DNA from: a virus
Lineage: Duplodnaviria; Heunggongvirae; Uroviricota; Caudoviricetes
Virus record (IMG/VR): IMGVR_UViG_2541047752_000002
DNA: 39,757 bases
Direction: 5' to 3' (one strand)
Part shown: positions 1 to 39,757 of the stretch, one piece after another
How the letters are laid out: each line of letters opens with the position of its first letter
Numbering within the stretch: the stretch's first letter is position 1
Notes under the pieces: model-generated
Told to the model about the DNA's origin: nothing
The model's database searches: none
Seen by the model: the letters and a program-made list of their open reading frames with translations, nothing else
Position numbers and translations under genes: made by a program

Positions 1-1284
1 TTACTTCTTCGCCTCTGCAACCACTTTGCTACCCACGCCGCGGTTATTGTATTCCCACATGCGGTTGTAGTTAGTGTCATTCAGATTGCGTTGTATTTCG
101 TCGTTATCATCAACGCTGCCGGTGTTACCCGCAAACGGACGATTAGAGATCACCGCATCAGCCCAGGGTTTGGCTGTGTTAAAACCTTCGTTGATGGCGC
201 TATCACGGATCACCACCTGACCGTTGGTATTGGCATCAACATCCAGCGAGCGACCCAGTTGCGCCACGCCATCACCGGAAGCATTGAAACGGCTGTTTAC
301 GGCGAGGAAACCGTAATAGATGTTAGACAGCGTAGCCGGTGCAAACACATACGCTTCTTGCTGAGTACGTGAGTTCACCACGCGGAATTCGGTGTTATCG
401 AACACCACTGCGCCGCGACCAGAAACGATATCCACATCCCCTTCAATGTAACTGTTGGTCACCAGAGTACGCGGCTGACGGTTGGTTTCCAGACGGTTTT
501 GCACACCACTGTTGGTGACAAAGAAGGTATTCTGACGACCGAGAATGTTGACGTTATTGATCTGCACTTTGTCACCATCAGTACGCAGTGCCACCGCCGG
601 ATGGTTACCCGCATCTACGCTATCGCCCAGCGTGTTTTCGATGGTCAGATTTTGCAGTTGCAGGCCATTGTTTTGTGACCAGAAGACCGCAGAGCAGAGA
701 ACACCGATACTGTCGCTGCGTTTGCTCTGGCAGCTATCGTACATATACCACGCTGGTTTACCTGGCATATATTTGCCGCGCGGGTTGACGTCGTGACGCC
801 AGTCGGCAGGGCTCATGCCCCCATCAAGGGAAAGCCCAATCTTCACATCAATCGGTTTTTCACCTGTACCGTACAGAGTAATTCCACCCGGAGCGGCAGG
901 GACATACACCGTTCCCTGATACTCACCAGGCATCACGGCAATATACTGGCGCTTGTTGGTGCGCTTGATAATTGCCGCATCTACCGCCGCCTGAATCGTG
1001 GTATGCGTTACACCTTGAGTACCCGCCGGGCCGACAACAAAGTCAGGTTGCGCAGGCAGGGTAATCGGGGAAGGATTCCACGCTGCCGCACCTGGTGTCA
1101 GGGATGCAAAATAGTGTTGAGCATCGAAATTCTGCGCTTCTTTTGCCGACAGAATCGGGCGAGAAGAGGTACCAGGCGCGGTTTGATCAGAAGGACGTTG
1201 ATCGGGCGGTGTTGAGCTACAGGCGGTCAGCGTCACGCCAAAAGCCAATGCCAGCGCCAGACGGGAAACTGAAAATGTGTTCAC
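1..1284 (-). CDS. ybhC: YbhC, pectinesterase-like outer-membrane lipoprotein (host gene on the gal side of att-lambda)
   Basis: Complete 427-aa ORF with lipoprotein-type signal peptide (LTLTAC); recognised from memory as the host gene flanking attB-lambda; lies immediately outside the att core. Confidence 0.85.
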   Translation of the reverse strand: MNTFSVSRLALALAFGVTLTACSSTPPDQRPSDQTAPGTSSRPILSAKEAQNFDAQHYFASLTPGAAAWNPSPITLPAQPDFVVGPAGTQGVTHTTIQAAVDAAIIKRTNKRQYIAVMPGEYQGTVYVPAAPGGITLYGTGEKPIDVKIGLSLDGGMSPADWRHDVNPRGKYMPGKPAWYMYDSCQSKRSDSIGVLCSAVFWSQNNGLQLQNLTIENTLGDSVDAGNHPAVALRTDGDKVQINNVNILGRQNTFFVTNSGVQNRLETNRQPRTLVTNSYIEGDVDIVSGRGAVVFDNTEFRVVNSRTQQEAYVFAPATLSNIYYGFLAVNSRFNASGDGVAQLGRSLDVDANTNGQVVIRDSAINEGFNTAKPWADAVISNRPFAGNTGSVDDNDEIQRNLNDTNYNRMWEYNNRGVGSKVVAEAKK

Positions 1285-1330
1285 AGGTTGCTCCGGGCTA
1301 TGAAATAGAAAAATGAATCCGTTGAAGCCT

Positions 1331-1345
1331 GCTTTTTTATACTAA
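1331..1345. repeat. attL core (GCTTTTTTATACTAA), left prophage junction (B-O-P')
   Basis: Exact 15-bp lambda att core; left flank TTGAAGCCT is attB B-arm sequence; identical core repeated at 39176-39190. Confidence 0.93.
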
Positions 1346-1418
1346 GTTGGCATTATAAAAAAGCATTGCTTATCAATTTGTTGCAACGAACAGGTCACTA
1401 TCAGTCAAAATAAAATCA
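1346..1418. promoter_or_regulatory. att P' arm with Int arm-type binding sites
   Basis: Sequence GTTGGCATTATAAAAAAGCATTGCTTATCAATTTGTTGCAACGAACAGGTCACTATCAGTCAAAATAAAATCATTATTTG matches remembered lambda P' arm, including CAGGTCACTAT and CAGTCAAAAT arm-type repeats. Confidence 0.85.
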
Positions 1419-2489
1419 TTATTTGATTTCAATTTTGTCCCACTCCCTGCCTCTGTCATCACGATACTGTGATGCCATGGTGTCCGACTTATGCCCGAGA
1501 AGATGTTGAGCAAACTTATCGCTTATCTGCTTCTCATAGAGTCTTGCAGACAAACTGCGCAACTCGTGAAAGGTAGGCGGATCCCCTTCGAAGGAAAGAC
1601 CTGATGCTTTTCGTGCGCGCATAAAATACCTTGATACTGTGCCGGATGAAAGCGGTTCGCGACGAGTAGATGCAATTATGGTTTCTCCGCCAAGAATCTC
1701 TTTGCATTTATCAAGTGTTTCCTTCATTGATATTCCGAGAGCATCAACATGCAATGCTGTTGGGATGGCAATTTTTACGCCTGTTTTGCTTTGCTCGACA
1801 TAAAGATATCCATCTACGATATCAGACCACTTCATTTCGCATAAATCACCAACTCGCTGCCCGGTAACAACAGCCAGTTCCATTGCAAGTCTAAGCCAAC
1901 ATGGTGATGATTCTGCTGCTTGATAAATTTTCAGGTATTCGTCAGCCGTAAGTCTTGATCTCCTTACCTCTGATTTTGCTGCGCGAGTGGCAGCGACCGG
2001 GTTTGTTGTTATATGGCCTTCAGCTATTGCCTCTCGGAATGCATCGCTCAGTGTTGATCTGATTAACTTGGCTGACGCCGCCTTGCCCTCGTCTATGTAT
2101 CCATTGAGCATTGCTGCAATTTCTTTTGTGGTGATGTCTTCAAGTGGAACATCAGGTAGCCCCCTCCTTATTGCTTTAATTTTGCTCATGTAATTTATAA
2201 GTGTCTTCTGCTTGATTCCTCTGCTGGCGAGGATTTTTTCGTAGCGATCAAGCCATGAATGTAACGTAACAGAATTATCACTGTTGATTCTCGCTGTCAG
2301 AGGCTTGTGTTTGTGTCCTGAAAATAACTCAATGTTTGCCTGTATTGCTTCAGTAATTGCTATCCTCCTGTCTCTGCCTAATCCGAACTCTTTACCCGTC
2401 CTTGGGTCCCTGTAGCAGTAATATCCATTGTTTCTTATATAAAGGTTAGGGGGTAAATCCCGGCGCTCATGACTTCGCCTTCTTCCCAT
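1419..2489 (-). CDS. int: Lambda-type integrase (tyrosine recombinase)
   Basis: 356-aa ORF beginning MGRRRSHERRDLPPNLYIRNNGYYCYRDPRTGKEFGLGRD, recognised as lambda Int; adjacent to att P' arm; overlaps xis as in lambda. Confidence 0.97.
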   Translation of the reverse strand: MGRRRSHERRDLPPNLYIRNNGYYCYRDPRTGKEFGLGRDRRIAITEAIQANIELFSGHKHKPLTARINSDNSVTLHSWLDRYEKILASRGIKQKTLINYMSKIKAIRRGLPDVPLEDITTKEIAAMLNGYIDEGKAASAKLIRSTLSDAFREAIAEGHITTNPVAATRAAKSEVRRSRLTADEYLKIYQAAESSPCWLRLAMELAVVTGQRVGDLCEMKWSDIVDGYLYVEQSKTGVKIAIPTALHVDALGISMKETLDKCKEILGGETIIASTRREPLSSGTVSRYFMRARKASGLSFEGDPPTFHELRSLSARLYEKQISDKFAQHLLGHKSDTMASQYRDDRGREWDKIEIK

Positions 2490-2685
2490 TTCTGATCCTC
2501 TTCAAAAGGCTACCTGTTACTGGTCGATTTAAGTCAACCTTTACCGCTGATTCGTGGAACAGATACTCTCTTCCATCCTTAACCGGAGGAGGGAATATCC
2601 TGCATTCGCGCACCCATCGACGAACTGTTTCAAGGCTTCTTGGGCGTCGCTGGCGAGCGTTCCACTCCTGAAGTGTCAAGTACAT
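2467..2685 (-). CDS. xis: Excisionase Xis
   Basis: 72-aa product MYLTLQEWNARQRRPRSLETVRRWVRECRIFPPP recognised as lambda Xis; internal ATG of the 102-aa track ORF; overlaps int 5' end. Confidence 0.93.
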   Translation of the reverse strand: MYLTLQEWNARQRRPRSLETVRRWVRECRIFPPPVKDGREYLFHESAVKVDLNRPVTGSLLKRIRNGKKAKS

Positions 2686-2799
2686 CGCAAAGTCTCCGCA
2701 ATTACACGCAAGAAAAAGCCGCATTGATGCGGCGATGGTAGGTCTGGATATCATTGAGCAATGAACAGGCCTCATCGAGTGTGAGGCTGTATGGCTCCA

Positions 2800-3105
2800 T
2801 TATTTCACCTCTTGCTGTGTCATTGTTGAAAAATGGATACCAGCTCGTTGCTGCCAGACGATCCAACCGAGAGTCATATCCCATGCCATGTATTCGTTAT
2901 CGCCGTTTTTTGCTCTCCGACGATCTACTAAGTCACCGAAACGCTTTTCCATGAATAATTCATAGGCTTCGCGTTCATCTGGCTCTACTTCCAGAGATAC
3001 GAGTGCGATTTCATAAGCACGGCGCTCAATATCGTCTCGAACCTCTAGGCTGCTGATTCGTTCTTTGATTTCTTTAATCAGTTCTTTATTGGTAAATGTG
3101 GTCAT
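2800..3105 (-). CDS. Early-left hypothetical protein (101 aa, resembles K-12 prophage CPS-53 YfdT by size and position)
   Basis: ORF in operon with flanking genes; start overlaps upstream stop; no recognisable motif. Confidence 0.6.
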   Translation of the reverse strand: MTTFTNKELIKEIKERISSLEVRDDIERRAYEIALVSLEVEPDEREAYELFMEKRFGDLVDRRRAKNGDNEYMAWDMTLGWIVWQQRAGIHFSTMTQQEVK

Positions 3106-3467
3106 TATGCTCCAGCCTCCGGTGCTTTTGGCATTACTGCCCAGTGAGTGATATTGACGTTTTCAAGGTCCCCGACCTGAAATATCCACTGCCATTCTCC
3201 GGTTTCTTTTTGTCCCCAGGTGTACCAGAGAGAACGCCAGCCAATCAGCCAGCCTTCTCCATTAGCATCAAATAACAGAACACTTTCATTTGCTGGTGGC
3301 AGTTCAGCTGACACTGGTATTATTTTGTTTTCCAGTGCCGCACATTTAGCTTCAAGCGCGTCGAATTTACGTACCAGGTACTCAGCATTTGTTTCGTTCA
3401 CTTTCAGATCTCGCGGTACACATTTCCCGCGAAGAAACCCTTCCATTTCGAAAACATTCATGCGCAT
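3105..3467 (-). CDS. Early-left hypothetical protein (120 aa, YfdS-like by size and position)
   Basis: ORF co-oriented and tightly packed with neighbours; no catalytic motif recognised. Confidence 0.6.
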   Translation of the reverse strand: MRMNVFEMEGFLRGKCVPRDLKVNETNAEYLVRKFDALEAKCAALENKIIPVSAELPPANESVLLFDANGEGWLIGWRSLWYTWGQKETGEWQWIFQVGDLENVNITHWAVMPKAPEAGA

Positions 3468-3994
3468 TTGCGTAACTCCGATAAATCGTTAAAACGTTCC
3501 ATAAACATCCCGTAGGCATGACCCGGTGCCAGTGGAATCACGTTGAACATCTCTGTTGCCGGGATGCCTTCCAGTACAGGCCAGAAAGAGCCATCATCAA
3601 GCCCGAGATCGCGGCGTTCGGTTGCCAGCATGATGAGATCGGCATATTTCACGGGTGTACTCATAACTGGGGGTAACTCGTATTTCTCACGGATTACGGC
3701 GTCTATTTTTTCTTCCATCCGTTTATAGTCAGGAAGAAGGCGTTTCAGTGGTGCGGGAATGTCCTGGCAATACGCTTCTGTTGCATCATGCATTAACGCT
3801 TCAAAAGCAAATTCCTGCGGCACCAGCTGGCTGCAAAGAACCGCATGTTGGGCGACGCTGTAGAAGTGCGAAAGATGACCGGCAAAGCGACAGATATTTG
3901 AAAGGGAAACCGCGATATCGTTAATATCGATGTCGTCTTTATTTATCTTGTCATAATAAAAATGCTTCCCGGAAAAAGTTTTAATAAATGACAT
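3458..3994 (-). CDS. yfdR: HD-domain phosphohydrolase (YfdR-like 5'-deoxynucleotidase family)
   Basis: HD-family motifs (…FAGHLSHFYSVAQHAVL…, …HDATEAY…); start moved to internal ATG 3994 with GGAGA Shine-Dalgarno (178 aa); track ORF extends to 4021. Confidence 0.75.
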   Translation of the reverse strand: MSFIKTFSGKHFYYDKINKDDIDINDIAVSLSNICRFAGHLSHFYSVAQHAVLCSQLVPQEFAFEALMHDATEAYCQDIPAPLKRLLPDYKRMEEKIDAVIREKYELPPVMSTPVKYADLIMLATERRDLGLDDGSFWPVLEGIPATEMFNVIPLAPGHAYGMFMERFNDLSELRKCA

Positions 3995-4121
3995 TTTGTT
4001 CTCCACGTATATGCACTGCACCGCGCTGAATTCTGGTAAAAGGAAGCCCTCACCATCCGGTGATTATTGAGTTAATTACGTTTCCATAAATGCCCCCGCA
4101 GGGGCATTTGCAGTAATGAAA

Positions 4122-4946
4122 TCAGGCGGTGAAAGTACCAATAAAGGTTTCTACTTTGCTGTCTTTGAATTTCTCAACAAGCAGATCACGAAATTCGTTA
4201 GCCATTTCTTCCTGCACCGCTTCCAGCTGAATAATGCGCAGAACCAGTACAGGACGATCGCCAGTGATAATGCTGAGGCGTAATTTAAACGGACGTTCTT
4301 TCAGACCTTCAAACGGAACGCATTTAAATTCAAATGCCACTGGCATAATGTCTTTGGTCTTCGCTTCGACAGACTCCATCAGGGAGCGTTTGCCGCTGAA
4401 GTCATTATCTTCAAAATCAGCGGTCTGGTTTGCTTCAATCGTGATTTTACGGACTGCCGCAGCCGCTTTTGTTGCTTGAATGGCGTCACCATTAGCATCA
4501 AAGCCCACAAGGTAGTCGGCCCAGTCTTCGATCCATTCTGCCAGTGACTTCTGGGAGTTACGCTCGCCGTTAACAGACAACAGAGCAGAGAACGGTGCTG
4601 TCTTTTTCAGTTTGAGAGTGGCAGTGTTATCTGCGTGACCTGGCTCATCAATAGTACCCAGGTTAAGCACACTGACGGCACGCATATTATCGGCATCGAT
4701 AAAGCAGCGGGTGCCTTCATCTGCAAGATCTTTAGAATAACGGGTAAAATCATCGATGCTGGCAGTGGAAAGTGCACCACGGAAACGGAAGCGATTTAAA
4801 TTAAATTTTTCCAGATCATGAATGCGGAAATTCTCAGGCAATGCCACAGCATCGGCACCAATCTTACTGATAATTTCATTAACACCCTGAGCAGAAATAA
4901 GGGCATGGATTTGATTAATTGCGGTTGCGTCTAAGTTCTGAGACAT
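4122..4946 (-). CDS. yfdQ: DUF2303/YfdQ-family prophage protein
   Basis: 274-aa [23 protein letters not shown]…, recalled as the YfdQ family; co-oriented in the early-left operon. Confidence 0.65.
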
Positions 4947-5011
4947 AATAAGTCCTCACTATATAAAGATATTCAGTGATGAGATAAATAATCAGTTTAT
5001 TACGAACGATA

Positions 5012-5374
5012 TTAACGACCTGCTGCGCGGAGTTTTCCGTCAGGTTCACCGGCAAGAGTCAGTAATTGTCCCTGGTCTTCCTGCAGAATAGTCAGGCGAC
5101 CACCGCGATTGACATACATCGGCGTTTCGGTGGTGTCTTCTTCGGAAATTTTCCCGCGGTTAGTCGGGCGAATATATGAGAGTTTGTGTTTGATTTTCAC
5201 ACGGTTCTCATCAAATGGTTCGATTTCCAGGTTGAGTGAGACCTTACCTTTGGTTTTCGTGTTCATCACACCGGAAGCGACTTCACTGAGAACTGCGCCG
5301 ATTTTGGTTTCAAATACGCCGCCGTCCAGCTCCCCGATAAATGCCTGCACATCAGTACTGCGTTCGCTAGCCAT
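5012..5374 (-). CDS. Early-left hypothetical protein (120 aa, YfdP-like)
   Basis: Start assigned to ATG at 5374 preceded by AGGAG 7 nt upstream; the 226-aa track ORF is an upstream run-on into GC-rich non-coding DNA. Confidence 0.6.
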   Translation of the reverse strand: MASERSTDVQAFIGELDGGVFETKIGAVLSEVASGVMNTKTKGKVSLNLEIEPFDENRVKIKHKLSYIRPTNRGKISEEDTTETPMYVNRGGRLTILQEDQGQLLTLAGEPDGKLRAAGR

Positions 5375-5392
5375 TTTGCTGCTCCTCATCAT

Positions 5393-5843
5393 ATCGACCC
5401 TGCAAGGCCGATTAGTTTCTCCACAAAACAGAGAAGAACACCTGTGGTGGCCGCCGCCCGGATGGATTGGGTTATGAGCCCGTCGTCCGGTGATGCTCTT
5501 CTCTGTTTTGTAAAAAGGACGGTACCAGCCGGAAGCAAGGGTACAAGCTGGTACCGCCAGGACTACACACAGCATAAAGTTGTGGTGCCGGGTGCCTCCC
5601 GGTGCCTGGCGAAGGTTGCACACCAGGCGGGTGGGTATCCACAGAAGGTCGACTGTCAGCCTCAACCTTAACCCGCGTGCGCTGAGCCGCATTCACCACA
5701 ACGCTAAGGATTCTCTCTGGTTGAAAATACTTAGCTGTTATGTGCCTGCTTTTAGCCACATCAGGCGAGGTGGACCTGGTTATTCCCCAACAACAAGGAT
5801 TTGGTTAATCTGGATATCCCCAACAACTAGCTGAGTATTCAAC
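5393..5843 (-). other. GC-rich untranslated leader with long inverted repeats (candidate structured RNA element of the leftward early transcript)
   Basis: No ORF with a credible start or Shine-Dalgarno; 16-bp inverted repeat ACAAAACAGAGAAGAA (5423-5440) with its complement (5494-5512); 9-bp stem GGTACCAGC/GCTGGTACC (5521-5555); direct repeat TCCCCAACAAC at 5784 and 5816. Confidence 0.4.
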
Positions 5844-6365
5844 GTGATAGCTGAACTGTCTGCGGCTATGGCCGCTATAAAGGAGACTGCCGGTCTTGCT
5901 AAGGTTATTAATGACGCGAAAACGGATGCAGAAGTTAAAGCTGCAACCATTGAACTCCAGAACAAACTAATCACGCTTCAGGCAGAATGCTTCTCTCTTG
6001 GCGATGCGATCCGCCTTCGTGATGAAGAGGTGATGCATCTCAAAGCAAAAATTGCAGAGTTTGAAGATTTTTGTGCCAAGGTAGAAGGATATGTCCTTGA
6101 TCAGCTTGACTCTGGTGCTTTTGTTTACTCTAAAAATGAAATTGTGAGTGGAAAAGAAATAACTGTGCATCTGTGCCCACTTTGTTATTCCAAAAATATA
6201 AAATCGATACTTCATCCGCTTCCAGTAGGTAAAACTTCTCATTTTCTTACAAGCCGTTGCCTTCACTGTGAAAATAAATTTCTTATGGAAAAAAATCCGA
6301 TGTACGAACGACCAAGATCATTACGTGAGTTGGGGCGAGATCTGAATTCGCCTTGGATTCCTTAA
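5844..6365 (+). CDS. Hypothetical coiled-coil protein with C-terminal Cys4 zinc ribbon; opposite-strand moron in the immunity region
   Basis: 173-aa ORF (GTG 5844 or ATG 5868); CPLC…(x29)…CLHC motif; AT-rich 3' half; own intrinsic terminator at 6408-6431; antisense to the leftward early operon. Confidence 0.55.
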   Translation: MIAELSAAMAAIKETAGLAKVINDAKTDAEVKAATIELQNKLITLQAECFSLGDAIRLRDEEVMHLKAKIAEFEDFCAKVEGYVLDQLDSGAFVYSKNEIVSGKEITVHLCPLCYSKNIKSILHPLPVGKTSHFLTSRCLHCENKFLMEKNPMYERPRSLRELGRDLNSPWIP

Positions 6366-6394
6366 ATCTTGCATTGGTTGGATGATACCCAGAT

Positions 6395-6406
6395 TGTTAA
6401 AGAGCT
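6395..6406 (-). promoter_or_regulatory. rrn-type boxA-like motif (GCTCTTTAACAA) on the leftward transcript, candidate nutL
   Basis: Exact 12-nt match to the remembered rrn boxA consensus on the minus strand, just downstream of the hairpin at 6408-6425 and of the putative PL. Confidence 0.4.
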
Positions 6407-6407
6407 A

Positions 6408-6431
6408 AGCGTCCTGTAGGGCGCTTTTTTG
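6408..6431 (+). terminator. Intrinsic terminator of the zinc-ribbon moron gene
   Basis: Hairpin AGCGTCCT-GTAG-GGCGCT followed by TTTTTTGTT. Confidence 0.65.
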
Positions 6432-6510
6432 TTGCTAACGAATCATCCTGGACTTCATATGCCCCAGGCGGCTACTTCGTGGGCGTCCTGCCTGTTTGTT
6501 GTTTCTCTTG

Positions 6511-6543
6511 GGTACATTATGTATCTCATAGGTACATTGTCAA
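6511..6543 (-). promoter_or_regulatory. Putative PL promoter with overlapping OL operator half-sites
   Basis: Minus strand reads TTGACA (-35), 16-nt spacer, CATAAT (-10); GGTACAT half-sites at 6511 and 6528 match those in the cI-cro intergenic region. Confidence 0.5.
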
Positions 6544-6545
6544 GT

Positions 6546-6575
6546 ATAAAAAAACCTGCCGAAGCAGGTTCATAA
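6546..6575 (-). terminator. Intrinsic terminator downstream of cI
   Basis: Minus-strand hairpin ACCTGC-TTCG-GCAGGT followed by TTTTTTT. Confidence 0.7.
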
Positions 6576-6582
6576 ACATTGA

Positions 6583-7257
6583 TTAGGCTTTGATTTTGTA
6601 TCTTCTTGGTTTTCCTGAGAAAATCACAGTTCCAATTATAGAGCAATTACCGTTGATCTTAATGTAAGGCTCAGGCCAGTTTGGGTTTAACGCTTTGAGA
6701 TAACGCTGTGTCCCATCTTCTATCAACCTTTTGAAGGTGGTTTCACCTGTATCGTGCATCAATGCAATAACGTCGTCACCGTGGCAGGCAGGTACTTCAG
6801 GATCGACAAAAATCATGTCTCCCGGGCGGTACTCATCAATCATTGAATCACCTATCACCCGCAAGATATAAGTCATTTCCCCACAGGGTACAGGGCAGGG
6901 ATACGTTTCTGCTGTGCTCAAATCAACCTCAGAATATCCAACTTCTTTCCATGCTCCGGCCTGTACCCATGATATGACAGGGACTAATGTGATTTGTTTA
7001 TTAGTGATTGAAACATCAGGTTTTTTTGTGATGTTCGTTGTCTGGTGTTCTTGATCGAGCCATCCGACAGGCAGGTCGAAACATTTTTCGATGTGTCGTG
7101 CCATGCTGTCACCGATATTTTTAGTAGCACCATCTCCCATAAACCTGCTGGTCTGGGTTGGCTCGCGATCAATCATAGTGGCAAAGGAAGAATTCCCGCC
7201 AACACCATCTCTCAGTTTTCTGGCGTTAGACCGCCGGATGTCATGGATTGTTTTCAT
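6583..7257 (-). CDS. CI-like prophage repressor (HTH plus S24/LexA-type autopeptidase domain)
   Basis: 224-aa ORF; C-terminal S24 peptidase signature (…VIGDSMIDEYRPGDMIFVDP…); divergent from cro across an operator-rich intergenic region; no Shine-Dalgarno, so probably leaderless. Confidence 0.85.
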   Translation of the reverse strand: MKTIHDIRRSNARKLRDGVGGNSSFATMIDREPTQTSRFMGDGATKNIGDSMARHIEKCFDLPVGWLDQEHQTTNITKKPDVSITNKQITLVPVISWVQAGAWKEVGYSEVDLSTAETYPCPVPCGEMTYILRVIGDSMIDEYRPGDMIFVDPEVPACHGDDVIALMHDTGETTFKRLIEDGTQRYLKALNPNWPEPYIKINGNCSIIGTVIFSGKPRRYKIKA

Positions 7258-7347
7258 AACAAAATTAAAACCCTTGTACCGTTAAGGTACAAGTATCTTG
7301 AAGGTTCATTTCAATCATGTAATATGTATACCGGAGGTACATATTGT
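7258..7347. promoter_or_regulatory. OR region with divergent PRM/PR promoters and operators
   Basis: Palindrome TGTACC-GTTAA-GGTACA (7275-7291); further GGTACA half-sites at 7286 and 7335; PR candidate TTGAAG(7298)-16 nt-TAATAT(7320); PRM candidate TTGTAC-17 nt-TTTAAT ending 7 nt before the cI ATG. Confidence 0.6.
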
Positions 7348-7548
7348 ATGAAAGTGTATTGGGACTCTTTAACCAAAGAACAGCAGGGCGAGTTGGCCGG
7401 AAAAGTTGGCTCAACACCTGGCTACTTACGGCTGGTTTTCAATGGCTATAAAAAAGCCAGTTTTGTGCTGGCTAAAAAACTTGAGCAATGCACGTCAGGT
7501 GCAATTACGAAATCTGACTTAAGACCGGATATCTATCCGAAAGATTAG
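7348..7548 (+). CDS. Cro-like repressor
   Basis: 66-aa ORF (MKVYWDSLTKEQQGELAGKVGSTPGYLRLVFNGYKKAS…) with HTH-like segment; GGAGG Shine-Dalgarno at 7334-7338; track ORF 7045-7548 is an upstream run-on. Confidence 0.75.
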   Translation: MKVYWDSLTKEQQGELAGKVGSTPGYLRLVFNGYKKASFVLAKKLEQCTSGAITKSDLRPDIYPKD

Positions 7549-7579
7549 CAGAACACTTTCAATTTTTAACCACAGAACG

Positions 7580-8149
7580 ATGAGGCTAATCGTGGGTAAG
7601 CATCACTGGAAAATAGAAAAACAGCCTGAGTGGTACGTGAAAGCTGTCAGAAAAACTATCGCGGCGTTGCCGGGTGGTTACGCTGAAGCCGCTGACTGGC
7701 TGGATGTAACAGAGAACGCTTTATTCAACCGCCTTCGTGCAGATGGCGATCAGATTTTCCCGCTGGGATGGGCAATGGTTTTACAGCGTGCTGGTGGCAC
7801 TCACTTCATTGCTGATGCTGTGGCGCAGTCTGCAAATGGCGTCTTTGTGTCTCTTCCTGACGTCGAGGATGTGGACAACGCCGATATTAACCAGCGTCTG
7901 CTGGAAGTCATTGAACAGATCGGCAGTTATTCAAAACAGATTCGTTCAGCAATCGAAGACGGTGTAGTGGAACCGCATGAGAAGACAGCAATTAACGACG
8001 AGCTGTATCTCTCAATTTCGAAGCTGCAGGAGCATGCAGCACTTGTCTACAAAATTTTTTGCATTTCAGAAAGTAATGACGCCCGCGAGTGTGCAGCTCC
8101 GGGCGTCGTGGCGTCGATTGCTTCTGGTTGTGGAGAAACTAACGCATGA
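7580..8149 (+). CDS. Early regulatory protein (CII-like/YdaT-like by position)
   Basis: 189-aa ORF directly downstream of cro; family assignment is positional only. Confidence 0.5.
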
Positions 8150-8484
8150 ACAGTTTAACAACACACTACCGTCGCTCGCAACTGATTGCGCTTCCTGTAC
8201 CGGGTGGAAAAGCGAAGGTGGAATATTGCTATGCAGTGAATGTACCAGGTGACAGGGAAATTGTAACCCACAGCTTTGCAGAGTGGGCTGTGGGTGATTT
8301 CAACCGGCAAAAGGAGACAGTCCTTTGCGACAAGTTAACCGCTGGTTCAAAGATCACTACGGAGTGCCCGTCAGAGTCATTCGTTGGGAACCGGAAACAC
8401 AACGGGTTATCTACCTCCGCGAAGGCTATGAGCATGAGTGCTTCAGCCCGCTCGAACAGTTTCGTCGTAAATTCAGGGAAATAG
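8146..8484 (+). CDS. Hypothetical protein; possibly two short overlapping genes or a frameshift
   Basis: 112-aa ORF whose C-terminal third is low-complexity; an alternative TTG ORF 8325-8504 (59 aa) has a strong AAGGAG Shine-Dalgarno and more protein-like sequence. Confidence 0.35.
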
Positions 8485-8493
8485 AGGTCGGTC

Positions 8494-9435
8494 ATGAGCA
8501 CTAAATTAACCGGCTATGTATGGGATGGTTGCGCTGCGTCAGGCATGAAGTTATCCAGCGTGGCAATTATGGCCCGCCTGGCTGATTTCAGTAATGACGA
8601 AGGTGTGTGCTGGCCATCAATTGAAACCATTGCCCGCCAGATTGGCGCGGGGATGAGCACCGTCAGAACGGCTATCGCACGGCTGGAAGCGGAAGGCTGG
8701 TTAACGCGTAAGGCGCGTCGCCAGGGTAACCGCAATGCGTCGAATGTTTATCAGCTTAACGTTGCGAAGCTTCAGGCAGCGGCATTTTCTCAACTGTCAG
8801 ATTCTGACCCGTCAAAATCTGACGCATCAAAATCTGACCAGTCAAAATTTGATGCGTCGAAATCTGGCAAAAAAGCGGGTTTTCACCCGTCAGAATCTGG
8901 CGGGGATCCGTCAGTAAAATCAAAACATGATCCGTCAGATAAAAAAACTTCTCGTCCGGACGCTTCGCAACCGGACACGCAGACGGCTGAACAAGAGTTT
9001 TTAACTCGCCATCCTGATGCGGTTGTATTCAGCCCTAAAAAGCGCCAGTGGGGAACGCAGGATGATTTGGCCTGCGCACAGTGGCTCTGGAAAAAAATCA
9101 TCGCTCTGTACGAGCAGGCCGCCGAATGTGACGGCGAAGTGGTACGTCCTAAAGAACCGAACTGGACAGCCTGGGCAAACGAAATTCGCCTGATGTGTGT
9201 ACAGGATGGGCGTACTCATAAACAAATCTGCGAGATGTACAGCCGCGTCAGCCGCGATCCGTTCTGGTGCCGTAACGTGCTCAGCCCGTCGAAGCTGCGG
9301 GAAAAATGGGATGAGCTTTCCCTGCGCTTATCGCCGTCCGTAAGCACGTACACCGAAAAACGCGAAGACCCGTACTTCAAATCCAGTTACGACAACGTGG
9401 ACTACAGCCAGATCCCGGCAGGATTCAGGGGGTGA
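8494..9435 (+). CDS. Replication initiation protein (O-like; N-terminal winged HTH)
   Basis: 313-aa ORF; N-terminal HTH-like segment (…SIETIARQIGAGMSTVRTAIARLEAEGWL…); iteron array inside the gene as in lambda O. Confidence 0.7.
   Translation: MSTKLTGYVWDGCAASGMKLSSVAIMARLADFSNDEGVCWPSIETIARQIGAGMSTVRTAIARLEAEGWLTRKARRQGNRNASNVYQLNVAKLQAAAFSQLSDSDPSKSDASKSDQSKFDASKSGKKAGFHPSESGGDPSVKSKHDPSDKKTSRPDASQPDTQTAEQEFLTRHPDAVVFSPKKRQWGTQDDLACAQWLWKKIIALYEQAAECDGEVVRPKEPNWTAWANEIRLMCVQDGRTHKQICEMYSRVSRDPFWCRNVLSPSKLREKWDELSLRLSPSVSTYTEKREDPYFKSSYDNVDYSQIPAGFRG
8797..8950. repeat. Putative replication origin: iteron array inside the initiator gene, followed by an A-rich tract
   Basis: About 7 tandem ~15-bp repeats (CCGTCAAAATCTGAC, GCATCAAAATCTGAC, CAGTCAAAATTTGATG, CGTCGAAATCTGGC, CCGTCAGAATCTGGC, CCGTCAGTAAAATC, CCGTCAGATAAAAAAA). 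Confidence 0.6.
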
Positions 9436-9920
9436 TTATGAGTCTTTTGAATGAAGTTCAGAAATTCATTGAAGCCCATCCGGGGTGTACTTCCGGAGAC
9501 ATTGCGGATGCTTTTGCAGGTTACTCACGGCAGCGCGTTCTGCAGTCAGCAAGCAAGTTACGTCAGAGTGGGCGTGTGGCTCACCGTTGTGAAGAGGATA
9601 CACGCAGACATTTCCCGCGCCAGGCTGAGATATCGCAGGAGCCGGAACCAGTTTGTGAAACCAGACCTGTGCGCAATTTCTATGTCGGCACTAACGACCC
9701 CCGGGTGATTTTGTGCCTGACCCGCCAGGCTGAAGAACTGGAGTCCAGGGGCTTATTCCGTCGAGCTGCAACGGTGTGGATGGAGGCATTCCGTGAAAGC
9801 CACTCCCAGCCAGAACGAAACAATTTTCTGGCGCGTCGTGAGCGGTGCTTACGGAAAAGCAGCAAGCGCGCTGCATCGGGTGAAGAGTGGTATCTGTCAG
9901 GGAATTACGTGGGGGCTTAA
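9432..9920 (+). CDS. Hypothetical protein with N-terminal winged-HTH-like segment
   Basis: 162-aa ORF; start overlaps upstream stop; stop overlaps next start (TAATG). Confidence 0.5.
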   Translation: MIMSLLNEVQKFIEAHPGCTSGDIADAFAGYSRQRVLQSASKLRQSGRVAHRCEEDTRRHFPRQAEISQEPEPVCETRPVRNFYVGTNDPRVILCLTRQAEELESRGLFRRAATVWMEAFRESHSQPERNNFLARRERCLRKSSKRAASGEEWYLSGNYVGA

Positions 9921-10246
9921 TGACGACGTTAACTCAATGCCAGCAGCAGGTGCTGGATATGCTGATTTCTTACCAGAAAGAACGTGGCTTCCCGCCAACC
10001 AATCAGGAGGTGGCAACCATGCTGGGATACCGTTCAGTGAATGCAGCGGTGGAGCATCTTAGAGCACTGGAGAAAAAAGGCGTCATCACGATAAAGCGTG
10101 GCGTGGCCCGTGGTATCACTCTTCATACCGCGGTGAAGGACGACGACAGCGAGGCGGTCGGGATTATCCGCTCACTGCTTGCCGGTGAGGAAAACGCCAG
10201 GCTGCGTGCAGCCCACTGGTTACATGAGAGGGGCCTGAAAGTATGA
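9920..10246 (+). CDS. LexA N-terminal DNA-binding-domain-like protein (no peptidase domain)
   Basis: 108 aa from ATG 9920 (MTTLTQCQQQVLDMLISYQKERGFPPTNQEVATMLGYRSVNAAVEHLRALEKKGVI…) resembles the LexA winged HTH; ends before any S24 domain. Confidence 0.6.
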   Translation: MTTLTQCQQQVLDMLISYQKERGFPPTNQEVATMLGYRSVNAAVEHLRALEKKGVITIKRGVARGITLHTAVKDDDSEAVGIIRSLLAGEENARLRAAHWLHERGLKV

Positions 10247-10632
10247 AGCTAATACTGCCTTTTCCGCCCAGCGTGAACACGTACTGGCGACACCCCAACA
10301 AAGGGGCGTTTGCTGGTAAGAGCCTGATAAGCGCAGCGGGGCGCAAATTCCAGAGCGCGGCGTGTGCAGCAATAGTTGAGCAGTTACGTCGTCTGCCAAA
10401 ACCAACGTCGGCACCTGCTTCAGTGGAGATCGTGTTGTTTCCTCCGGATAACCGGATCCGCGATCTGGACAACTATAACAAGGCGCTGTTTGACGCCCTG
10501 ACCCACGCGGGTGTGTGGGAAGACGACAGTCAGGTGAAAAGAATGCTGGTGGAGTGGGGACCGGTTATCCCGGAAGGGAAGGTCGAGATCACCATCAGTA
10601 AGTACGAGAAAACGGCGGGTGCAGCCGCCTGA
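10243..10632 (+). CDS. rusA: RusA-family Holliday junction resolvase
   Basis: 129-aa ORF with RusA-like pattern (LPFPPSVNTYWRH… DLDNYNKALFDALTHAGVWEDDSQV). Confidence 0.8.
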   Translation: MKLILPFPPSVNTYWRHPNKGAFAGKSLISAAGRKFQSAACAAIVEQLRRLPKPTSAPASVEIVLFPPDNRIRDLDNYNKALFDALTHAGVWEDDSQVKRMLVEWGPVIPEGKVEITISKYEKTAGAAA

Positions 10633-10651
10633 TCAAGAGGAGAAACGAAGT

Positions 10652-11461
10652 ATGAATAATCTGATGGTCATTGATGGTATTGAAGTTCGTCGTGATGCTT
10701 ATGGGCGTTACAGCCTGAACGATCTGCATCGCGCAGCAGTAGCATCTGGTGCAAATGCCAGAACCAAGGAGCCGGGAAAGTTTCTTTCCAGCCAACAAAC
10801 TGTTGAGCTTGTTCATGAATTGACCAACACCCAGAATTTGGGTGTTGACCCGGTGAGTGTGATTCATGGGGGAAATGAACGGGGAACGTATGTCTGCAAG
10901 GAACTGGTGTATGCCTATGCAATGTGGATCAGCCCGTCATTCCATCTGAAGGTGATCCGTACTTTCGATATGGTAACCAGCGCACCGGAAAAATTATCCG
11001 GACAGGCTGCTGACAAGATGCAGGCTGGCGTGATCCTGCTGGACTTTATGCGCCGGGAGTTAAACCTGTCTAACTCTTCAGTGCTTGGTGCCTGTCAGAA
11101 ACTCCAGGAGGCTGTTGGCTTACCGAATCTGGCACCGCGCTATGCCATTGATGCTCCTGCTGATGCACACGATGGCTCAAGTCGCCCGACACTGTCACTG
11201 AGTGCACTGCTGAAACAGTATGGTATCCGCCTGACGGCTAATCAGGCATATCACCAGATGGTGAAGCTGGGGATCGTCGAGCAGCGCGAACGATACAGCC
11301 GTACCGCGATTAACAACATCAAAAAATTCTGGTCGCTGACAGCGAAAGGCTGCATGTTCGGCAAGAACATCACCAGTCCCGCAAATCCGCGCGAGACGCA
11401 GCCGCATTTCTTCGAATCCCGATTCCCTGAGCTGTTAAAGCTGCTCGATACCGTTCATTGA
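10652..11461 (+). CDS. KilA-N domain protein (antirepressor-like)
   Basis: Start at ATG 10652 with GAGGAG Shine-Dalgarno; N-terminal KilA-N-like segment (…YSLNDLHRAAVASGANARTKEPGKFL…). Confidence 0.6.
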   Translation: MNNLMVIDGIEVRRDAYGRYSLNDLHRAAVASGANARTKEPGKFLSSQQTVELVHELTNTQNLGVDPVSVIHGGNERGTYVCKELVYAYAMWISPSFHLKVIRTFDMVTSAPEKLSGQAADKMQAGVILLDFMRRELNLSNSSVLGACQKLQEAVGLPNLAPRYAIDAPADAHDGSSRPTLSLSALLKQYGIRLTANQAYHQMVKLGIVEQRERYSRTAINNIKKFWSLTAKGCMFGKNITSPANPRETQPHFFESRFPELLKLLDTVH

Positions 11462-11462
11462 G

Positions 11463-12458
11463 GTGACCGTGAGAGCACTACTGACCCCTGAAATTGCCCC
11501 GCGTATGGGGATCGTATTGTTCAGGCCAGGTTCAGAGCTGATGCCCCTGTTTATGCAGGGGCGTGTCCTGCTGGAGCCTGAGCCGGAACGTTATTCATCT
11601 TTCGCCAGTGGTGCCGTTCCGGCGGCATCACAACCGCTGGCGGATGATCCTGCCGTTCGGGCCGTGTTCCGCAATGAGGCAGTGATCCGTCGTGCTGGTG
11701 GCGTGGAATGTCTTGAAAGCTGGTTACTTCGTGAAAAGGGCTGTCAGTGGCCTCATTCCGACTGGCACAGTGAGAACATGACCACAATGCGGCACGCTCC
11801 GGGCGCAATCCGTCTGTGCTGGCACTGCGATAACCAGCTGCGTGACCAGTTCACGGAACGGCTGGAATCAATGGCAACGGATAACTGTGCCCGTTGGGTG
11901 TTGTCTGTTGTGCGTCGGGATCTCGGTTTTGATGACAGTCACGTTGTGACAATGCCGGAACTGTGCTGGTGGCTGATTCGTAATGACCTGGCGGATGCCT
12001 TACCGGAAAGTGCAGCCCGTAAGGCACTGAGATTACCGAAGCCTGTTGTGCCGTCTGTCACCCGGGAAAGTGACCTTGTGCCTTCGGTTCCTGCCACCAG
12101 CATCATCCAGGATAAGGCGAAAAAGGTGCTGGCGCTGAAAGTGGATCCGGAGTCGCCGGAGTCTTTTATGTTACGCCCAAAACGTCGCCGCTGGGTTAAT
12201 GAAAAGTACACGCGCTGGGTTAAGACACAGCCGTGTGCATGTTGTGGAAAGCCTGCTGATGATCCCCACCACCTGATAGGTCACGGTCAGGGTGGAATGG
12301 GTACAAAAGCGCATGACCTCTTTGTGTTGCCATTGTGCAGAAAGCATCACGACGAGCTGCATGCGGACACCGTGGCGTTTGAAGAGAAGTATGGTTCCCA
12401 ACTGGAGCTGATTTTTCGATTTATCGATCGCGCGCTGGCAATTGGTGTGCTGGCCTGA
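11463..12458 (+). CDS. DUF968-family protein with C-terminal Cys/His (HNH-like) motif
   Basis: 331-aa ORF; C-terminus …CACCGKPADDPHHLIGHGQGGMGTKAHDLFVLPLCRKHHDELH…; Nin-region position. Confidence 0.6.
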   Translation: MTVRALLTPEIAPRMGIVLFRPGSELMPLFMQGRVLLEPEPERYSSFASGAVPAASQPLADDPAVRAVFRNEAVIRRAGGVECLESWLLREKGCQWPHSDWHSENMTTMRHAPGAIRLCWHCDNQLRDQFTERLESMATDNCARWVLSVVRRDLGFDDSHVVTMPELCWWLIRNDLADALPESAARKALRLPKPVVPSVTRESDLVPSVPATSIIQDKAKKVLALKVDPESPESFMLRPKRRRWVNEKYTRWVKTQPCACCGKPADDPHHLIGHGQGGMGTKAHDLFVLPLCRKHHDELHADTVAFEEKYGSQLELIFRFIDRALAIGVLA

Positions 12459-12475
12459 TTTTGTGGAGAGATTTG

Positions 12476-12829
12476 ATGCGTGATATGTACGAGGTGTTAG
12501 ACCGCTGGGGAGCATGGGCAGCAGCAGATAACAGCGGTGTGGACTGGCAGCCGATAGCGGCTGGTTTCAAGGGGCTTTTACCTCATGGTAAAAAAACACG
12601 CCTTCAGTGTGATGATGATGAAGGCATCATGATAGATAGTTGTGTGGCTAGGTTGCGTAAATATAAGTCAGAAGATTACGAGCTGATAATCGCCCACTTT
12701 GTTATTGGAATTTCGCTCCGTACAATTGCAAAGAAGCGGAAATGTTCTGATGGTACTTTACGTAAAGAATTGATTGGCGCTATAGCTTTCATTGAAGGGG
12801 TAATGTCAATGATTAAATTTTCTGATTAG
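12476..12829 (+). CDS. Late-gene antiterminator Q (QuuD/phage-82-type family)
   Basis: 117 aa from ATG 12476 (MRDMYEVLDRWGAWAAADNSGVDWQPIAAGFKGLL…) resembles remembered QuuD; GGAGAG Shine-Dalgarno; track ORF starts at in-frame TTG 12461. Confidence 0.75.
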   Translation: MRDMYEVLDRWGAWAAADNSGVDWQPIAAGFKGLLPHGKKTRLQCDDDEGIMIDSCVARLRKYKSEDYELIIAHFVIGISLRTIAKKRKCSDGTLRKELIGAIAFIEGVMSMIKFSD

Positions 12830-12834
12830 ATAAA

Positions 12835-12856
12835 AAGGGCGGGGGTTCCCGCCCTT
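12835..12856. terminator. Hairpin between the convergent Q and caspase-like genes (bidirectional terminator candidate)
   Basis: 9-bp perfect stem AAGGGCGGG/CCCGCCCTT with GGTT loop, lying exactly between the two stop codons. Confidence 0.6.
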
Positions 12857-12859
12857 AAT

Positions 12860-13825
12860 TCAGAATCGCCCTTTTATTGCTAAATTACGATAATAAACAC
12901 CTAATGCAGTAAGTCGGCATCCAGTTGAATTTATCGCAGCATAGTACATATGTTCAGTATCAACCGGCTCAACCAGTCCGTGGCGGTTACATTTTTGTAG
13001 ATTTTGAAAAATTGATACATTTTCATCAATCGGTGATTCGGAAGTTGGTTCAAAGCTAGGATCTAAATGGAATACATGTGTAGCTGTTGGGAACCATACG
13101 GGCAATTTGCGAAGAGTATCCAAAGACACTCTTGGTCCTACCTCTCTCAGAACAACAAATCGAGAAACATTTGTTTTAAAGACTGGGCGCTGATCCCACG
13201 CCCCCAATGCTTGATCCACAAAGCTATACAGACTACTTGGAGTAATATAACCTAATATATTAGCTCCTGCGCCATACAAAGCTTCGACCATTAATGAAGT
13301 AAATACTCCACCATCATTAACTTCTTTGGCATACTCATCTCGTCTACATGCAGTAAGGATGGTAGAGCCATCTGCAAGTACAGTTTCTCCTCCTTTTAGC
13401 ATTCTTTCCTGGCCAGCGGCCCCAGCCTGACAGCAGTCGAGAATAATAATTTTATTGCGTATGTTAGTTGCTTTATTAGCCCAAACCATAACATCACTTA
13501 TTCTTATGCCATTACTTGATCTTGGCGAAAAGTCATGTGGAATCAACATTCCTTCATCAATGTTATTATCAAAATATCCATGTCCAGCAAAGTAAAATAA
13601 TGCAACATCACACTCTCCAGAAAAAAGATTCTGAATTTCATATTCAAGGAAATCTTTGTTGAGGGGGGTTGCACTACAGTGTGTAAGTGTTCTAGCCTCG
13701 AAATTAGGCCTCCCATCGGCGTGTCTAGATAATGCTTCTGCCATTTTTGCAGCATCATTTTCACATCCGCTGAGAGCATCTAATTCAGCATACTCATTGA
13801 TCCCAATAAATAGTGCTTTTTTCAT
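12860..13825 (-). CDS. Caspase-like (peptidase C14 family) cysteine protease with C-terminal extension of unknown function
   Basis: 321 aa from ATG 13825; motifs KKALFIGINEY…GCENDAAKMAEAL, His in FYFAGHGY, Cys in IILDCCQAG (intact His/Cys dyad); AGGAG Shine-Dalgarno overlaps the stop of the upstream TIR-like gene; AT-richer than flanking phage genes. Confidence 0.75.
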   Translation of the reverse strand: MKKALFIGINEYAELDALSGCENDAAKMAEALSRHADGRPNFEARTLTHCSATPLNKDFLEYEIQNLFSGECDVALFYFAGHGYFDNNIDEGMLIPHDFSPRSSNGIRISDVMVWANKATNIRNKIIILDCCQAGAAGQERMLKGGETVLADGSTILTACRRDEYAKEVNDGGVFTSLMVEALYGAGANILGYITPSSLYSFVDQALGAWDQRPVFKTNVSRFVVLREVGPRVSLDTLRKLPVWFPTATHVFHLDPSFEPTSESPIDENVSIFQNLQKCNRHGLVEPVDTEHMYYAAINSTGCRLTALGVYYRNLAIKGRF

Positions 13826-13835
13826 ATGGAAGCTC

Positions 13836-14237
13836 CTAAGCCAGCTCACGAATGGCAGAAACGATGCTTTCTGTATTCCACTTGACGATTTTGTGAGCGG
13901 CTTGCTTAACTTTCATAGACGTACGCTCGGAGCCCCAAGGCTCAATGGCAATAATTGGCTTTCTATATTCTTGAGCTATTCGGATCTCTGCATCAATCCA
14001 TTTGCTGTAGCTGGCATATACACCAGCCAAAATAATTACAACACTTGATGGTGCCATTTGTGATCTTATAGCAGAGTAAAGTGCAAAATCATCTTGGGCA
14101 CCAATTATTGGATCAACTCTGGGTACCGAGTAGTTCTTAAAGTTGAAATACCCACGATTCTTGAGAAGAGCCACAAGCTGTTCATAAGTGTTTGAATATT
14201 TCCAAGAGTGACTAATAAATAGATTAAAAGTTCTCAT
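13836..14237 (-). CDS. Minimal TIR-like domain protein (ThsB/DUF1863-like)
   Basis: 133-aa ORF; N-terminal FNLFISHSWKY strand motif and downstream SKWIDAEIRIA with a candidate catalytic Glu; GGAGAG Shine-Dalgarno; translationally coupled to the caspase-like gene. Confidence 0.65.
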   Translation of the reverse strand: MRTFNLFISHSWKYSNTYEQLVALLKNRGYFNFKNYSVPRVDPIIGAQDDFALYSAIRSQMAPSSVVIILAGVYASYSKWIDAEIRIAQEYRKPIIAIEPWGSERTSMKVKQAAHKIVKWNTESIVSAIRELA

Positions 14238-14363
14238 AAACTCTCCATTTTAAGGAAGTGAAGTAAGTACATTCTTCTCTTAGAAATAAAAATATCAAAT
14301 CTATTCACGCGTACGCAAAAAGTATTGTATCGTATTAAGAGTGGTTAGTTCGCCACACAGCTT

Positions 14364-14396
14364 AAAACCCGCCGTCGAGCGGGTTTTGTCGTTTCT
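14364..14396 (+). terminator. Intrinsic terminator upstream of the lysis genes (candidate tR')
   Basis: Hairpin AACCCGC-CGTCGA-GCGGGTT followed by TTGTCGTTTCT. Confidence 0.55.
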
Positions 14397-14538
14397 GGAT
14401 CCGGCTATTTGTTGAGCTTGGTCTATACCGCAGTTATCCATTGGCTCGGCTTCTTTTACGTTTCCGCTTCTGATTTGCGGTTCGTGGTACACCCTCAATT
14501 TGCACCTCCTTTATCGGCGAGGTGAGAGATAACTACAA

Positions 14539-14865
14539 ATGCCTCATAACCCAAATACCTGGCTGGAGTTGGTACAGAGCTGGTGGCGTGGAGACACACC
14601 ACTGGGCGCAGTAATTATGTCGATCGTTATGGCTGGTTTACGTATTGCCTATTTTGGTGGCGGTGGCGGCTGGAAGCGAAAAACGCTCGAGATTTTGCTC
14701 TGTGGCGCTCTGACACTGACCTTTGCATCCGCGCTTGAGTATGTCGGATGGCCTAAATCACTTTCTGTTGCTATTGGTGGTGGGGTGGGGCTGATCGGGG
14801 TCGATGCTATTCGTGGTGCGGCAATGAGAGTAATCGGTAACAAGTTTGGTAGCTCGAAGGAGTAA
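14539..14865 (+). CDS. Holin (lambda S-like, three predicted transmembrane segments)
   Basis: 108-aa ORF with three hydrophobic segments and charged C-terminus, immediately upstream of the endolysin. Confidence 0.75.
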   Translation: MPHNPNTWLELVQSWWRGDTPLGAVIMSIVMAGLRIAYFGGGGGWKRKTLEILLCGALTLTFASALEYVGWPKSLSVAIGGGVGLIGVDAIRGAAMRVIGNKFGSSKE

Positions 14866-14868
14866 TTT

Positions 14869-15345
14869 ATGCAGGAACTAAATCCTCAGCGTAAAGCTTT
14901 CCTTGATATGGTGGCCTGGTCAGAAGGAACGGATAACGGGCGACAACCGACACGTAACCACGGTTATGATGTTATTGTTGGTGGTGAACTGTTCACTGAT
15001 TACTCCGATCACCCTCGCAAACTTGTCACGCTAAACCCCAAACTCAAATCAACAGCCGCCGGACGTTACCAGCTTCTTTCACGCTGGTGGGATGCTTACC
15101 GTAAACAGCTTGGCCTGAAAGATTTTTCTCCAGAAAGCCAGGACGCTGTAGCTCTGCAGCAGATTAAAGAGCGTGGCGCTTTACCGATGATTGACCGCGG
15201 CAATATTCGTCAGGCAATCGACCGTTGCAGCAATATCTGGGCGTCGTTACCTGGTGCAGGTTACGGTCAGTATGAACATAAAATCGGTGACCTGATTGCC
15301 CGATTTAAAGAGGCTGGTGGGGTGGTAAATGAAGTTGAGCTATAA
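14869..15345 (+). CDS. R: Endolysin, lambda R-type lytic transglycosylase
   Basis: 158-aa ORF near-identical to remembered lambda R (…QRKAFLDMVAWSEGTDNGRQPTRNHGYDVIVGGELFTDYSDHPRKLVTLNPKLKST…). Confidence 0.92.
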   Translation: MQELNPQRKAFLDMVAWSEGTDNGRQPTRNHGYDVIVGGELFTDYSDHPRKLVTLNPKLKSTAAGRYQLLSRWWDAYRKQLGLKDFSPESQDAVALQQIKERGALPMIDRGNIRQAIDRCSNIWASLPGAGYGQYEHKIGDLIARFKEAGGVVNEVEL

Positions 15346-15709
15346 GCTGGTTATCGCTGCATTCTTCTTTACTGTCATCGGTTCTTTCATCTGGTCTGCC
15401 AACCACTACTACAGCAAATATCAGCACGAAAAGAAACGTGCTGATGAGGCTGTACAAAATGCTGAATCTGCAACAGCCATTACCCGTAACGTCCTGCAAT
15501 CACTGCAAATCGTCAATACAGTTATAGAGGTTAACCAGCATGCAAAACAGCAGATCGCACTGGAGTCACAGAGAACCCAGAAAGATATCAAAGTGGCTGT
15601 TGCGGATGATGGTTGTGCTGCACGCCTTGTGCCTGCTGCCGCTGCTGAGCGGTTGCGGAAGTACGCGGACAGTTTACGTGAGCACTCCGGCTACAACATT
15701 ACCGACTAG
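15329..15709 (+). CDS. Rz-like inner-membrane spanin
   Basis: 126-aa ORF overlapping the endolysin 3' end; N-terminal transmembrane helix then coiled-coil-like periplasmic region. Confidence 0.7.
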   Translation: MKLSYKLVIAAFFFTVIGSFIWSANHYYSKYQHEKKRADEAVQNAESATAITRNVLQSLQIVNTVIEVNQHAKQQIALESQRTQKDIKVAVADDGCAARLVPAAAAERLRKYADSLREHSGYNITD

Positions 15710-15863
15710 TCTGACTTCTGAAACACCTGTACCGTTCATACCAAATCCTCTGACTTATGGTGCCAGCCTGGAGCTGAATGTGAGTCTGTTGTCTGCACTG
15801 GCTAACTGCAATCGGGATAAAGCTGATATTCGTAAAATAGATGCAGAGAGAACTAACCATTAA
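15606..15863 (+). CDS. Rz1-like outer-membrane lipoprotein spanin (overlapping Rz in +1 frame)
   Basis: Signal peptide with lipobox (MMVVLHALCLLPLLSGC) followed by proline-rich mature region; overlaps the Rz 3' end. Confidence 0.6.
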   Translation: MMVVLHALCLLPLLSGCGSTRTVYVSTPATTLPTSLTSETPVPFIPNPLTYGASLELNVSLLSALANCNRDKADIRKIDAERTNH

Positions 15864-15875
15864 GCAATAAAATTG

Positions 15876-16511
15876 TCAAATTAATAAGTTGTCAAATGAA
15901 TATACGTTAAAGGTATATGTCGACATAATTTCACCAAGTACCTCAATACATATACTTTTTTTATGAAAGATACTGGGGAAGGAACTTAGCTCTTCAAGGC
16001 ATTGCACATAAGTGCTGATATCACTTGCATCACGTTCAAGGAATTTCACTTGGCCAAAAGAAGGAGTATTAATCCTAGTTCTTTGCTGGATTATATGGAT
16101 AAAATGTGTAGTTGGTGAAACTATTACTCTTGAAATATCGGAAATGATGTCTTCTTGAACTTGCCGATAAAGTAAATCCTTTGGGTAATGGTGTTTGATC
16201 TCGATGGTTGCAACATTGCCATTATGTTCAGACGTTAATATCGACTGGTTATAAAGTGATATGTCAACAGCGCCGATACCGAGTTTTGGATGCTCACTTA
16301 AAGCAGTTAGTGTGCTGATTTGATTGAGAATAACAACTAACTCATCACGTATTTGAGTTTCATGTTTGCGATTGTAGAAGTAGCAATTCAGTTCATTTAA
16401 CTTTTTATGCATCCTATCGTGACTAATTGCTTCGATCAGTAAATCCTGAATCATACTTTTCTCTAGGTAATCCGAACGGTTGTAAGTGACAGTATTGTGC
16501 TGGCATGTCAT
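15876..16511 (-). CDS. Hypothetical protein (211 aa), possible PD-(D/E)xK-like motif; AT-rich moron
   Basis: ORF on the strand opposite to the surrounding late genes; segment …GAVDISLYNQSILTSEHNGNVATIEIKHH… fits a D…E-x-K spacing (weak inference). Confidence 0.5.
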   Translation of the reverse strand: MTCQHNTVTYNRSDYLEKSMIQDLLIEAISHDRMHKKLNELNCYFYNRKHETQIRDELVVILNQISTLTALSEHPKLGIGAVDISLYNQSILTSEHNGNVATIEIKHHYPKDLLYRQVQEDIISDISRVIVSPTTHFIHIIQQRTRINTPSFGQVKFLERDASDISTYVQCLEELSSFPSIFHKKSICIEVLGEIMSTYTFNVYSFDNLLI

Positions 16512-16554
16512 TAGTATGTAAAGGTATTGTGAATGCCAGCAAGATAACGAAGTA

Positions 16555-16908
16555 TCATCGATAGAAAAACTTTACGGCCCACTCGTAAACCGCTTTGTAA
16601 ATCGGTTCATGGTAAATACTATCGATACTATTCAGATGTGCGATCATCGCCTCCACAGTTGTAGTGGTTGTTTCTAATATTTCGATTATTGCAGGGCGGT
16701 CATCATCTTCATCGAAGTATTCGAACAGCAGTACAGGTTTACCATGCCATTCAGCATCTGAGACTCTAAGGTTACAACTACCGCTCAACTCAAAGTGAAT
16801 TTTGTAATTACCTTCTACAGAATGGCCTACGGGGAAAAAGCATAGGGTGTCATCTTTGTTTAAAAGCCATTCCAATTCATAACTATTCATTTGTGAACTC
16901 CTGTTCAT
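16555..16908 (-). CDS. Hypothetical acidic protein (117 aa) upstream of the 211-aa ORF
   Basis: Co-oriented with the 211-aa ORF, 43-bp gap; acidic stretch FEYFDEDDDRPAIIEILETTTTT; no recognisable domain. Confidence 0.5.
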   Translation of the reverse strand: MNRSSQMNSYELEWLLNKDDTLCFFPVGHSVEGNYKIHFELSGSCNLRVSDAEWHGKPVLLFEYFDEDDDRPAIIEILETTTTTVEAMIAHLNSIDSIYHEPIYKAVYEWAVKFFYR

Positions 16909-17040
16909 TGAGTTTCAACAACTATCAACTACATCCAGCGAAGCATAAAAGATCGTTTATGGCAAAACCGGAGTGGAGTGCGATTCGATTCTGAGAAGGA
17001 TGCCACGTATCGCACGCGAACCATCCAAGAGGATTATGCA

Positions 17041-17391
17041 ATGCCACCACGAACCCCAAAAGCCTGCCGCGTTCGCGGCTGCCCCCATACCACCACTGAC
17101 TCGTCAGGCTATTGCGAAAGCCACAAAAGCGAAGGCTGGAAGCAATACAAGCCAGGCCAGTCCCGTCATCAGCGCGGCTACGGTTCGAAGTGGGACTGTA
17201 TCCGCGCGCGTGTCCTGAAGCGTGACAAAGGCCTGTGTCAGTTATGTCTGCGTGCTGGTGTGGTGCGTGAGGCGAAAACCGTTGACCACATCATCCCTAA
17301 AGCGCGTGGCGGCACTGATGCCGACAGTAATCTACAGAGCCTGTGTTGGCCGTGTCATAAGGCGAAGACGGCCCGTGAATGGCTGAAGTAA
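17041..17391 (+). CDS. HNH endonuclease (terminase-associated)
   Basis: Start at ATG 17041 (MPPRTPKACRVRGCPH…); Cys-rich HNH motifs (…CQLCLRAG…DHIIPKARGG…LQSLCWPCHKAK…); directly upstream of terminase small subunit. Confidence 0.8.
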   Translation: MPPRTPKACRVRGCPHTTTDSSGYCESHKSEGWKQYKPGQSRHQRGYGSKWDCIRARVLKRDKGLCQLCLRAGVVREAKTVDHIIPKARGGTDADSNLQSLCWPCHKAKTAREWLK

Positions 17392-17507
17392 GAACCAGTT
17401 CCCACTGCCAGAGGGGAGGGGCGGGTCAAATCCCTGTGACCTGACGTCTTCCGGACTGCCCGCCCCATCGTTTTTTTATACCCGCGAAAAATGAAATTTA
17501 ACCAGGA

Positions 17508-18011
17508 GTGCCGCATATGGCTGGAACGGCGGGGCGTTCCGGGCGTCGCCCCAAGCCAACGGCGCGCAAGGCGCTGGCCGGAAACCCCGGCAAGCGAGCC
17601 CTGAACAAAGATGAACCCGTTTTTACGCCCATCAAAGGTGTTGAGCCACCGGAGTGGTTCGCTGAAGAAGAGCTCCCTCTCGCCACGATCATGTGGCAAC
17701 TGACAACCAAAGAACTCTGCGGTCAGGGCCTGCTGTGCGTGACTGACCTCGCAGTGCTTGAGCGGTGGTGCGTAGCCTATGAGTTCTGGCGACGTGCTGT
17801 GAAAAATATTGCCAGACAGGGCAACACCATCACCGGTGCAATGGGCGGCATGGTCAAAAATCCGGAGCTGACCGCCAAAAAAGAACAGGAGTCCGAGATG
17901 AGCAGTACGGGGGCAATGCTCGGACTCGACCCCAGCAGCCGCCAGCGTCTGATTGGCCTGGCGGGGCAGAAGAAAGCCACTAACCCGTTTCTGAAAATTA
18001 TCGAATCATGA
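17508..18011 (+). CDS. Terminase small subunit
   Basis: 167-aa ORF immediately upstream of and overlapping the large terminase gene. Confidence 0.7.
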
Positions 18012-19741
18012 GCCGGAAATCTTACCCCAACGTAAATGCTGCCAATCAGTATGCCCGGGATGTCGTGCGCGGAAAGATTGTGGCCTGCCAGTTTGTGATT
18101 CAGGCCTGCCAGCGCCATCTTGATGACCTGATGGCGGAAAAAAGTAAGTCGTTTCGTTTCCGCTTCGACAAGGACCTGGCTGAACGGGCCGCCAAATTTA
18201 TTCAGCTGTTGCCGCACACCAAGGGTGAGTGGGCATTCAAGAGGATGCCCATCACGCTGGAGCCGTGGCAGCTCTTTGTGATCTGCTGCGCGTTTGGCTG
18301 GGTCAATAAAGGCTCCCGGCTGCGCCGCTTCCGGGAGGTGTATACCGAAATCCCCCGTAAGAACGGCAAATCGGCAATCTCTGCCGGTGTCGCCCTGTAT
18401 TGTTTTGCCTGTGATAACGAGTTCGGCGCGGAAGTGTATTCCGGTGCCACGACGGAGAAACAGGCATGGGAAGTCTTTCGTCCGGCAAGACTGATGTGTA
18501 AACGCACACCCATGCTGACGGAAGCGTTCGGGATTGAGGTTAACGCCTCAAACATGAATCGTCCGGAGGATGGCGCGCGGTTTGAACCGCTGATCGGTAA
18601 CCCCGGTGATGGTTCATCACCCCACTGTGCGGTGGTGGATGAATATCACGAGCACGCCACCGATGCGCTTTACACCACGATGCTTACCGGGATGGGGGCG
18701 CGACGTCAGCCACTGATGTGGGCCATTACTACTGCCGGGTACAACATTGAGGGGCCGTGCTACGACAAGCGGCGGGAAGTTATCGAGATGCTCAACGGGT
18801 CGGTACCCAACGATGAACTGTTCGGGATCATCTATACCGTTGACGAAGGCGATGACTGGACCGACCCGCAGGTGCTGGAAAAAGCTAACCCGAATATTGG
18901 CGTGTCGGTTTATCGCGAATTTTTGTTAAGTCAGCAGCAGCGTGCGAAAAATAACGCCCGTCTGGCAAACGTCTTTAAAACAAAACACCTCAATATCTGG
19001 GTGTCGGCGCGTTCGGCGTATTTCAACCTGGTGAGCTGGCAGAGCTGCGAGGATAAATCACTGACCCTTGAGCAGTTCGAGGGGCAGCCGTGCATTCTGG
19101 CCTTTGACCTGGCGCGTAAGCTGGATATGAACAGCATGGCGCGACTTTATACCCGCGAGATTGACGGTAAAACGCATTACTACAGTGTGGCCCCGCGTTT
19201 TTGGGTACCGTATGACACGGTGTACAGCGTCGAGAAAAATGAAGATCGACGGACAGCCGAACGCTTTCAGAAATGGGTGGAAATGGGCGTTCTGACCGTT
19301 ACCGATGGTGCGGAGGTGGATTATCGCTACATCCTCGAGGAGGCCAAAGCGGCGAACAAAATCAGCCCGGTCAGTGAGTCACCCATCGACCCCTTCGGGG
19401 CGACCGGGTTGTCACATGACCTTGCTGATGAAGACCTGAACCCCATCACTATCATTCAGAACTACACCAACATGTCCGACCCGATGAAAGAGCTGGAAGC
19501 GGCAATTGAATCGGGGCGCTTTCATCATGATGGCAATTCCATCATGACCTGGTGTATCGGCAACGTGGTCGGCAAAACCATTCCGGGTAACGATGATGTG
19601 GTGAAGCCCGTCAAAGAGCAGGCGGAAAACAAAATCGATGGTGCAGTTGCGCTGATTATGGCGGTTGGCAGAGCCATGATGTACGAGAAAGAAGACACGC
19701 TGTCTGACCACATTGAGTCCTATGGGATCCGCTCGCTTTAA
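18008..19741 (+). CDS. Terminase large subunit
   Basis: 577-aa ORF with ATPase-like region, followed by portal, protease and capsid genes. Confidence 0.85.
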
Positions 19742-19752
19742 CTGAGGTAATT

Positions 19753-19935
19753 ATGATCATGCTGATTCTCGCGCCTCTGGTGGGCGTGCTGGGGGCGCTT
19801 TTGCTGGCGTATGGTGCCTGGCTGATTTATCCCCCGGCGGGGTTTGTTGTTGCCGGGGCGTTGTGCCTGTTCTGGTCGTGGCTGGTGGCGCGATATCTCG
19901 ACCGTACACAGTCGTCTGTCGGCGGAGGTAAATAG
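19753..19935 (+). CDS. Small hydrophobic protein (two predicted transmembrane helices)
   Basis: 60-aa ORF with GAGGT Shine-Dalgarno 5 nt upstream; fills the gap between terminase and portal. Confidence 0.5.
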
Positions 19936-21176
19936 TGTTCTTTTCGGGATTATTTCAACGAAAAAGTGACGCACCGGTGACCACGCCAGCAGAGCTGGCG
20001 GATGCTATCGGGTTGTCCTACGACACCTATACCGGAAAGCAGATCAGCAGCCAGCGGGCCATGCGACTGACGGCGGTTTTTTCCTGTGTCAGGGTGCTGG
20101 CGGAGTCGGTCGGGATGTTGCCCTGCAACCTGTATCACCTGAACGGCAGCCTGAAGCAGAGAGCCACTGGCGAACGTCTGCATAAGCTGATCTCCACGCA
20201 TCCCAATGGCTATATGACGCCGCAGGAGTTCTGGGAGCTGGTGGTCACCTGTCTGTGCCTGCGGGGAAACTTTTACGCCTACAAAGTGAAAGCATTTGGC
20301 GAAGTGGCTGAACTGCTGCCCGTCGATCCCGGCTGTGTGGTACCGAAGCTTAACAGTAGCTGGGAGCCGGTCTATCAGGTCACATTCCCGGATGGCTCCA
20401 CGGATGTACTGAGCCAGGAGGATATCTGGCATGTGCGCACGCTGACGCTGGACGGACTGGTGGGGCTGAATCCCATCGCCTATGCCCGCGAGGCAATATC
20501 GCTGGCGGCAGCGACCGAAGAGCACGGGGCCAGACTGTTCAGCAATGGCGCGGTGACGTCGGGTGTGTTGCGTACAGAGCAGACGCTGTCAGATCAGGCT
20601 TACGAGCGCCTGAAGAAAGATTTTGAGGAGCGTCACACCGGGCTTGGCAATGCTCACCGCCCGATGATCCTTGAGATGGGGCTGGACTGGAAGTCGATGG
20701 CGCTGAACGCCGAGGACAGCCAGTTCCTGGAAACCCGCAAGTTTCAGCTTGAAGAAATCTGTCGTCTGTTCCGGGTGCCATTGCACATGGTGCAGAACAC
20801 CGATCGCGCCACCTTCAACAATATCGAAGAGCTGGGGCTGGGATTTATCAACTATTCACTGGTGCCGTATCTGACCCGCATTGAGCAGCGGATCAACACC
20901 GGACTGGTACGAAAAAGTAAGCAGGGCGTTTATTACGCCAAATTTAACGCCGGGGCCTTACTGCGCGGGGATATGAAGTCCCGTTTTGAAGCCTACGCCA
21001 CTGGGATCAACTGGGGAATTTACTCTCCCAATGACTGCCGCGACCTGGAAGATATGAATCCGCGTCCCGGTGGTGATGTCTATCTCACACCGATGAACAT
21101 GACCACGAAACCCTCCGATGGCAGTAAAGCCGGTAAGCAGAAGGATAACGCCAATGCAGACGAAACAACGTCTTGA
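19935..21176 (+). CDS. Portal protein (HK97-type)
   Basis: 413-aa ORF between terminase and prohead protease; GTG start. Confidence 0.8.
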   Translation: MFFSGLFQRKSDAPVTTPAELADAIGLSYDTYTGKQISSQRAMRLTAVFSCVRVLAESVGMLPCNLYHLNGSLKQRATGERLHKLISTHPNGYMTPQEFWELVVTCLCLRGNFYAYKVKAFGEVAELLPVDPGCVVPKLNSSWEPVYQVTFPDGSTDVLSQEDIWHVRTLTLDGLVGLNPIAYAREAISLAAATEEHGARLFSNGAVTSGVLRTEQTLSDQAYERLKKDFEERHTGLGNAHRPMILEMGLDWKSMALNAEDSQFLETRKFQLEEICRLFRVPLHMVQNTDRATFNNIEELGLGFINYSLVPYLTRIEQRINTGLVRKSKQGVYYAKFNAGALLRGDMKSRFEAYATGINWGIYSPNDCRDLEDMNPRPGGDVYLTPMNMTTKPSDGSKAGKQKDNANADETTS

Positions 21177-21804
21177 TGTACCGCTGAGTCTGAAATCTGT
21201 CAGTGATTCCGGTGAGTTTGAAGGGTATGGCTCCGTCTTTGGTGTAAAGGACAGCCACGATGATGTGGTGATGTCAGGGGCATTTGCCGCTTCCCTGCGG
21301 GCGTGGAGTGACAGAAAAGCGTTACCTGCGCTGCTCTGGCAGCACCGCATGGATGAGCCCATCGGTGTTTACACCGAAATGAAGGAAGACGATGTCGGGC
21401 TTTACGTCAGGGGGCGGTTGCTCATTGATGATGATCCCCTCGCAAAACGCGCACATGCACACATGAAGGCCGGTTCGTTAACCGGCCTTTCTATTGGGTA
21501 CGTCCTGAAAGACTGGGAATACGACCGGAGCAAAGAAGCCTTTCTGCTGAAAGAAATCGACCTCTGGGAAGTCAGTCTGGTGACGTTCCCGTCTAACGAC
21601 GAGGCGCGGATCAGCGACGTCAAGAACGCACTGGCCCGCGGGGAAATCCCCGAACAGAAAAAAATCGAAAGAGTCCTGCGTGATGTCGGACTCTCCCGTA
21701 CCCAGGCCAAAGCATTCATGGCCGGGGGCTATGGCGCACTGTCCCTGCGCGACGCTGAGGATGTGGGCTCTGCACTGAATGCACTGAAAAATCTGAACTT
21801 CTAA
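21154..21804 (+). CDS. Prohead maturation protease (HK97-type)
   Basis: Start at ATG 21154 with AAGGA Shine-Dalgarno; position between portal and major capsid. Confidence 0.75.
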   Translation: MQTKQRLDVPLSLKSVSDSGEFEGYGSVFGVKDSHDDVVMSGAFAASLRAWSDRKALPALLWQHRMDEPIGVYTEMKEDDVGLYVRGRLLIDDDPLAKRAHAHMKAGSLTGLSIGYVLKDWEYDRSKEAFLLKEIDLWEVSLVTFPSNDEARISDVKNALARGEIPEQKKIERVLRDVGLSRTQAKAFMAGGYGALSLRDAEDVGSALNALKNLNF

Positions 21805-21818
21805 TCAGGAGAAATACG

Positions 21819-23024
21819 ATGGCGGTTGATATTAAAGATGTCGAACAGGTCGCGCAGGAGCTGCAGCAGAAGTTTGACGACTTCAAGGCAAAGAACGACA
21901 AGCGCGTGGATGCGATTGAGCAGGAAAAAGGCAAGCTTGCCGGGCAGGTGGAAACCCTGAACGGGAAACTCAGCGAGCTGGAAAATCTCAAAAGCGACCT
22001 TGAAAAAGAGCTGCTTGAGCTGAAACGTCCGGCAGGTGGAGCGCAAAATAAACTGGCCACCGAGCATAAAGAGGCGTTTGTGGGCTTCCTGCGTAAAGGC
22101 CGTGAAGACGGTCTGCGCGATCTGGAGCGTAAGGCATTGCAGGTGGGTACCGATGAAGACGGTGGCTACGCCGTGCCGGAAGAACTGGATCGCAACATTC
22201 TTAACCTGCTGAAAGATGAAGTGGTGATGCGTCAGGAAGCCACGGTGATCACCGTTGGCGGTTCCGACTACAAAAAACTGGTGAATCTGGGCGGTACGGC
22301 TTCCGGATGGGTGGGGGAAACGGATACGCGATCCCAGACTGCCACCTCCAGACTGGAGCTGATTGAACCTCTCATGGGGGAAATCTACGGCAACCCGCAG
22401 GCTACCCAGAAAATGCTGGACGATGCCTTCTTCAACGTGGAGGCCTGGATCAACAGCGAGCTGGCAACCGAATTTGCCGAACAGGAAGAAATTGCCTTTA
22501 CCTCAGGCGATGGCACCAAGAAGCCGAAAGGGTTCCTGGCGTATGAATCCACTGATGAAACCGACAAGGTCCGGGCGTTCGGCAAACTTCAGCATATTGT
22601 ATCCGGCGAAGCGACCGCGGTGACCGCAGACGCCATTATCAAACTGATTTACACGCTGCGTAAGGCACACCGCACTGGCGCGAAGTTCATGATGAACAAC
22701 AACAGCCTGTTTGCCATCCGTCTGCTGAAAGACACCGAGGGTAACTATCTGTGGCGTCCGGGGCTGGAACTGGGGCAGCCGTCCTCTCTGGCGGGTTACG
22801 GTATCGCTGAAAACGAACAGATGCCGGATATCGCCGCTGATGCGAAAGCCATTGCATTTGGTAACTTCAAACGGGGTTACACCATCGTTGACCGTATCGG
22901 CACCCGCATTCTGCGTGACCCGTACACCAATAAACCGTTTGTCGGTTTTTATACCACCAAGCGCACCGGCGGGATGCTGGTCGATTCGCAGGCCATCAAA
23001 CTGCTGAAGATTGCAGCGGCGTAA
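21819..23024 (+). CDS. Major capsid protein (HK97 fold) with N-terminal coiled-coil scaffolding domain
   Basis: 401-aa ORF; N-terminal ~100 aa coiled-coil; followed by a GC-rich hairpin. Confidence 0.85.
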   Translation: MAVDIKDVEQVAQELQQKFDDFKAKNDKRVDAIEQEKGKLAGQVETLNGKLSELENLKSDLEKELLELKRPAGGAQNKLATEHKEAFVGFLRKGREDGLRDLERKALQVGTDEDGGYAVPEELDRNILNLLKDEVVMRQEATVITVGGSDYKKLVNLGGTASGWVGETDTRSQTATSRLELIEPLMGEIYGNPQATQKMLDDAFFNVEAWINSELATEFAEQEEIAFTSGDGTKKPKGFLAYESTDETDKVRAFGKLQHIVSGEATAVTADAIIKLIYTLRKAHRTGAKFMMNNNSLFAIRLLKDTEGNYLWRPGLELGQPSSLAGYGIAENEQMPDIAADAKAIAFGNFKRGYTIVDRIGTRILRDPYTNKPFVGFYTTKRTGGMLVDSQAIKLLKIAAA

Positions 23025-23031
23025 TCACTCA

Positions 23032-23051
23032 GGGGCGCGGAACCGCGCCCC
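23032..23051 (+). terminator. GC-rich hairpin after the capsid gene (attenuator candidate)
   Basis: GGGGCGCGG-AA-CCGCGCCCC inverted repeat; weak T-tract. Confidence 0.4.
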
Positions 23052-23073
23052 CTGTTCTGACGGGTGAAGAATC

Positions 23074-23274
23074 ATGATCCTGAAACAAGATCTGAAATGG
23101 TCACCGGACGGTATGCGTGTTGAGGTCATTCAGGCCGGTGAGTATGACGACGGGGCGCTTCCTGCCCGGGTGCAGGAGATTGCACTTCAGGCCGGGTTAG
23201 CAGAGCGCGGAATCAGTGCAAAAAGCAGTAAAGCGGCAAAAGAGAAAAAAGCCACGACCAGTAAAGAGGGCTGA
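23074..23274 (+). CDS. Hypothetical head-module protein (66 aa)
   Basis: ORF in head gene block; Lys-rich C-terminus. Confidence 0.5.
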   Translation: MILKQDLKWSPDGMRVEVIQAGEYDDGALPARVQEIALQAGLAERGISAKSSKAAKEKKATTSKEG

Positions 23275-23276
23275 GT

Positions 23277-23600
23277 ATGCTTCTGACAATGGAAGAGATT
23301 AAAGCCCAACTCCGGCTGGATGAGGATTTCGATACTGATGACCGCCATCTGCAACTGCTGGCATGTGCGGCACAAAAGCGGACGGAAACGTATCTGAACC
23401 GGAAGCTCTATGCACCGGATGAAACCATTCCGGACAGCGATCCGGATGGGCTGCACCTGCCGGATGATATTCGTCTGGGGATGCTGATGCTTATCAGCCA
23501 TTTTTACGAAAACCGCTCGTCGGTTACGGAAGTGGAGAAACTCGACATGCCGCAGAGTTTTGGCTGGCTTGTCGGCCCGTACAGGTACTTTCCGCAATGA
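23277..23600 (+). CDS. Head-tail connector protein (gp6-like)
   Basis: 107-aa ORF in conserved position after the capsid gene. Confidence 0.6.
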   Translation: MLLTMEEIKAQLRLDEDFDTDDRHLQLLACAAQKRTETYLNRKLYAPDETIPDSDPDGLHLPDDIRLGMLMLISHFYENRSSVTEVEKLDMPQSFGWLVGPYRYFPQ

Positions 23601-24007
23601 AAATTCGTCAGGCGCAGACCAGCGCAACCTACATTCTGCCGGACCCCGGTGAACTGAATAAACGCGTCCTGATCCGCCTGCGGGTGGATATGCCCGCGGA
23701 TAACTTTGGCGTGGAGCCTCAATACCCGGTTACGTTCCGGACATGGGCGAAGGTTATCCAGACCAGTGCCACCACCTGGCAGGAAACCGCGCAGACCGGG
23801 GACGCCATCACCCATTACATCACCATTCGTTACCGCCGGGGGATCAGCGCTGATTATGAGGTGGTCTGCGGTGACAGTGTGTACCGGGTGAAACGTCAGC
23901 GCGATCTGAACGGGGCGCGGCGCTTTCTGCTGCTGGAGTGTACGGAGCTGGGCGAATGTAGGCAGAGTCACGGAGGCAACAATGACGACTTCCTTTTTGC
24001 ACGTTGA
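23597..24007 (+). CDS. Head closure / head-tail adaptor protein
   Basis: 136-aa ORF overlapping neighbours by 4 bp. Confidence 0.6.
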   Translation: MKIRQAQTSATYILPDPGELNKRVLIRLRVDMPADNFGVEPQYPVTFRTWAKVIQTSATTWQETAQTGDAITHYITIRYRRGISADYEVVCGDSVYRVKRQRDLNGARRFLLLECTELGECRQSHGGNNDDFLFAR

Positions 24008-24488
24008 TTTTCAGCAGCCCGCGGAGATACGCTTTAACCGCGCCCGTGTCCGGCGGGCGTTTGTCACGATTGGTCAGCGTCATATGCGTGATGCCCGTCG
24101 GCTGGTGATGCGCCGTGCGCGGTCGGCACCGGGTGAAAACCCCGGTTATCAGACCGGACGCCTGGCTCGTTCGATTGGTTACATGGTACCCAGAGCCAGT
24201 AAACATCGCCCTGGTTTTATGGCACGTATAGCCCCTAACCAGCGTAATGGAGAGGGAAACCGCCGTATCACCGGTGATTTTTATCCGGCTTTTTTGTTCT
24301 ATGGCGTGAGGCGAGGGGCAAAGCGTCGTCGCAGCAATCATCGTGGTGCATCCGGTGGCAGCGGCTGGCGACTGGCTCCACGTAATAACTTCATGGTGGA
24401 AACTCTTGAAAAGAACCGCAGCTGGACACGCTATTTTCTGGCGCGGGAATTGCGTAAATCACTGAAGCCGGAGCGACGACACAGATGA
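23982..24488 (+). CDS. Head-tail joining protein (HK97 gp10-like), basic
   Basis: 168-aa Arg-rich ORF in the neck module. Confidence 0.55.
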   Translation: MTTSFLHVDFQQPAEIRFNRARVRRAFVTIGQRHMRDARRLVMRRARSAPGENPGYQTGRLARSIGYMVPRASKHRPGFMARIAPNQRNGEGNRRITGDFYPAFLFYGVRRGAKRRRSNHRGASGGSGWRLAPRNNFMVETLEKNRSWTRYFLARELRKSLKPERRHR

Positions 24489-25045
24489 AACTGACGCCTG
24501 TTATTGCTGCACTGCGTGCCCGCTGTCCGTATTTTGAGAACCGGGTTGCAGGCGCGGCCCAGTTCAAAAATCTGCCGGAGGTCGGAAAGCTGAAACTCCC
24601 GGCGGCATATGTTGTACCGGGTGATGATTCTCCGGGAGAAAACAAAAGCCAGACCGACTACTGGCAGGAGCTGAAAGAGGGTTTCTCCGTGGTTGTCATA
24701 CTGAGTAACGGGCGTGATGAGCGCGGTCAGTTTGCCTCGTATGATGTGGTGGGCGATGTCCGGCAGATGCTCTTTAAGGCTCTGCTGGGCTGGAACCCGG
24801 AGGCGTGCGGTAACCCGATTACCTATGACGGCGGCACGCTGCTGGATCTGAATCGTCATGAGCTGATTTATCAGTTCGATTTTTCGGTCATCAGCGAGCT
24901 GACCGAAGACGATACCCGCCAGCAGGATGACCTGAACAGTCTGGATGAACTGCGAACGCTGGCGATTGATGTTGATTATCTCGATCCCGGTAACGGGCCT
25001 GACGGCGATATTGAACATCACACCGAAATAACCCTTCCTTCCTGA
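24485..25045 (+). CDS. Neck/tail terminator protein (Mu Gp37-like)
   Basis: 186-aa ORF immediately upstream of the tail sheath module. Confidence 0.55.
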   Translation: MKLTPVIAALRARCPYFENRVAGAAQFKNLPEVGKLKLPAAYVVPGDDSPGENKSQTDYWQELKEGFSVVVILSNGRDERGQFASYDVVGDVRQMLFKALLGWNPEACGNPITYDGGTLLDLNRHELIYQFDFSVISELTEDDTRQQDDLNSLDELRTLAIDVDYLDPGNGPDGDIEHHTEITLPS

Positions 25046-25053
25046 GAATCTTC

Positions 25054-25224
25054 ATGTTTGTGAAACCTGTTAAAGGGCGGTCAGTTCCTGACCCTGCCCG
25101 CGGCGACCTTTTGCCCGCCGAAGGGCGAAATGTTGACGAGAACAACTACTGGCTGCGCCGTGAAGCAGCGGGTGATATCCGGCGCGTGAATAAAAAGGTG
25201 AACACCGATGACGATAAGCTTTAA
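25054..25224 (+). CDS. Small conserved protein preceding the tail sheath (56 aa)
   Basis: ORF below the track's 60-aa cut-off (MFVKPVKGRSVPDPARGDLLPAEGRNVDENNYWLRREAAGDIRRVNKKVNTDDDKL); overlaps sheath start. Confidence 0.5.
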   Translation: MFVKPVKGRSVPDPARGDLLPAEGRNVDENNYWLRREAAGDIRRVNKKVNTDDDKL

Positions 25225-26704
25225 CACCATTCCGTCGAATACGCTGGTTCCGCTGTTTTATGCGGAAATGGATAACCAGGCGGCGAATACTGCACAGGAC
25301 AGCGGAGCATCGCTGCTGATTGGTCATGCCAATAACGGTGCAGAGATTGTTGCCAACAGTCTGGTACTGATGCCGTCGGCAGACTATGCACGCCAGATTT
25401 GTGGTGCGGGAAGTCAGCTGGCGCGTATGGTCGAGGCTTATCGCCAGACTGACCCGTTTGGCGAGCTGTATGTGATTGCCGTTCCGGAAGCCACAGGCGC
25501 GGCGGCAACGGTTACGCTGACGGTGACCGGGGCAGCAACCGAAACCGGCACGGTGAATGTGTATGTGGGACGTACCCGCGTGCAGGCACCGGTGACCAAC
25601 GGCGATAACGTCACGACGATTGCCGGCAGTATCCAGGATGCCATCAATGCCGTTCCGGCCCTGCCGTTTACGGCCTCATCTTCGGCAGGCGTGGTCACAC
25701 TGACCGCGCGTCATAAGGGGCTTTGCGGGAATGAAATTCCTGTCAGCCTCAATTACTACGGCTTTGGTGGGGGCGAAGTGCTGCCAGCGGGCGTACAGAT
25801 TGCCGTGGCGACGGGGAGCGCCGGAACGGGCGCTCCGGTTCTCACCGGTGCGGTGGCTGCAATGGCGGATGAGCCGTTTGATTATATCGGTCTGCCGTTC
25901 AACGACACGGCCTCCGTTAACACGCTGGTGACCGAGATGAACGATACCAGCGGTCGCTGGAGCTATGCGCGTCAGCTGTATGGTCATGTGTATACGGCAA
26001 AGATCGGCACGCTGTCAGAACTGGTGACCGCAGGTGACCAGTTTAACCAGCAGCACATTACCCTGGCGGGATACGAAAAAGACACTCAGACGCCAGCCGA
26101 CGAGCTGGCGGCAAGCCGTACCGCCCGCGCAGCGGTGTTTATTCGCAACGATCCGGCACGGCCCACGCAGACCGGTGAGCTGGTGGGTATGCTGCCTGCG
26201 CCGAAGGGGAAACGGTTCACGATGACCGAGCAACAGACCCTGCTGTCTCATGGCGTGGCAACGGCGTATGTCGAAAGCGGGGGGCTGCGCATTCAGCGTG
26301 ATGTCACCACGTACAGGAAAAATGCTTACGGGGTTGCGGATAACAGCTACCTCGACAGCGAGACGCTGCATACCAGTGCGTATGTACTGCGCAAACTGAA
26401 ATCCGTCATTACCAGTAAGTACGGGCGTCACAAGCTTGCCAGCGACGGTACCCGCTTTGGTCCCGGTCAGGCGATTGTCACTCCGGCGGTAATCAAAGGG
26501 GAACTGCTGGCAACCTACCGTCAGCTTGAGCGTGCGGGGATCGTGGAAAACTACGAACTGTTTAAGCAGTACCTGGTTGTGGAGCGTGATGCCAGCGATC
26601 CGAACCGCCTGAACACGCTGTTCCCGCCTGACTATGTTAACCAGTTGCGTGTTTTTGCCGTGGTTAACCAGTTCCGTCTTCAGTATTCAGAGGAGTCTGC
26701 ATAA
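25208..26704 (+). CDS. Contractile tail sheath protein (Mu gpL-like)
   Basis: 498-aa ORF followed by tube, chaperone and tape measure genes. Confidence 0.85.
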   Translation: MTISFNTIPSNTLVPLFYAEMDNQAANTAQDSGASLLIGHANNGAEIVANSLVLMPSADYARQICGAGSQLARMVEAYRQTDPFGELYVIAVPEATGAAATVTLTVTGAATETGTVNVYVGRTRVQAPVTNGDNVTTIAGSIQDAINAVPALPFTASSSAGVVTLTARHKGLCGNEIPVSLNYYGFGGGEVLPAGVQIAVATGSAGTGAPVLTGAVAAMADEPFDYIGLPFNDTASVNTLVTEMNDTSGRWSYARQLYGHVYTAKIGTLSELVTAGDQFNQQHITLAGYEKDTQTPADELAASRTARAAVFIRNDPARPTQTGELVGMLPAPKGKRFTMTEQQTLLSHGVATAYVESGGLRIQRDVTTYRKNAYGVADNSYLDSETLHTSAYVLRKLKSVITSKYGRHKLASDGTRFGPGQAIVTPAVIKGELLATYRQLERAGIVENYELFKQYLVVERDASDPNRLNTLFPPDYVNQLRVFAVVNQFRLQYSEESA

Positions 26705-27060
26705 TGGCCCGTATCGGGGGAACCTGTTATTTCAAAATTGACGGTCAGCAGCTATCGCTGACCGGCGGCATTGAGGTGCCTATGAACAGGACGGTCAATG
26801 ATGACATCATCGGCCTGGACGGTTCAGTGGACCGCAAGGAAACTCACCGTGCGCCTTATGTCAAAGGGACCTTCAAGGTGCCGAAGAATTTTCCGGTGAG
26901 CAAAATCACCTCGTCTGATGAGATGACCATCACTGCCGAGCTGGCGAACGGTCAGGTCTATGTATTGTCGTCAGCCTGGCTGCACGGCGAAGCGAACCAT
27001 AATGCCGAAGAAGGTACGGTTGATCTTGAGTTCCACGGTGAAGAAGGGGATTACCAGTAA
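26704..27060 (+). CDS. Tail tube protein
   Basis: 118-aa ORF directly after the sheath gene. Confidence 0.8.
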   Translation: MARIGGTCYFKIDGQQLSLTGGIEVPMNRTVNDDIIGLDGSVDRKETHRAPYVKGTFKVPKNFPVSKITSSDEMTITAELANGQVYVLSSAWLHGEANHNAEEGTVDLEFHGEEGDYQ

Positions 27061-27329
27061 TGAAAGAGCTTGAGTTAAAGAAACCGATTATCGCTCATGG
27101 CGAGACACTCTCCGTACTGGAGTTTGATGAACCCACCGGGAAGGATGTCCGCGAGCTGGGGTATCCCTACCAGATGAATCAGGATGAGTCCGTCAGACTT
27201 CTGGCGCATGTGGTGTCGAAATACATTGTGCGGCTGGCGAAAGTGCCGCAAAGCTCTGTCGACCAGATGTCTCCGGCAGACCTGAATGCAGCGGCGTGGC
27301 TTGTGGCTGGTTTTTTCCTCCAGGCCTGA
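27060..27329 (+). CDS. Tail assembly chaperone (short form)
   Basis: 89-aa ORF upstream of the tape measure gene; contains slippery heptamer T_TTT_TTC at 27311-27317. Confidence 0.7.
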   Translation: MKELELKKPIIAHGETLSVLEFDEPTGKDVRELGYPYQMNQDESVRLLAHVVSKYIVRLAKVPQSSVDQMSPADLNAAAWLVAGFFLQA

Positions 27330-27478
27330 CGGCTGAATACCTCACTGATCGCTTCTTTGACTGCGCCAGCTACTGGCGCATTAATCCCTTCGAATTGCTG
27401 AATATGCCGATCAGTGAAATTCCCTTGCTGGTCAGTCAGGCAAACAGGATAGAGCAGGAGAAACGCACACATGGCTGA
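27060..27478 (+). CDS. Tail assembly chaperone, long form by programmed -1 frameshift at 27311-27317
   Basis: The -1 frame continues open from the slippery site to 27478 (track ORF 27296-27478), ending just inside the tape measure gene. Confidence 0.6.
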
Positions 27479-29306
27479 ATTTGAGCTTAAGGCGTTGATC
27501 ACCGGTGTCGACAGGCTTTCTCCCGCGCTGTCGAAAATGCAAAAGAAAATCCGGGGATTTAAACGCCAGGCGGAAGAAGCGTCACAGGGTGGGCTGGCGC
27601 TTGGTGGCGGACTGGCTGCGGGTCTGACGCTTTCCCTGAAATCTTATGCCGATCAGGAAAACGCCGCCACCGGGCTGAAAGTCGCCATGATGGATGCGAA
27701 CGGCGAGGTTGGAAAGAGCTTTCAGGACATCAATAAACTGGCTATTGGTCTGGGTAACCAGCTACCCGGTACAACGGCTGATTTCCAGAACATGATGCAG
27801 ATGCTGGTGCGTCAGGGGATCCCGGCAGAAAACATTCTGGGTGGTGTGGGTAAAGCGACAGCTTATCTTGCGGTACAACTGAAAAAAACACCGGAAGCGG
27901 CTGCTGAGTTTGCTGCAAAGATGCAGGATGCTACCGGAACGGCGTCAGAAGACATGATGGGGCTGTTCGACACTATCCAGAAGGCGTTTTATCTGGGCGT
28001 TGACGATACCAACATGTTGTCCTTCTTCACTAAAACCAGTTCTGTTCTGAAGATGGTGAACAAGGACGGTCTTCAGGCTGCACAGAGCCTTGCCCCCATC
28101 AGCGTCATGATGGATCAGATGGGGATGAACGGGGAGTCGGCAGGTAATGCCCTGCGAAAAGTTATCCAGTCCGGATTAAGCGTTAAGAAAATCAGGGACG
28201 TCAATAAAGTCATGGCCCGCCAGAAACTCGGGGTACAGCTCGATTTTACTGACGGCAAAGGAAGTTTTGGCGGTCTTGATAACATGTTCAGGCAACTGGC
28301 AAAGCTGCGAAAACTGACCGACGTTAAGCGAACAGGTGTACTTAAGGCAATATTTGGTGATGATGCCGAAACCCTTCAGGTGGTCAATGCACTAATCGAT
28401 AAAGGAAAGGATGGCTACGATCAGATCCAGCAGAAGATGAATAAACAGGCCAGCCTGAATAAACGTGTTCAGGCCCAGCTTGGTACGCTGTCCAACCTGT
28501 GGGAGGCAATGACGGGGACCGCAACTAACGGCCTTGCGGCTATTGGCGGCGCATTTTCTGGTGACGCTAAAAATATCACGCAATGGCTGGGGGAGTTGGG
28601 GGAAAAATTCACGAAGTTTGCGGATGAAAATCCCCGGGTTATTCGCGGCGTCGTCGGGCTTGCTGCCGGTCTTGCGATTCTGAAACTGGGATTGATGGGC
28701 GTTGGCGGTGCCATCAGTATTGTCAGCAGGATCATGTCGATGACGCCGATTGGCATGATTGCGACGGCGATAGCCCTGGCTGCGGGATTAATTATCACTA
28801 ACTGGGATGCTGTCGGACCTTATTTTAAGAAACTCTGGGAAACCATTGGTCCTTATTTTGAGGCTGGCCGGGAACTCCTTAAGAAAGTTTTTGCCTGGTC
28901 GCCGCTGGGGATGGTGATCAATAACTGGGGGCCGGTTGTTAAGTGGTTTCAGGATATGTGGGACAAGCTGAAGCCAATTATTGAGTGGTTTACCGACAGT
29001 TACGGTTACACGGTCGATGCCATTAACTCTGCGCAGTGGGGCGCGGGTGCTTATGATGCTTATGGGACGGGAATACCGGCGCGGGGATACACACCTTATC
29101 CGGCGGTGGATCCGGCTCAGTCAAACAACGCCTCCGATGCCACAGGCCCGAATCCCTTCATGATTAACAAAGCTTCTGCGCCAAAAGTTGATGGTGAGAT
29201 CAAGGTCTCTTTTGTGAATTCGCCTCCGGGTATGCGGGTTATGGAAACGCGATCCAGCGGTTTTGATGTCAGCCATGATGTTGGCTATACGCGCTTTGGC
29301 AGGTAA
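27471..29306 (+). CDS. Tail tape measure protein
   Basis: 611-aa ORF with hydrophobic glycine-rich segment, after the chaperone pair. Confidence 0.85.
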   Translation: MAEFELKALITGVDRLSPALSKMQKKIRGFKRQAEEASQGGLALGGGLAAGLTLSLKSYADQENAATGLKVAMMDANGEVGKSFQDINKLAIGLGNQLPGTTADFQNMMQMLVRQGIPAENILGGVGKATAYLAVQLKKTPEAAAEFAAKMQDATGTASEDMMGLFDTIQKAFYLGVDDTNMLSFFTKTSSVLKMVNKDGLQAAQSLAPISVMMDQMGMNGESAGNALRKVIQSGLSVKKIRDVNKVMARQKLGVQLDFTDGKGSFGGLDNMFRQLAKLRKLTDVKRTGVLKAIFGDDAETLQVVNALIDKGKDGYDQIQQKMNKQASLNKRVQAQLGTLSNLWEAMTGTATNGLAAIGGAFSGDAKNITQWLGELGEKFTKFADENPRVIRGVVGLAAGLAILKLGLMGVGGAISIVSRIMSMTPIGMIATAIALAAGLIITNWDAVGPYFKKLWETIGPYFEAGRELLKKVFAWSPLGMVINNWGPVVKWFQDMWDKLKPIIEWFTDSYGYTVDAINSAQWGAGAYDAYGTGIPARGYTPYPAVDPAQSNNASDATGPNPFMINKASAPKVDGEIKVSFVNSPPGMRVMETRSSGFDVSHDVGYTRFGR

Positions 29307-29324
29307 TGAAAAATTAATCTGTTA

Positions 29325-30695
29325 ATGAGTCCCACTCCGGTGGGATTTTTTATGTACGGAGTTTATATGACGTGGAAAGACAGACTTCAGGACGCGTCAT
29401 TTCGCGGTGTGCCGTTTAAGGTTGAAGAAGAAAGTGCGGGAACCGGTCGTCGTGTGGAAACGCACGAATACCCGAACCGCGACAAACCCTATACCGAAGA
29501 CCTGGGGAAAATCACTTTCCGCCCGTCCATCACAGCTTATGTGGTGGGAGATGACTGCTTTGACCAGCGCGATCGCCTGATTGACGCGCTGAATAAACCC
29601 GGTCCCGGCACGCTTGTCCATCCGACTTACGGTGAGCTGAAAGTCTGTGTTGACGGGGAAGTTCGGGTCAGCACATCGAAGAGTGAAGGGCGTATTGTCC
29701 GCTTTGACCTGAAGTTTGTCGAAGCGGGAGAACTCTCTTACCCCACATCAGGTGCGGCGACGGCGCAGACGCTGATGTCATCCTGTTCTGCACTGGATGA
29801 CTGCATCAGTGACAGCTTCAGCGGTTTCAGTATCGATGGCGTGGCAGATTTCGTGCAGAACGACGTTATCGGTAATGCCAGCATAATGCTTGGATATGTT
29901 TCTGATGCGATGAAAGTGGTGGATTCTGCCGTATCGGATGCTGCCAGACTGTTGCTGGGGGATATCTCGGTACTTCTGCCGCCACCATCGTCAGGCAAAA
30001 ATTTCGTTGAGCAGGTGCAGAAAATGTGGCGTACCGGGAAACGCCTTTATGGTAACGCCAGCGACCTGGTCACCATGATCAAAACGCTTTCCGGTGTCAG
30101 CCTCGGCAGCGATCTGCAACCGCGCGGCGTCTGGAAAACGGACAGTAAAACCACCGCCACGGCGACGCAGCAGCGTAATGTGGTTGCCAGCACCCTTCGT
30201 ACGACCGCAATCAGTGAAGCGGCGTATGCCGTCACCCGATTGCCTGCGCCAACAACTTCCGCGGTGATGCAGAATTCCGCAGTGGGGCAGGCAACAACAC
30301 CTGCGCAGAGCACTGGCTGGCCTTCCGTCACGCATCCGGCACTGAACAATGCACCGGCGGTGAAAAACACGGTTGACCTGCCGACGTGGGAAGAACTGAC
30401 CGACATTCGCGACACACTGAATACGGCAATTGATAAGGAGTTGTCCCGTACAACCAGTGATGCGCTGTTTCTGGCGCTGCGCCGGGTGAAAGCAGATCTG
30501 AATGCGGATATCAACACGCGCCTTGAACAGTCTGCACGGATCATTCAGCGCACACCGGATGAGGTTTTACCCGCGCTGGTGCTGGCAGCGACCTGGTTTG
30601 ATAACGCGGCGCGTGACGCGGACATTATCCGGCGTAATGCCATTACGCATCCCGGCTTTGTGCCGGTGATCCCTCTGAAGGTGCCAGTGCAATGA
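29325..30695 (+). CDS. Tail/baseplate protein (Mu gpN DNA-circularisation-like)
   Basis: 456-aa ORF in the position following the tape measure gene. Confidence 0.6.
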   Translation: MSPTPVGFFMYGVYMTWKDRLQDASFRGVPFKVEEESAGTGRRVETHEYPNRDKPYTEDLGKITFRPSITAYVVGDDCFDQRDRLIDALNKPGPGTLVHPTYGELKVCVDGEVRVSTSKSEGRIVRFDLKFVEAGELSYPTSGAATAQTLMSSCSALDDCISDSFSGFSIDGVADFVQNDVIGNASIMLGYVSDAMKVVDSAVSDAARLLLGDISVLLPPPSSGKNFVEQVQKMWRTGKRLYGNASDLVTMIKTLSGVSLGSDLQPRGVWKTDSKTTATATQQRNVVASTLRTTAISEAAYAVTRLPAPTTSAVMQNSAVGQATTPAQSTGWPSVTHPALNNAPAVKNTVDLPTWEELTDIRDTLNTAIDKELSRTTSDALFLALRRVKADLNADINTRLEQSARIIQRTPDEVLPALVLAATWFDNAARDADIIRRNAITHPGFVPVIPLKVPVQ

Positions 30696-31771
30696 ACGAC
30701 AATGTCACGCTACGGGTAAATGGCCGGGAGTGGAATGGCTGGACATCGGTGCGCATCGGTGCCGGTATTGAACGGCTGGCGCGGGATTTCAGTGTGGAGA
30801 TCACCCGCCAGTGGCCGGGAGATGAGGGTATCACCACGCTTCAGCCGCGCATTAAAAACGGTTCAAAAGTGGAAGTGCTGATTGGTGATGAGCTGGTGAT
30901 CACCGGCTGGGTGGAGGCGACTCCCGTTCGTTACGATGCCCGTTCGGTCAGCACCGGTATTGCCGGACGTAGTCTGACCGCTGACCTGATTGACTGTGCA
31001 GCCGAACCGACACAGTTTAACGGACGATCGCTGGTACAGATTGCGCAGGCGCTTGCTGCGCCTTTCGGCATTGAGGTGGTGAACAGCGGTGCGCCGTCGG
31101 GTGTTATTCCTGATGTCCAGCCTGATCACGGTGAAACGGTGATTGAGGTAATCAACAAAATACTCGGTCAGCAGCAGGCGCTGGCTTATGACGACCCGCA
31201 CGGCAGGCTGGTGATTGGCGGTATTGGCTCAACGCGGGCACATACCGCGCTGGTACTTGGGGAAAACATCCTTTCCTGTGATACGGAGAAGAGTATCCGG
31301 GAGCGGTTTTCAGTTTACCAGGTGGCGGGGCAGCGTGCCGGAAACGACGATGATTTCGGTGAGGCCACCACCACCGCGCTGCGGGCCCGCACAGAGGACG
31401 CATTTATTGCCCGTTACCGTCCGATGTATATCAGGCAGACAGGGCAGGCCACGGGGGCAGGCTGTATTGCCCGTGCTGACTTTGAAGCCCGGCAACGGGC
31501 GGCGCGGACGGATGAAACTACCTATGTGGTGCAGGGCTGGCGACAGGGTAACGGTACGCTGTGGCAGCCCAACCAGCGGGTGATTGTCTTCGATCCGGTC
31601 TGTGGCTTCGACAATACCGAACTGCTTGTTTCGGAAGTCACTTTTACTCAGGACCAGAACGGCACCCTGACGGAAATCCGTGTCGGCCCACCTGATGCTT
31701 ATCTGCCTGAACCCGAAGCCCCCGGCGCGCGGAAAAAGAAAAAAGCCAGAGTACAGGAGGATCCGTTCTGA
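30692..31771 (+). CDS. Baseplate hub protein (Mu gpP-like)
   Basis: 359-aa ORF in the baseplate block. Confidence 0.6.
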   Translation: MNDNVTLRVNGREWNGWTSVRIGAGIERLARDFSVEITRQWPGDEGITTLQPRIKNGSKVEVLIGDELVITGWVEATPVRYDARSVSTGIAGRSLTADLIDCAAEPTQFNGRSLVQIAQALAAPFGIEVVNSGAPSGVIPDVQPDHGETVIEVINKILGQQQALAYDDPHGRLVIGGIGSTRAHTALVLGENILSCDTEKSIRERFSVYQVAGQRAGNDDDFGEATTTALRARTEDAFIARYRPMYIRQTGQATGAGCIARADFEARQRAARTDETTYVVQGWRQGNGTLWQPNQRVIVFDPVCGFDNTELLVSEVTFTQDQNGTLTEIRVGPPDAYLPEPEAPGARKKKKARVQEDPF

Positions 31772-32319
31772 TGAGGACGATTGAAGCCATGCAGCGACAA
31801 CTCCTCGGCCTGATTGGGCGGGCCGTGGTGAAAAGCATCAGTGCCGCCACGAAATGTCAGACCGTGGATGTGTCCCTGATTGCCGGTGAACCCAAAGCAG
31901 GGGTTGAACATCTTGAACCCTACGGTTTTACCTCAAGGGCAAACAGCGGTGCGGAAGCGGTGGTGTTGTTTCCGGATGGCGACCGTTCTCATGCGGTGGT
32001 TGTTACGGTGTCGGACCGGCGCTACCGCCTGAAAGGGCTGCAGACGGGTGAGGTGGCTGTCTATGACGATCAGGGGCAGTCCGTGACGCTGACCCGGGAG
32101 GGGATCGTGGTGGACGGTGCAGGTAAAACGATCACGTTTCGCAATTCACCTGAAGCACGTTTTGAAATGGACCTGGAAGTGACCGGACAGGTGAAAGACC
32201 TGTGCGACTCCGGCGGCACCACCATGTCAGCGATGCGGCTTGCCTATAACGGGCATCGTCACAGAGAGAACGGTCAGGGCAGTAACACCGACAAACCTGA
32301 TAAAGCGATGGAGGCATGA
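31771..32319 (+). CDS. Baseplate assembly protein V (spike)
   Basis: 182-aa ORF in conserved baseplate order. Confidence 0.65.
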   Translation: MRTIEAMQRQLLGLIGRAVVKSISAATKCQTVDVSLIAGEPKAGVEHLEPYGFTSRANSGAEAVVLFPDGDRSHAVVVTVSDRRYRLKGLQTGEVAVYDDQGQSVTLTREGIVVDGAGKTITFRNSPEARFEMDLEVTGQVKDLCDSGGTTMSAMRLAYNGHRHRENGQGSNTDKPDKAMEA

Positions 32320-32744
32320 TGGAACTGTGGCTGACGGTGAACGGTAAACGCACCTGCGCCAGCGCACCGCTGGATCCGCTGACCCGCGCCGTGGTGATTT
32401 CCCTGTTTACCTGGCGGCGGGCGGAGCCTGATGACAACGCCGACGTCCCGATGGGATGGTGGGGGGATACCTGGCCTGCGGTACAGAATGACCGTTACGG
32501 CTCCCGACTGTGGCTGCTTCAGCGCAGCAAACTGACCAATCAGCTGGTGCAGACGGTAAGGGGGTATATCCGCGAATGCCTGCAATGGATGATTGATGAC
32601 GGCGTGGTGTCCCGTATTGATCTGGATATCCGCCGCACCGGGATTAATGAACTGGGTAACAGTATCACTCTCTGGCGTCGTGACGGACCGGTAATGATTT
32701 CTTTTGATGATCTGTGGAGTGCGATAACGCATGGCGGACAGTGA
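32316..32744 (+). CDS. Baseplate protein (Mu gp46-like)
   Basis: 142-aa ORF overlapping neighbours. Confidence 0.6.
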   Translation: MMELWLTVNGKRTCASAPLDPLTRAVVISLFTWRRAEPDDNADVPMGWWGDTWPAVQNDRYGSRLWLLQRSKLTNQLVQTVRGYIRECLQWMIDDGVVSRIDLDIRRTGINELGNSITLWRRDGPVMISFDDLWSAITHGGQ

Positions 32745-33789
32745 ATTTCAGCGCCCGACGCTGGCAGAAAATATCAGTATGCTCCGTAACGATTTATTCG
32801 CCAGGCTGGACGTCAGCGACACGCTCCGGCGCATGGATGAAGACGTGCGGGCAAAGGTGTATGCGGCGGCGCTGCATACGGTTTACGGGTACATCGATTA
32901 TCTGGCAATGAATATGCTGCCTGACCTGTGCGATGAGTCCTGGCTGGCGCGACATGCTGCGATGAAACGGTGTCCGCGCAAGGGGGCCACGGCTGCCAGC
33001 GGGTATATGCGCTGGGAAGGTGTCAGCGATGGCCTGAAGGTGACTGCCGGGAGCGTGATTCAGCGCGATGACCTGGTTCAGTACACGGCAACTGCCGATG
33101 CAACCAGCTCCGGTGGTGTCCTGCGCGTGCCGATCGCCTGCTCAAGTGCAGGCGCGGTCGGTAACGCTGACGACGGTACGTCATTAATCCTGGTCACGCC
33201 GGTGAATGGTCTGCCGTCTTCCGGCGTGGCAGATACCCTGACAGGTGGATTTGATACTGAAGAGCTGGAAACGTGGCGCGCCCGCGTCATTGAGCGGTAT
33301 TACTGGACGCCTCAGGGCGGGGCTGACGGGGACTATGTCGTCTGGGCTAAAGAAGTGCCCGGCATTACCCGCGCATGGACATACCGTCACTGGATGGGAA
33401 CGGGAACTGTCGGTGTGATGATTGCCAGCAGTGACCTGATTAATCCCATTCCGGAAGAATCAACGGAAACGGCGGCAAGACAACATATCGGGCCACTGGC
33501 CCCGGTGGCAGGCTCTGATTTGTATGTATTCAGGCCGGTGGCGCATAAAGTGGATTTTCATATCCGTGTGACGCCGGATACACCGGAAATACGAGCCGCC
33601 ATCACCGCGGAGTTGCGTTCGTTCCTGCTGCGTGATGGTTATCCGCAGGGAGAACTGAAGGTGTCACGTATCAGTGAAGCGATTTCCGGTGCGAACGGGG
33701 AATACAGCCATCAGTTGCTTGCCCCGGCGGACAATATCTCCATTGCAAAAAATGAGCTGGCAGTTCTGGGGACGATTTCATGGACGTGA
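32731..33789 (+). CDS. Baseplate J-family protein
   Basis: 352-aa ORF in conserved baseplate order. Confidence 0.7.
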
Positions 33790-34364
33790 CAAACGATGAT
33801 TATATCCGTCTGTTGTCGGCACTGTTGCCGCCCGGTCCGGCGTGGTCAGTCAGCGATCCGGCGATTGCCGGTGCGGCACCGTCATTAACCCGCGTTCATC
33901 AGCGTGCGGATGCCCTGATGCGGGAGCTGGATCCGCGCACCACCACTGAACTGATAAACCGCTGGGAGCGTCTGTGCGGTCTGCCGGATGAATGTATTCC
34001 CGCAGGGACACAGACCCTTCGTCAGCGTCAGCAACGGCTGGATGCGAAGGTTAACCTGGCGGGCAGCATCAACGAGAATTTTTATCTTGCACAGCTTGCT
34101 GCCCTGGGCAGACCAGATGCCAACATCACGCGATACGACAAAAGCACGTTCACCTGCTCATCGGCCTGTACTGGCGCGGTGAATGCGCCGGAATGGCGGT
34201 ATTACTGGCAGGTCAACATGCCAGCTGCCACCAACACCACCTGGATGACATGTGGCGATCCCTGTGATTCCGCACTGCGTATCTGGGGCGACACCGTTGT
34301 CGAGTGTGTGCTTAACAAACTCTGCCCGTCGCATACCTACGTAATTTTTAAATATCCGGAGTAA
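33780..34364 (+). CDS. Tail protein (Mu gp48/YmfQ-like)
   Basis: 194-aa ORF immediately upstream of the tail fibre gene. Confidence 0.6.
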
Positions 34365-34367
34365 TCC

Positions 34368-35300
34368 ATGCATCGTATAGACACGAAAACCGCGCAGAAG
34401 GATAAGTTCGGCGCGGGTAAGAACGGTTTTACCCGTGGTAACCCCCAGACCGGCACACCTGCCACCGATCTGGATGATGACTACTTTGACATGTTGCAGG
34501 AAGAACTTTGTAGCGTGGTGGAGGCCTCCGGTGCCAGCCTGGAGAAGGAGCGGCACGACCAGTTGCTTACCGCGCTTCGTGCGCTGCTGTTAAGCCGCAA
34601 GAATCCGTTTGGTGATATCAAATCGGATGGCACGGTGAAAACGGCTCTCGAAAACCTTGGTTTGGGAGATGGCTCGGGGCGTTACAGCAAAACTGTCGTT
34701 TTTTCATCGTCGGGTTCATATACGTGGCCAGCTGACGTAAAACGAATTGACGTTATTCTGACTGCGGGGGGCGGCGGTGGCGGTGGATGTAACGCGGAGA
34801 ACGCAAATCAGACATTTTCAGGGGCTGGCGGAGGAGCCGGAGGTACTGTTTTTGCCACTATTTATGCGACAGACAACGATGCCGGGCCAGGGACCTATAC
34901 AGTGACAATTGGTAGCGGTGGTAGTGGTGCCAATGGGCCAGGGTCTGGAAATAATGGCGGTCATAGTTCGTTCATGACATTAACTGCGCTCGGCGGCCAG
35001 GGTGGGCAATGGGGCGGCGCTACAAATACCGCTGGCGGGCTCGGTGGTTCAGGCTCTGGCGGTTATAAAACTGAACAAGGCGGAGACGGTTCAGACGGAC
35101 AGGCGGGCCAGGCGCTATTAGTAGGCAATGGGGCATCGAGCTATTGGGGTGGCGGCGGCCGCGCTGGGCAACTGAGCGGTAATCCTGGAGTTTGCTCTGG
35201 CTCCGGCGGCGGGGGTGCATACGATAATAGCTATTCACACACGTCAGGACGTGGCGGGCACGGAGCTAATGGCGTGCTGGTAATTCGGGAGTACATGTAA
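34368..35300 (+). CDS. Tail fibre protein with glycine-rich C-terminal domain
   Basis: 310-aa ORF; N-terminal region resembles conserved tail-fibre N-termini; C-terminal half is Gly-rich low complexity. Confidence 0.75.
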
Positions 35301-35705
35301 ATGAATGATGTTTATGCAGTTGTTGATAATAACGTTGTTATTAATGTCATTATCTGGGACGGAATTTCTGAATGGAAACCAGAGGCTGGTAATTTAGTTC
35401 CGTTAAACGGCGATGCTGGCATCGGTTGGTCATATTCAGACGGAGTATTTACCGCGCCACCTCCCCCAGAACGCTCTCACAACGCGTTAGTTGCGGAGGC
35501 TGAGCTGCAGAAATCAGCACTACTGACCGTAGCAAATAACGCAATAGCACCGCTGCAGGATGCCGTTGATTTGGAAATGGCGACAGACGATGAACAGACG
35601 TTACTGCTGGCGTGGAAAAAATACAGGGTACTGCTGAACCGTGTTGATACCTCAGCGGCACCCGAAATAGAGTGGCCTACGCAACCGGGGGAGCGGGCCA
35701 GTTGA
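35301..35705 (+). CDS. Tail fibre assembly protein
   Basis: 134-aa ORF after the tail fibre; C-terminus …[12 protein letters not shown] typical of tail fibre assembly proteins. Confidence 0.75.
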
Positions 35706-35801
35706 TATCAGGCGCAGGGGCAGCATCAACTGCTGTCACTGCGTCGATGTAGTCGAGTACCGCATTCAGCCGCCTTTTTTCATCATCAGTCAGTTTGCGG
35801 C
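35677..35801 (-). pseudogene. Inverted 3' remnant of a second tail-fibre-assembly gene (decayed invertible segment)
   Basis: Minus strand translates to …[39 protein letters not shown], aligning with the C-terminus of the plus-strand gene ([36 protein letters not shown]); no start codon; convergent and overlapping. Confidence 0.6.
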
Positions 35802-36048
35802 CTACACCTCTCCGTTGACATCTTTGTTATATGGTACAACTGCGCAGAGGCCTGTCTCTCCAATTGTGCCAGTTGAATACTACGATACAACGCTAGGTCT
35901 TCCAATATGGTATAACGTCACAGCATCATCATGGCAGAGAGCAGATGGTACTAATACTTAGACTTTAAATTTATTTTCGTTTATTAATCATTGAAGTAAA
36001 ACAAATTATTAGGCGAAAATGTAGCGAATTTATGTACTTATACATGTT

Positions 36049-36090
36049 ACCCTGAAGGAGAATTCTTTTAATAAACCTTCTCCTTCAGGG
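36049..36090 (-). terminator. Hairpin downstream of the gtr operon
   Basis: 12-bp perfect inverted repeat CCCTGAAGGAGA/TCTCCTTCAGGG with AT-rich loop, just beyond the gtrC stop; no strong U-tract. Confidence 0.45.
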
Positions 36091-36098
36091 GCAAATAA

Positions 36099-37556
36099 TT
36101 ATTTGACGTAAATGTGGTTTCTGTATTTGACAAAAATCACATCACACACGCTTTCAATATCTTCAGGTTGACCATAAATTTTCTTCACAATATTCAATTG
36201 TTCTTTATTCTCAAGAATAAAGAAATTATTTCCTTTGTTATACCATTCGCTATTTGTAAGCCAGTTATCTCTTTTTATTTCATTGTTATTAAAAAGTATA
36301 TTTGCTATTTTTATGTCTCCATTCACACCAACAGAGTTAGTAAATGTGAAAGGGGCATATCCATAATTTGCTTTGTGCTCGTTGATTTTTTCTCTAATAC
36401 ATGACATCTGATTGTATCTATTATCAGTGGAGCCATTAATATTTATTGTTTTAATTCCTGATATTATACCCAAAAAAGCTATTAATAAAATAATGCTTTT
36501 TTTATTAAATTTAGATCTTGACAAAAGAATTACTGCCATAATGAAGACGGGAACAAGGTATCTTATTGTCCATATATTTCTTGGGAGGTTACTACCAATA
36601 TAAGCAGATGTCATGATTAAAATAGACAATGACAAACATATATCAATAACGCTTCTGTTTTTAAAAAGATTTCTGAAAGTGAAGTAAATTAATGCAACAA
36701 CACCAGCAAAGCGTATTGCTTTAGATAATAGATGCAGTGATGGTGTTATTTGCTCACCAAATATGTTTGCATTAAAAAACAATAAAGTTCCGCTTACTGC
36801 AGTATTTATATTAACTAAAATATTGTCATACTCAACAATCTTTACATCTGTTAGTCCTGGCAATGTAAAGCTTCCAAGGTTTAAAAACAAAAAACCGATC
36901 GCCTTGGAAATTAAATATGAAGAAAACAATCCAGCCATTATAATAAGGTATTTCTTTTTTCTTTCCTTGTGCAACAAAAATATTGCTGCTAATGTTAGCG
37001 GTGCAACGTATATATAGACTGAGATATTATCGCTAAAAATAGCCATAGAGGATAGTATGGTTGAAAAGTATACAAATAATATATTTTCTGTTTTAATATA
37101 CTTTTCTGTAAATATTAAGCATCCAATGATAAATATGTATGTACCCATGTGAATGCACGCTGAAAGCATTGATGTAACAGCCATGTCAGCAGGGAAAACA
37201 AAGTAGAATATAATTAGCGCTAATGCTAATGATTTATTTGTAGACAGCCTGTATATCAAAAATATCACAGTAGCATACATCGCTGGTGGTATTATATATG
37301 CAAGCTCACTGCTGTAGCCAAATAATATAGAGGCGATCGCATAAAAAGATACTTCTGTAAAGTAAAAAGGAACCGTGGATAGCATCCATCCATGAAGTAA
37401 GTAATTACCTTCTGACATATCCTTACCAAGCAAAAGCACTGTTGCCGCATCTGTATTTGGTGGGAATATGTTTAAGCTGGCAAAGTGATATAGCATAAAC
37501 AATGACGCAAATAATAAAATCACGAATATAAATTTAATTTGTTTTTTGAAAATCAT
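36099..37556 (-). CDS. Serotype-specific O-antigen glucosyltransferase (Gtr type, polytopic membrane protein)
   Basis: 485-aa very hydrophobic AT-rich ORF immediately downstream of gtrA-gtrB. Confidence 0.75.
   Translation of the reverse strand: MIFKKQIKFIFVILLFASLFMLYHFASLNIFPPNTDAATVLLLGKDMSEGNYLLHGWMLSTVPFYFTEVSFYAIASILFGYSSELAYIIPPAMYATVIFLIYRLSTNKSLALALIIFYFVFPADMAVTSMLSACIHMGTYIFIIGCLIFTEKYIKTENILFVYFSTILSSMAIFSDNISVYIYVAPLTLAAIFLLHKERKKKYLIIMAGLFSSYLISKAIGFLFLNLGSFTLPGLTDVKIVEYDNILVNINTAVSGTLLFFNANIFGEQITPSLHLLSKAIRFAGVVALIYFTFRNLFKNRSVIDICLSLSILIMTSAYIGSNLPRNIWTIRYLVPVFIMAVILLSRSKFNKKSIILLIAFLGIISGIKTININGSTDNRYNQMSCIREKINEHKANYGYAPFTFTNSVGVNGDIKIANILFNNNEIKRDNWLTNSEWYNKGNNFFILENKEQLNIVKKIYGQPEDIESVCDVIFVKYRNHIYVK

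Positions 37557-39757: not shown

Follow-up and report, generated by a model that had tools for sequence, protein, structure and literature searches.

The STnc100 family of prophage RNAs is known but functionally uncharacterised. Its stand-alone members occupy the interval that separates Q or stx from the lysis genes (PMC12370729), accumulate as discrete terminated sRNAs (PMC5331693, PMC8550237) and are seen as full-length species of ~160-210 nt (PMC5331693). Multiple copies are transcribed in EDL933, one of them confirmed by Northern blot (PMC5331693), and the Hfq-binding sRNA EcOnc27 partially overlaps a predicted STnc100 element downstream of stx2B (PMC12711010). PasD, reported to be related to STnc100 (bioRxiv 10.64898/2026.05.13.724894), depends on Hfq for its stability and has RIL-seq partners (PMC8550237). 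Two other RNAs of lambdoid phages are useful for comparison. DicF is an intra-operonic RNA of an early-left operon and ends at a terminator that the operon must read through; a 72-nt species made by RNase III is reported, which exceeds the 53-nt form by 19 nt (PMC9438474). The put RNAs, as in HK022, are ~70 nt long with two stem-loops (PMC9378689) and stand at the start of the transcript.

Here, we describe a promoter-less, operon-embedded variant of the STnc100 family, which is new. The window that we analysed is a stretch of 39,757 nucleotides from a virus of the Caudoviricetes (IMG/VR record IMGVR_UViG_2541047752_000002). It represents an SfIV/e14-type lambdoid prophage with cI, cro and a CII-like gene, in which 5773-5375 on the minus strand forms the early-left operon leader. 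Downstream of cI there is a terminator-like hairpin (6571-6552), directly followed by the putative PL promoter, TTGACA-16-CATAAT at 6543-6516 on the minus strand (11/12 match, with GTACC-containing repeats), which is the sole strong leftward promoter candidate upstream of the element. The initial annotation had located PL here and the first early-left gene start at 5374, and both assignments are supported, the latter by the 120-aa product of the gene, which matches phrog_204 from its first residue, and by homologues annotated at 363-372 nt. As it had also stated, the interval from PL to the early-left genes contains no evident N-like gene, and the leader is GC rich (54-58.5% GC over 5300-5800 vs 35-50% in the flanks). 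Its description of the whole interval from PL to 5375 as free of credible ORFs is right for 5375-5843 but not beyond, where a plus-strand gene at 5844-6365 matches phrog_1244 (E=3e-52). Next to the region is a slot that accepts different cassette genes.

Our analysis reveals that 5375-5843 is a real, conserved, pseudoknotted non-coding RNA and not a decayed gene. The idea of a structured RNA in the leftward early leader was therefore correct, and of the possibilities raised by the initial annotation a processed ncRNA fits best. The inverted and direct repeats on which that idea was built are all present, with small corrections. The long inverted repeat spans 18 nt, not 16 bp (arms 5423-5440 and 5494-5511, 94% complementary, with 53 nt between them), and the perfect stem has 10 bp, not 9 (5520-5529 with 5547-5556); folding lengthens the latter to ~13 bp, followed by CUUUUUAC. 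The direct repeat TCCCCAACAAC(A/T)AG occurs at 5784-5797 and 5817-5830, with 93% identity. A third long-range repeat had been missed: 5579-5587 and 5694-5702 match at 9/9 positions and form the closing helix of the RNA core. The minus strand folds with z-scores of -4.0 (5505-5735), -5.0 (5372-5515) and -6.4 (5372-5780), and no shuffled sequence folded as well as the native one in any of these three intervals.

To which family does this RNA belong? The Rfam scan proposed in the initial annotation found nothing when run on the whole window at gathering thresholds, and the answer came from E-value scans alone. These revealed a match to RF02076 (STnc100) at 5509-5732 on the minus strand, which spans the full model (1-206) with 42.4 bits (E=2e-7 for the region alone, 5e-6 window-wide) and does not reach the gathering score of 47. 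Since the window copy is below the curated cut-off, standard pipelines leave the element unannotated. All members of the subfamily that we call "GCGG" scored 27-42 bits with this model. The near-invariant motifs GGUGAAU and ACCGGGARGCACCCGGCACC are common to more than 100 viral contigs, and the family motif GGUGAAU ... CACCGGGAGGCACCCGGCACC is exact in the window at 5608-5589 on the minus strand, closed by helix P1. With STnc100 and PasD the element shares these motifs, helices P1, P2, P4 and P5, the pseudoknot, a single-stranded spacer followed by an intrinsic terminator, and a prophage location. It is a divergent STnc100 relative joined to a DicF-like terminator module, and constitutes one complete unit of a promoter-less subfamily of STnc100/PasD prophage sRNAs. 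It differs from the rest of the family in its helix P2, which reads GCGGC...GC(A)CGC here and CCCCC...GG(A)GGG elsewhere, in the P0 hairpin that precedes the core, and in its place inside the early-left operon downstream of cI. It also differs in its dependence on an external promoter: a sigma-70 match of at least 9/12 upstream was found in 0/44 members of the "GCGG" subfamily, whereas under strict criteria 25/100 stand-alone relatives have a sigma-70 promoter abutting P1 (a terminator is present in 77/100 of these relatives, at a median of 31 nt after P5). In the window, a search of 5733-5860 on either strand found no sigma-70 promoter, and there is none upstream of P1 or P0.

In the core of the element (~124 nt, 5579-5702 on the minus strand), helix P1 pairs 5702-5694 with 5587-5579 and covaries, with UA, CG and UG at one pair. 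It encloses P2 (5691-5674, with a bulged A), P4 (5628-5604) and P5 (5602-5588, CCGGG-AGGCA-CCCGG), and a pseudoknot joins AAGGUUG (5669-5663) to CAACCUU (5618-5612) in the P4 loop. The covariation check that the initial annotation had suggested, made on an alignment of 28 sequences, shows that P1, P2 and P5 covary. Together with one pseudoknot register they are 86.1% paired, vs 31-46% when the partners are slid, and their covariation score is 0.189 vs 0.109 (0/500 shuffles). Within the family, the helix sequence of P2 takes five or more forms. At P4, 88% of 91 distinct sequences form a stem of 6 bp or longer, vs 19% of shuffles, and 65 different stems are seen. Three subgroups of the MAFFT alignment are each offset by one column at the pseudoknot, giving 54% paired in one register. 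Because these offsets barred a count in a single register, we used a register-free permutation test, in which matched strands paired over a mean of 6.86 nt, vs 5.07 for mismatched ones (0/5000 permutations). The pseudoknot is thus family-wide and adds to the known structure, since it is not in the consensus structure line of RF02076. Two other classes of structured RNA were considered. A tRNA-like reading was dropped, since ARAGORN on 5200-6000 found no tRNA or tmRNA gene and there was no Rfam tRNA match; we consider a self-cleaving ribozyme unlikely, given the full-length ~160-210-nt species reported for stand-alone members (PMC5331693).

Upstream of the core, the leader is made of recognisable modules. 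A conserved 5' block, CCACCUCGCCUGAUGUGGCUAAAAGCAGGC (5744-5773, minus strand), may form a small hairpin or an interleaved pseudoknot; the candidate pairings, CCAC/GUGG and GCCUG/CAGGC, are read from the sequence and not from covariation. This block is kept in SfIV-like loci, phiES15, e14 and loci L009 and L021, with changes confined to the loops; in phage P1 and Pantoea relatives, a simple GC hairpin stands in its place. The block fills the position of the terminator hairpin of tandem family arrays, but without a U-tract. Next comes a linker, ACAUAACAG (5735-5743, minus strand), with the consensus ACAnAACAG. This sequence recurs after each family hairpin or terminator, including that of the window, where it appears at 5511-5503 as ACAAAACAG, and it precedes the pre-core hairpin in phage P1, L091, phiES15, ST64B and L026. 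Directly 5' of the core, the minimum free energy fold includes the P0 hairpin (5703-5735, minus strand, GCUAAGUAUUUUC ... GAGAAUCCUUAGC), whose equivalents covary (GAAGCGCAUU/AAUGCGCUUC in phiES15, AAGAGCAUUC/GAAUGCUCUU in phage P1). The sequence UGCUCUUU just 5' of the core of phage P1 resembles boxA, a reading that we dropped because it is the 3' arm of this covarying hairpin.

Downstream of the core lies a single-stranded spacer, UUUAUGCUGUGUGUAGUC (5561-5578, minus strand), which is unpaired in the folds and is a candidate seed or Hfq/RNase E site. Its conserved part, UUGCUGUGU, is found directly 5' of the terminator hairpin in ST64B, phiES15 and loci L020, L068, L091 and L080, and also at the DicF position of the Shigella prophage L133. 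Within the window, a search for seed targets among ribosome-binding sites gave a best duplex of -22.7 kcal/mol, which 88/100 shuffled seeds equalled or bettered, and a search for exact or near-exact antisense matches found the seed itself alone. The spacer leads into an intrinsic terminator, tL0 (5512-5558, minus strand), with the stem GGCGGUACCAGC/GCUGGUACCGUC. Its hairpin (5558-5518) and U5 tract (5516-5512) begin ~20 nt after P1 and align to the terminator positions of the STnc100 model; a simple terminator scan missed it because the loop has 17 nt. Only the minus strand has a U-tract after the hairpin. In ST64B the stem differs in sequence yet pairs (GUCGGCGUC/GACGCCGAC), and CUUUUUAC is kept.

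This terminator module brings the element close to DicF. Both are intra-operonic RNAs of the early-left operon of a lambdoid prophage, both end at a terminator that the operon must read through, and the 5' arms of their terminators are similar (UGGCGGUACCAG vs UGGCGGUAUCAG). The Rfam DicF model (RF00039) scores 15.9 bits at 5517-5571 (E=2.8), below its gathering score of 48; Qin DicF scores 76.7 bits and the Shigella variant carrying UUGCUGUGU 28.6 bits. The two RNAs differ in the single-stranded segment, which is UUGCUGUGU here and UUUCUGGUGACG in DicF, and in the order of their parts. The order in the window is core, seed and terminator, whereas in Qin DicF comes first, with a core of the "GCGG" subfamily directly behind it and dicB after that. 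A 21-bp helix, ending just before the dicB Shine-Dalgarno sequence, closes the Qin core and fits the long-known RNase III-dependent 72-nt DicF species. The ban operon of phage P1 also has both a dicF-like region and a core.

The terminator is followed by a long hairpin, I1 (5423-5511, minus strand; inner motif ACGGGCUCAUAACCCAAUC), of 20 bp, or up to 24 with G-U pairs (z=-5.0). It shows compensatory and G-U changes relative to ST64B and aligns with the pre-core hairpins of L026 and phage P1, including ACAnAACAG, AAGAG and ACGGGnCUCAUAnCCCAAUC, while GUGGAGAAAC after I1 aligns with GUGGUGAAUG, the start of a core. I1 belongs to a truncated second unit as its P0-type hairpin, now within the yfdP-like 5' UTR. 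It is likely a substrate of RNase III and would be cleaved by it. Like the RNase III hairpins of the lambda N leader and sib, it is a long, near-perfect duplex of a PL leader just upstream of the ribosome-binding site of the first gene, a likeness that follows from what RNase III substrates generally look like; it differs from them in being demonstrably a repeat-unit hairpin of the STnc100 family. The rest of this 5' UTR (5375-5422, minus strand) holds a GGAGAAAC relic, a small hairpin (5412-5393) and the Shine-Dalgarno sequence GAGGAG (5387-5382), next to the start codon at 5374, and is conserved with e14 and ST64B. Stx2/Stx2c phages, mEp460 and cdtI, all of which lack the core, share the stretch 5375-5559 with 94-95% identity. 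This places the terminator in a separate recombination module, and the genes downstream of the element are unrelated (yfdP-like, xis, kil, tciA, dicB and others); for these reasons we dropped a riboswitch as an explanation. At the other end of the region, the two direct repeats, which read GTTGTTGGGGA(A/T)A(A/T)CCAG in full (5784-5830), are not part of the conserved RNA and lie where the plus-strand cassette gene adjoins. They are seen in SfIV-like relatives only, and neither strand has a sigma-70 match there.

Of 5426 complete E. coli genomes examined, about half (2781) have this RNA. Relatives of the core occur in ST64B, in phiES15, in phage P1 upstream of tciA, in K-12 e14, where it is annotated as the CDS ymfH, and in the dicF-dicB spacer of K-12. 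Its placement recurs in loci of four or more immunity types (cI 27-100% identical): the element follows cI at a distance of 0.5-3.3 kb, shares its strand and precedes the early-left genes. At all loci examined, it runs in the same direction as the operon. Its relation to the next gene varies: in Qin, phage P1 and prophages of Klebsiella, Raoultella and Enterobacter the core stands 25-70 nt upstream of an ORF start, without seed or terminator. The literature on ymfH, for which a retron-Sen2 trigger activity is published, and on ST64B sRNAs yielded no end-mapping for this locus.

How could such an element work? Most likely, it functions as an intra-operonic Hfq-type sRNA combined with an attenuator or processing leader. 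The explanation that we favour, with moderate confidence, is that of a PL-leader cassette that yields a trans-acting Hfq-type sRNA by termination and processing, with I1 being cut on read-through. Upon loss of the repressor, PL transcripts would cross the plus-strand cassette gene in antisense and enter the element, and many of them would end at the terminator at 5558-5512, thereby attenuating the early-left operon. Since there is no promoter within ~750 nt, the primary transcript would be ~1 kb long and would need processing. Trimming by RNase E and/or RNase III could leave a stable RNA of roughly 170-225 nt, comprising core, seed and terminator, which would bind Hfq and base-pair in trans, like DicF after its release from the dicB operon. 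Transcripts that read through would be cut at the ~20-bp helix of I1, giving an early-left mRNA with a defined 5' end.

Other explanations have to be weighed against this one. A protein, or what is left of one, would account for the CDSs that deposited annotations place here, i.e., SfIV_34 (as an N-terminal extension of the yfdP-like gene), plus-strand SfIV_35 and K-12 e14 ymfH, and for the ORFs of 226, 95, 84 and 75 aa that overlap the region. Yet a Pfam search of these ORFs gave no match, and the match to phrog_204 starts at the first residue of the 120-aa product. No frame is open across the homologous cores, which are 121 to 140 nt long and in several cases have stops in all six frames, the indels relative to ST64B include 1-nt and other non-triplet ones, and conservation tracks the helices, with compensatory and G-U changes. 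This refutes the decayed gene that the initial annotation had kept as its alternative, and we give coding, past or present, almost no credence. It is also very improbable that the element acts as DNA, with the repeats serving as protein-binding sites such as operators or sites of recombination or replication. The direct repeats at 5784-5830 do lack an RNA-level explanation, and the neighbouring slot for varied cassette genes would suit such sites, but the G-U pairs of the stems work only on the minus-strand transcript, the hairpin has its U-tract on that strand alone, and the helices are maintained by compensatory changes and not by sequence identity. The initial annotation had pointed instead to antitermination of the HK022 put type, in which the nascent core would bind RNA polymerase and carry it past 5512-5558 and later terminators, replacing the missing N. 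The element is indeed a leader RNA in an early operon of a lambdoid phage without an evident N gene, its core precedes an intrinsic terminator that stands before all early-left genes, and the constant orientation relative to the operon agrees with this role. However, comparison with the annotated putL of HK639 gave nothing beyond chance 8-10-mers by blastn-short and no hit by nhmmer, and HK639 has both putL (34187-34312) and a separate STnc100-family member at ~44.8 kb, between Q and the holin gene. An Rfam scan of the 23-30 kb segment of HK022, a segment not confirmed to hold PL or putL, found no STnc100-like element. The architecture differs as well, the element being larger than put, multi-helix, pseudoknotted and ~750 nt away from PL. 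Moreover, mEp460, cdtI and the Stx2/Stx2c phages retain the terminator and the 5' UTR without the core, the Qin core lies downstream of the DicF terminator, and stand-alone members stop at terminators of their own, yielding discrete RNAs that accumulate (PMC5331693, PMC8550237). Many of these members lie immediately before lysis genes; constitutive read-through there would presumably do harm. Hence, we regard a put-like mechanism as improbable.

A purely cis-acting leader deserves more consideration and is possible, if unlikely. Core, terminator and hairpins would then set the level, processing and stability of the early-left mRNA, by acting as an attenuator, as an entry site for RNase III/E, as protection of the 5' end or as structure keeping Rho off a long untranslated leader, and any released RNA would be a by-product. 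The subfamily has no promoter of its own and is always inside the early-left operon, no phage target was found for the seed, and in several prophages the core directly precedes an ORF. The position of the 21-bp Qin helix next to the dicB Shine-Dalgarno sequence, and that of the 20-24-bp I1 next to the yfdP ribosome-binding site, point in the same direction. Against this, the ~20 near-invariant nucleotides and the pseudoknot kept across very divergent members exceed the needs of a generic stabiliser, UUGCUGUGU is conserved independently of the downstream gene, and the same core heads stand-alone sRNA genes with promoter and terminator, whose products bind Hfq and have RIL-seq partners (PMC8550237). 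Still, the cores that stand directly 5' of an ORF without seed or terminator suggest that the core may have a cis role of its own. We propose, tentatively and as rather doubtful, that the ~124-nt core may be an autonomous RNA module with its own function and not just the 5' scaffold of an sRNA. Such a module could bind RNase III/E, the ribosome, RNA polymerase or another host factor, or could switch conformation, an idea suggested by the local alternative partner of the pseudoknot strand. It would be deployed at the head of stand-alone sRNAs, in tandem "core-seed-terminator" cassettes of early-left leaders, and directly 5' of host-manipulating genes (dicB and tciA, and kil after a terminator). 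If so, K-12 ymfH and the dicF-dicB spacer would both be unrecognised members, and excision by RNase III would couple the release of the sRNA to the expression of the downstream gene.

Whatever its mode of action, the finding of this RNA has consequences for the annotation and the study of these prophages. A conserved structured RNA replaces spurious CDS calls, including SfIV_34, SfIV_35, K-12 ymfH and "hypothetical protein" entries in many E. coli genomes. The STnc100/PasD family is extended to a promoter-less, operon-embedded subfamily below the Rfam threshold, and is physically linked to DicF by a core inside the well-studied dicF-dicB spacer of K-12. For the expression of early-left genes past leader terminators in lambdoid phages lacking N, the bearing of these results is indirect. 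Finally, Qin and e14 provide experimentally tractable loci in K-12 for asking what the conserved core does.

The region between the early-left promoter and the yfdP-like gene (5375-5843) holds, on the minus strand, a non-coding element of the STnc100 family. At Rfam gathering thresholds there was no match, and the Rfam scan suggested in the initial annotation revealed the relationship only by E-value: the segment 5509-5732(-) matches STnc100 (RF02076) over the full length of the model, scoring 42.4 bits where the gathering score is 47 (E=2e-7 for the region, 5e-6 over the whole window). STnc100 is a family of prophage sRNAs; EDL933 transcribes several of them, and a Northern blot confirmed one (PMC5331693). 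A member has also been predicted about 75 nt downstream of stx2B (PMC12370729), where it partially overlaps the Hfq-binding sRNA EcOnc27 (PMC12711010). A relationship to STnc100 was recently reported for PasD (bioRxiv 10.64898/2026.05.13.724894), an Hfq-stabilised RNA with many RIL-seq partners (PMC8550237).

We collected family members by a pattern scan of IMG/VR with the shared 20-mer ACCGGGARGCACCCGGCACC, and the elements recovered among the matches listed are of two types. In the stand-alone type, P2 is CCCCC...GGAGGGG. Of its 100 distinct copies among the matches listed, 25 carry a sigma-70 match (at least 9/12) right up against the closing helix, and in 77 a terminator follows P5 at a median distance of 31 nt. 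The stand-alone member of HK639 lies between Q and the holin gene, with annotated terminators on both flanks. The window copy belongs to the "GCGG" type, whose P2 is UGCGGC-UNAGC-GC(A)CGCG; none of 44 copies of this type among the matches listed has such an abutting sigma-70 match (at least 9/12). Every "GCGG" member examined scores 27-42 bits, under the Rfam cut-off, and the deposited annotation over these members reads "none," "hypothetical protein," or ymfH.

Read along the minus strand, the element begins with a conserved hairpin block (5773-5744), the linker ACAUAACAG (5743-5735), and the P0 hairpin (5735-5703). The core (5702-5579) is closed by P1 (5702-5694 with 5587-5579) and contains P2 (5691-5674), the pseudoknot strand AAGGUUG (5669-5663), P4 (5628-5604) with the partner CAACCUU inside its loop (5618-5612), and P5 (CCGGG-AGGCA-CCCGG, 5602-5588). 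It is followed by the single-stranded segment UUUAUGCUGUGUGUAGUC (5578-5561), a candidate seed, then by a terminator hairpin (5558-5518) with a U5 tract (5516-5512), the long hairpin I1 (5511-5423), a small hairpin (5412-5393), and the Shine-Dalgarno sequence GAGGAG (5387-5382) of the gene starting at 5374. The inverted and direct repeats described in the initial annotation were all recovered by the repeat search, as arms of 18 nt at 5423-5440 and 5494-5511 (94%, 53 nt apart), a 10/10 pair at 5520-5529 and 5547-5556, and the direct repeat TCCCCAACAAC(A/T)AG at 5784-5797 and 5817-5830; a third inverted pair at 5579-5587 and 5694-5702 (9/9) had been overlooked. The GC content is 54-58.5% over 5300-5800 against 35-50% on either side. 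The minus strand folds with z=-4.0 for 5505-5735, -5.0 for 5372-5515, and -6.4 for 5372-5780, and in each case no dinucleotide shuffle was as stable. The two copies of the direct repeat, GTTGTTGGGGA(A/T)A(A/T)CCAG, are situated just beyond the conserved RNA; they have no promoter match and no likeness to the GTACC-type repeats at PL.

The covariation analysis proposed at the outset supports the structure of the core. It used 28 subfamily sequences from Escherichia, Shigella, Salmonella, Cronobacter, Pantoea, Klebsiella, Raoultella, Enterobacter, Mixta, and P1-like phages, from which RNAalifold recovered P1, P2, and P5, with compensatory changes in 6 of the 20 predicted pairs. Together with one pseudoknot register, these helices are 86.1% paired, against 31-46% with slid partners, and their covariation score of 0.189, against 0.109, was matched by none of 500 shuffles. 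The shape of P2 is kept across the family through at least five different helix sequences, and 88% of 91 distinct sequences form a P4 stem of at least 6 bp, compared with 19% of shuffles, with 65 different stems in all. The P4 loop can pair with the 6-11 nt that follow P2 in almost every lineage, through a different sequence each time: AAGGUUG/CAACCUU in the window, AAGGCUGG/UCAGCCUU in phiES15, AGACUGACA/UGUCAGUCU in Pantoea, CAGUUAA/UUAACUG in Qin, and AUCAGCG/UGCUGGU, CCAGUC/GACUGG, ACUGGAUA/UAUCCAGU, and others in stand-alone members. The single-register count for this pseudoknot is only 54% because the MAFFT alignment sets three subgroups one column apart. The relevant test is thus the register-free permutation, in which matched strands are complementary over 6.86 nt on average and mismatched ones over 5.07 nt; none of 5,000 permutations reached the observed value. 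The pseudoknot is absent from the nested Rfam STnc100 consensus line.

The window represents a lambdoid prophage resembling SfIV and SfV. In BLAST comparisons, the region shares 98% identity with Shigella phage SfIV and 98.9% with PhiR29_1. The cI, cro, and CII-like genes match their counterparts in K-12 e14 at 97-100% identity. Leftward from cI (6583-7257, minus strand) lie a terminator-like hairpin (6571-6552) and the putative PL (6543-6516, minus strand; sigma-70 match 11/12, TTGACA-16-CATAAT). On the same strand, the yfdP-like gene starts at 5374, with phrog_204 aligning from the first residue, and is followed by yfdQ- and yfdR-like genes. The suggestion that no credible ORF lies between PL and 5374 holds for 5375-5843 but not for 5844-6365, where there is a plus-strand gene of 173 aa (phrog_1244) with its own terminator (6407-6426). 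Its product contains CxxC...CxxC motifs, and its N-terminal part is predicted to form a coiled coil. Since this gene stands between PL and the RNA cassette in opposite orientation, transcription from PL must cross it antisense. The slot is filled by different, oppositely oriented cassette genes from one phage to another (SfIV_36, e14 ymfI, and others), and no promoter-like site was found in 5733-5860; PL is therefore the likeliest source of the element's transcription. More than 20 loci of at least four immunity types (cI 27-100% identical) have the element on the cI strand, 0.5-3.3 kb downstream of that gene and ahead of early-left genes that vary.

BLAST also makes recombination modules evident across the region. 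The phages mEp460 and cdtI and many Stx2/Stx2c phages carry the module 5375-5559 (terminator, I1, and yfdP 5' UTR) at 94-95% identity; they lack the core and have different upstream sequence. The core region is common to ST64B (77%), phiES15, and P1-like phages. P1 and an IMG/VR contig (L026) have long "pre-core" hairpins to which I1 can be aligned, sharing ACAnAACAG, AAGAG, the inner ACGGGnCUCAUAnCCCAAUC, and the 3' arm; directly after I1, GUGGAGAAAC aligns with GUGGUGAAUG, the beginning of a core. The 16-bp repeat of the initial annotation is thus the P0 hairpin of a second unit, truncated where its core starts. Some viral contigs among the matches listed carry two or three units within 1 kb. 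The same-strand clusters of two or three family members in about 1 kb of the IMG/VR contigs L018, L014, L076, and L026 suggest tandem arrays of sRNA units.

Qin-type prophages have DicF (Rfam 76.7 bits), then directly a "GCGG" core (34.4 bits), then the dicB start codon. This segment (L137, 7652-7910) is present in 4,631 of 5,426 complete E. coli genomes and is 100% identical in strain ER1709, which we take to be a K-12 derivative. In the fold, the Qin core is closed by a 21-bp helix, GUGAAUUUUGUGAUGUGGUG/CACUGCAUCACAAAAUUCAU, which ends just ahead of the dicB Shine-Dalgarno and starts inside the 19 nt between the ends of the 53-nt and 72-nt DicF species, the latter reportedly made by RNase III (PMC9438474). 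RNase III may cleave this helix, and the arrangement fits the RNase III-dependent 72-nt species. In the window, the terminator 5' arm UGGCGGUACCAG resembles UGGCGGUAUCAG of DicF, but the Rfam DicF score is just 15.9 bits. A Shigella prophage has a DicF-like RNA (28.6 bits) with the window's UUGCUGUGU segment ahead of a core. In the ban operon of P1, a "dicF-like region" is followed 1.2 kb farther on by a core, which is 34 nt upstream of tciA. The core or full unit repeatedly lies just upstream of genes annotated as cell-division inhibitors or related: kil (after a terminator) in phiES15, tciA in P1, and dicB in Qin. On one strand of the Shigella flexneri prophage (L133, 2950-3424), the DicF-like RNA (28.6 bits) is accompanied by the STnc100-like core (29.9), isrK (61.5), and C4 antisense RNA (75.7). 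The rightward operon of ST64B also contains an isrK match (L002, 5231-5307). Elsewhere in the window, at 35468-35656(+), Rfam gives a sub-threshold match to IS009 (48.8 bits, gathering score 117, E=2e-8).

Could the region be coding, or the remnant of a decayed gene, as was initially considered? ORFs overlapping the RNA (the 226-aa extension SfIV_34, the plus-strand SfIV_35, and e14 ymfH) have no Pfam match, homologous cores are 121-140 nt long with stops in all six frames in several, and comparison with ST64B and e14 reveals non-triplet (1-nt) indels, helix-preserving substitutions, and G-U pairs valid solely on the minus-strand transcript, all of which contradict both a coding role and a gene remnant. 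In the SfIV annotation, SfIV_34 (26860-27540) lengthens the yfdP-like gene by about 106 codons across the RNA and SfIV_35 (27428-27772) is called over the core; the extension and the second call are probably spurious. In E. coli K-12, the annotated e14 ymfH (L129, 3002-3313) overlaps a slightly decayed core, with a 1-nt deletion and a G>A change in the near-invariant P5 motif. Overexpression of ymfH triggered the retron-Sen2 toxin RcaT in a published screen (bioRxiv 10.1101/2020.06.22.160242), and the active agent could be the RNA, not the protein.

The element could alternatively act on its own transcript. That it is a put-like antiterminator, as in HK022, seems very improbable: the annotated putL of HK639 has no similarity to it and HK639 holds both elements at separate places, the core is missing from phages that have the same terminator, the Qin core lies downstream of the DicF terminator, and stand-alone members halt at their own terminators (PMC5331693, PMC8550237). 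A purely cis-acting leader is the main rival and a credible one, since the core of Qin, P1, and other prophages stands immediately in front of an ORF, without seed or terminator, and a search of the phage's own ribosome-binding sites found no target. The analysis establishes the family relationship, the structure, the non-coding status, the conserved place in the operon, and the terminator; for the window RNA, we infer promoter usage, processing, Hfq binding, and action in trans. PL transcripts would enter the cassette and many would stop at 5512-5516; trimming would leave a stable core-seed-terminator RNA, an Hfq-type sRNA, like DicF freed from the dicB operon. Read-through transcripts would be cut at I1 to give the early-left mRNA.

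The STnc100 family itself was already known. What is newly seen is a sub-threshold, promoter-less subfamily embedded in operons, together with a pseudoknot shared by the whole family, a repeat-unit architecture that explains the hairpins first noted, the likely mis-annotation of ymfH and the SfIV CDSs, and a physical link to DicF and dicB in K-12.

Follow-up and report, generated by a model that had tools for sequence, protein, structure and literature searches.

RexAB of lambda is a prophage-expressed abortive-infection system that is encoded next to cI and ends in membrane depolarisation. For P22, Ranade and Poteete are said to have reported in 1993 that sieB is expressed from the prophage and that the phage, when growing lytically, makes the RNA sas; this RNA reportedly blocks the translation of SieB and allows that of Esc, with the result that P22 escapes its own exclusion, and a mutant unable to make the sas switch is said to kill itself. 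The sequence of this P22 antisense RNA, 127 nt in length, is printed in Table 2 of PMC13397905.

Another prophage protein, Rip1, is by itself non-toxic, as summarised in a review (PMC13434031) of Patel et al. (2026, Nature 651:1060). [quoted passage not shown] According to the same review, Rip1 complexes released dye from liposomes and made holes in cells, deletion and expression data showed defence, and relatives of Rip1 are common across Proteobacteria, chiefly in prophages (PMC13434031).

The present analysis concerns a gene in IMG/VR virus record IMGVR_UViG_2541047752_000002, a stretch of 39,757 nucleotides analysed at its full length and referred to hereafter as the window. This gene, called rip1-like below, probably encodes a single-protein abortive-infection defence of the Rip1 family, which an SfV/SfIV-like prophage carries as a moron.

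The gene at 5844-6365 and its protein family

The whole window constitutes a complete lambdoid prophage of the SfV/SfIV/CPS-53 kind, in which the search for an N gene found none. SfIV and PhiR29_1 have a cI that is 100% identical to the one in the window. The gene order is as follows.

1-1284, minus strand: host ybhC, at the left end of the window
1419-2489, minus strand: lambda-type integrase, adjoined by xis
Leftward genes of the prophage: homologues of yfdT, EaE, HD hydrolase and yfdP
4122-4946, leftward: yfdQ homologue (DUF2303)
5844-6365, plus strand: rip1-like gene with a GTG start, 173 aa, comprising a helical N-terminal half and a beta-rich C-terminal domain with a 4-Cys zinc ribbon
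6174-6269, plus strand: zinc-ribbon cysteines C111-x2-C114 and C139-x2-C142 (CPLC...CLHC), invariant in 55 homologues
6571-6552, minus strand: cI terminator, from terminator prediction
6583-7257, minus strand: cI repressor (Peptidase_S24, LexA-like; Pfam E 1.5e-26), convergent with the rip1-like gene
Next to cI: cro-like gene
Right of the cro-like gene: ymfL/ymfM, O, terminase (TerS at 17508-18011), portal (19935-21176) and HK97-type head genes
Right end of the prophage: gtrABC module

The ORF at 5844-6365 is a real, conserved gene. Mean pairwise nucleotide identity at codon positions 1, 2 and 3 was 0.74, 0.85 and 0.50 across 16 loci, so that the plus frame must be regarded as coding. A 90%-clustered database contained 167 Enterobacterales homologues of the 173-aa protein, all of them named 'hypothetical', and a profile search of 1.84 billion representatives returned 2502 clusters (50% identity) at E <= 1e-3, or 788 at E <= 1e-10, nearly all of 145-180 aa. 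About 7% of complete E. coli genomes (372/5426) carry a near-identical locus. These observations bear on the notion that the plus-strand ORF is incidental and that the conservation stems from the non-coding pL leader or from the minus-strand ORFs at 5780-5974 and 5967-6266. Antisense ORFs do stay open in several loci, and conservation is higher in the non-coding flanks than in the coding sequence; against this, conservation within the plus frame peaks at codon position 2 and is lowest at position 3, relatives of the plus-frame protein number in the thousands and include one of solved structure, and the two minus-strand ORFs share their wobble positions with the plus frame, as is classic for a shadow frame, and change with the cargo. 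Both were judged to be shadow ORFs, and an incidental origin is accordingly given next to no credence.

The protein belongs to phrog_1244 (PHROGs, E 2.7e-52; 'unknown function'), which also includes HK446 Rip1 and JBD30_030. Against Pfam, NCBIfam and PADLOC it yielded nothing above threshold, only sub-threshold noise; the silence of PADLOC 2023 is uninformative because HK446 Rip1 itself is missed as well. PADLOC also returned no Rex match. The sequence search of the PDB found a single relative, chain L of 9OOX, ring interacting pore 1 (Rip1), whose entry is entitled 'Escherichia phage HK446 Rip1 in complex with the Enterobacteria phage T6 small terminase'. This chain was matched by the single sequence in phmmer at E 1.8e-9 (query 5-151, target 15-160) and by a 55-sequence profile of the rip1-like family at E 2.5e-20 over residues 5-152, while hhalign of the protein's profile gave 98.7% to HK446 Rip1 and 99.2% to JBD30_030. 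Cysteines C111, C114, C139 and C142 are likewise kept in both of these proteins.

An AF2 model of the protein (mean pLDDT 90.4) begins with two helices, at residues 2-24 and 28-79, and continues into a beta-rich domain. When it was compared with the PDB by Foldseek, the sole matches at E <= 0.001 were 9oox_L and 9oox_M, with probability 1.0; the TM-score to Rip1 was 0.54 (query) or 0.70 (target) and the rmsd 3.9 A, a monomer model being compared here with an assembled state. As modelled, the two helices are the counterpart of the N-terminal, pore-forming part of Rip1. Ala and Gly abound in the first 25 residues, and residues 1-26 have a mean hydrophobicity of 0.38-0.40 and a hydrophobic moment of 0.27-0.34, which denotes moderate amphipathicity; the N-terminus of HK446 Rip1 gives 0.26-0.40 and 0.27-0.41, a likeness that agrees with the Rip1 mechanism and is non-diagnostic on its own.

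On the grounds of sequence and predicted fold, the protein is a full-length Rip1 homologue of the same architecture. Every comparison by which sequence and structure tools can address membership of the Rip1 family places it there, the values for the N-terminal helix being non-diagnostic. Its identity to the two characterised Rip1 branches is merely 25-30%, and trigger specificity, even ring binding, could therefore differ.

An earlier note on this DNA, made from the letters alone, had described the ORF as having an AT-rich 3' half and, following a coiled-coil region, a C-terminal CPLC...CLHC zinc ribbon. The composition is as described (GC 0.35 over 6050-6274, with 0.45-0.49 for the flanks and the 5' half), and the zinc ribbon stands with its four invariant cysteines; the generic coiled coil does not, the model placing two long helices there, a predicted region of pore formation or oligomerisation.

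The zinc ribbon and the adjacent immunity region would also suit a regulator that binds nucleic acid and acts, for example, on pL transcripts or on the choice between lysis and lysogeny, a protein of Rip1 ancestry that forms no pore, and weak sub-threshold matches to Zn-ribbon/coiled-coil families such as CdsZ point the same way. The homology to Rip1 is nonetheless full-length, N-terminal helices included; the C-terminal domain in 9OOX contacts a protein ring and not nucleic acid, as far as the review describes it (PMC13434031); and the same slot and cassette hold unrelated exclusion genes (sieB) in other phages. A regulatory role is for these reasons considered improbable, and membership of the Rip1 family as a defence protein is preferred.

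Orientation against pL and the terminator block

Between the rip1-like gene and cI lie the early leftward promoter and a short conserved block.

6543-6516, minus strand: pL promoter TTGACA-16-CATAAT (11/12), directly past the cI terminator, from a promoter scan
6498-6543, minus strand: pL region including two overlapping operators, from the promoter scan and an operator search
6439-6496, minus strand: conserved 5' leader of the pL transcript, kept in Klebsiella, Citrobacter and Pantoea phages and in loci with different repressors
6407-6432, plus strand: intrinsic terminator of the rip1-like gene, an 8-bp stem (6407-6426) followed by T6; unidirectional
6394-6406, minus strand: rrn-type boxA-like sequence AGCTCTTTAACAA, on the pL transcript directly after the hairpin

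The two operators overlapping pL are copies of ATGTACC-N5-GrTACAT spaced by 20 bp, and operators of this type recur at the divergent cI/cro promoters pR/pRM (7275-7295 and 7323-7342). Homology of the window to other E. coli genomes ends at ~6500-6504, the pL start site, which is a mosaic junction where other immunity modules begin in those genomes. No minus-strand terminator was predicted between 6509 and 5850, and to judge from this layout transcripts from pL must therefore cross the rip1-like gene after induction.

The orientation was surveyed in 19 species-representative genomes with close relatives of the rip1-like gene. In at least 12 of them a cI-type repressor lies convergent with the gene, 0.2-1.4 kb downstream; these repressors are of unrelated types, either S24/LexA-like or short HTH_3/Phage_CI_repr, and yfdP/yfdQ-like or N-like genes stand upstream on the opposite strand. 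The rip1 gene of HK446 (plus) abuts the 3' end of N (minus), at precisely the site where sieB of lambda (34482-35036, plus) precedes N (35037-35438, minus). JBD30_030 is flanked by two large late genes, which are encoded on the other strand. From the layouts in the window, HK446 and JBD30, transcription against a lytic operon is thus a recurrent property of rip1 genes.

This property bears on whether the Rip1 fold might instead be of use to the phage during its own lytic growth, say as an accessory pore former by which lysis or packaging is tuned. A predicted pore former which recognises rings of the packaging machine would be apt for such a task, and the JBD30 homologue does stand among late genes. 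Wherever it has been found, however, rip1 is transcribed against the lytic operon; its promoter region in the window is that of a prophage-expressed exclusion gene; and the published deletion and expression data on Rip1, as reviewed, show defence (PMC13434031). A part in the lytic cycle is hence thought unlikely, if a shade less so than a regulatory one, and defence on behalf of the lysogen remains the preferred reading.

The terminator folds at -11.5 kcal/mol on the plus strand (z = -2.9). Read on the minus strand, the hairpin has a C.A mismatch and the U run is absent, so that it stops the rightward transcript only. Across 13 loci its stem is conserved and its loop variable. The terminator is common to SfIV, which has a different cargo gene, the homology junction lying at 6389. 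Of 15 loci from many genera that were aligned, 13 have the downstream block, GGATATCCAGATTGTTAAAGAGCnAAGCGTCC-loop-GGGCGCTTTTTT, in near-invariant form. On the pL strand, the boxA-like GCTCTTTAACAATCTGG agrees with the rrn boxA TGCTCTTTAACAA in 12 of 13 letters, and the segment at 6394-6405 (minus strand) reads GCTCTTTAACAA. A second role of the hairpin within the leftward pL transcript, as suggested in the earlier note, is plausible. That a Nus-factor boxA should stand ahead of ~1 kb of untranslated antisense RNA as protection against Rho, in a prophage where no N gene was found, is speculation, though it lends the note's suggestion some substance.

Three claims of the earlier note can be read against these results. 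The 173-aa ORF was said to run against a putative PL transcript, and both the ORF and pL (6543-6516, minus strand) with its operators are now identified; an intrinsic terminator of its own had been proposed, and one specific to the plus strand was found at 6407-6432. The position had been likened to that of rexAB/sieB-type genes, a comparison that is apt for sieB, outside the immunity region and downstream of pL, and fails for rexAB.

The sieB-type upstream region and its exchangeable cargo

Some 105 nt before the start codon of the rip1-like gene are nearly invariant from Escherichia to Symbiopectobacterium. Mean pairwise identity in this upstream block is 83.5%, as against 55-71% in the coding sequence and 50% at third codon positions. 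The following elements are laid out in it.

5725-5850, minus strand: sas-homologous region, the ends being approximate and taken from homology to P22 sas
5743-5773, strand not assigned: 31-nt element TGCCTG(N)CTTTTNNCCACNTCAGGCNNGGTGG, invariant in alignments, the counterpart of the sas 3' hairpin region, located upstream of the promoter
5780-5811, plus strand: PsieB-homologous promoter, from homology to the annotated P22 PsieB, with a predicted start at ~5818 and a leader of ~26 nt
5783-5797 and 5817-5831, plus strand: direct repeat YCCCCAACAACNAG, copy 1 over the -35 region and copy 2 over the start of the leader

The block thus runs from the 31-nt element through the repeat YCCCCAACAAC (5783-5797), GGTTAATCTGGATATCC, the second repeat and GAG to the GTG start. 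The same region stands before sieB in lambda and P22, and both repeat copies read CCCCTACAG in lambda, P22 and HK446. The P22-pbi sequence (AF527608) has an annotated 'P sieB' spanning 29690-29720 (TGTACC...TAAACT) and a sieB start at 29758; the Esc start lies 72 nt past the sieB start, and the N analogue, gene 24, runs convergently. Alignment places the PsieB equivalents of the window at 5780-5785 and at a -10-like hexamer, TAATCT, at 5806-5811, which corresponds to TAAACT in P22 and lambda and to TAAAAT in HK446 and Pocitis76. A consensus sigma-70 scan of the plus strand upstream of the rip1-like gene called no promoter; the assignment therefore derives solely from the homology to PsieB, and the promoter, as judged from its sequence, is probably weak.

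When the reverse complement of sas was aligned with the window at ~5725-5850, 43 columns proved invariant in an alignment of eight sequences. The sas-homologous region is complementary to the rip1 start codon, the Shine-Dalgarno region, the promoter and the upstream 31-nt element. Since RNA from this region is complementary to the ribosome-binding site and start codon, synthesis of Rip1 should stop after induction. In P22, a search ahead of the sas 5' end revealed no consensus promoter.

Several other accounts of the upstream block were tried and rejected. A structured 5' UTR was not borne out, with MFE z-scores against shuffles of +1.56 (plus strand) and -0.68 (minus strand), and RNAalifold recorded almost no covariation (-0.26 kcal/mol). 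A pseudoknot of GCCTG/CAGGC with CCAC/GTGG had zero covarying pairs because its positions are invariant. Sites for CsrA, Hfq (ARN), LexA, CRP and sigma-54, sought in the leader by eye, were unfit in spacing or conservation. An Esc-like product from an internal start was dropped because Met9 is not conserved among 55 homologues.

The gene behind the upstream block is exchangeable. SfIV matches the window at 98% identity as far as 5827 and resumes the match at 6389, with an unrelated plus-strand gene of the ECs1072 family in the interval; in SfV the flanks are shared only up to 5773 and from 6437, with a minus-strand ORF between them; PhiR29_1 holds a 58%-identical rip1 in the slot. With CCCCTACAG in both repeats, the upstream block also stands ahead of the SfIV cargo, F1055_0037, HK446 rip1 and, in Hafnia phage Pocitis76, a gene resembling sieB. 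When IMG/VR was scanned with a pattern, the 31-nt element turned up in at least 119 loci, and both repeat copies were found in 40 of the 111 that could be scored. The next plus-strand ORF in these 40 loci belonged to the ECs1072 family (11), P22-type sieB (9), window-type rip1 (8), lambda-type sieB (4), HK446-type rip1 (3) or F1055_0037 (1). The cargo genes behind the cassette thereby comprise five unrelated families assigned to five different PHROGs, namely 1244 for rip1, 6399 and 1301 for sieB, phrog_5286 for the ECs1072 family and phrog_10846 for F1055_0037.

The upstream cassette suggests expression in the lysogen together with antisense silencing when the own prophage turns lytic. A lysogen-expressed superinfection-exclusion or abortive-infection function, which had been offered from the letters as a reasonable hypothesis, thus gains support from the homology to Rip1, the PsieB/sas-homologous upstream region and the conserved convergence with cI and pL.

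By homology with published Rip1, the rip1-like protein would be made at a low level in the lysogen and be harmless there. Once an infecting phage makes rings of small terminase or portal, the C-terminal zinc-ribbon domain would bind around the ring, some 12 copies of the protein would assemble, and their N-terminal helices would form a pore in the inner membrane, so that the cell would be permeabilised ahead of the maturation of progeny. In the repressed state, cI would keep pL off while the PsieB-like promoter starts rip1 transcription near 5818. Upon induction, leftward pL transcripts would cross the rip1 gene, carrying the sas-homologous sequence that could pair with the rip1 ribosome-binding site and start codon; antisense pairing and transcriptional collision would then shut off Rip1, and the prophage would be spared the abortion of its own lytic growth.

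More tentatively, the PsieB/sas region can be viewed as a portable self-silencing platform for the abortive-infection effectors of lambdoid prophages, on which any cargo would be on in the lysogen and turned off by antisense RNA in the lytic growth of its carrier; the idea is a serious possibility, and we stop short of calling it probable. Were it true, the window Rip1 would be under a sas-like antisense switch, the ECs1072 family (phrog_5286, in SfIV) and F1055_0037 (phrog_10846) would be unrecognised antiphage genes, and the block of hairpin and boxA would let pL transcription pass the untranslated antisense cassette without Rho termination in phages of this kind, where N is missing.

Yet another Rip1 homologue in a prophage moron slot would not surprise a specialist; the sharing of the sieB/sas cassette as a platform by unrelated exclusion genes may be the part that is new. 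The analysis offers a probable function for a gene annotated merely as 'hypothetical protein', which occurs in many Enterobacterales prophages besides this one, and would extend Rip1 defence to the SfV/SfIV-like serotype-converting prophages. It also ties Rip1 to the 30-year-old sieB/sas regulatory module, a link that provides a testable model of how a prophage equipped with a sensor of packaging rings avoids killing itself on induction, and it puts forward the ECs1072 family and F1055_0037 as two more candidate defence families in the same cassette.

Comparison with known systems

RexAB of lambda differs from the locus described here. Its two genes stand within the immunity region and share the strand and the transcript of cI, whereas the window has one gene, outside the immunity region and on the opposite strand, with no sequence similarity to RexAB.

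The sieB/esc/sas locus of P22 and the sieB locus of lambda (Ranade and Poteete 1993, J Bacteriol 175:4712 and Genes Dev 7:1498) share with the window a homologous upstream region, including the annotated PsieB and the whole sas template. In these phages, too, the gene is convergent with pL and leftward RNA is antisense to its start region, and sieB is a prophage-expressed gene of abortive exclusion. The proteins are by contrast unrelated: BLASTP against lambda SieB gave E 5.5, the PHROGs are 1244 as against 6399 and 1301, and the window gene has no conserved internal start from which an Esc-like product could come. With no similarity to SieB, another PHROG and a Met9 that is not conserved, the window gene is therefore described as belonging to a sieB-type cassette and not as sieB.

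JBD30_030 (the same as D3112 orf25 and the DMS3 homologue, of Pseudomonas Mu-like phages) has 30% identity to the window protein within phrog_1244, and both genes lie on the opposite strand within a lytic operon. The operons differ, JBD30_030 being among late (packaging) genes and the window gene in the early-left operon, and JBD30_030, unlike the window gene, stands without a sieB/sas-type upstream region.

For HK446 Rip1 (HK446_037; PDB 9OOX), protein identity to the window protein is only 25%. HK446 rip1 follows N, in the lambda sieB position, whereas the window gene comes directly after the pL leader and, unlike its counterpart, has its own terminator and a boxA-like site in a prophage where no N gene was found; the repeats read CCCCTACAG in HK446 and CCCCAACAAC in the window. 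The two proteins nevertheless share phrog_1244, the length class, the helix-then-zinc-ribbon architecture and the four cysteines, and their genes share an orientation opposite to the pL operon strand and the same upstream arrangement of 31-nt element, repeat pair and -10-like hexamer.

Conserved flanks of the rip1-like gene

The region upstream of the rip1-like gene, a predicted abortive-infection gene, shows homology to PsieB and sas (the sieB promoter and its antisense RNA) of P22/lambda, and such a region was found in the window as well as in L002 (the SfIV locus), L004, L026, L028, L149, and L150. Five unrelated cargo families lie downstream of this type of region, namely Rip1, lambda-type SieB, P22-type SieB, the ECs1072 family, and F1055_0037, and the upstream region is more conserved than every cargo coding sequence. 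The features concerned are as follows.

5743-5843 (+) and ~5725-5850 (-): promoter, leader, and antisense region
5807-5819 (+): AATCTGGATATCC in the leader
6381-6393 (-): opposite-strand counterpart of AATCTGGATATCC, reading AATCTGGGTATCA in the window
5780-5974 (-) and 5967-6266 (-): two antisense ORFs (64 aa and 99 aa, respectively) overlapping the rip1-like gene

In most of the related loci, a perfect opposite-strand copy of AATCTGGATATCC directly follows boxA, such that the copies constitute a 13-nt inverted repeat on either side of the cargo. The junctions of the cargo swap in SfIV (5827 and 6389) fall just inside both copies, and the repeat may act as a recombination linker. The two antisense ORFs remain open in several related loci, with the C-terminal ...LVVGDIQINQILVVGE of the 64-aa ORF lying within the conserved leader; both were judged to be probable shadow ORFs because their wobble positions are common to the plus-strand frame.

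Elements of the pL transcript

The leftward transcript from the repressor-controlled promoter pL carries the following elements.

6439-6496 (-): initial ~60 nt of the transcript
6385-6432 (- strand reading): hairpin, then an rrn-type boxA, AGCTCTTTAACAA (12/13 match)
5509-5732 (-): STnc100-like element (Rfam RF02076)
5012-5692 (-): 226-aa YfdP-like ORF

Conservation of the initial segment extends across phages and prophages whose repressors differ, phages of Klebsiella, Citrobacter, and Pantoea among them. The hairpin/boxA block is near-invariant in 13 of the 15 aligned loci, spanning many genera, with a variable loop. No N gene was found in the window prophage, and the block may counter Rho-dependent termination during the untranslated transit of the pL RNA through the cassette.

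The STnc100-like element, which has the sas-like region on one side and the yfdP-like gene on the other, was matched at 42.4 bits, below the gathering score of 47 (E 6e-8). The match covers the whole model, and the element ends in a hairpin and U run. STnc100 and PasD are sRNAs encoded by prophages (bioRxiv 10.64898/2026.05.13.724894). The YfdP-like ORF is over-extended, as is the annotation of SfIV_34 in L002: residues 101-225 alone match phrog_204 and YfdP, by which extent the true start probably lies near 5392. Such a start would leave ~450 bp of non-coding DNA containing the STnc100-like element.

Other opposite-strand genes and the right end

A further opposite-strand module of two genes (12860-14237, -) was observed within the rightward operons; its genes head the following list, which also gives two other leftward ORFs and the gtr module.

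13836-14237 (-): ThsB-like TIR protein (PF08937, E 3.9e-18; PADLOC ThsB, E 2e-12)
12860-13849 (-): caspase-like Peptidase_C14 protein (PADLOC caspase, E 1.7e-19)
15876-16511 (-): 211-aa ORF, phrog_12494 (unknown function)
16555-16908 (-): 117-aa ORF, phrog_14397 (unknown function)
36099-38832 (-): gtrA (GtrA_DPMS_TM), gtrB (Glycos_transf_2), and a 485-aa type-specific gtr

Together, the TIR and Peptidase_C14 genes resemble a defence pair of the TIR-caspase (Thoeris-like) kind. The phrog_12494 and phrog_14397 ORFs, for which Pfam and PADLOC returned no match, immediately precede the small terminase gene and may be additional morons. The gtr module at the right end is responsible for O-antigen glucosylation (serotype conversion), like the gtr module of the Shigella Sf phages.

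Follow-up and report, generated by a model that had tools for sequence, protein, structure and literature searches.

The action of boxA without a phage N protein is established for the rRNA operons, for suhB and for CRISPR arrays; the boxA of lambdoid phages has been regarded as a component of N-dependent nut sites. In the rRNA operon (rrn) leader the elements follow the order boxB-boxA-boxC, with boxC sitting 18-19 nt after boxA, and an antitermination complex (rrnTAC) is formed with NusA, NusB, NusE, NusG, SuhB and S4. The functional boxA consensus of the gamma-proteobacteria is GYTCTTTAANA, in which C4 is critical, and boxA-linked repression has been demonstrated at suhB (both from Baniulyte et al. 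2017). In Salmonella and other bacteria a lone boxA, outside any rRNA or N context, shields CRISPR arrays, which are long and untranslated, from Rho (Stringer et al. 2020, PMC7665894). Phage HK022, finally, has an N-less antiterminator that acts in cis, the put RNAs, which need the zinc-binding domain of the RNAP beta' subunit to carry transcription past terminators.

We consider a prophage locus within a stretch of 39,757 nt, the whole of which is called the window here. Directly after the early-left promoter of this prophage lies a 45-base block that carries a boxA on one strand and an opposite-strand terminator on the other. The block is real and widespread in enterobacterial prophages: it is present in about 20% of complete E. 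coli genomes (1093 of 5426) and in 27 Enterobacterales species, and its neighbours are diverse, with at least 22 unrelated repressors and 8 unrelated cargo genes or families. Its position is always 180-300 nt past the stop of a same-strand HTH/cI gene, and this holds for at least 22 repressor families. The block is apparently undescribed so far; one UMN026 entry aside, it is not identified in the boxA table of Baniulyte et al., where P22-type nutR-like sites beside cII/C1 genes are found.

The boxA, GCTCTTTAACAA, is located at 6394-6405 on the minus strand. It is the sole exact copy within the window, where a chance expectation of about 0.005 applies (2 x 39,757 nt), and its GCTCTTTAACA(A) fits GYTCTTTAANA with the C at position 4. 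The exact match described in the initial annotation is confirmed, with its coordinates (6395-6406) shifted by 1 nt, and the distance of about 100 nt after the putative PL given there agrees with the computed one, about 104 nt from the inferred start site to the start of boxA. The label "rrn-type" is right in that the sequence is identical to that of rrn, but it is not diagnostic, as the P22-type nutR sites have the same GCTCTTTAACA. Among the hairpin-anchored contexts, 12 have a boxA with no mismatch, 4 have one mismatch (always at position 10), none has two or three, and the rest are random. Position 10 can be C, A or G, while A11 and A12 are invariant across the 27 species even though the search left both unconstrained, and the loops and outer flanks of the block diverge while boxA stays constant. 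Because the motif is intact or absent and varies only at position 10, as the functional consensus allows, it looks selected, the copies being related to each other; the conservation among relatives on which the earlier interpretation depended is seen. The motif looks like a putative NusB-NusE binding element.

The stem-loop next to boxA occupies 6407-6426, with a G+C core at 6409-6424. Its existence and the order of hairpin then boxA on the minus strand (6407-6426, then 6394-6405), which had been called rrn-like rather than nut-like, both stand. The "stable hairpin", however, is only moderately stable on the minus-strand RNA (-7.5 kcal/mol, with a C.A mismatch). The gap between the hairpin and boxA is 1 nt beyond the A-U closing pairs, or UUA when counted from the GC core, and the corresponding rrn spacer, ACU, is equal in length. 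The plus-strand hairpin reaches -11.5 kcal/mol with a perfect 8-bp stem (one G.U, five G-C pairs) and is followed by TTTTTTGTTGC. On this strand the element at 6407-6436 (AAGCGTCCTGTAGGGCGCTT plus TTTTTTGTTG) is matched by a terminator scan, begins 41 nt past the stop codon at 6365 of a convergent cargo gene, and has the features of an intrinsic terminator: a G+C-rich stem, a T-run, and a position after a same-strand stop codon. The span of 6395-6431 given earlier had taken in this A-run/T-run without remarking it. Across the variants of the block, the hairpin on the cargo side is the more stable one in 49 of the 51 viral variants and in all 27 genomic ones and is followed by a T-run of 5-8 (A5-8 on the other strand); the loop is unconserved, of any length from 4 to 8 nt. 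Since the loop is free and the stem is stronger on the opposite strand, where the T-run follows, the hairpin is not a boxB, and the idea of an rrn boxB analogue selected on the PL transcript has to be given up. It is the predicted intrinsic terminator of the convergent gene at 5844-6365(+).

On the promoter side of the block, a cI-type repressor of 224 aa is encoded at 6583-7257 on the minus strand (Peptidase_S24; Pfam PF00717, E=1.5e-26). Its homologues are annotated as cI in SfV, SfIV and PhiR29_1, and ymfK of the K-12 e14 element has the same length and position. The cI transcript ends at an intrinsic terminator at 6552-6571(-), formed by GAACCTGCTTCGGCAGGTTT then TTTTATAC and annotated as a terminator in SfV. 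Directly after it comes a promoter at 6516-6543(-), TTGACA-16-CATAAT, which matches 11 of the 12 sigma-70 consensus positions, is overlapped by ATGTACC operator-like half-sites, and is conserved in SfV, SfIV, PhiR29_1 and e14; from its position we infer that it is PL.

On the other side, the cargo (moron-like) gene at 5844-6365 on the plus strand encodes 173 aa with a coiled coil and a CxxC...CxxC pattern (phrog_1244, E=2.7e-52). It is AT-rich (GC 0.35-0.43) and 45% identical to a Klebsiella phage homolog at the same position (E=3e-46), and the minus-strand ORF at 5967-6266 is its shadow. No sigma-70 consensus was found for it on the plus strand, and the search for a defence role gave no PADLOC match, only noise in Pfam, and a PHROG family without known function. 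Beyond the cargo gene, at 5509-5732 on the minus strand, is an STnc100-like structured RNA with a fold z-score of -3.1; its match to Rfam RF02076 (E=2.9e-7) has 42.4 bits, where the gathering score is 47. SfV, SfIV and the Klebsiella phage have this RNA too. It closes with a strong intrinsic terminator, made of a 13-bp stem at 5558-5518 and a U-run at 5516-5512, directly on the upstream side of yfdP. In the whole window no Rfam family reaches its gathering score, and the permissive search yields the STnc100-like RNA only, with nothing at the block or at the leader RNA considered below. The first convincingly translated early-left gene is the yfdP-like gene at 5012-5377(-) (phrog_204, E=2.5e-49; annotated YfdP in relatives). 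From boxA to this gene there are 1,016 nt without an SD-ORF, and the C/G ratio is 1.3-1.6 at 6431-6276 and up to 2.75 at 6171-6016.

What does the block accompany? Among its contexts, which are related by descent rather than phylogenetically independent and for which the ORF calls are crude, the ORF downstream is convergent in 73 of 75 viral cases (the other two have shadow ORFs) and in 24 of 27 genomic cases, with 8 cargo families represented. In a leader-anchored sample, a convergent accessory gene in the PL path is found in 34 of 35 contexts with the block versus 24 of 69 without it (Fisher p=1.4e-10). SfV and the K-12 e14 element match the window in PL and leader, which are identical, and in the STnc100-like terminator further down, with no block and a co-directional first gene. 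Because these two share promoter, leader and terminator and yet do without the block, boxA is not a general antiterminator, and on such comparative grounds the block is not the general antitermination device of the phage. The possibility that boxA compensates for a long untranslated leader was also considered and rejected: the first SD-ORF lies at a median of 112 nt where the block is present and of 171 nt where it is absent, distances that do not differ (p=0.16), and this ORF is more than 300 nt away in 15 of 35 contexts with the block and 34 of 79 without it.

The nut sites of lambda, P22 and phage 21 share with the block their place just after PL and, in the P22 type, the boxA itself. The block differs from them in its reversed order and in having no boxB 3' of boxA, no N and no nutR counterpart. 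A hairpin with a GNRA-like loop after boxA occurs in 0 of 58 contexts, and the downstream 40 nt fold no better than shuffles (MFE -5.9 vs -5.6). A boxC-like sequence (UGUGUGGG-like, at most one mismatch, within 60 nt after boxA) appears in only 1 of 75 contexts. The matching boxA near PR contemplated in the initial annotation is present neither in the window nor in 67 related contexts; the candidate ACTCTTTAACCA at 7364-7375 lies inside cro, has 2 mismatches and fails the consensus at positions 1 and 11. The absence of a recognisable N, also noted there, agrees with the SfIV genome paper, in which SfII, SfV and SfIV are reported to lack N, and with our scan of ten early ORFs, none of which has an N-like match in PHROG or Pfam, in a scan that is not exhaustive for novel proteins. 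The Nus-dependent mEpimmI phages were rejected as a match, as those use an N-like Gp17 and three nut sites, a different system. With no boxB after boxA and no N, any function of boxA would therefore be N-independent and reliant on host Nus factors. The proposal of a host-Nus-dependent or N-independent antitermination of the early-left operon is kept in this part, and it is dropped as a general antitermination of that operon, given SfV and e14.

Combining this information, the explanation that we prefer is a two-faced insulator, in which the block serves as the terminator of the cargo gene and, by an N-independent boxA, helps PL transcripts across the antisense cargo; we regard it as evenly poised between right and wrong. 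On the plus strand, the hairpin and T-run would end cargo transcription before it runs antisense into PL and cI, and the terminator would presumably shield both. On the minus strand, the hairpin, weakened by its C.A mismatch and followed by no U-tract, would let PL transcription pass. The identity of the sequence and its conservation pattern suggest that boxA nucleates a Nus/SuhB complex: NusB-NusE would bind it and give an N-independent, Nus/SuhB-modified elongation complex, as at the rrn leaders and the Salmonella CRISPR arrays. Such a complex could resist Rho across the untranslated, AT-rich, C>G antisense-cargo RNA toward yfdP...xis-int. As a part of this insulator, and at the same even weight, boxA would be an accessory that accompanies the convergent cargo.

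Several points count against the insulator. The comparison of distances to the first SD-ORF, a direct test of whether boxA makes up for a long untranslated leader, went against it; some convergent cargos occur without a boxA; in the commonest (SfIV-type) context a translated 68-aa ORF starts 45 nt after boxA; a boxC sequence is all but absent, and SuhB binds boxB-boxA RNA that has no boxC and linker only weakly in vitro; the search for a cargo promoter found none; and with the block at a mosaic boundary, recombination could account for part of its conservation. By analogy, the boxA of the CRISPR arrays is the closest mechanistic precedent, with the differences that the block in phages is joined to an opposite-strand terminator and a repeat arm and that it tracks with convergent genes, not with untranslated length. 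The insulating terminators of mobile elements, for example Tn916 (PMC11658703), likewise stand at a module boundary, shield the genes of the element and are coupled to antitermination; organism and mechanism are different, and the likeness is one of concept.

Inverted repeats that co-vary flank the cargo, beginning at boxA, which gives the locus an rrn-like geometry. The PL-proximal arm, AATCTGGGTATCATCC (6380-6395, minus strand), overlaps the final AA of boxA, and 12 nt of it are 92% complementary to the distal arm, AATCTGGATATC (5807-5818, plus strand), which lies just upstream of the cargo start and is flanked by CCCCAACAAC direct repeats. An invertible switch was rejected as the source of these repeats: among roughly 100 contexts the cargo is practically always convergent, with no alternation of orientation. 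A second explanation, which extends the insulator and is not exclusive of it, holds that lambdoid prophages have copied the logic of the rrn leader to carry reversed foreign genes. The boxA would recruit host Nus/SuhB factors without N and hold the 5' repeat arm near the RNA exit channel until its partner pairs with it 0.3-0.8 kb later (330-810 nt in the contexts), so that the antisense moron RNA is looped out or possibly excised by RNase III, and the same DNA would terminate the moron mRNA. We advance this chaperone role only tentatively and consider it rather doubtful.

The arguments for the chaperone role start from the proximal arm, which begins inside boxA, just as the rrn boxC is the leader strand of a leader-trailer helix held by the boxA anchor. 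A partner arm brackets the cargo in 55 of 64 viral contexts and in about 24 of 27 genomic ones; a same-strand control on the viral set gives 5 of 64. Changes in one arm go with changes in the other: taken as a helix of the PL RNA, the arms have 92% of the cells paired (16-50% in slid controls), both members have changed in 11 of 16 pairs, and none of 500 shuffles does as well, in test constructs whose first 12 positions were selected for complementarity. The transition mismatches between the arms are wobble-compatible in PL RNA 30 times and in cargo mRNA 6 times (p=7e-5). Against this, concerted change is also expected of repeats at the DNA level, such as recombination joints, terminal repeats or paired protein sites; 39 transversion mismatches are present as well; and changes confined to a single arm number 42 vs 11, the PL-side arm decaying faster, so that C-to-T decay could mimic the wobble bias. 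The helix in the window is just 12 bp.

The comparison with the rrn leader itself is similarly divided. Both have the identical boxA 12-mer, a hairpin immediately 5' at a spacing of about 3 nt, no phage N, and an untranslated transcript downstream; what follows boxA is, in rrn, the 5' strand of a long-range helix (boxC) and, in the block, a candidate for such a strand. The block differs in having no boxC sequence and an arm that abuts boxA directly, where rrn has 18-19 nt; its hairpin appears to be selected as an opposite-strand terminator, and the RNA enclosed by the repeats is antisense to a protein gene rather than a functional RNA.

It is also conceivable, although we find it unlikely, that the boxA likeness has no function and that the block is kept only as a cargo terminator and a recombination joint at the mosaic boundary between immunity and cargo. 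The same hairpin sequence turns up in many places as a generic terminator with no boxA beside it. The position of the block coincides exactly with a mosaic junction, the point where relatives diverge, and the sequence on either side of it swaps freely (28 upstream sequence clusters, 8 cargo families); given this position, part of its conservation could reflect recombination. A terminator, however, needs no conserved upstream flank, and this flank is a 12/12 match to boxA. No decayed copies are found either, only position 10 varying where loops and outer flanks diverge.

The 68-aa ORF of the SfIV type bears on a further alternative, a negative control as at suhB, in which Nus factors at boxA would occlude the RBS of the first PL gene, promote Rho termination and damp early-left expression. 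This ORF has a strong SD (GAGGAGG), and its 45 nt from boxA to the start codon are within the 50-nt limit of Baniulyte et al.; like the boxA of the suhB 5'-UTR, that of the block stands outside rRNA and phage-N contexts. Neither the window nor contexts of at least 4 further cargo families have an ORF that begins close to boxA, and the block is identical across all of these; the regulation expected here is positive (read-through) where that of suhB is repression. We therefore hold the suhB-type control to be decidedly unlikely. A bidirectional terminator that attenuates PL transcription would make use of the A-run before the hairpin and the U-rich UUAGCUCUUU after it on the PL strand, but the minus-strand site lacks the features of a terminator, its C.A mismatch is conserved and its U-tract is interrupted right after the stem, so that this is very improbable. 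The weakest explanation, a classical nutL of lambda/P22 type served by an unrecognised N-like protein, can call on the location past PL and on the boxA sequence shared with P22-type nut sites, and is scarcely credible in view of the missing boxB-like hairpin and downstream structure, the unconserved loop of the upstream hairpin, the lack of a second boxA toward PR and of an N-like ORF, and the absence of the block from SfV and e14.

With the block set aside as a general device, we turn our attention to the RNA upstream of it. A conserved structured leader RNA at 6422-6511(-) has its 5' end no more than about 10 nt from the PL start site and consists of a closing helix, a small invariant hairpin and a hairpin with the loop GGCAUAYGAA. 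Covariation is seen in 10 of 11 pairs, the slid controls have 22-42% of their cells paired against 93% here, none of 500 shuffles scores as high, and RNAalifold yields the same helices. The covariance model of the leader (R1) scores 93 bits here and finds one copy in the window, with no second copy after PR, and no Rfam family matches it. The leader RNA is present in all relatives and occurs with or without boxA. Like the HK022 put RNAs, it belongs to an N-less lambdoid phage, and this covarying RNA starts about as close to the PL start as putL does; in this comparison the counterpart of put is the leader and not the boxA block. Demonstrable homology to put was rejected: with filters off, model R1 has no match on the HK022 early region and is blind to both putL and putR, the CAGGATGA string is all that is shared with them, and no HK022-type phage is among 51 BLAST matches. 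If any RNA element has a general early-left antiterminator role, the conserved leader RNA is the more likely candidate.

Phages of the SfV, SfIV and e14 types have long been noted to lack N, cII and cIII, which leaves a gap as to how the early-left operon passes through a strong terminator; the RNA candidates for this passage are now three, namely boxA, the bracketing helix and the covarying leader RNA. If the insulator explanation is true, the block is a case of phage use of the host rrn-type system without N, in a compact element that works on both strands. It may explain how both transcription units survive when accessory genes are inserted backward between PL and the early genes. The block flanks a hot spot that exchanges at least 8 unrelated accessory genes and so bears on the acquisition and insulation of morons by prophages. 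Should the copying of the rrn leader be true as well, it would, together with the leader RNA, amount to an RNA-only, host-factor-only early control in the N-less lambdoid phages of the SfV, SfIV, e14 and ST64B types.

The window is a mosaic prophage of the SfII/SfIV/SfV kind, and its immunity region is common to SfV, SfIV, PhiR29_1 and the K-12 cryptic prophage e14 (ymfK, ymfT, ymfL, ymfM). Leftward on the minus strand we find cI (7257-6583, Peptidase_S24 in Pfam), an intrinsic terminator (6571-6552), a near-consensus sigma-70 promoter (6543-6516, TTGACA-16-CATAAT, 11/12 matches) that we infer from its position to be PL, a leader of ~85 nt and then the string CAACAAAAAAGCGCCCTACAGGACGCTTAGCTCTTTAACAATCTGG. 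Operator-like ATGTACC half-sites overlap PL (6516-6540), and a perfect palindrome, CTTGTACC-TTAAC-GGTACAAG, lies between cI and cro (7273-7293). Both are likely to be repressor operators; a terminator scan flags the palindrome merely because it is palindromic. The initial annotation had seen no recognisable N gene, and PHROG and Pfam scans of early ORFs likewise give no N-like protein, in agreement with the SfIV genome paper, according to which N, cII and cIII are absent from SfII, SfV and SfIV. The same scans place a CII-family protein at 7580-8149.

The boxA (GCTCTTTAACAA) is an exact 12-mer at 6394-6405 on the minus strand, 1 nt from where the initial annotation had put it, and is the only exact copy in the window, where ~0.005 copies are expected by chance. 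The reported order, a hairpin (6407-6426) and then boxA about 100 nt from PL (~104 nt), is also seen. Because the first scan of related contexts fixed boxA, the invariance it gave was circular, and the contexts were rescanned with the hairpin alone. Among the 90 distinct contexts listed from this rescan, boxA has no mismatch in 12, one mismatch in 4 (each C-to-A at position 10) and two or three mismatches in none, the remainder being at random expectation. A scan of a genome collection that constrained only GCTCTTTAA gives 27 species-level copies, in which position 10 is C, A or G and A11 and A12 are unchanged in all 27. In the viral and genomic copies the loops and outer flanks diverge while boxA holds, and across the hairpin-anchored contexts boxA is either intact or absent. 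This variation (position 10 free, A11 invariant) fits exactly the consensus GYTCTTTAANA established by experiment, whose C4 is critical (Baniulyte et al. 2017). Judged from these alignments, boxA looks selected, and it is probably a functional NusB/E site.

The hairpin, in turn, is very probably an intrinsic terminator of the plus strand. There all 8 bp of the stem form, one of them as a G.U pair (-11.5 kcal/mol), whereas on the PL strand a C.A mismatch takes the place of the G.U pair (-7.5 kcal/mol) and the hairpin is followed by UUAGCUCUUU, not by a U-tract. The A-run before the hairpin on the minus strand is the T-run after it on the plus strand, and in the terminator scan AAGCGTCCTGTAGGGCGCTT + TTTTGTTGCT is scored as a terminator of the plus strand, 41 nt past the stop of the ORF at 5844-6365 (+). 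In 51 distinct viral copies the A-run has 5-8 nt, the strand opposite to PL is the more stable one in 49 (mean -11.4 vs -7.0 kcal/mol), and the loop is free in sequence and length (4-8 nt), which argues against a boxB-like protein-recognition hairpin; the asymmetry recurs in 27 of 27 species-level genomic copies. Since the identical hairpin sequence occurs in many contigs without boxA, it is a generic terminator stem. With its better stem and T-run on the plus strand, the hairpin would serve that strand and not, as had been proposed, a signal on the PL transcript. In other IMG/VR contigs (e.g., L128-L218) the same hairpin, AAAAAGCGCCC...GGACGCT, is followed by another recurrent motif, (N)ATTTCGATTRAAAACTTAG, or by TCATTTCTATAAATGATTATTT, and these combinations may be other two-strand junction modules. 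The scan also flags a terminator-like site, GTGGGCGTCCTGCCTGT + TTGTTGTTTC, at 6479-6495 (+); it is the antisense of the invariant 5' part of the leader RNA and may either halt plus-strand transcription as a back-up or simply result from the leader structure.

Hairpin and boxA together make a block of 45 nt. Searched together with the adjoining 16 nt of leader, it turns up in 1093 of 5426 complete E. coli genomes; it also occurs in Klebsiella phages and in representatives of 27 species, which range from Escherichia and Shigella to Edwardsiella, Sodalis, Symbiopectobacterium, Kosakonia and Cedecea. In the 75 viral contexts listed with full flanks, the nearest upstream ORF on the same strand encodes an HTH/cI-type repressor and typically ends 180-300 nt ahead of boxA; these repressors make up at least 22 protein clusters. 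Downstream, the first sizeable ORF, from 8 unrelated families, is on the opposite strand in 73 of the 75, the other two being shadow ORFs. Aligned relatives diverge directly at both edges of the block. SfV and e14 have PL and leader base-for-base as in the window and lack the block; in each the leader is followed at once by a translated gene of the same direction, orf33 for SfV and ymfJ for e14. In a block-independent sample anchored on the shared leader, the first ORF is convergent in 34 of 35 listed matches with the block vs 24 of 69 without (Fisher p=1.4e-10, with crude ORF calls and contexts that are not independent of one another).

The convergent gene in the window (5844-6365, plus strand), which we call the cargo gene, matches phrog_1244 (E=2.7e-52) and its product has 45% identity (E=3e-46) to a Klebsiella phage homolog at the same position, so the ORF is a real gene. 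It is AT-rich, and the minus-strand ORF at 5967-6266 is its shadow. No sigma-70 promoter is recognised upstream of its start (GTG 5844). Direct repeats CCCCAACAAC at 5785-5794 and 5818-5827 (+) lie in this upstream region, which is conserved in PhiR29_1, SfIV and a Klebsiella phage; they flank the distal repeat arm described below.

What would boxA do for a transcript that enters such a gene from behind? The rrn antitermination complex needs only boxA to assemble, boxA being both necessary and sufficient; the complete complex with SuhB also lowers intrinsic termination in vitro; and a lone boxA shields long untranslated CRISPR arrays from Rho (Stringer et al. 2020, PMC7665894). In the window, 1,016 nt of the PL transcript separate boxA from the yfdP start codon; this stretch has no convincing SD-ORF and crosses two C-rich, G-poor segments (C/G up to 2.75) in AT-rich DNA, and therefore anti-Rho passage over the antisense cargo is a plausible role of boxA. 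The boxA would give PL transcripts an N-independent, Nus/SuhB-dependent resistance to Rho across the cargo, and the hairpin, on the other strand, would hold cargo transcription out of PL and cI.

A further reading, which we regard as possible and rather unlikely, is that the block copies rrn more completely. The motif after boxA (AATCTGGGTATCATCC in the window, consensus AATCTGGATATCCCCAACAA; 6380-6395, minus strand, overlapping the end of boxA) has an inverted copy just upstream of the cargo gene (5807-5822, plus strand). The matched parts (6384-6395 and 5807-5818) have 12 nt at 92%, the arms of PhiR29_1 26 nt at 85%, and those of SfIV, with unrelated cargo, 20 nt at 75%. A partner arm lies 330-810 nt downstream in 55 of 64 contexts vs 5 of 64 in the same-strand control, and in ~24 of 27 genomic copies. 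In rrn, the leader contributes boxC as its strand of the leader-trailer helix, and the boxA-NusB anchor holds it near the exit channel until the trailer emerges; the phage order of hairpin, boxA, proximal arm, looped-out RNA and distal arm has the same geometry, so that a similar helix might loop out the antisense-cargo RNA. Drawn as a helix of PL RNA, 92% of cells pair (slid controls, 16-50%), 11 of 16 pairs have changes in both partners, and none of 500 shuffles scores as high; positions 13-16, outside the selection made in constructing the helix, are mostly paired, often as U.G. Transition mismatches are wobble-compatible in PL RNA 30 times vs 6 in cargo mRNA (p=7e-5). The arms change in concert and arm type follows cargo family; however, repeats acting at the DNA level would co-vary too, the arm mismatches include 39 transversions, and a faster decay of the proximal arm could imitate the wobble bias.

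That boxA compensates for a long untranslated leader fails, since contexts with the block do not have their first co-directional SD-ORF farther away than those without it (median 112 vs 171 nt, p=0.16). In SfIV-type contexts only 45 nt lie between boxA and a translated 68-aa ORF, the untranslated RNA of many contexts that lack the block is long yet highly structured, and a few convergent cargos lack boxA. Taken with the cargo association, this makes antisense passage through a gene, and not the length of the leader, the correlate that is robust. The 68-aa ORF of SfIV (KC814930, 3950-4156, minus strand; MHKTEPKIVAPGYTNEEIYEW..., strong SD GAGGAGG) overlaps the 3' end of a convergent ECs1072-family gene; it is unannotated in that record and annotated in some genomes (L008, Kati).

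As a nut site the block is rejected, with no GNRA-loop hairpin 3' of boxA in 58 contexts (an order unlike lambda nut, as the initial annotation had said), no extra structure in the 40 nt after boxA (-5.9 vs -5.6 kcal/mol for shuffles) and no second boxA toward PR, where the initial annotation had proposed to look for a match, in the window or in 67 related contexts. A boxC sequence follows boxA in 1 of 75 contexts only. The only near-match in the window, ACTCTTTAACCA at 7364-7375 (+), lies shortly after PR in the opening codons of cro; it departs from the functional consensus at positions 1 and 11, and its likeness to boxA is probably an accident of the coding sequence. The label "rrn-type" holds for the layout; identical GCTCTTTAACA stands 3 nt upstream of prophage cII/C1 genes in a published boxA list (Baniulyte et al.), and these are P22-type nutR sites, so sequence alone cannot part the two classes. 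Order and partner elements do separate them.

Immediately before yfdP, PL transcription meets a multi-stem STnc100-like RNA element (5509-5732, minus strand; a full-length match to RF02076 that stays under the gathering score, with 42.4 bits and E=2.9e-7), which ends in a strong 13-bp intrinsic terminator (stem 5518-5558, U-run 5512-5516). STnc100 has been linked to the prophage sRNA PasD in a 2026 preprint. The element also occurs in SfIV, a Klebsiella phage and SfV; SfV has it without any boxA, and therefore read-through there cannot depend on boxA. Going by this comparison, boxA is not the general antiterminator of the early-left operon, as had been proposed. It is an accessory of the convergent cargo, and the N-independent, rrn-like layout stands. 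In the right operon, isrK and C4 antisense RNA (P1/P7 immI-type) match above Rfam gathering scores in SfV (6062-6250, plus strand) and E. coli prophage L007 (216-417, minus strand); neither RNA has such a match in the window.

A better candidate than boxA for a general cis-acting element is the leader RNA, since it lies near the PL start and is present with or without boxA. It is the first ~75-85 nt of the PL transcript, directly before the block (model match 6422-6511, core 6432-6499, minus strand; single-copy in the window). Its closing helix varies as AACGAA/TTCGTT, AGCGAA/TTCGCT, GTCATC/GATGAC and CCACC/GGTGG, and it holds a small invariant hairpin and a second one with a covarying stem and a conserved loop, GGCAUAYGAA. 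In these helices 93% of cells are paired vs 22-42% in slid controls, 10 of 11 pairs vary at both positions, none of 500 shuffles attains the score, and RNAalifold agrees. Widespread among N-less lambdoid phages, the leader RNA occurs in SfII, SfIV, SfV, e14, ST64B, mEp237, mEp460 and phiNP, and in Yersinia, Pectobacterium, Pantoea, Klebsiella and Aeromonas phages, with no annotation in the records carrying it and no Rfam match. Like HK022 putL it begins within ~10 nt of the PL start site, but it has no detectable relation to putL or putR, neither of which its covariance model detects. As a hypothesis only, it might be a general cis-acting regulator or antiterminator of N-less early-left operons. 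In e14 (5098-5188, minus strand, 79.5 bits) it lies upstream of ymfJ with no boxA block, which makes e14 in K-12 a convenient genetic system for it.

The initial observation thus stands, and half of its interpretation, the hairpin serving the other strand and PR having no counterpart. The literature searched, with incomplete coverage, and the record annotations hold no description of the block, the bracketing repeats or the leader RNA. Control by boxA and Nus factors is already known as a kind; what is new is such control in an N-less phage setting, fused to a terminator of the opposite strand.

Follow-up and report, generated by a model that had tools for sequence, protein, structure and literature searches.

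A conserved LexA-type winged-helix protein lacking the peptidase domain in the nin region of lambdoid prophages, a candidate RecA-insensitive repressor of SOS boxes

A LexA-like gene in the early-right operon of a lambdoid prophage

The gene content of the window (the whole stretch of 39,757 nucleotides analysed here) is that of a lambdoid prophage resembling SfV and SfIV. Its early-right (nin) operon runs from a replication gene through a PerC-like gene, a small gene for a LexA-like protein (mini-LexA), the Holliday junction resolvase gene rusA, a KilA-N gene and a DUF968 gene to the Q antiterminator, and the genes for lysis, head and tail come 3′ of Q (Table 1). [quoted passage not shown] Mini-LexA is translationally coupled to both of its neighbours: the TAA stop codon of the PerC-like gene shares one base with its ATG (TAATG), and its own TGA overlaps the ATG of rusA (ATGA). 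A GTG start codon further upstream, at position 9887, would yield a product of 119 aa and was set aside because the family alignment begins at M1, as does LexA itself. The plus strand around the gene was scanned for sigma-70-like promoters and none was detected, so that an internal promoter for lysogenic expression was set aside. Given that no promoter of its own was detected and that its start and stop codons overlap those of the adjacent genes, we regard mini-LexA as a delayed-early nin-region gene of the rightward operon, made probably by the developing phage and not by the quiescent prophage.

In public databases the exact protein is named 'LexA family transcriptional regulator' and also 'transcriptional repressor' (PHROG 362), so that its kinship with LexA is not in itself a new observation. 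The match to phrog_362 extends over residues 1–108 against profile positions 1–106 of 106 (E = 1.4e-59). Membership of a defence system was considered and dismissed, the PADLOC match being weak (E = 3.6e-4) and confined to the level of the winged helix-turn-helix (wHTH).

Table 1 Features of the window around mini-LexA, with selected genes of the prophage.
Feature	Position	Strand	Details
Integrase	1419-2489		
cI, S24-type	6583-7257		
CII-like gene	7580-8149		
Replication gene with HTH_36 domain	8494-9435		
PerC-like (YfdN) gene	9432..9920	+	PF06069, E 7.7e-9; 5′ neighbour of mini-LexA
Shine-Dalgarno-like GGGGG	9912..9916	+	Ends 3 nt 5′ of the mini-LexA ATG (sequence read)
Mini-LexA CDS	9920..10246	+	108 codons + TGA; ATG 9920, TGA 10244-10246 (ORF, sequence)
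Winged helix-turn-helix, LexA-type	9920..10123	+	Codons 1-68; AF2 pLDDT ~85-88; Foldseek to 3JSO/1LEA
Recognition helix VNAAVEHLRALEK	10037..10075	+	Codons 40-52; LexA counterpart PNAAEEHLKALAR
Acidic flexible linker HTAVKDD	10124..10144	+	Codons 69-75; homologous to LexA hinge
Two-helix hairpin tail	10145..10243	+	Codons 76-108; helices 76-87, 93-103
RusA Holliday-junction resolvase gene	10243..10632	+	PF05866, E 6.1e-15; 3′ neighbour of mini-LexA
KilA-N gene	10619-11461		
DUF968/HNH gene	11463-12458		
Q antiterminator	12461-12829		PF06530
Three reverse-strand ORFs	36099-38832	-	Right end of window

The LexA winged helix without the peptidase half

The resemblance of the 108-aa product to the N-terminal winged HTH of LexA, put forward in a preliminary description of the locus, is borne out at the level of profiles, sequences and structures. 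Specifically, residues 1–65 cover the entire Pfam profile PF01726 (LexA_DNA_bind; positions 1–65 of 65), scoring 69 bits where 23.7 is required (E = 2.9e-19); BLASTP aligns residues 1–90 with residues 1–86 of E. coli LexA at 43% identity (E = 1e-21); and the best sequence matches in the PDB were 1LEA, the DNA-binding domain of LexA, and LexA at full length. Two AlphaFold models concur in a three-helix winged HTH, with helices at residues 6–22, 28–35 and 40–52 and strands at 56–58 and 66–68. Superposed on DNA-bound LexA (3JSO), the model shows an rmsd of 1.0 Å over 67–68 residues with 50% identity in this part, and the rmsd values given by Foldseek for 3JSO and 1LEA are 1.0–1.2 Å. By contrast, the peptidase half of LexA is absent: the NCBIfam profile TIGR00498 (lexA equivalog) is matched at positions 1–91 of 203 only, with 70.8 bits and thus below its cutoff of 110.95, and a Pfam search of the 108-aa product gave no match to PF00717 (S24 peptidase). 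The missing S24 autopeptidase had likewise been noted in the preliminary description, which went on to call the product a stand-alone DNA-binding-domain protein; this label is right in regard to the lost domain but passes over a conserved linker and a helical-hairpin tail that the protein has besides.

Five residues of E. coli LexA, namely S39, N41, A42, E44 and E45, are involved in DNA binding according to Knegtel et al., as quoted in PMC13416735, and Asn41 contacts operator DNA in the crystal structure cited in PMC5999292. Mini-LexA retains four of the five (S39, N41, A42 and E45) together with H46, and departs from LexA by the replacement of E44 by Val, P40 by Val and R28 by Asn. S39 and N41 are invariant across the family alignments, the window's clade also retains A42 and E45, and the recognition helix of the Enterobacter/Cedecea clade, SPNAAAEHLKAL, is almost identical to that of LexA, whereas positions 44–46 differ among other subclades (AVALHL, AAADML and SARDTL). 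From these residues, mini-LexA is predicted to bind SOS boxes of the type CTGT-N8-ACAG, with a DNA specificity that, given the variation at positions 44–46, may have drifted from that of LexA.

The same residues bear on a rival explanation, under which mini-LexA would be a phage regulator comparable to gp6 of phage GIL01, that is, a LexA-derived domain of diverged specificity that activates or represses a phage promoter in developmental timing. Gp6 provides a direct precedent for such a regulator (PMC6182141), and the substitutions E44V, P40V and R28N, along with the variability of positions 44–46, point in this direction and count against recognition of the SOS box. Conversely, the retention of S39, N41, A42 and E45 and the nearly unchanged helix of the Enterobacter/Cedecea clade argue for a LexA-like site, and the prophage already has the Q antiterminator to serve its late genes.

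A helical hairpin in place of the S24 domain

Alignments to LexA produced by both HMMER and BLAST continue beyond the winged helix through the linker, of which residues 71–75 have pLDDT values below 50 in both AlphaFold models. The hairpin tail that follows is modelled with a pLDDT of ~85, and because the pTM of the whole model reaches only 0.53–0.56, we regard the tail as an independent module on a tether. Its pattern, EAxxhhRxLhxxxxxAxxxAxxxL, is kept in relatives at 40–50% identity. With 28 residues and a broad hydrophobic face, the hairpin is probably not stable by itself, and we infer that the tail would dimerise, taking over the part that the lost S24 domain plays in LexA dimerisation. 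Locus L005 has, at the same genomic position, a sister form that keeps the DNA-binding domain and carries a different C-terminal domain of ~90 aa, a replacement that fits a swappable oligomerisation module.

Within the tail, the motif LLAGEE is aligned to the LexA cleavage site VAAGEP, such that A88-G89 falls opposite A84-G85 of LexA. We take this motif for a trace of its LexA ancestry that no longer serves for cleavage, since the Ala-Gly pair varies in the family (LLANEE, LLVGEE and MIADEP in relatives) and the region is predicted to be helical, unlike the strand-loop of LexA. The continuation of LexA homology through the hinge to the Ala-Gly position, together with the conservation of the tail, also raises the alternative of a protein–protein decoy, in which hinge and tail would bind RecA*, or the S24 domain of either LexA or cI, as a pseudo-substrate and thereby alter cleavage rates; relatives are, moreover, encoded together with two proteins that work at the RecA filament, DinI and RecA (see below). 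The variable Ala-Gly pair and the helical conformation speak against a decoy as much as against a cleavage site, and the strongest constraint lies on the DNA-binding domain, with dN of ~0.007 in this part against ~0.03 in the tail. A decoy function therefore appears improbable to us.

Purifying selection and distribution among enterobacteria

Mini-LexA is under purifying selection. The dN/dS ratio is ~0.13 in comparison with close copies; in comparison with distant relatives, synonymous sites are saturated and the full-length architecture is retained. Across Escherichia, Shigella, Salmonella, Citrobacter, Hafnia, Leclercia and Kosakonia, at 40–90% identity, the length of the protein stays at 106–108 aa and the tail is kept. 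With the mini-LexA gene alone as query, 2233 of 5426 complete E. coli genomes (~41%) were found to contain the gene, at 90–99% nucleotide identity and in up to four copies per genome, and the exact protein occurs on at least 1000 public contigs. These trends bear directly on the view that the gene is a decaying, functionless remnant of a full-length LexA-like repressor gene, to which the truncation relative to a larger protein and the many fragmentary copies in databases might seem to point. The constant length and conserved tail across genera, the low dN/dS ratio, the translational coupling to both neighbours and the spread through complete E. coli genomes at high identity led us to reject such a pseudogene, which we find hardly credible.

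Many Stx2c and Stx2a phages carry the gene, as do SfV (orf42), SfII, SfIV, mEp460, mEp390, cdtI and 1720a-02. The genera with relatives are Shigella, Salmonella, Citrobacter, Hafnia, Leclercia, Kosakonia, Klebsiella, Raoultella, Enterobacter and Cedecea; a scan of genome contigs with a single peptide pattern returned no Salmonella locus. Among 1.84 billion representative proteins searched, full-length relatives were recovered at 40–52% identity. Stand-alone LexA DNA-binding domains are also common in predicted viral proteomes and occur in many unrelated phages, a recurrence that favours a phage regulator of the gp6 type.

The prophage in the window contains no SOS box

The operator scan of the window covered SOS-type boxes. 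It found no exact CTGT-N8-ACAG, and the 19 matches with one mismatch, compared with 12.8 expected, represent no excess over chance. A LexA matrix was built from 20 E. coli LexA operators, which themselves score 13.5–27 bits; the best score with this matrix in the window was 9.1 bits, lower than the mean shuffle maximum of 12.6. An SOS-box target in cis was discarded on these grounds, and because the window has no SOS box, any LexA-like action of mini-LexA in this prophage must be purely in trans. If the protein has the specificity of LexA, its targets would be operators of the host or those of other mobile elements. A tblastn search of the window for DinI, orfX (phrog_1813) and GftA as partners gave nothing better than E = 0.1. 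It had also been proposed that the gene lets the prophage modulate its own induction; direct control through LexA sites in cis is unlikely, as there is no SOS box and cI has an S24 domain of its own. The lack of a canonical SOS box in the prophage is, at the same time, in line with a gp6-like regulator acting at some other site.

Distant relatives are the last gene of operons with an SOS box

The family occurs in two arrangements. The short form (106–116 aa), to which the protein in the window belongs, is found in nin regions, usually directly 5′ of RusA and followed by DUF968 and Q, and the order of mini-LexA then RusA recurs in distant loci (L003, L005, L010 and L041). The long form (130–135 aa) has an N-terminal extension, aligns end to end, including the tail, and resides in prophages of Klebsiella, Raoultella, Enterobacter and Cedecea. 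Relatives of this long clade are 40–45% identical to the mini-LexA of the window, and a long-clade relative is likewise placed in phrog_362.

Of the 34 viral loci retrieved through P0137, 28 have an SOS box of 17–30 bits lying 440–1900 bp 5′ of the long-form gene, as do the three genome loci (L048, L049 and L058); ~1 match of at least 20 bits is expected by chance in the ~0.5 Mb scanned, and the counts, coming from mutually related loci, do not represent independent events. One of these boxes, TACTGTTTATTTATACAGTA, exemplifies near-consensus sites. The LexA box of Gifsy-2, which was validated genetically by Lemire et al. (PMC3121763), served as a positive control and scores 24.5 bits with this matrix. 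The long-form operons share a layout that consists of a terminator hairpin, a promoter overlapped by the SOS box, a gene for DinI or a phage RecA, a small and conserved ORF of phrog_1813 and, in last place, mini-LexA. The DinI homologue matches PF06183 (E = 8e-22) and the phage RecA matches PF00154 (E = 2.6e-130), the latter located behind two boxes. Considered as a candidate antirepressor of the GftA type, the phrog_1813 ORF has no Pfam match, showed no BLASTP similarity to GftA and belongs to a different PHROG.

This layout shows the long-clade genes to be, as predicted from their boxes, SOS-induced and grouped with DinI and RecA, both known to modulate the RecA/LexA axis. An SOS box in front of a gene shows regulation by host LexA, and binding of the box by the product is a separate matter. 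Even so, the SOS-operon context of the relatives is the strongest functional clue we have and ties the family to SOS control. A non-cleavable, LexA-derived protein that ends a LexA-gated operon represents a natural design for RecA-independent re-repression. That the relatives group with SOS boxes, DinI and RecA, and not with late promoters, also weighs against a phage-promoter regulator of the gp6 type, which, taking both sides of the evidence together, we consider on the unlikely side.

We also considered whether mini-LexA corresponds to Salmonella IrsA. This identity was rejected: the third gene of the Gifsy-2 operon, STM1020, encodes a DUF1367 protein (PF07105, E = 4e-98) and has no LexA domain. 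Because mini-LexA is not IrsA, the reported lack of an induction phenotype of irsA deletions does not apply to it.

A proposed RecA-blind repressor of SOS boxes

The reading we favour, with a probability of about 50%, is that mini-LexA is a RecA-insensitive ('RecA-blind') SOS-box repressor made during lytic development. Under this model, infection, or cleavage of the phage's S24-type cI driven by RecA*, would be followed by transcription of mini-LexA along with the delayed-early genes; the protein would dimerise through the hairpin and occupy host-type SOS boxes, CTGT-N8-ACAG. It would then persist during RecA* activity, as expected from a protein that lacks an autocleavage domain and in which the end recognised by ClpX, created in LexA by cleavage, is never exposed. 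Repression would thus be re-imposed on the host SOS regulon after the loss of the real LexA, and other LexA-controlled elements, such as antirepressor-type prophages (Gifsy and 186) and colicin operons, would be shut as well. In the long clade, the protein would also shut its own SOS-induced operon, amounting to negative feedback.

Several considerations count against this model in addition to the changes in and near the recognition helix. An isolated LexA DNA-binding domain binds weakly, and strong binding by mini-LexA would need dimerisation through the tail, itself inferred. In the clade of the window, neither an SOS box in cis nor a DinI or RecA partner is present, and the relatives found in SOS operons are only 40–45% identical to it. 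By analogy, the only characterised truncated LexA of a phage, gp6, would also lead one to expect another role, being an activator with a different site (PMC6182141).

A broader and more speculative version of the RecA-blind repressor, which we put forward tentatively and regard as unlikely, would make mini-LexA a weapon between genetic elements, a RecA-proof LexA substitute that is made upon induction of its phage or infection of a cell and re-closes every LexA-gated switch there. The switches in question would be the antirepressor operons of co-resident prophages, colicin lysis operons, SOS-induced toxins, SOS-gated defences and the repair and mutagenesis genes of the host.

The SOS response governs prophage induction, Shiga-toxin release, mutagenesis and antibiotic tolerance, and the LexA off-switch is normally removed only by RecA-driven cleavage of LexA. 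If the RecA-blind repressor is real, an uncleavable phage stand-in for LexA would constitute a second, phage-owned layer of SOS control in many strains of E. coli, Shigella and related bacteria. Were its role in competition between elements also to hold, the gene, with its occurrence in ~41% of complete E. coli genomes as well as in Stx2 phages, would be a widespread, unrecognised modifier of SOS output, of prophage cross-induction and possibly of Shiga-toxin dynamics. Should the protein recognise some other site, it would be the second independent case, after GIL01 gp6, in which a phage has recruited a LexA domain for regulation.

Comparison with known systems

In the literature searched, which left most papers in subscription journals outside its reach, we found no experimental study of the lambdoid/enterobacterial mini-LexA family. 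The wHTH–hinge–hairpin architecture, the fixed place in the nin region and the long-form operons with SOS box, DinI and RecA appear to be undescribed in that literature.

The closest known structures are the N-terminal domain of E. coli LexA (1LEA and 3JSO) and the LexA(1-84) fragment, with which mini-LexA has the winged-helix fold in common and homology that extends through the hinge to the position of the cleavage site. Mini-LexA differs in being encoded as a stand-alone protein, and it lacks the S24 domain, the Ser/Lys dyad and a conserved Ala-Gly. Compared with canonical LexA, it has the winged HTH but neither the S24/dimerisation domain, a score above the curated lexA cutoff nor the conserved Ala-Gly site, and the dimerisation domain of LexA is replaced by a new helical-hairpin tail of 33 residues. 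The cleaved N-terminal domain of LexA retains some SOS-box binding and repression, and its removal by ClpXP is needed for SOS induction (PMC10584840); in contrast to this cleavage product, mini-LexA does not end in the cleavage-generated terminus recognised by ClpX.

GIL01 gp6, from a tectivirus of Bacillus thuringiensis, is a truncated homologue of LexA; its binding site is GaCACAn nTGTGaC, and it activates the late promoter (PMC6182141). The two proteins are alike in that both belong to temperate phages, have a LexA DNA-binding domain without the peptidase and, in the case of gp6 (PMC6182141) as for the predicted expression of mini-LexA, are produced with early genes. However, gp6 has 66 aa, comprises the winged helix only and recognises a non-SOS site, whereas mini-LexA has a tail and the recognition residues of enterobacterial LexA; and gp6 activates a late promoter, whereas mini-LexA belongs to a lambdoid phage in which Q serves the late genes. 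A common origin with gp6 was dropped after BLASTP yielded no alignment between the two at E ≤ 100, and the 43% identity to E. coli LexA, set beside the absence of detectable similarity to gp6 in that comparison, points to an independent truncation of an enterobacterial-type LexA.

The long-clade units resemble the dinI-antirepressor operons of the Gifsy prophages (Lemire et al. 2011, PMC3121763) in their succession of terminator, LexA-box promoter, dinI homologue, small ORF and third gene. The difference lies in the third gene, which is the DUF1367 gene STM1020 ('irsA homologue') in Gifsy-2 and mini-LexA in the long clade. The mini-LexA copy of the window differs further from the Gifsy arrangement, as it has no such operon and no LexA box at its promoter.

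In functional terms, the expected phenotype of mini-LexA is that of lexA3 (Ind-), DinI and GIL01 gp7, in which SOS genes are kept or put back under repression despite RecA activation. The lexA3 allele blocks Gifsy induction (PMC3121763), and gp7 is described in PMC4551915 as strengthening LexA binding and blocking LexA cleavage. These three systems work through the host LexA or through RecA, whereas mini-LexA would replace LexA on the DNA.

SOS-box-like sequences in the window and in related prophages

One cI allele, which encodes an S24-type repressor of 230 aa, carries a near-consensus SOS box, TACTGTTTTTA(C/T)ATACAGTA, inside its reading frame, in the part that encodes the linker between the helix-turn-helix and the peptidase. 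This box is kept in mEp460 and in one prophage each of Shigella flexneri and Citrobacter despite differing local amino acids, and is absent from the cI allele of the window. A second SOS-box-like sequence, the palindrome TACTGTAAAAATA.ACAGTG, recurs 3' of the mini-LexA gene in several loci. In mEp460, a DNA methylase gene is located between Q and holin, and the palindrome begins 9 nt past the first base of that gene's start codon. The palindrome could be a genuine LexA site; alternatively, it could be a coincidence of the coding sequence that was inherited together with the gene.

Within the window itself, the second-best matches to the SOS matrix are weak and consist of two copies of CGCTGGGTTAA, 24 bp apart, within the DUF968 gene. 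The copies match a repeated RWV peptide motif of the DUF968 protein, and the pair is most likely a coding repeat rather than an operator.

Coordinates of features in the window and in the loci (L) and database proteins (P) related to mini-LexA
Feature	Location	Strand	Evidence
PerC-like (YfdN) protein gene	window 9432-9920	+	PF06069, E 7.7e-9
CGCTGGGTTAA, two copies	window 12189-12232	+	weak SOS-matrix matches
Caspase-like protein, 329 aa	within window 12860-14237	-	Peptidase_C14, E 1.3e-17; PADLOC 'caspase', E 1.7e-19
ThsB-type TIR protein, 133 aa	within window 12860-14237	-	PF08937, E 3.9e-18; PADLOC ThsB, E 2e-12
158-aa LexA-domain variant	L005 5001-5474; also L006-L012		phrog_29443, phrog_24920
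Two-domain LexA proteins	P0132, P0133, P0148, P0152, P0153, P0155 and others		two matched stretches
SOS box in cI allele	L001 2722-2741; L057 2097-2116; L050 1865-1884		matrix score 24-27 bits
SOS-box-like palindrome	L001 11773-11792; L005 9259; L015 9553; L016 8434; L017 9660; L039 7943; L042 8824		matrix score 21-24 bits
Phage RecA with two SOS boxes	L039 3536-4680; L030, ~1.9 kb upstream of L030 mini-LexA		PF00154, E 2.6e-130
phrog_1813 small ORF	L026 4604-4891; L014 4713-4958; L039 4725-4955		

Variant LexA-domain proteins and gene neighbourhood

In some loci, the mini-LexA slot before RusA is occupied by a 158-aa variant that combines the same LexA DNA-binding domain with a different, unannotated C-terminal domain of ~90 aa. 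Several database proteins of 140-350 aa carry two LexA DNA-binding domains per chain and may represent single-chain pseudo-dimers. Directly upstream of mini-LexA in the window is the PerC-like gene, the product of which has a weakly supported MarR-like winged helix at its N-terminus. A Dam methylase gene separates these two genes in most E. coli relatives and is absent from between them in the window.

In the interval from the Q antiterminator to the holin, the window also carries a pair of ORFs oriented opposite to the late operon and encoding caspase-like and TIR proteins, probably an anti-phage defence cassette carried by the prophage in a moron slot. The genes at the same position in a closely related E. 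coli prophage differ from this pair.

SOS-box operons encoding RecA and a conserved small ORF

Some prophages encode a full-length phage RecA preceded by two adjacent SOS boxes, and the RecA gene is followed by a small ORF and then mini-LexA. This conserved small ORF (phrog_1813, 77-96 aa), called here with a GTG start in two loci (L026 and L014), is always found directly 5' of the long-form mini-LexA (130-135 aa) in the SOS-box operon. No Pfam match was found for the ORF, nor any similarity to GftA, the Gifsy antirepressor; judged by its position, it could nonetheless be an antirepressor.

Follow-up and report, generated by a model that had tools for sequence, protein, structure and literature searches.

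Background

Thoeris systems of different types follow the same outline, in which a ThsB-type TIR protein produces a NAD-derived messenger on infection, the messenger acts on a separate effector, and the outcome is abortive infection. In other Thoeris the effector is a NADase or a pore and the signal is 3'cADPR or His-ADPR, whereas in type IV Thoeris the effector is a C14 protease and the signal is N7-cADPR; moreover, unlike other Thoeris, type IV is not blocked by the Tad1 and Tad2 sponges. Type IV Thoeris joins TIR signalling to caspase-type cell death in bacteria and mirrors animal innate immunity.

Operons from Escherichia coli 328 and from Pseudomonas lowered the infectivity of T6 (Rousset et al., bioRxiv 10.1101/2024.10.24.620036; Science 387:510, 2025). 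Because induction of the E. coli operon was slightly toxic, most of the biochemistry was done on PsCaspase, the Pseudomonas protease. Filtered metabolites from T6-infected cells carrying the TIR alone activated PsCaspase, the signal from EcTIR being stronger than that from PsTIR, and N7-cADPR, which is not sequestered by Tad1 or Tad2, was purified from infected EcTIR-expressing cells and identified as the signal (bioRxiv 10.1101/2024.10.24.620036). Since EcTIR metabolites activate PsCaspase, the signal is common to the E. coli and the Pseudomonas sp. 1-7 systems. Activated PsCaspase is promiscuous and arginine-specific, and EF-Tu and RplE are among the many proteins that it cuts after an arginine; defence was lost in PsTIR E79Q and in PsCaspase C129A, and infection at high multiplicity killed the culture, which indicates abortive infection (bioRxiv 10.1101/2024.10.24.620036). 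As an unproven hypothesis, the authors propose that the signal is bound, in a dimer, by the protease's C-terminal domain (bioRxiv 10.1101/2024.10.24.620036).

More recently, a clone of the E. coli system that included the native promoter was found to protect against T2 and T6 (Chen et al. 2026, Nat Commun, PMC13243611). T4 escapes through Vs.3 (TadIV-1), a sponge for N7-cADPR. T6 escapes when its capsid vertex protein carries A380V, a change that abolishes signal production; by itself, the capsid vertex protein does not trigger the system (PMC13243611).

The window studied here is the whole of a 39,757-nt stretch of viral DNA (IMG/VR record IMGVR_UViG_2541047752_000002). A reading of the sequence by itself, referred to below as the original prediction, had proposed that two genes next to the lysis genes encode a TIR-like signal generator and a caspase-like protease effector.

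The cassette between Q and the holin gene

A complete prophage makes up the window, with ybhC (1-1284) on one side and a PEBP-family gene (39281 onward, to 39757) on the other; its genes include those for a lambda-type integrase (1419-2489), an HK97-type head and a contractile tail. Both an ORF scan and a read of the minus strand find exactly two intact genes, both minus-strand, in the interval between the gene for the antiterminator Q (12476..12829, plus strand; Pfam Phage_antitermQ 1.6e-42, and RefSeq annotation in UMNK88) and the holin gene. The upstream one encodes EcTIR, a ThsB-type TIR protein of 133 aa (13836..14237), a call drawn from the ORF, Pfam, PADLOC, the published EcTIR and RefSeq; it reads from 14237 to 13836, with the stop TAG at 13838-13836. 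The downstream one encodes EcCaspase, a C14 protease of 321 aa (12860..13825), called from the ORF, Pfam, PADLOC, Foldseek, Pseudomonas homologues and RefSeq. Its ORF runs from an ATG at 13825 to 12860, the longest alternative start being a GTG at 13849; the RefSeq annotation likewise uses the 321-aa form and not the GTG-started one. RefSeq names the two products 'TIR domain-containing protein' (WP_001258750.1) and 'caspase family protein' (WP_000709408.1).

The junction of the two genes reads GCT-TAG-GAGCTTCCAT-ATG, a gap of 10 nt on the same strand, and the AGGAG Shine-Dalgarno sequence of the protease gene (13833..13837, minus strand), 7 nt before its ATG, overlaps the TIR stop codon, so that translational coupling of the pair is plausible from the layout. 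The TIR gene itself is preceded by a GGAGAG Shine-Dalgarno sequence, read directly from the DNA, at 14241..14246 (minus strand), 3 nt before its ATG. Further upstream, a TTGATA and an AAGAAT box separated by a 16-nt spacer (14271..14298, minus strand) form a candidate sigma-70 promoter for the operon, and this may be the native one; the match to consensus is weak (9/12), and with 3 sites found by the promoter scan against 5.8 in shuffled sequence it is not significant by itself. At the other end, the operon is closed by an intrinsic terminator hairpin found by a terminator scan (12835..12856, minus strand; 9 bp, 7 of them G-C pairs), which lies between the Q and protease stops, starts 5 nt past the Q stop codon (12829, Q being on the opposite strand) and has a good T-run on the minus strand only. 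The GC content of the cassette (12860-14237) is 40.1%, against 53.0% for 10000-12829 and 43.9% for 14301-17000.

These results bear out the physical description in the original prediction, namely two minus-strand genes with a 10-nt gap and a TAG overlapping the AGGAG, a real hairpin between the protease and Q stops, and a composition richer in AT than the flanks. One part of it was drawn too widely. The cassette is indeed opposite to Q and the lysis genes, but not to every neighbouring phage gene, as a second minus-strand pair is found at 15876-16908.

The TIR protein and the protease

The 133-aa protein matches Pfam ThsB_TIR at an E-value of 3.9e-18 (66.1 bits against a cutoff of 21.2) and the ThsB model of PADLOC at 2e-12, and domain searches find no further domain in it beyond the ThsB-type one. 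Among solved structures the closest by sequence is MTH538 (1.3e-05). Across 69 homologues of the upstream TIR, the motifs F7-I8-S9-H10-S11-W12 and S78-K79-W80-I81-x-x-E84-I85 are invariant. Because S78-K79-W80-I81 and E84-I85 are invariant in the EcTIR family, E84 is presumed, and is likely, to be the catalytic Glu; it is the very residue in SKWIDAEI that had been marked as a possible catalytic Glu. Its equivalence to PsTIR E79 rests on the motif and not on an alignment, because pairwise BLASTP similarity between EcTIR and PsTIR is absent, though both match Pfam ThsB_TIR.

The 321-aa protease matches Pfam Peptidase_C14 over residues 2-188 (E 1.2e-17, 65 bits against a cutoff of 21.4) and the PADLOC caspase model at 1.6e-19, while its C-terminal 133 aa are without a Pfam match and correspond to the extension of about 130 aa that had been noticed in the sequence. 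The TIR-like and caspase-like calls were thus both upheld by Pfam and by PADLOC. Of the other profiles that the original prediction had named, TIR_2 reached only a sub-threshold 20.6 bits with the TIR protein, and CHAT was rejected as an identity for the protease because such Pfam matches were absent. The EACC1-associated caspase subfamily was set aside as well; against NCBIfam NF047832 the protease scores 89.5 bits, below the curated cutoff of 140 bits, so that it has only a related protease domain. In PHROGs, the TIR and the protease belong over their full length to families without annotated function, phrog_6988 and phrog_18397.

A sequence search against solved structures matched the protease only to the Trypanosoma brucei metacaspase MCA2, over the N-terminal 80 residues at E 0.0056, and such searches brought up no structure of a type IV Thoeris system. 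The AlphaFold2 model of the full-length protease has a mean pLDDT of 72 and, when compared with the PDB by Foldseek, gives a probability of 1.00 to MALT1, metacaspases and caspases-1, -4, -9 and -11, which places the caspase fold predicted for it on structural grounds; the matches are to generic caspases, paracaspases and metacaspases only. With these proteins (MEROPS clan CD, family C14) the protease shares the fold of residues 1-190 and the AGHG and DCCQAG dyad motifs, and arginine P1 specificity, shown for PsCaspase, is common to metacaspases, paracaspases and PsCaspase. However, identity to them is only 12-23%, the C-terminal domain is unrelated, and activation in type IV Thoeris is by a nucleotide-derived ligand instead of the scaffold oligomerisation or Ca2+ of the eukaryotic relatives.

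The protease, which has the effector role, consists of a C14 core (2-188), a conserved linker and a compact C-terminal domain (about 231-321). The invariant residues in a 29-sequence alignment include H82, D130, C131 and C132, and H82 together with C131/C132 would be the likely catalytic residues. The same alignment shows an invariant motif in the linker (W210-Q212-R213-P214-F216-K217-T218) and invariant residues in the C-terminal domain (Q277, C279, R281, H282, C303 and R304). The model is confident for the N-terminal core and for residues 231-321 but not for residues 185-230 (pLDDT below 50). The linker combines low model confidence with a motif that is among the best conserved in the family; it may become ordered only upon dimerisation or ligand binding.

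When the C-terminal domain was modelled alone, its pLDDT was 78, and Foldseek returned no structural match at E <= 0.001. A winged-helix or MarR-like fold was considered, but the best matches were weak (E 0.068, TM about 0.4) and no fold is assigned. The idea in the original prediction that the effector is activated through its C-terminal extension agrees with the proposal of Rousset et al., who suggest a ligand sensor there as a hypothesis without proof; the C-terminal domain may have the same role here.

Assignment to type IV Thoeris

The Methods of Rousset et al. detect the TIR protein of type IV Thoeris by a match to PF08937 (ThsB_TIR) or PF13676 (TIR_2), and in the window the match is to ThsB_TIR. 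The second component, a protease of the PsCaspase family, is recognized here by proxy, from the C14 core and the full-length identity to Pseudomonas proteins. Adjacent genes with at most one between them are expected, and here a 10-nt gap is all that separates the two. The catalytic Glu and Cys/His are probably represented by E84 (69 homologues) and by H82 and C131/C132 (29 homologues). Identity to an experimentally validated member extends over the TIR gene, which, in a nucleotide comparison with the published E. coli 328 operon that covered the whole TIR coding sequence, is identical to published EcTIR at 399/399 nt (window 13839-14237, minus strand). There is strong indirect reason to equate the protease half with published EcCaspase as well, given that the operon is contiguous and that the pair hardly varies within E. 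coli.

[quoted passage not shown] A ThsA with SIR2-SLOG or Macro/transmembrane domains is absent, the second gene being a C14 protease; SIR2, SLOG and Macro gave no match in the protease, and the Q-holin interval holds only the two genes. PADLOC 2.0.0 reports only ThsB and a generic caspase because that release predates type IV Thoeris.

The TIR-caspase pair is therefore already known, down to the nucleotide for the TIR gene. The TIR gene in the window is the one that led to the discovery of N7-cADPR, so that the window adds no new system; the Thoeris variant to which the original prediction had pointed is type IV Thoeris, and the novelty that it implied falls away. It shares with the E. coli 328 system the TIR gene, the order of TIR then protease, and the species, and over the compared part, the TIR gene, no difference is detectable. 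What is described here beyond the E. coli 328 report is the genomic setting, a prophage at the ybhC site and the slot between Q and the holin gene, along with the likely catalytic residues. Defence, infection-dependent production of the signal and the chemistry of the signal are published for the identical TIR sequence, and promiscuous arginine-specific cleavage and the loss of function in catalytic Cys and Glu mutants for the Pseudomonas homologue only.

With the comparison to the published clone covering the TIR gene, we consider it almost certain that the operon is a functional type IV Thoeris that works as published. In a lysogen, the operon would have a promoter of its own and be expressed in antisense orientation to the phage genes. 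Infection by a sensitive phage such as T2 or T6 would activate the single-domain TIR, by a route that depends on the capsid vertex protein of the phage, and the active TIR would convert NAD+ to N7-cADPR. This signal would activate the caspase-like protease, probably through the C-terminal domain in a dimer, and the protease would cut many cellular proteins after arginine, EF-Tu and ribosomal proteins among them. The infected cell would then no longer support phage replication, and the population would be protected by abortive infection. The division of labour in the original prediction, with the TIR as signal generator and the caspase-like protein as effector, matches the published mechanism and was essentially right, given that mechanism, the roughly 60% identity to Pseudomonas proteins, and the pairing of the genes in 68/72 loci.

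It can also be imagined that the wiring is reversed, such that the protease senses infection and activates the TIR by cleavage, which then, as an NADase effector like SARM1, kills by NAD+ depletion. NADase activity makes many bacterial TIR domains effectors, and the TIR in the window is without a recognisable sensor domain. Nevertheless, a small-molecule filtrate from cells with the TIR alone activates the protease, by which the reverse order is largely refuted, and we give it almost no credence. A role in lysogenic conversion or virulence, for example as a TcpC-like TIR directed against Toll-like receptor signalling of the host with the protease as an accessory, could be argued from the other conversion genes of the prophage (gtrA/gtrB, for O-antigen modification), from the finding of the cassette in clinical and porcine ETEC isolates, and from the existence of TIR virulence factors in uropathogenic E. 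coli. Such cargo is extremely improbable, as domain searches find the TIR to be a minimal 133-aa ThsB-type domain and nothing else, sister prophages hold recognised anti-phage systems in the same slot, and anti-phage activity is published for the operon of the identical TIR gene.

A different doubt concerns the copy in the window, which could be an unexpressed or decayed passenger, intact in sequence, silent in the lysogen and without a role. The promoter evidence is one weak consensus match, and convergent transcription from Q could disturb expression of the operon. Yet neither ORF is disrupted, 14 genomes have the pair at 99.9% identity or more, the stretch 14200-14545 is identical to UMNK88, and defence was obtained when the E. 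coli system was cloned under its native promoter (PMC13243611), so that a silent copy seems very unlikely.

Conservation and distribution of the gene pair

The protease family is large, with 6579 matches at E <= 1e-5 among the candidates scored, and its conservation extends over the full length. The 319-aa homologues from Pseudomonas show 57-63% identity at 100% coverage, and among them are proteins from the strains URMO17WK12:I11, Root329, Root562 and RIT-PI-r, which are listed as type IV Thoeris strains in Table S1 of Rousset et al. We collected 80 genome loci with relatives of the protease, mostly from Pseudomonas, with others from Clostridium, Sulfuricurvum, Bacteroidota and Bacillota, and 72 of the 80 could be tested, having an ORF of at least 100 aa that ends at the protease start. 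In 68 of these 72, single-pass phmmer found an EcTIR-like gene (49-62% identity) directly upstream, with its end no more than a few bases from the protease start; the neighbourhood check suggested with the original prediction thus came out in its favour.

Most of the Pseudomonas loci (L004-L071) have a second TIR gene, PsTIR-like, just downstream of the protease (about 4960-5450 in locus coordinates), which fits the three-gene entries in Table S1 (Rousset et al.). The E. coli cassette has the upstream EcTIR-like gene only, whereas most related Pseudomonas loci add the downstream PsTIR-like one. The system of Pseudomonas sp. 1-7 (PsTIR and PsCaspase) has the same two-gene architecture of TIR and caspase-like protein as the E. 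coli cassette, and both TIRs match ThsB_TIR; its only TIR gene, however, is PsTIR-like and lies upstream.

In E. coli, the 1378-bp pair is present in 14 of 5426 complete genomes and is at least 99.9% identical in every carrier, clinical and porcine ETEC isolates included. Context was seen for 11 of the 14, and all 11 have the cassette inside related prophage sequence. In the two that were examined in detail, UMNK88 and strain 165, it occupies the same Q-holin slot, in prophages integrated at tRNA-Thr next to proA. The identity of 14200-14545 to UMNK88 covers 346 nt, from inside the 5' end of the TIR gene through the upstream region to the holin start. The ybhC integration module and the cassette do not occur together in any complete genome of the collection, which points to module shuffling. 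Among deposited phage genomes, megablast found none with the cassette, the matches to SfII, SfIV and Stx2 phages being to the flanks only.

A variable slot for defence cargo

On the right, the slot is bordered by a conserved segment before the holin gene (14305..14538, plus strand), as found by an alignment of five phages and prophages with four different cargos and by a terminator scan. Within it, an invariant terminator hairpin (14363-14388) is present in all related phages examined, and the segment is presumed to be the Q-responsive late promoter/terminator unit. Between the borders, the contents vary. A 97%-identical ybhC prophage in strain 2021CK-01784 has instead two minus-strand genes that match DS1_1 and DS1_2, NCBIfam equivalogs with the name "anti-phage protein"; the Shigella phage SfII has the PADLOC candidate PDC-M53A/B; and SfIV has a transposase and two uncharacterised minus-strand genes (gp48/gp49). 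In own coordinates, the slot spans 12830-14304 in the window, 13612-16004 in L084, 832-2446 in L002 and 926-2845 in L003. In every slot compared, the cargo other than the transposase is on the minus strand and is followed by the same conserved segment.

As judged from these alignments, defence cargos are swapped in and out of a hotspot of this phage lineage, the Q-holin interval, where no fewer than three recognised or candidate systems occur, along with one uncharacterised pair; our literature search found no description of this slot as a defence hotspot. Type IV Thoeris is one of these cargos, a moron carried by SfII-like serotype-converting prophages in their Q-holin slot. In lambdoid phages, Q acts in trans on RNA polymerase at the late promoter/terminator site, and a cassette between the Q gene and that site is therefore unproblematic. 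The separation of Q from the late terminator had been called unusual in the original prediction, but every related phage examined has a cassette there, so that on the genomes compared this position is the norm in the lineage and not an oddity.

With respect to the early/Q transcript the cassette is convergent, and with respect to the conserved late promoter segment it is divergent. It could be envisioned that this placement works as a lysogeny-only switch and that the fixed cargo orientation reflects a design rule of the hotspot, though we consider this improbable. If it were true, read-through past the weak plus-strand side of the hairpin on induction would silence the operon by antisense transcription, the prophage would avoid triggering its own abortive-infection system, and the fixed orientation of the DS-1, PDC-M53 and SfIV-pair cargos would be a general rule for the hotspot.

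Other islands in the prophage

The minus-strand pair at 15876-16908 belongs to another AT-rich island (GC 0.34-0.40), which is bordered by Rz1 and the HNH/terminase genes and is also found in UMNK88 and strain 165. Its two antisense ORFs, of 211 aa (phrog_12494) and 117 aa (phrog_14397), had no Pfam, PADLOC or NCBIfam match, and the island is a candidate moron. Both this downstream antisense island and the Q-holin slot could be mined for new defence genes. The right end of the prophage is adjoined by a minus-strand cluster at 36099-38832, which consists of gtrA (GtrA_DPMS_TM), gtrB (Glycos_transf_2) and a third gene of 485 aa without a Pfam match, an O-antigen glucosylation (serotype-conversion) module like those of SfII and SfIV.

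Follow-up and report, generated by a model that had tools for sequence, protein, structure and literature searches.

The region that follows the tail-fibre assembly gene of this SfV-like prophage is probably a fossil recombination joint and not a working element: one and the same recombination would there have truncated an invertible tail-fibre segment and brought in the gtr arm. By the window we mean the whole stretch of DNA that was analysed (39,757 nt), and it contains the complete prophage, with the host genes ybhC and ybhB on either side. The landmarks of this setting are the following.

1-1284, ybhC, left host flank (NCBIfam equivalog match)
1419-2489, tyrosine integrase gene, 356 aa
30692-34364, Mu-like baseplate genes, including a Mu gp48/YmfQ homologue
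39281-39757, ybhB, right host flank (NCBIfam equivalog match)

The ybhC/ybhB interval is the region of the lambda attachment site on the K-12 map. From 2738 on, the prophage shares 95-96% identity with phages SfIV and SfV in its early and structural regions, and it is at this position, to the right of the integrase gene, that SfV homology begins. A related prophage, L002, carries a near-identical tail/gtr arm but has intS and sits at argW/yfdC; the two locations taken together indicate that the integration module has been swapped.

The locus itself lies to the right of the baseplate genes, and includes two truncated genes, which we will call stumps, placed end to end between the intact chaperone gene and the gtr cassette.

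34368-35300, plus strand, tail-fibre gene, 310 aa (ORF; Pfam Gly_rich_2, E 1.8e-18)
34647-34672, plus strand, orphan left crossover site of Din/Pin type (motif search, e14 repeat match)
35301-35705, plus strand, intact tail-fibre assembly (chaperone) gene tfa, 134 aa (Pfam Caudo_TAP, E 1e-32, 113.5 bits)
35677-35805, minus strand, remnant of tfa', an inverted second chaperone gene: last 42 codons and stop codon, no start (Caudo_TAP, tblastn, BLASTP)
35803-35832, no strand, stretch of 30 nt between the two stumps (tfa' homology ends at 35802, tailspike homology starts at 35833)
35833-35961, plus strand, 3' end of a P22-like tailspike gene: last 42 codons and stop codon (tblastn)
36050-36090, no strand, perfect 13-bp hairpin between the tailspike remnant and the gtrC stop codon (inverted-repeat scan)
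36099-38832, minus strand, gtr O-antigen modification cassette (Pfam Glycos_transf_2, GtrA_DPMS_TM)
36099-37556, minus strand, gtrC, 485 aa, named by its position in the cassette
37556-38473, minus strand, gtrB
38470-38832, minus strand, gtrA

An earlier note on this DNA had assigned the whole of 35677-36098 to the inverted remnant of a second tail-fibre assembly gene, with a gtr cassette beyond it. The cassette is indeed there, gtrC-gtrB-gtrA in convergent orientation at 36099-38832, but the tfa' remnant accounts for 35677-35805 only, and the remainder of the span consists of the tailspike 3' end (35833-35961) and the hairpin (36050-36090).

The fibre protein is best described in two parts, a constant N-terminal portion of about 100 aa, which is common to e14 StfP and SfV orf21, and a glycine-rich variable C-terminal portion. 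The first 302-312 nt of the gene share 95-98% identity with SfV, SfI, SfII, SfIV and e14 stfP, and homology ends there; in tblastn searches against the window, SfV orf21 matches over residues 1-105 at 94% and e14 StfP over residues 1-128 at 80%. With its ORF intact, the fibre is locked into a single form. In its C-terminal half, the adjoining tfa is of the SfV orf22 type (60.5% identity over residues 54-129).

Two annotation matters should be kept in mind when working with these genes. In L002 (6001-6933) and L009 (3569-4501), RefSeq divides the fibre gene into a 'StfP' pseudogene and a glycine-rich protein; the 310-codon frame is open and unbroken in both, as it is in the window, and the split is an annotation artefact of a mosaic gene. 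An Rfam scan of 35300-36300 returned as its sole match a sub-threshold hit to IS009 (RF02111) at 35468-35656 on the plus strand (48.8 bits against a gathering score of 117, E 6.2e-10), which falls entirely within the tfa coding sequence. The IS009 family itself may have its origin in a K-12 cryptic prophage, in a stretch related to tfa.

The first stump is what the earlier note had described as a startless minus-strand fragment homologous to the C-terminus of the chaperone, and this description is borne out, at 42 codons and with similarity well beyond chance to both Caudo_TAP and TfaE. Homology spans 35680 to 35802, the N-terminal ~100-160 codons are missing, a stop codon a few codons upstream closes the frame, and the frame contains no ATG, GTG or TTG start that would give an ORF of at least 30 aa. 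Against Pfam Caudo_TAP (PF02413), the stump aligns with positions 95-130 of 131 at 40.2 bits (cut-off 22.1; E 4.7e-10); it therefore passes the gathering score but is a fragment and not a full member of the family. Residues 160-200 of e14 TfaE match it at 68% identity (tblastn over the whole window, E 1.3e-12), and the C-terminus of the neighbouring Tfa at 43% over 35 aa (BLASTP, E 6e-7). Judged by these identities, the stump is of the TfaE type, whereas its intact neighbour is of the SfV orf22 type.

The two chaperone genes converge with an overlap of 29 nt, and an overlap of equal length is found in the tfaP/tfaE pair of e14 and in the pairs of L007 and L008, which agrees with the convergent, overlapping arrangement of invertible segments that had been proposed. 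One might object that a short, startless frame lying opposite a real gene for 29 nt is just where a chance similarity or a misreading could arise, and that the 42 codons do not come from a tfa gene at all. We regard this as practically out of the question: the Pfam score is 40.2 bits against a cut-off of 22.1, the match to e14 TfaE reaches E 1.3e-12 with the whole window as search space, 100 of the 129 nt of the frame lie outside the overlap, and PGAP has called the same pseudogene independently. The Caudo_TAP and TfaE matches refute the objection. In RefSeq, related genomes contain the identical stretch, to which PGAP gives the label 'tail fiber assembly protein, incomplete, missing N-terminus', so that the stump is already recorded as a pseudogene in public annotation.

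The P segment of e14 is bounded by inverted repeats, TTGGTTTGGGAGAAGG and its complement (PMC12529663), and is flipped by Pin-type invertases (PMC12529663; PMC4272514). In the window, the repeat TTGGTTTGGGAGAAGG is present at 34657-34672 with 15 of its 16 positions (one mismatch), and the core AAACCTTGGTTT of the crossover site at 34652-34663. The site lies within the fibre gene, at codons ~97-102, exactly where fibre homology between phages stops. Both inverted repeats can be located in e14 (L004) and in L007, an SfV-like prophage with an intact segment that has two fibre/chaperone sets; they are 1.6-1.8 kb apart, and each segment is accompanied by pinE. The earlier note had called for such a comparison with relatives that retain the segment, and the layouts of L007 and e14 match its reading. 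It had also anticipated crossover repeats near 34368 and 35800. A left site does exist, at 34657-34672 rather than near 34368, and there is none near 35800.

No second site is found in the window on either strand when up to three mismatches to the e14 repeat, or one to the Din core AAACCNNGGTTT, are allowed. Likewise, an inverted-repeat scan of 33500-37000 gave no plausible pair except the hairpin at 36050-36090, and the position at which a partner would be expected, 1.6-1.8 kb away as in an intact segment, falls inside gtrC. The alternative fibre gene and the Gin/Pin-type invertase, which had been said to be absent, are absent from the whole 39.7-kb window: tblastn with e14 PinE found no serine invertase of the Gin/Cin/Pin kind (best E 7.3), and tblastn with StfE found no alternative fibre (best E 0.11). 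As ybhC and ybhB mark the limits of the prophage, the invertase, the alternative fibre gene and the second site are missing from all of it and not only from this locus. One fibre/chaperone set is complete (34368-35705), the second is reduced to the 42 codons of tfa', and only 293 nt separate the tfa' stump from gtrC.

The recombinational enhancer, the Fis-binding sis, normally lies inside the 5' end of the invertase gene, and because that gene is absent, the enhancer is presumed to be absent as well. With one crossover site and, presumably, no enhancer in cis, inversion is impossible even with Pin enzymes supplied by other prophages; the site owes its survival solely to the part of the fibre protein (ALENLGLG) that it encodes. 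The region lacks the defining features of a functional Din-family invertible segment. It does possess what one expects of a relic or descendant of an e14-type P segment, and reads as such: a tfa/tfa' overlap, a stump of the TfaE type and a crossover site downstream of ymfQ. As a longer shot, the orphan site could be used in trans by PinE, PinQ or PinR, pairing with e14 sites, which would allow chromosome rearrangement or the exchange of fibre tips between prophages.

The second stump points to where the right-hand partner of the joint came from. A plus-strand ORF at 35815-35961 (48 aa, without a Pfam match) ends in GTTAQRPVSPIVPVEYYDTTLGLPIWYNVTASSWQRADGTNT, and the stump carries the motif GTTAQRP...YYDTTLGLPIWY. 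In tblastn, residues 547-588 of the 588-aa tailspike of L005 match 35833-35958 at 78.6% identity (E 1.6e-16), and the tailspike of L006 matches with E 7.8e-14; at the DNA level, tailspike identity is 84-90% and begins only at 35878. The head-binding domain and the right-handed beta-helix body of a P22-like tailspike are absent, and only the last 42 residues are present. The stump is a gene fragment, one that the earlier note missed and that is unannotated.

L005 and L006 are P22-like prophages, the former with arc/ant immunity genes and the latter with DNA-ejection genes, and in both a convergent gtrC-gtrB-gtrA cassette lies 30-45 nt beyond the end of the full tailspike gene. L006 adjoins ybhB, as does the prophage of the window. 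The window shares 96% identity with L005 and L006 over gtrB, gtrA and the flank downstream, and has a different gtrC allele. The most telling comparison is that with L003, an SfV-like prophage that has the same tfa' stump and joint: it is collinear with the P22-like L005 at 98.9% identity over 3,053 nt, from the equivalent of window position 35878, in the tailspike 3' end, through gtrA. The tailspike matches and the collinearity of L003, L005 and L006 together identify the DNA to the right of ~35833-35878 as a P22-type right arm. No donor tailspike that would carry the homology further upstream than 35833 was found, either by tblastn on phages, which gave distant tail-fibre and tailspike ends with the same C-terminal motif, or in one large protein search, where the only matches were six short ORFs of 59-85 aa, none of them a full-length tailspike.

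Between the stumps, the 30 nt at 35803-35832 should contain the recombination breakpoint, to judge from where the two homologies end; no donor that extends the homology into this stretch was found. The window, L002, L003 and L009 do not differ in the sequence of the joint.

The history that we favour begins with a temperate phage of the SfV/e14 type, which would have had a Mu-like baseplate and a Pin-type invertible tail-fibre segment in the order fibre N-terminus, crossover site, fibre C-terminal part with tfa, inverted tfa' with the alternative fibre C-terminal part, second crossover site and invertase. In one illegitimate recombination, tfa' would then have been broken ~125 nt before its 3' end and a P22-like tailspike gene ~130-160 nt before its own, and the two joined at these points, a P22-like arm (tailspike end, gtrC, gtrB, gtrA and att) taking the place of all that had lain to the right. 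The losses would have comprised the greater part of tfa', the alternative fibre and, beyond it, the right crossover site, the invertase and the enhancer that goes with it. What remained would be a single fixed fibre, with its glycine-rich tip and its own chaperone; the phage would have given up switching and gained O-antigen modification. We infer a single event and this direction of events. Because they have no start codons and are only 42 codons each, the stumps are expected to be silent, and they are most likely inert as well as non-functional.

The loss of host-range switching that had been proposed fits this history, since the layout matches the intact segments of e14 and L007 and the missing parts are absent from the whole prophage. 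Its coupling to the acquisition of the gtr genes, put forward as a possibility, now looks stronger than proposed, with a tailspike stump lying 30 nt from tfa' and collinear with gtrCBA.

The ancestry can also be read differently. A lineage without an invertase, such as the SfV-like phages, could have acquired the fibre C-terminal part, tfa and 125 nt of tfa' as a partial cassette, by a left recombination in the conserved fibre N-terminus or the crossover site, and no switch would have been lost here. SfV, SfI, SfII and SfIV do have the constant fibre N-terminus and a single crossover site without an invertase, the fibre homology breaks exactly at the crossover site, as expected of a hotspot of cassette exchange, and no intact ancestor was found. 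An intact relative, with this exact fibre/tfa pair plus a full tfa', second fibre and pin, was found neither in complete E. coli genomes nor in phage records; all ~66-69 E. coli genomes with this fibre are already truncated, and no phage record carries it. The intact ancestor is hypothetical for this reason, and the closest full-length tfa' genes have a DNA identity of only ~70-75%. What makes us consider an import unlikely, though a serious alternative, is the other side of the break: the right partner of tfa' is a P22-like tailspike stump and not the tfa-terminator-gtr junction of the SfV type, a gtr-bearing SfV-like recipient would need to have had a tailspike stump already, and a single event accounts for both stumps more simply. 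That the lineage once carried a working switch would follow from the favoured history and not from an imported cassette.

The single truncating recombination must also be weighed against stepwise decay in place, in which the invertase was lost, deletions followed, and the gtr arm arrived independently, the adjacency of the stumps being a coincidence. Decayed segments do exist, L008 being an example, and the 30 nt that separate the stumps might be what further events left behind. We find this highly improbable, as the two stumps are similar in size and almost abut, and lineages that differ in gtrC allele and attachment site have the joint in common down to the last base, a uniformity that speaks for one old event rather than ongoing erosion. 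The word 'decayed' in the earlier note therefore holds in so far as the segment is a relic; a single truncating recombination describes it better than gradual erosion. The unassigned stretch at 35803-35832 and the onset of DNA homology only at 35878 leave room for more than one event, or for a different donor tailspike.

A different decay stage of the same kind of switch can be seen in L008 (E. coli EC20-4B-2, 5042-7353). Neither crossover site and neither fibre/tfa set has been lost from this two-arm segment, whose alternative fibres are of the glycine-rich and the gp53-like kind, but one tfa is truncated at its 5' end (without the N-terminus) and the recombinase gene is truncated. Its glycine-rich tip is 53% identical to that of the window, from which it follows that a glycine-rich fibre tip can be one arm of a two-arm segment.

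The joint is widespread. At an identity of at least 95%, the tfa' stump is present in 69 of 5,426 complete E. coli genomes, and the stretch next to it in 77 of the same 5,426, a few of these matches being true tailspike genes. The carriers of the joint (~70 of the 5,426) include EAEC strain 042. The joint occurs at two attachment sites, ybhB and argW/yfdC with intS, and is followed by at least three different gtrC alleles.

The gene in the gtrC position (485 aa, with many predicted hydrophobic stretches) has no Pfam or NCBIfam family match and is annotated as a 'hypothetical protein' in L002. The hairpin next to its stop codon, which as RNA folds at -23.4 kcal/mol (z -5.15), occurs with this gtrC allele only, and is a probable, predicted transcription stop for the converging units. 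A simple promoter and terminator scan gave nothing beyond chance and left the hairpin at 36050-36090 uncalled, because its loop is 15 nt and it has no T run.

When the window is compared with L002, L003 and L009, the joint is identical up to the stretch encoding YYDTTLGLPIW, in the tailspike motif; beyond it, divergence tracks three gtrC alleles, and the sequences converge again in gtrB. This pattern suggests that gtrC alleles were later exchanged with P22-like prophages by homologous recombination, for which the conserved tailspike motif would have provided the left anchor and gtrB the right one. We would tentatively go a step further, in a suggestion that we rate somewhat below even, and propose that the stumps serve as homology anchors through which SfV-like myovirus and P22-like podovirus prophages swap gtrC cassettes, and with them serotype specificity. 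The tailspike 3' stump would act on the left and gtrB/gtrA on the right, and a shared attachment site would favour the exchange. If this is true, the joint is a recurrent conduit for O-antigen-modification alleles across phage morphotypes.

For those who annotate such genomes, the tfa' stump is a real but ordinary scar of phage mosaicism, the relic of a well-known kind of switch, and the current understanding of invertible segments and mosaicism is unchanged by it. The value of the analysis is mainly in annotation, in that it explains an annotated pseudogene and adds an unannotated tailspike fragment at 35833-35961. It also indicates that a widespread type of E. coli prophage, found in EAEC 042, has a fixed and not a switchable host-range determinant. 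The joint offers a clean, datable case of a myovirus tail module joined to a podovirus gtr/att arm, and the way in which the sequences diverge hints at a route by which gtrC specificity alleles pass from one phage type to another, unrelated one.

Among known systems, Mu G, P1 C and the Din family (Gin/Cin/Pin/Hin) share a design in which a constant fibre N-terminus can be combined with either of two opposite sets of fibre C-terminus and chaperone, the crossover site being within the fibre gene. By established knowledge the window follows the same design, our direct comparison having covered e14-type members only; unlike Mu G and P1 C, it is a relic without recombinase, enhancer or second site. 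P1-like plasmids gave matches of ~75% identity to the tfa/tfa' overlap region.

The closest counterpart of the tail-fibre locus is the P segment of e14 (stfP-tfaP / tfaE-stfE, pinE). Both have ymfQ (Mu gp48-like) upstream of the fibre gene, a constant fibre N-terminus (80% over 128 aa), the crossover sequence (15/16) at the boundary of constant and variable parts, and convergent tfa genes with a 29-nt overlap, the stump being 68% identical to the C-terminus of TfaE. Unlike e14, the window keeps only 42 codons of the second tfa, without an stfE-type gene, right crossover site or pinE, its variable fibre part is glycine-rich and not gp53-like, and the element cannot invert.

In genome type, the prophage belongs with SfV, SfI, SfII and SfIV, with which it shares 95-96% identity over the early and structural regions, the Mu-like baseplate genes, the fibre N-terminus with a single crossover site, and gtrA-gtrB-gtrC at the right end of the prophage. 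It differs from SfV in its fibre tip, gtrC, integrase and attachment site. The interval between tfa (orf22) and gtrV in SfV (L001, 6063-6190) contains neither a tfa' stump nor a tailspike stump; the SfV junction being free of stumps and that of the window possessing them, gtr genes must have been joined to SfV-type tail modules at least twice, at different junctions.

Unlike the P22-like prophages, the window has just the final ~130 nt of the tailspike gene, placed on a tail module of the myovirus and not the podovirus type. From there on, it resembles the P22-like right arm (tailspike - gtrCBA - att), with the last 42 tailspike codons followed by convergent gtrC-gtrB-gtrA and with 96-99% identity over gtrB, gtrA and the flank, and one of the P22-like examples is likewise found at the ybhB site.
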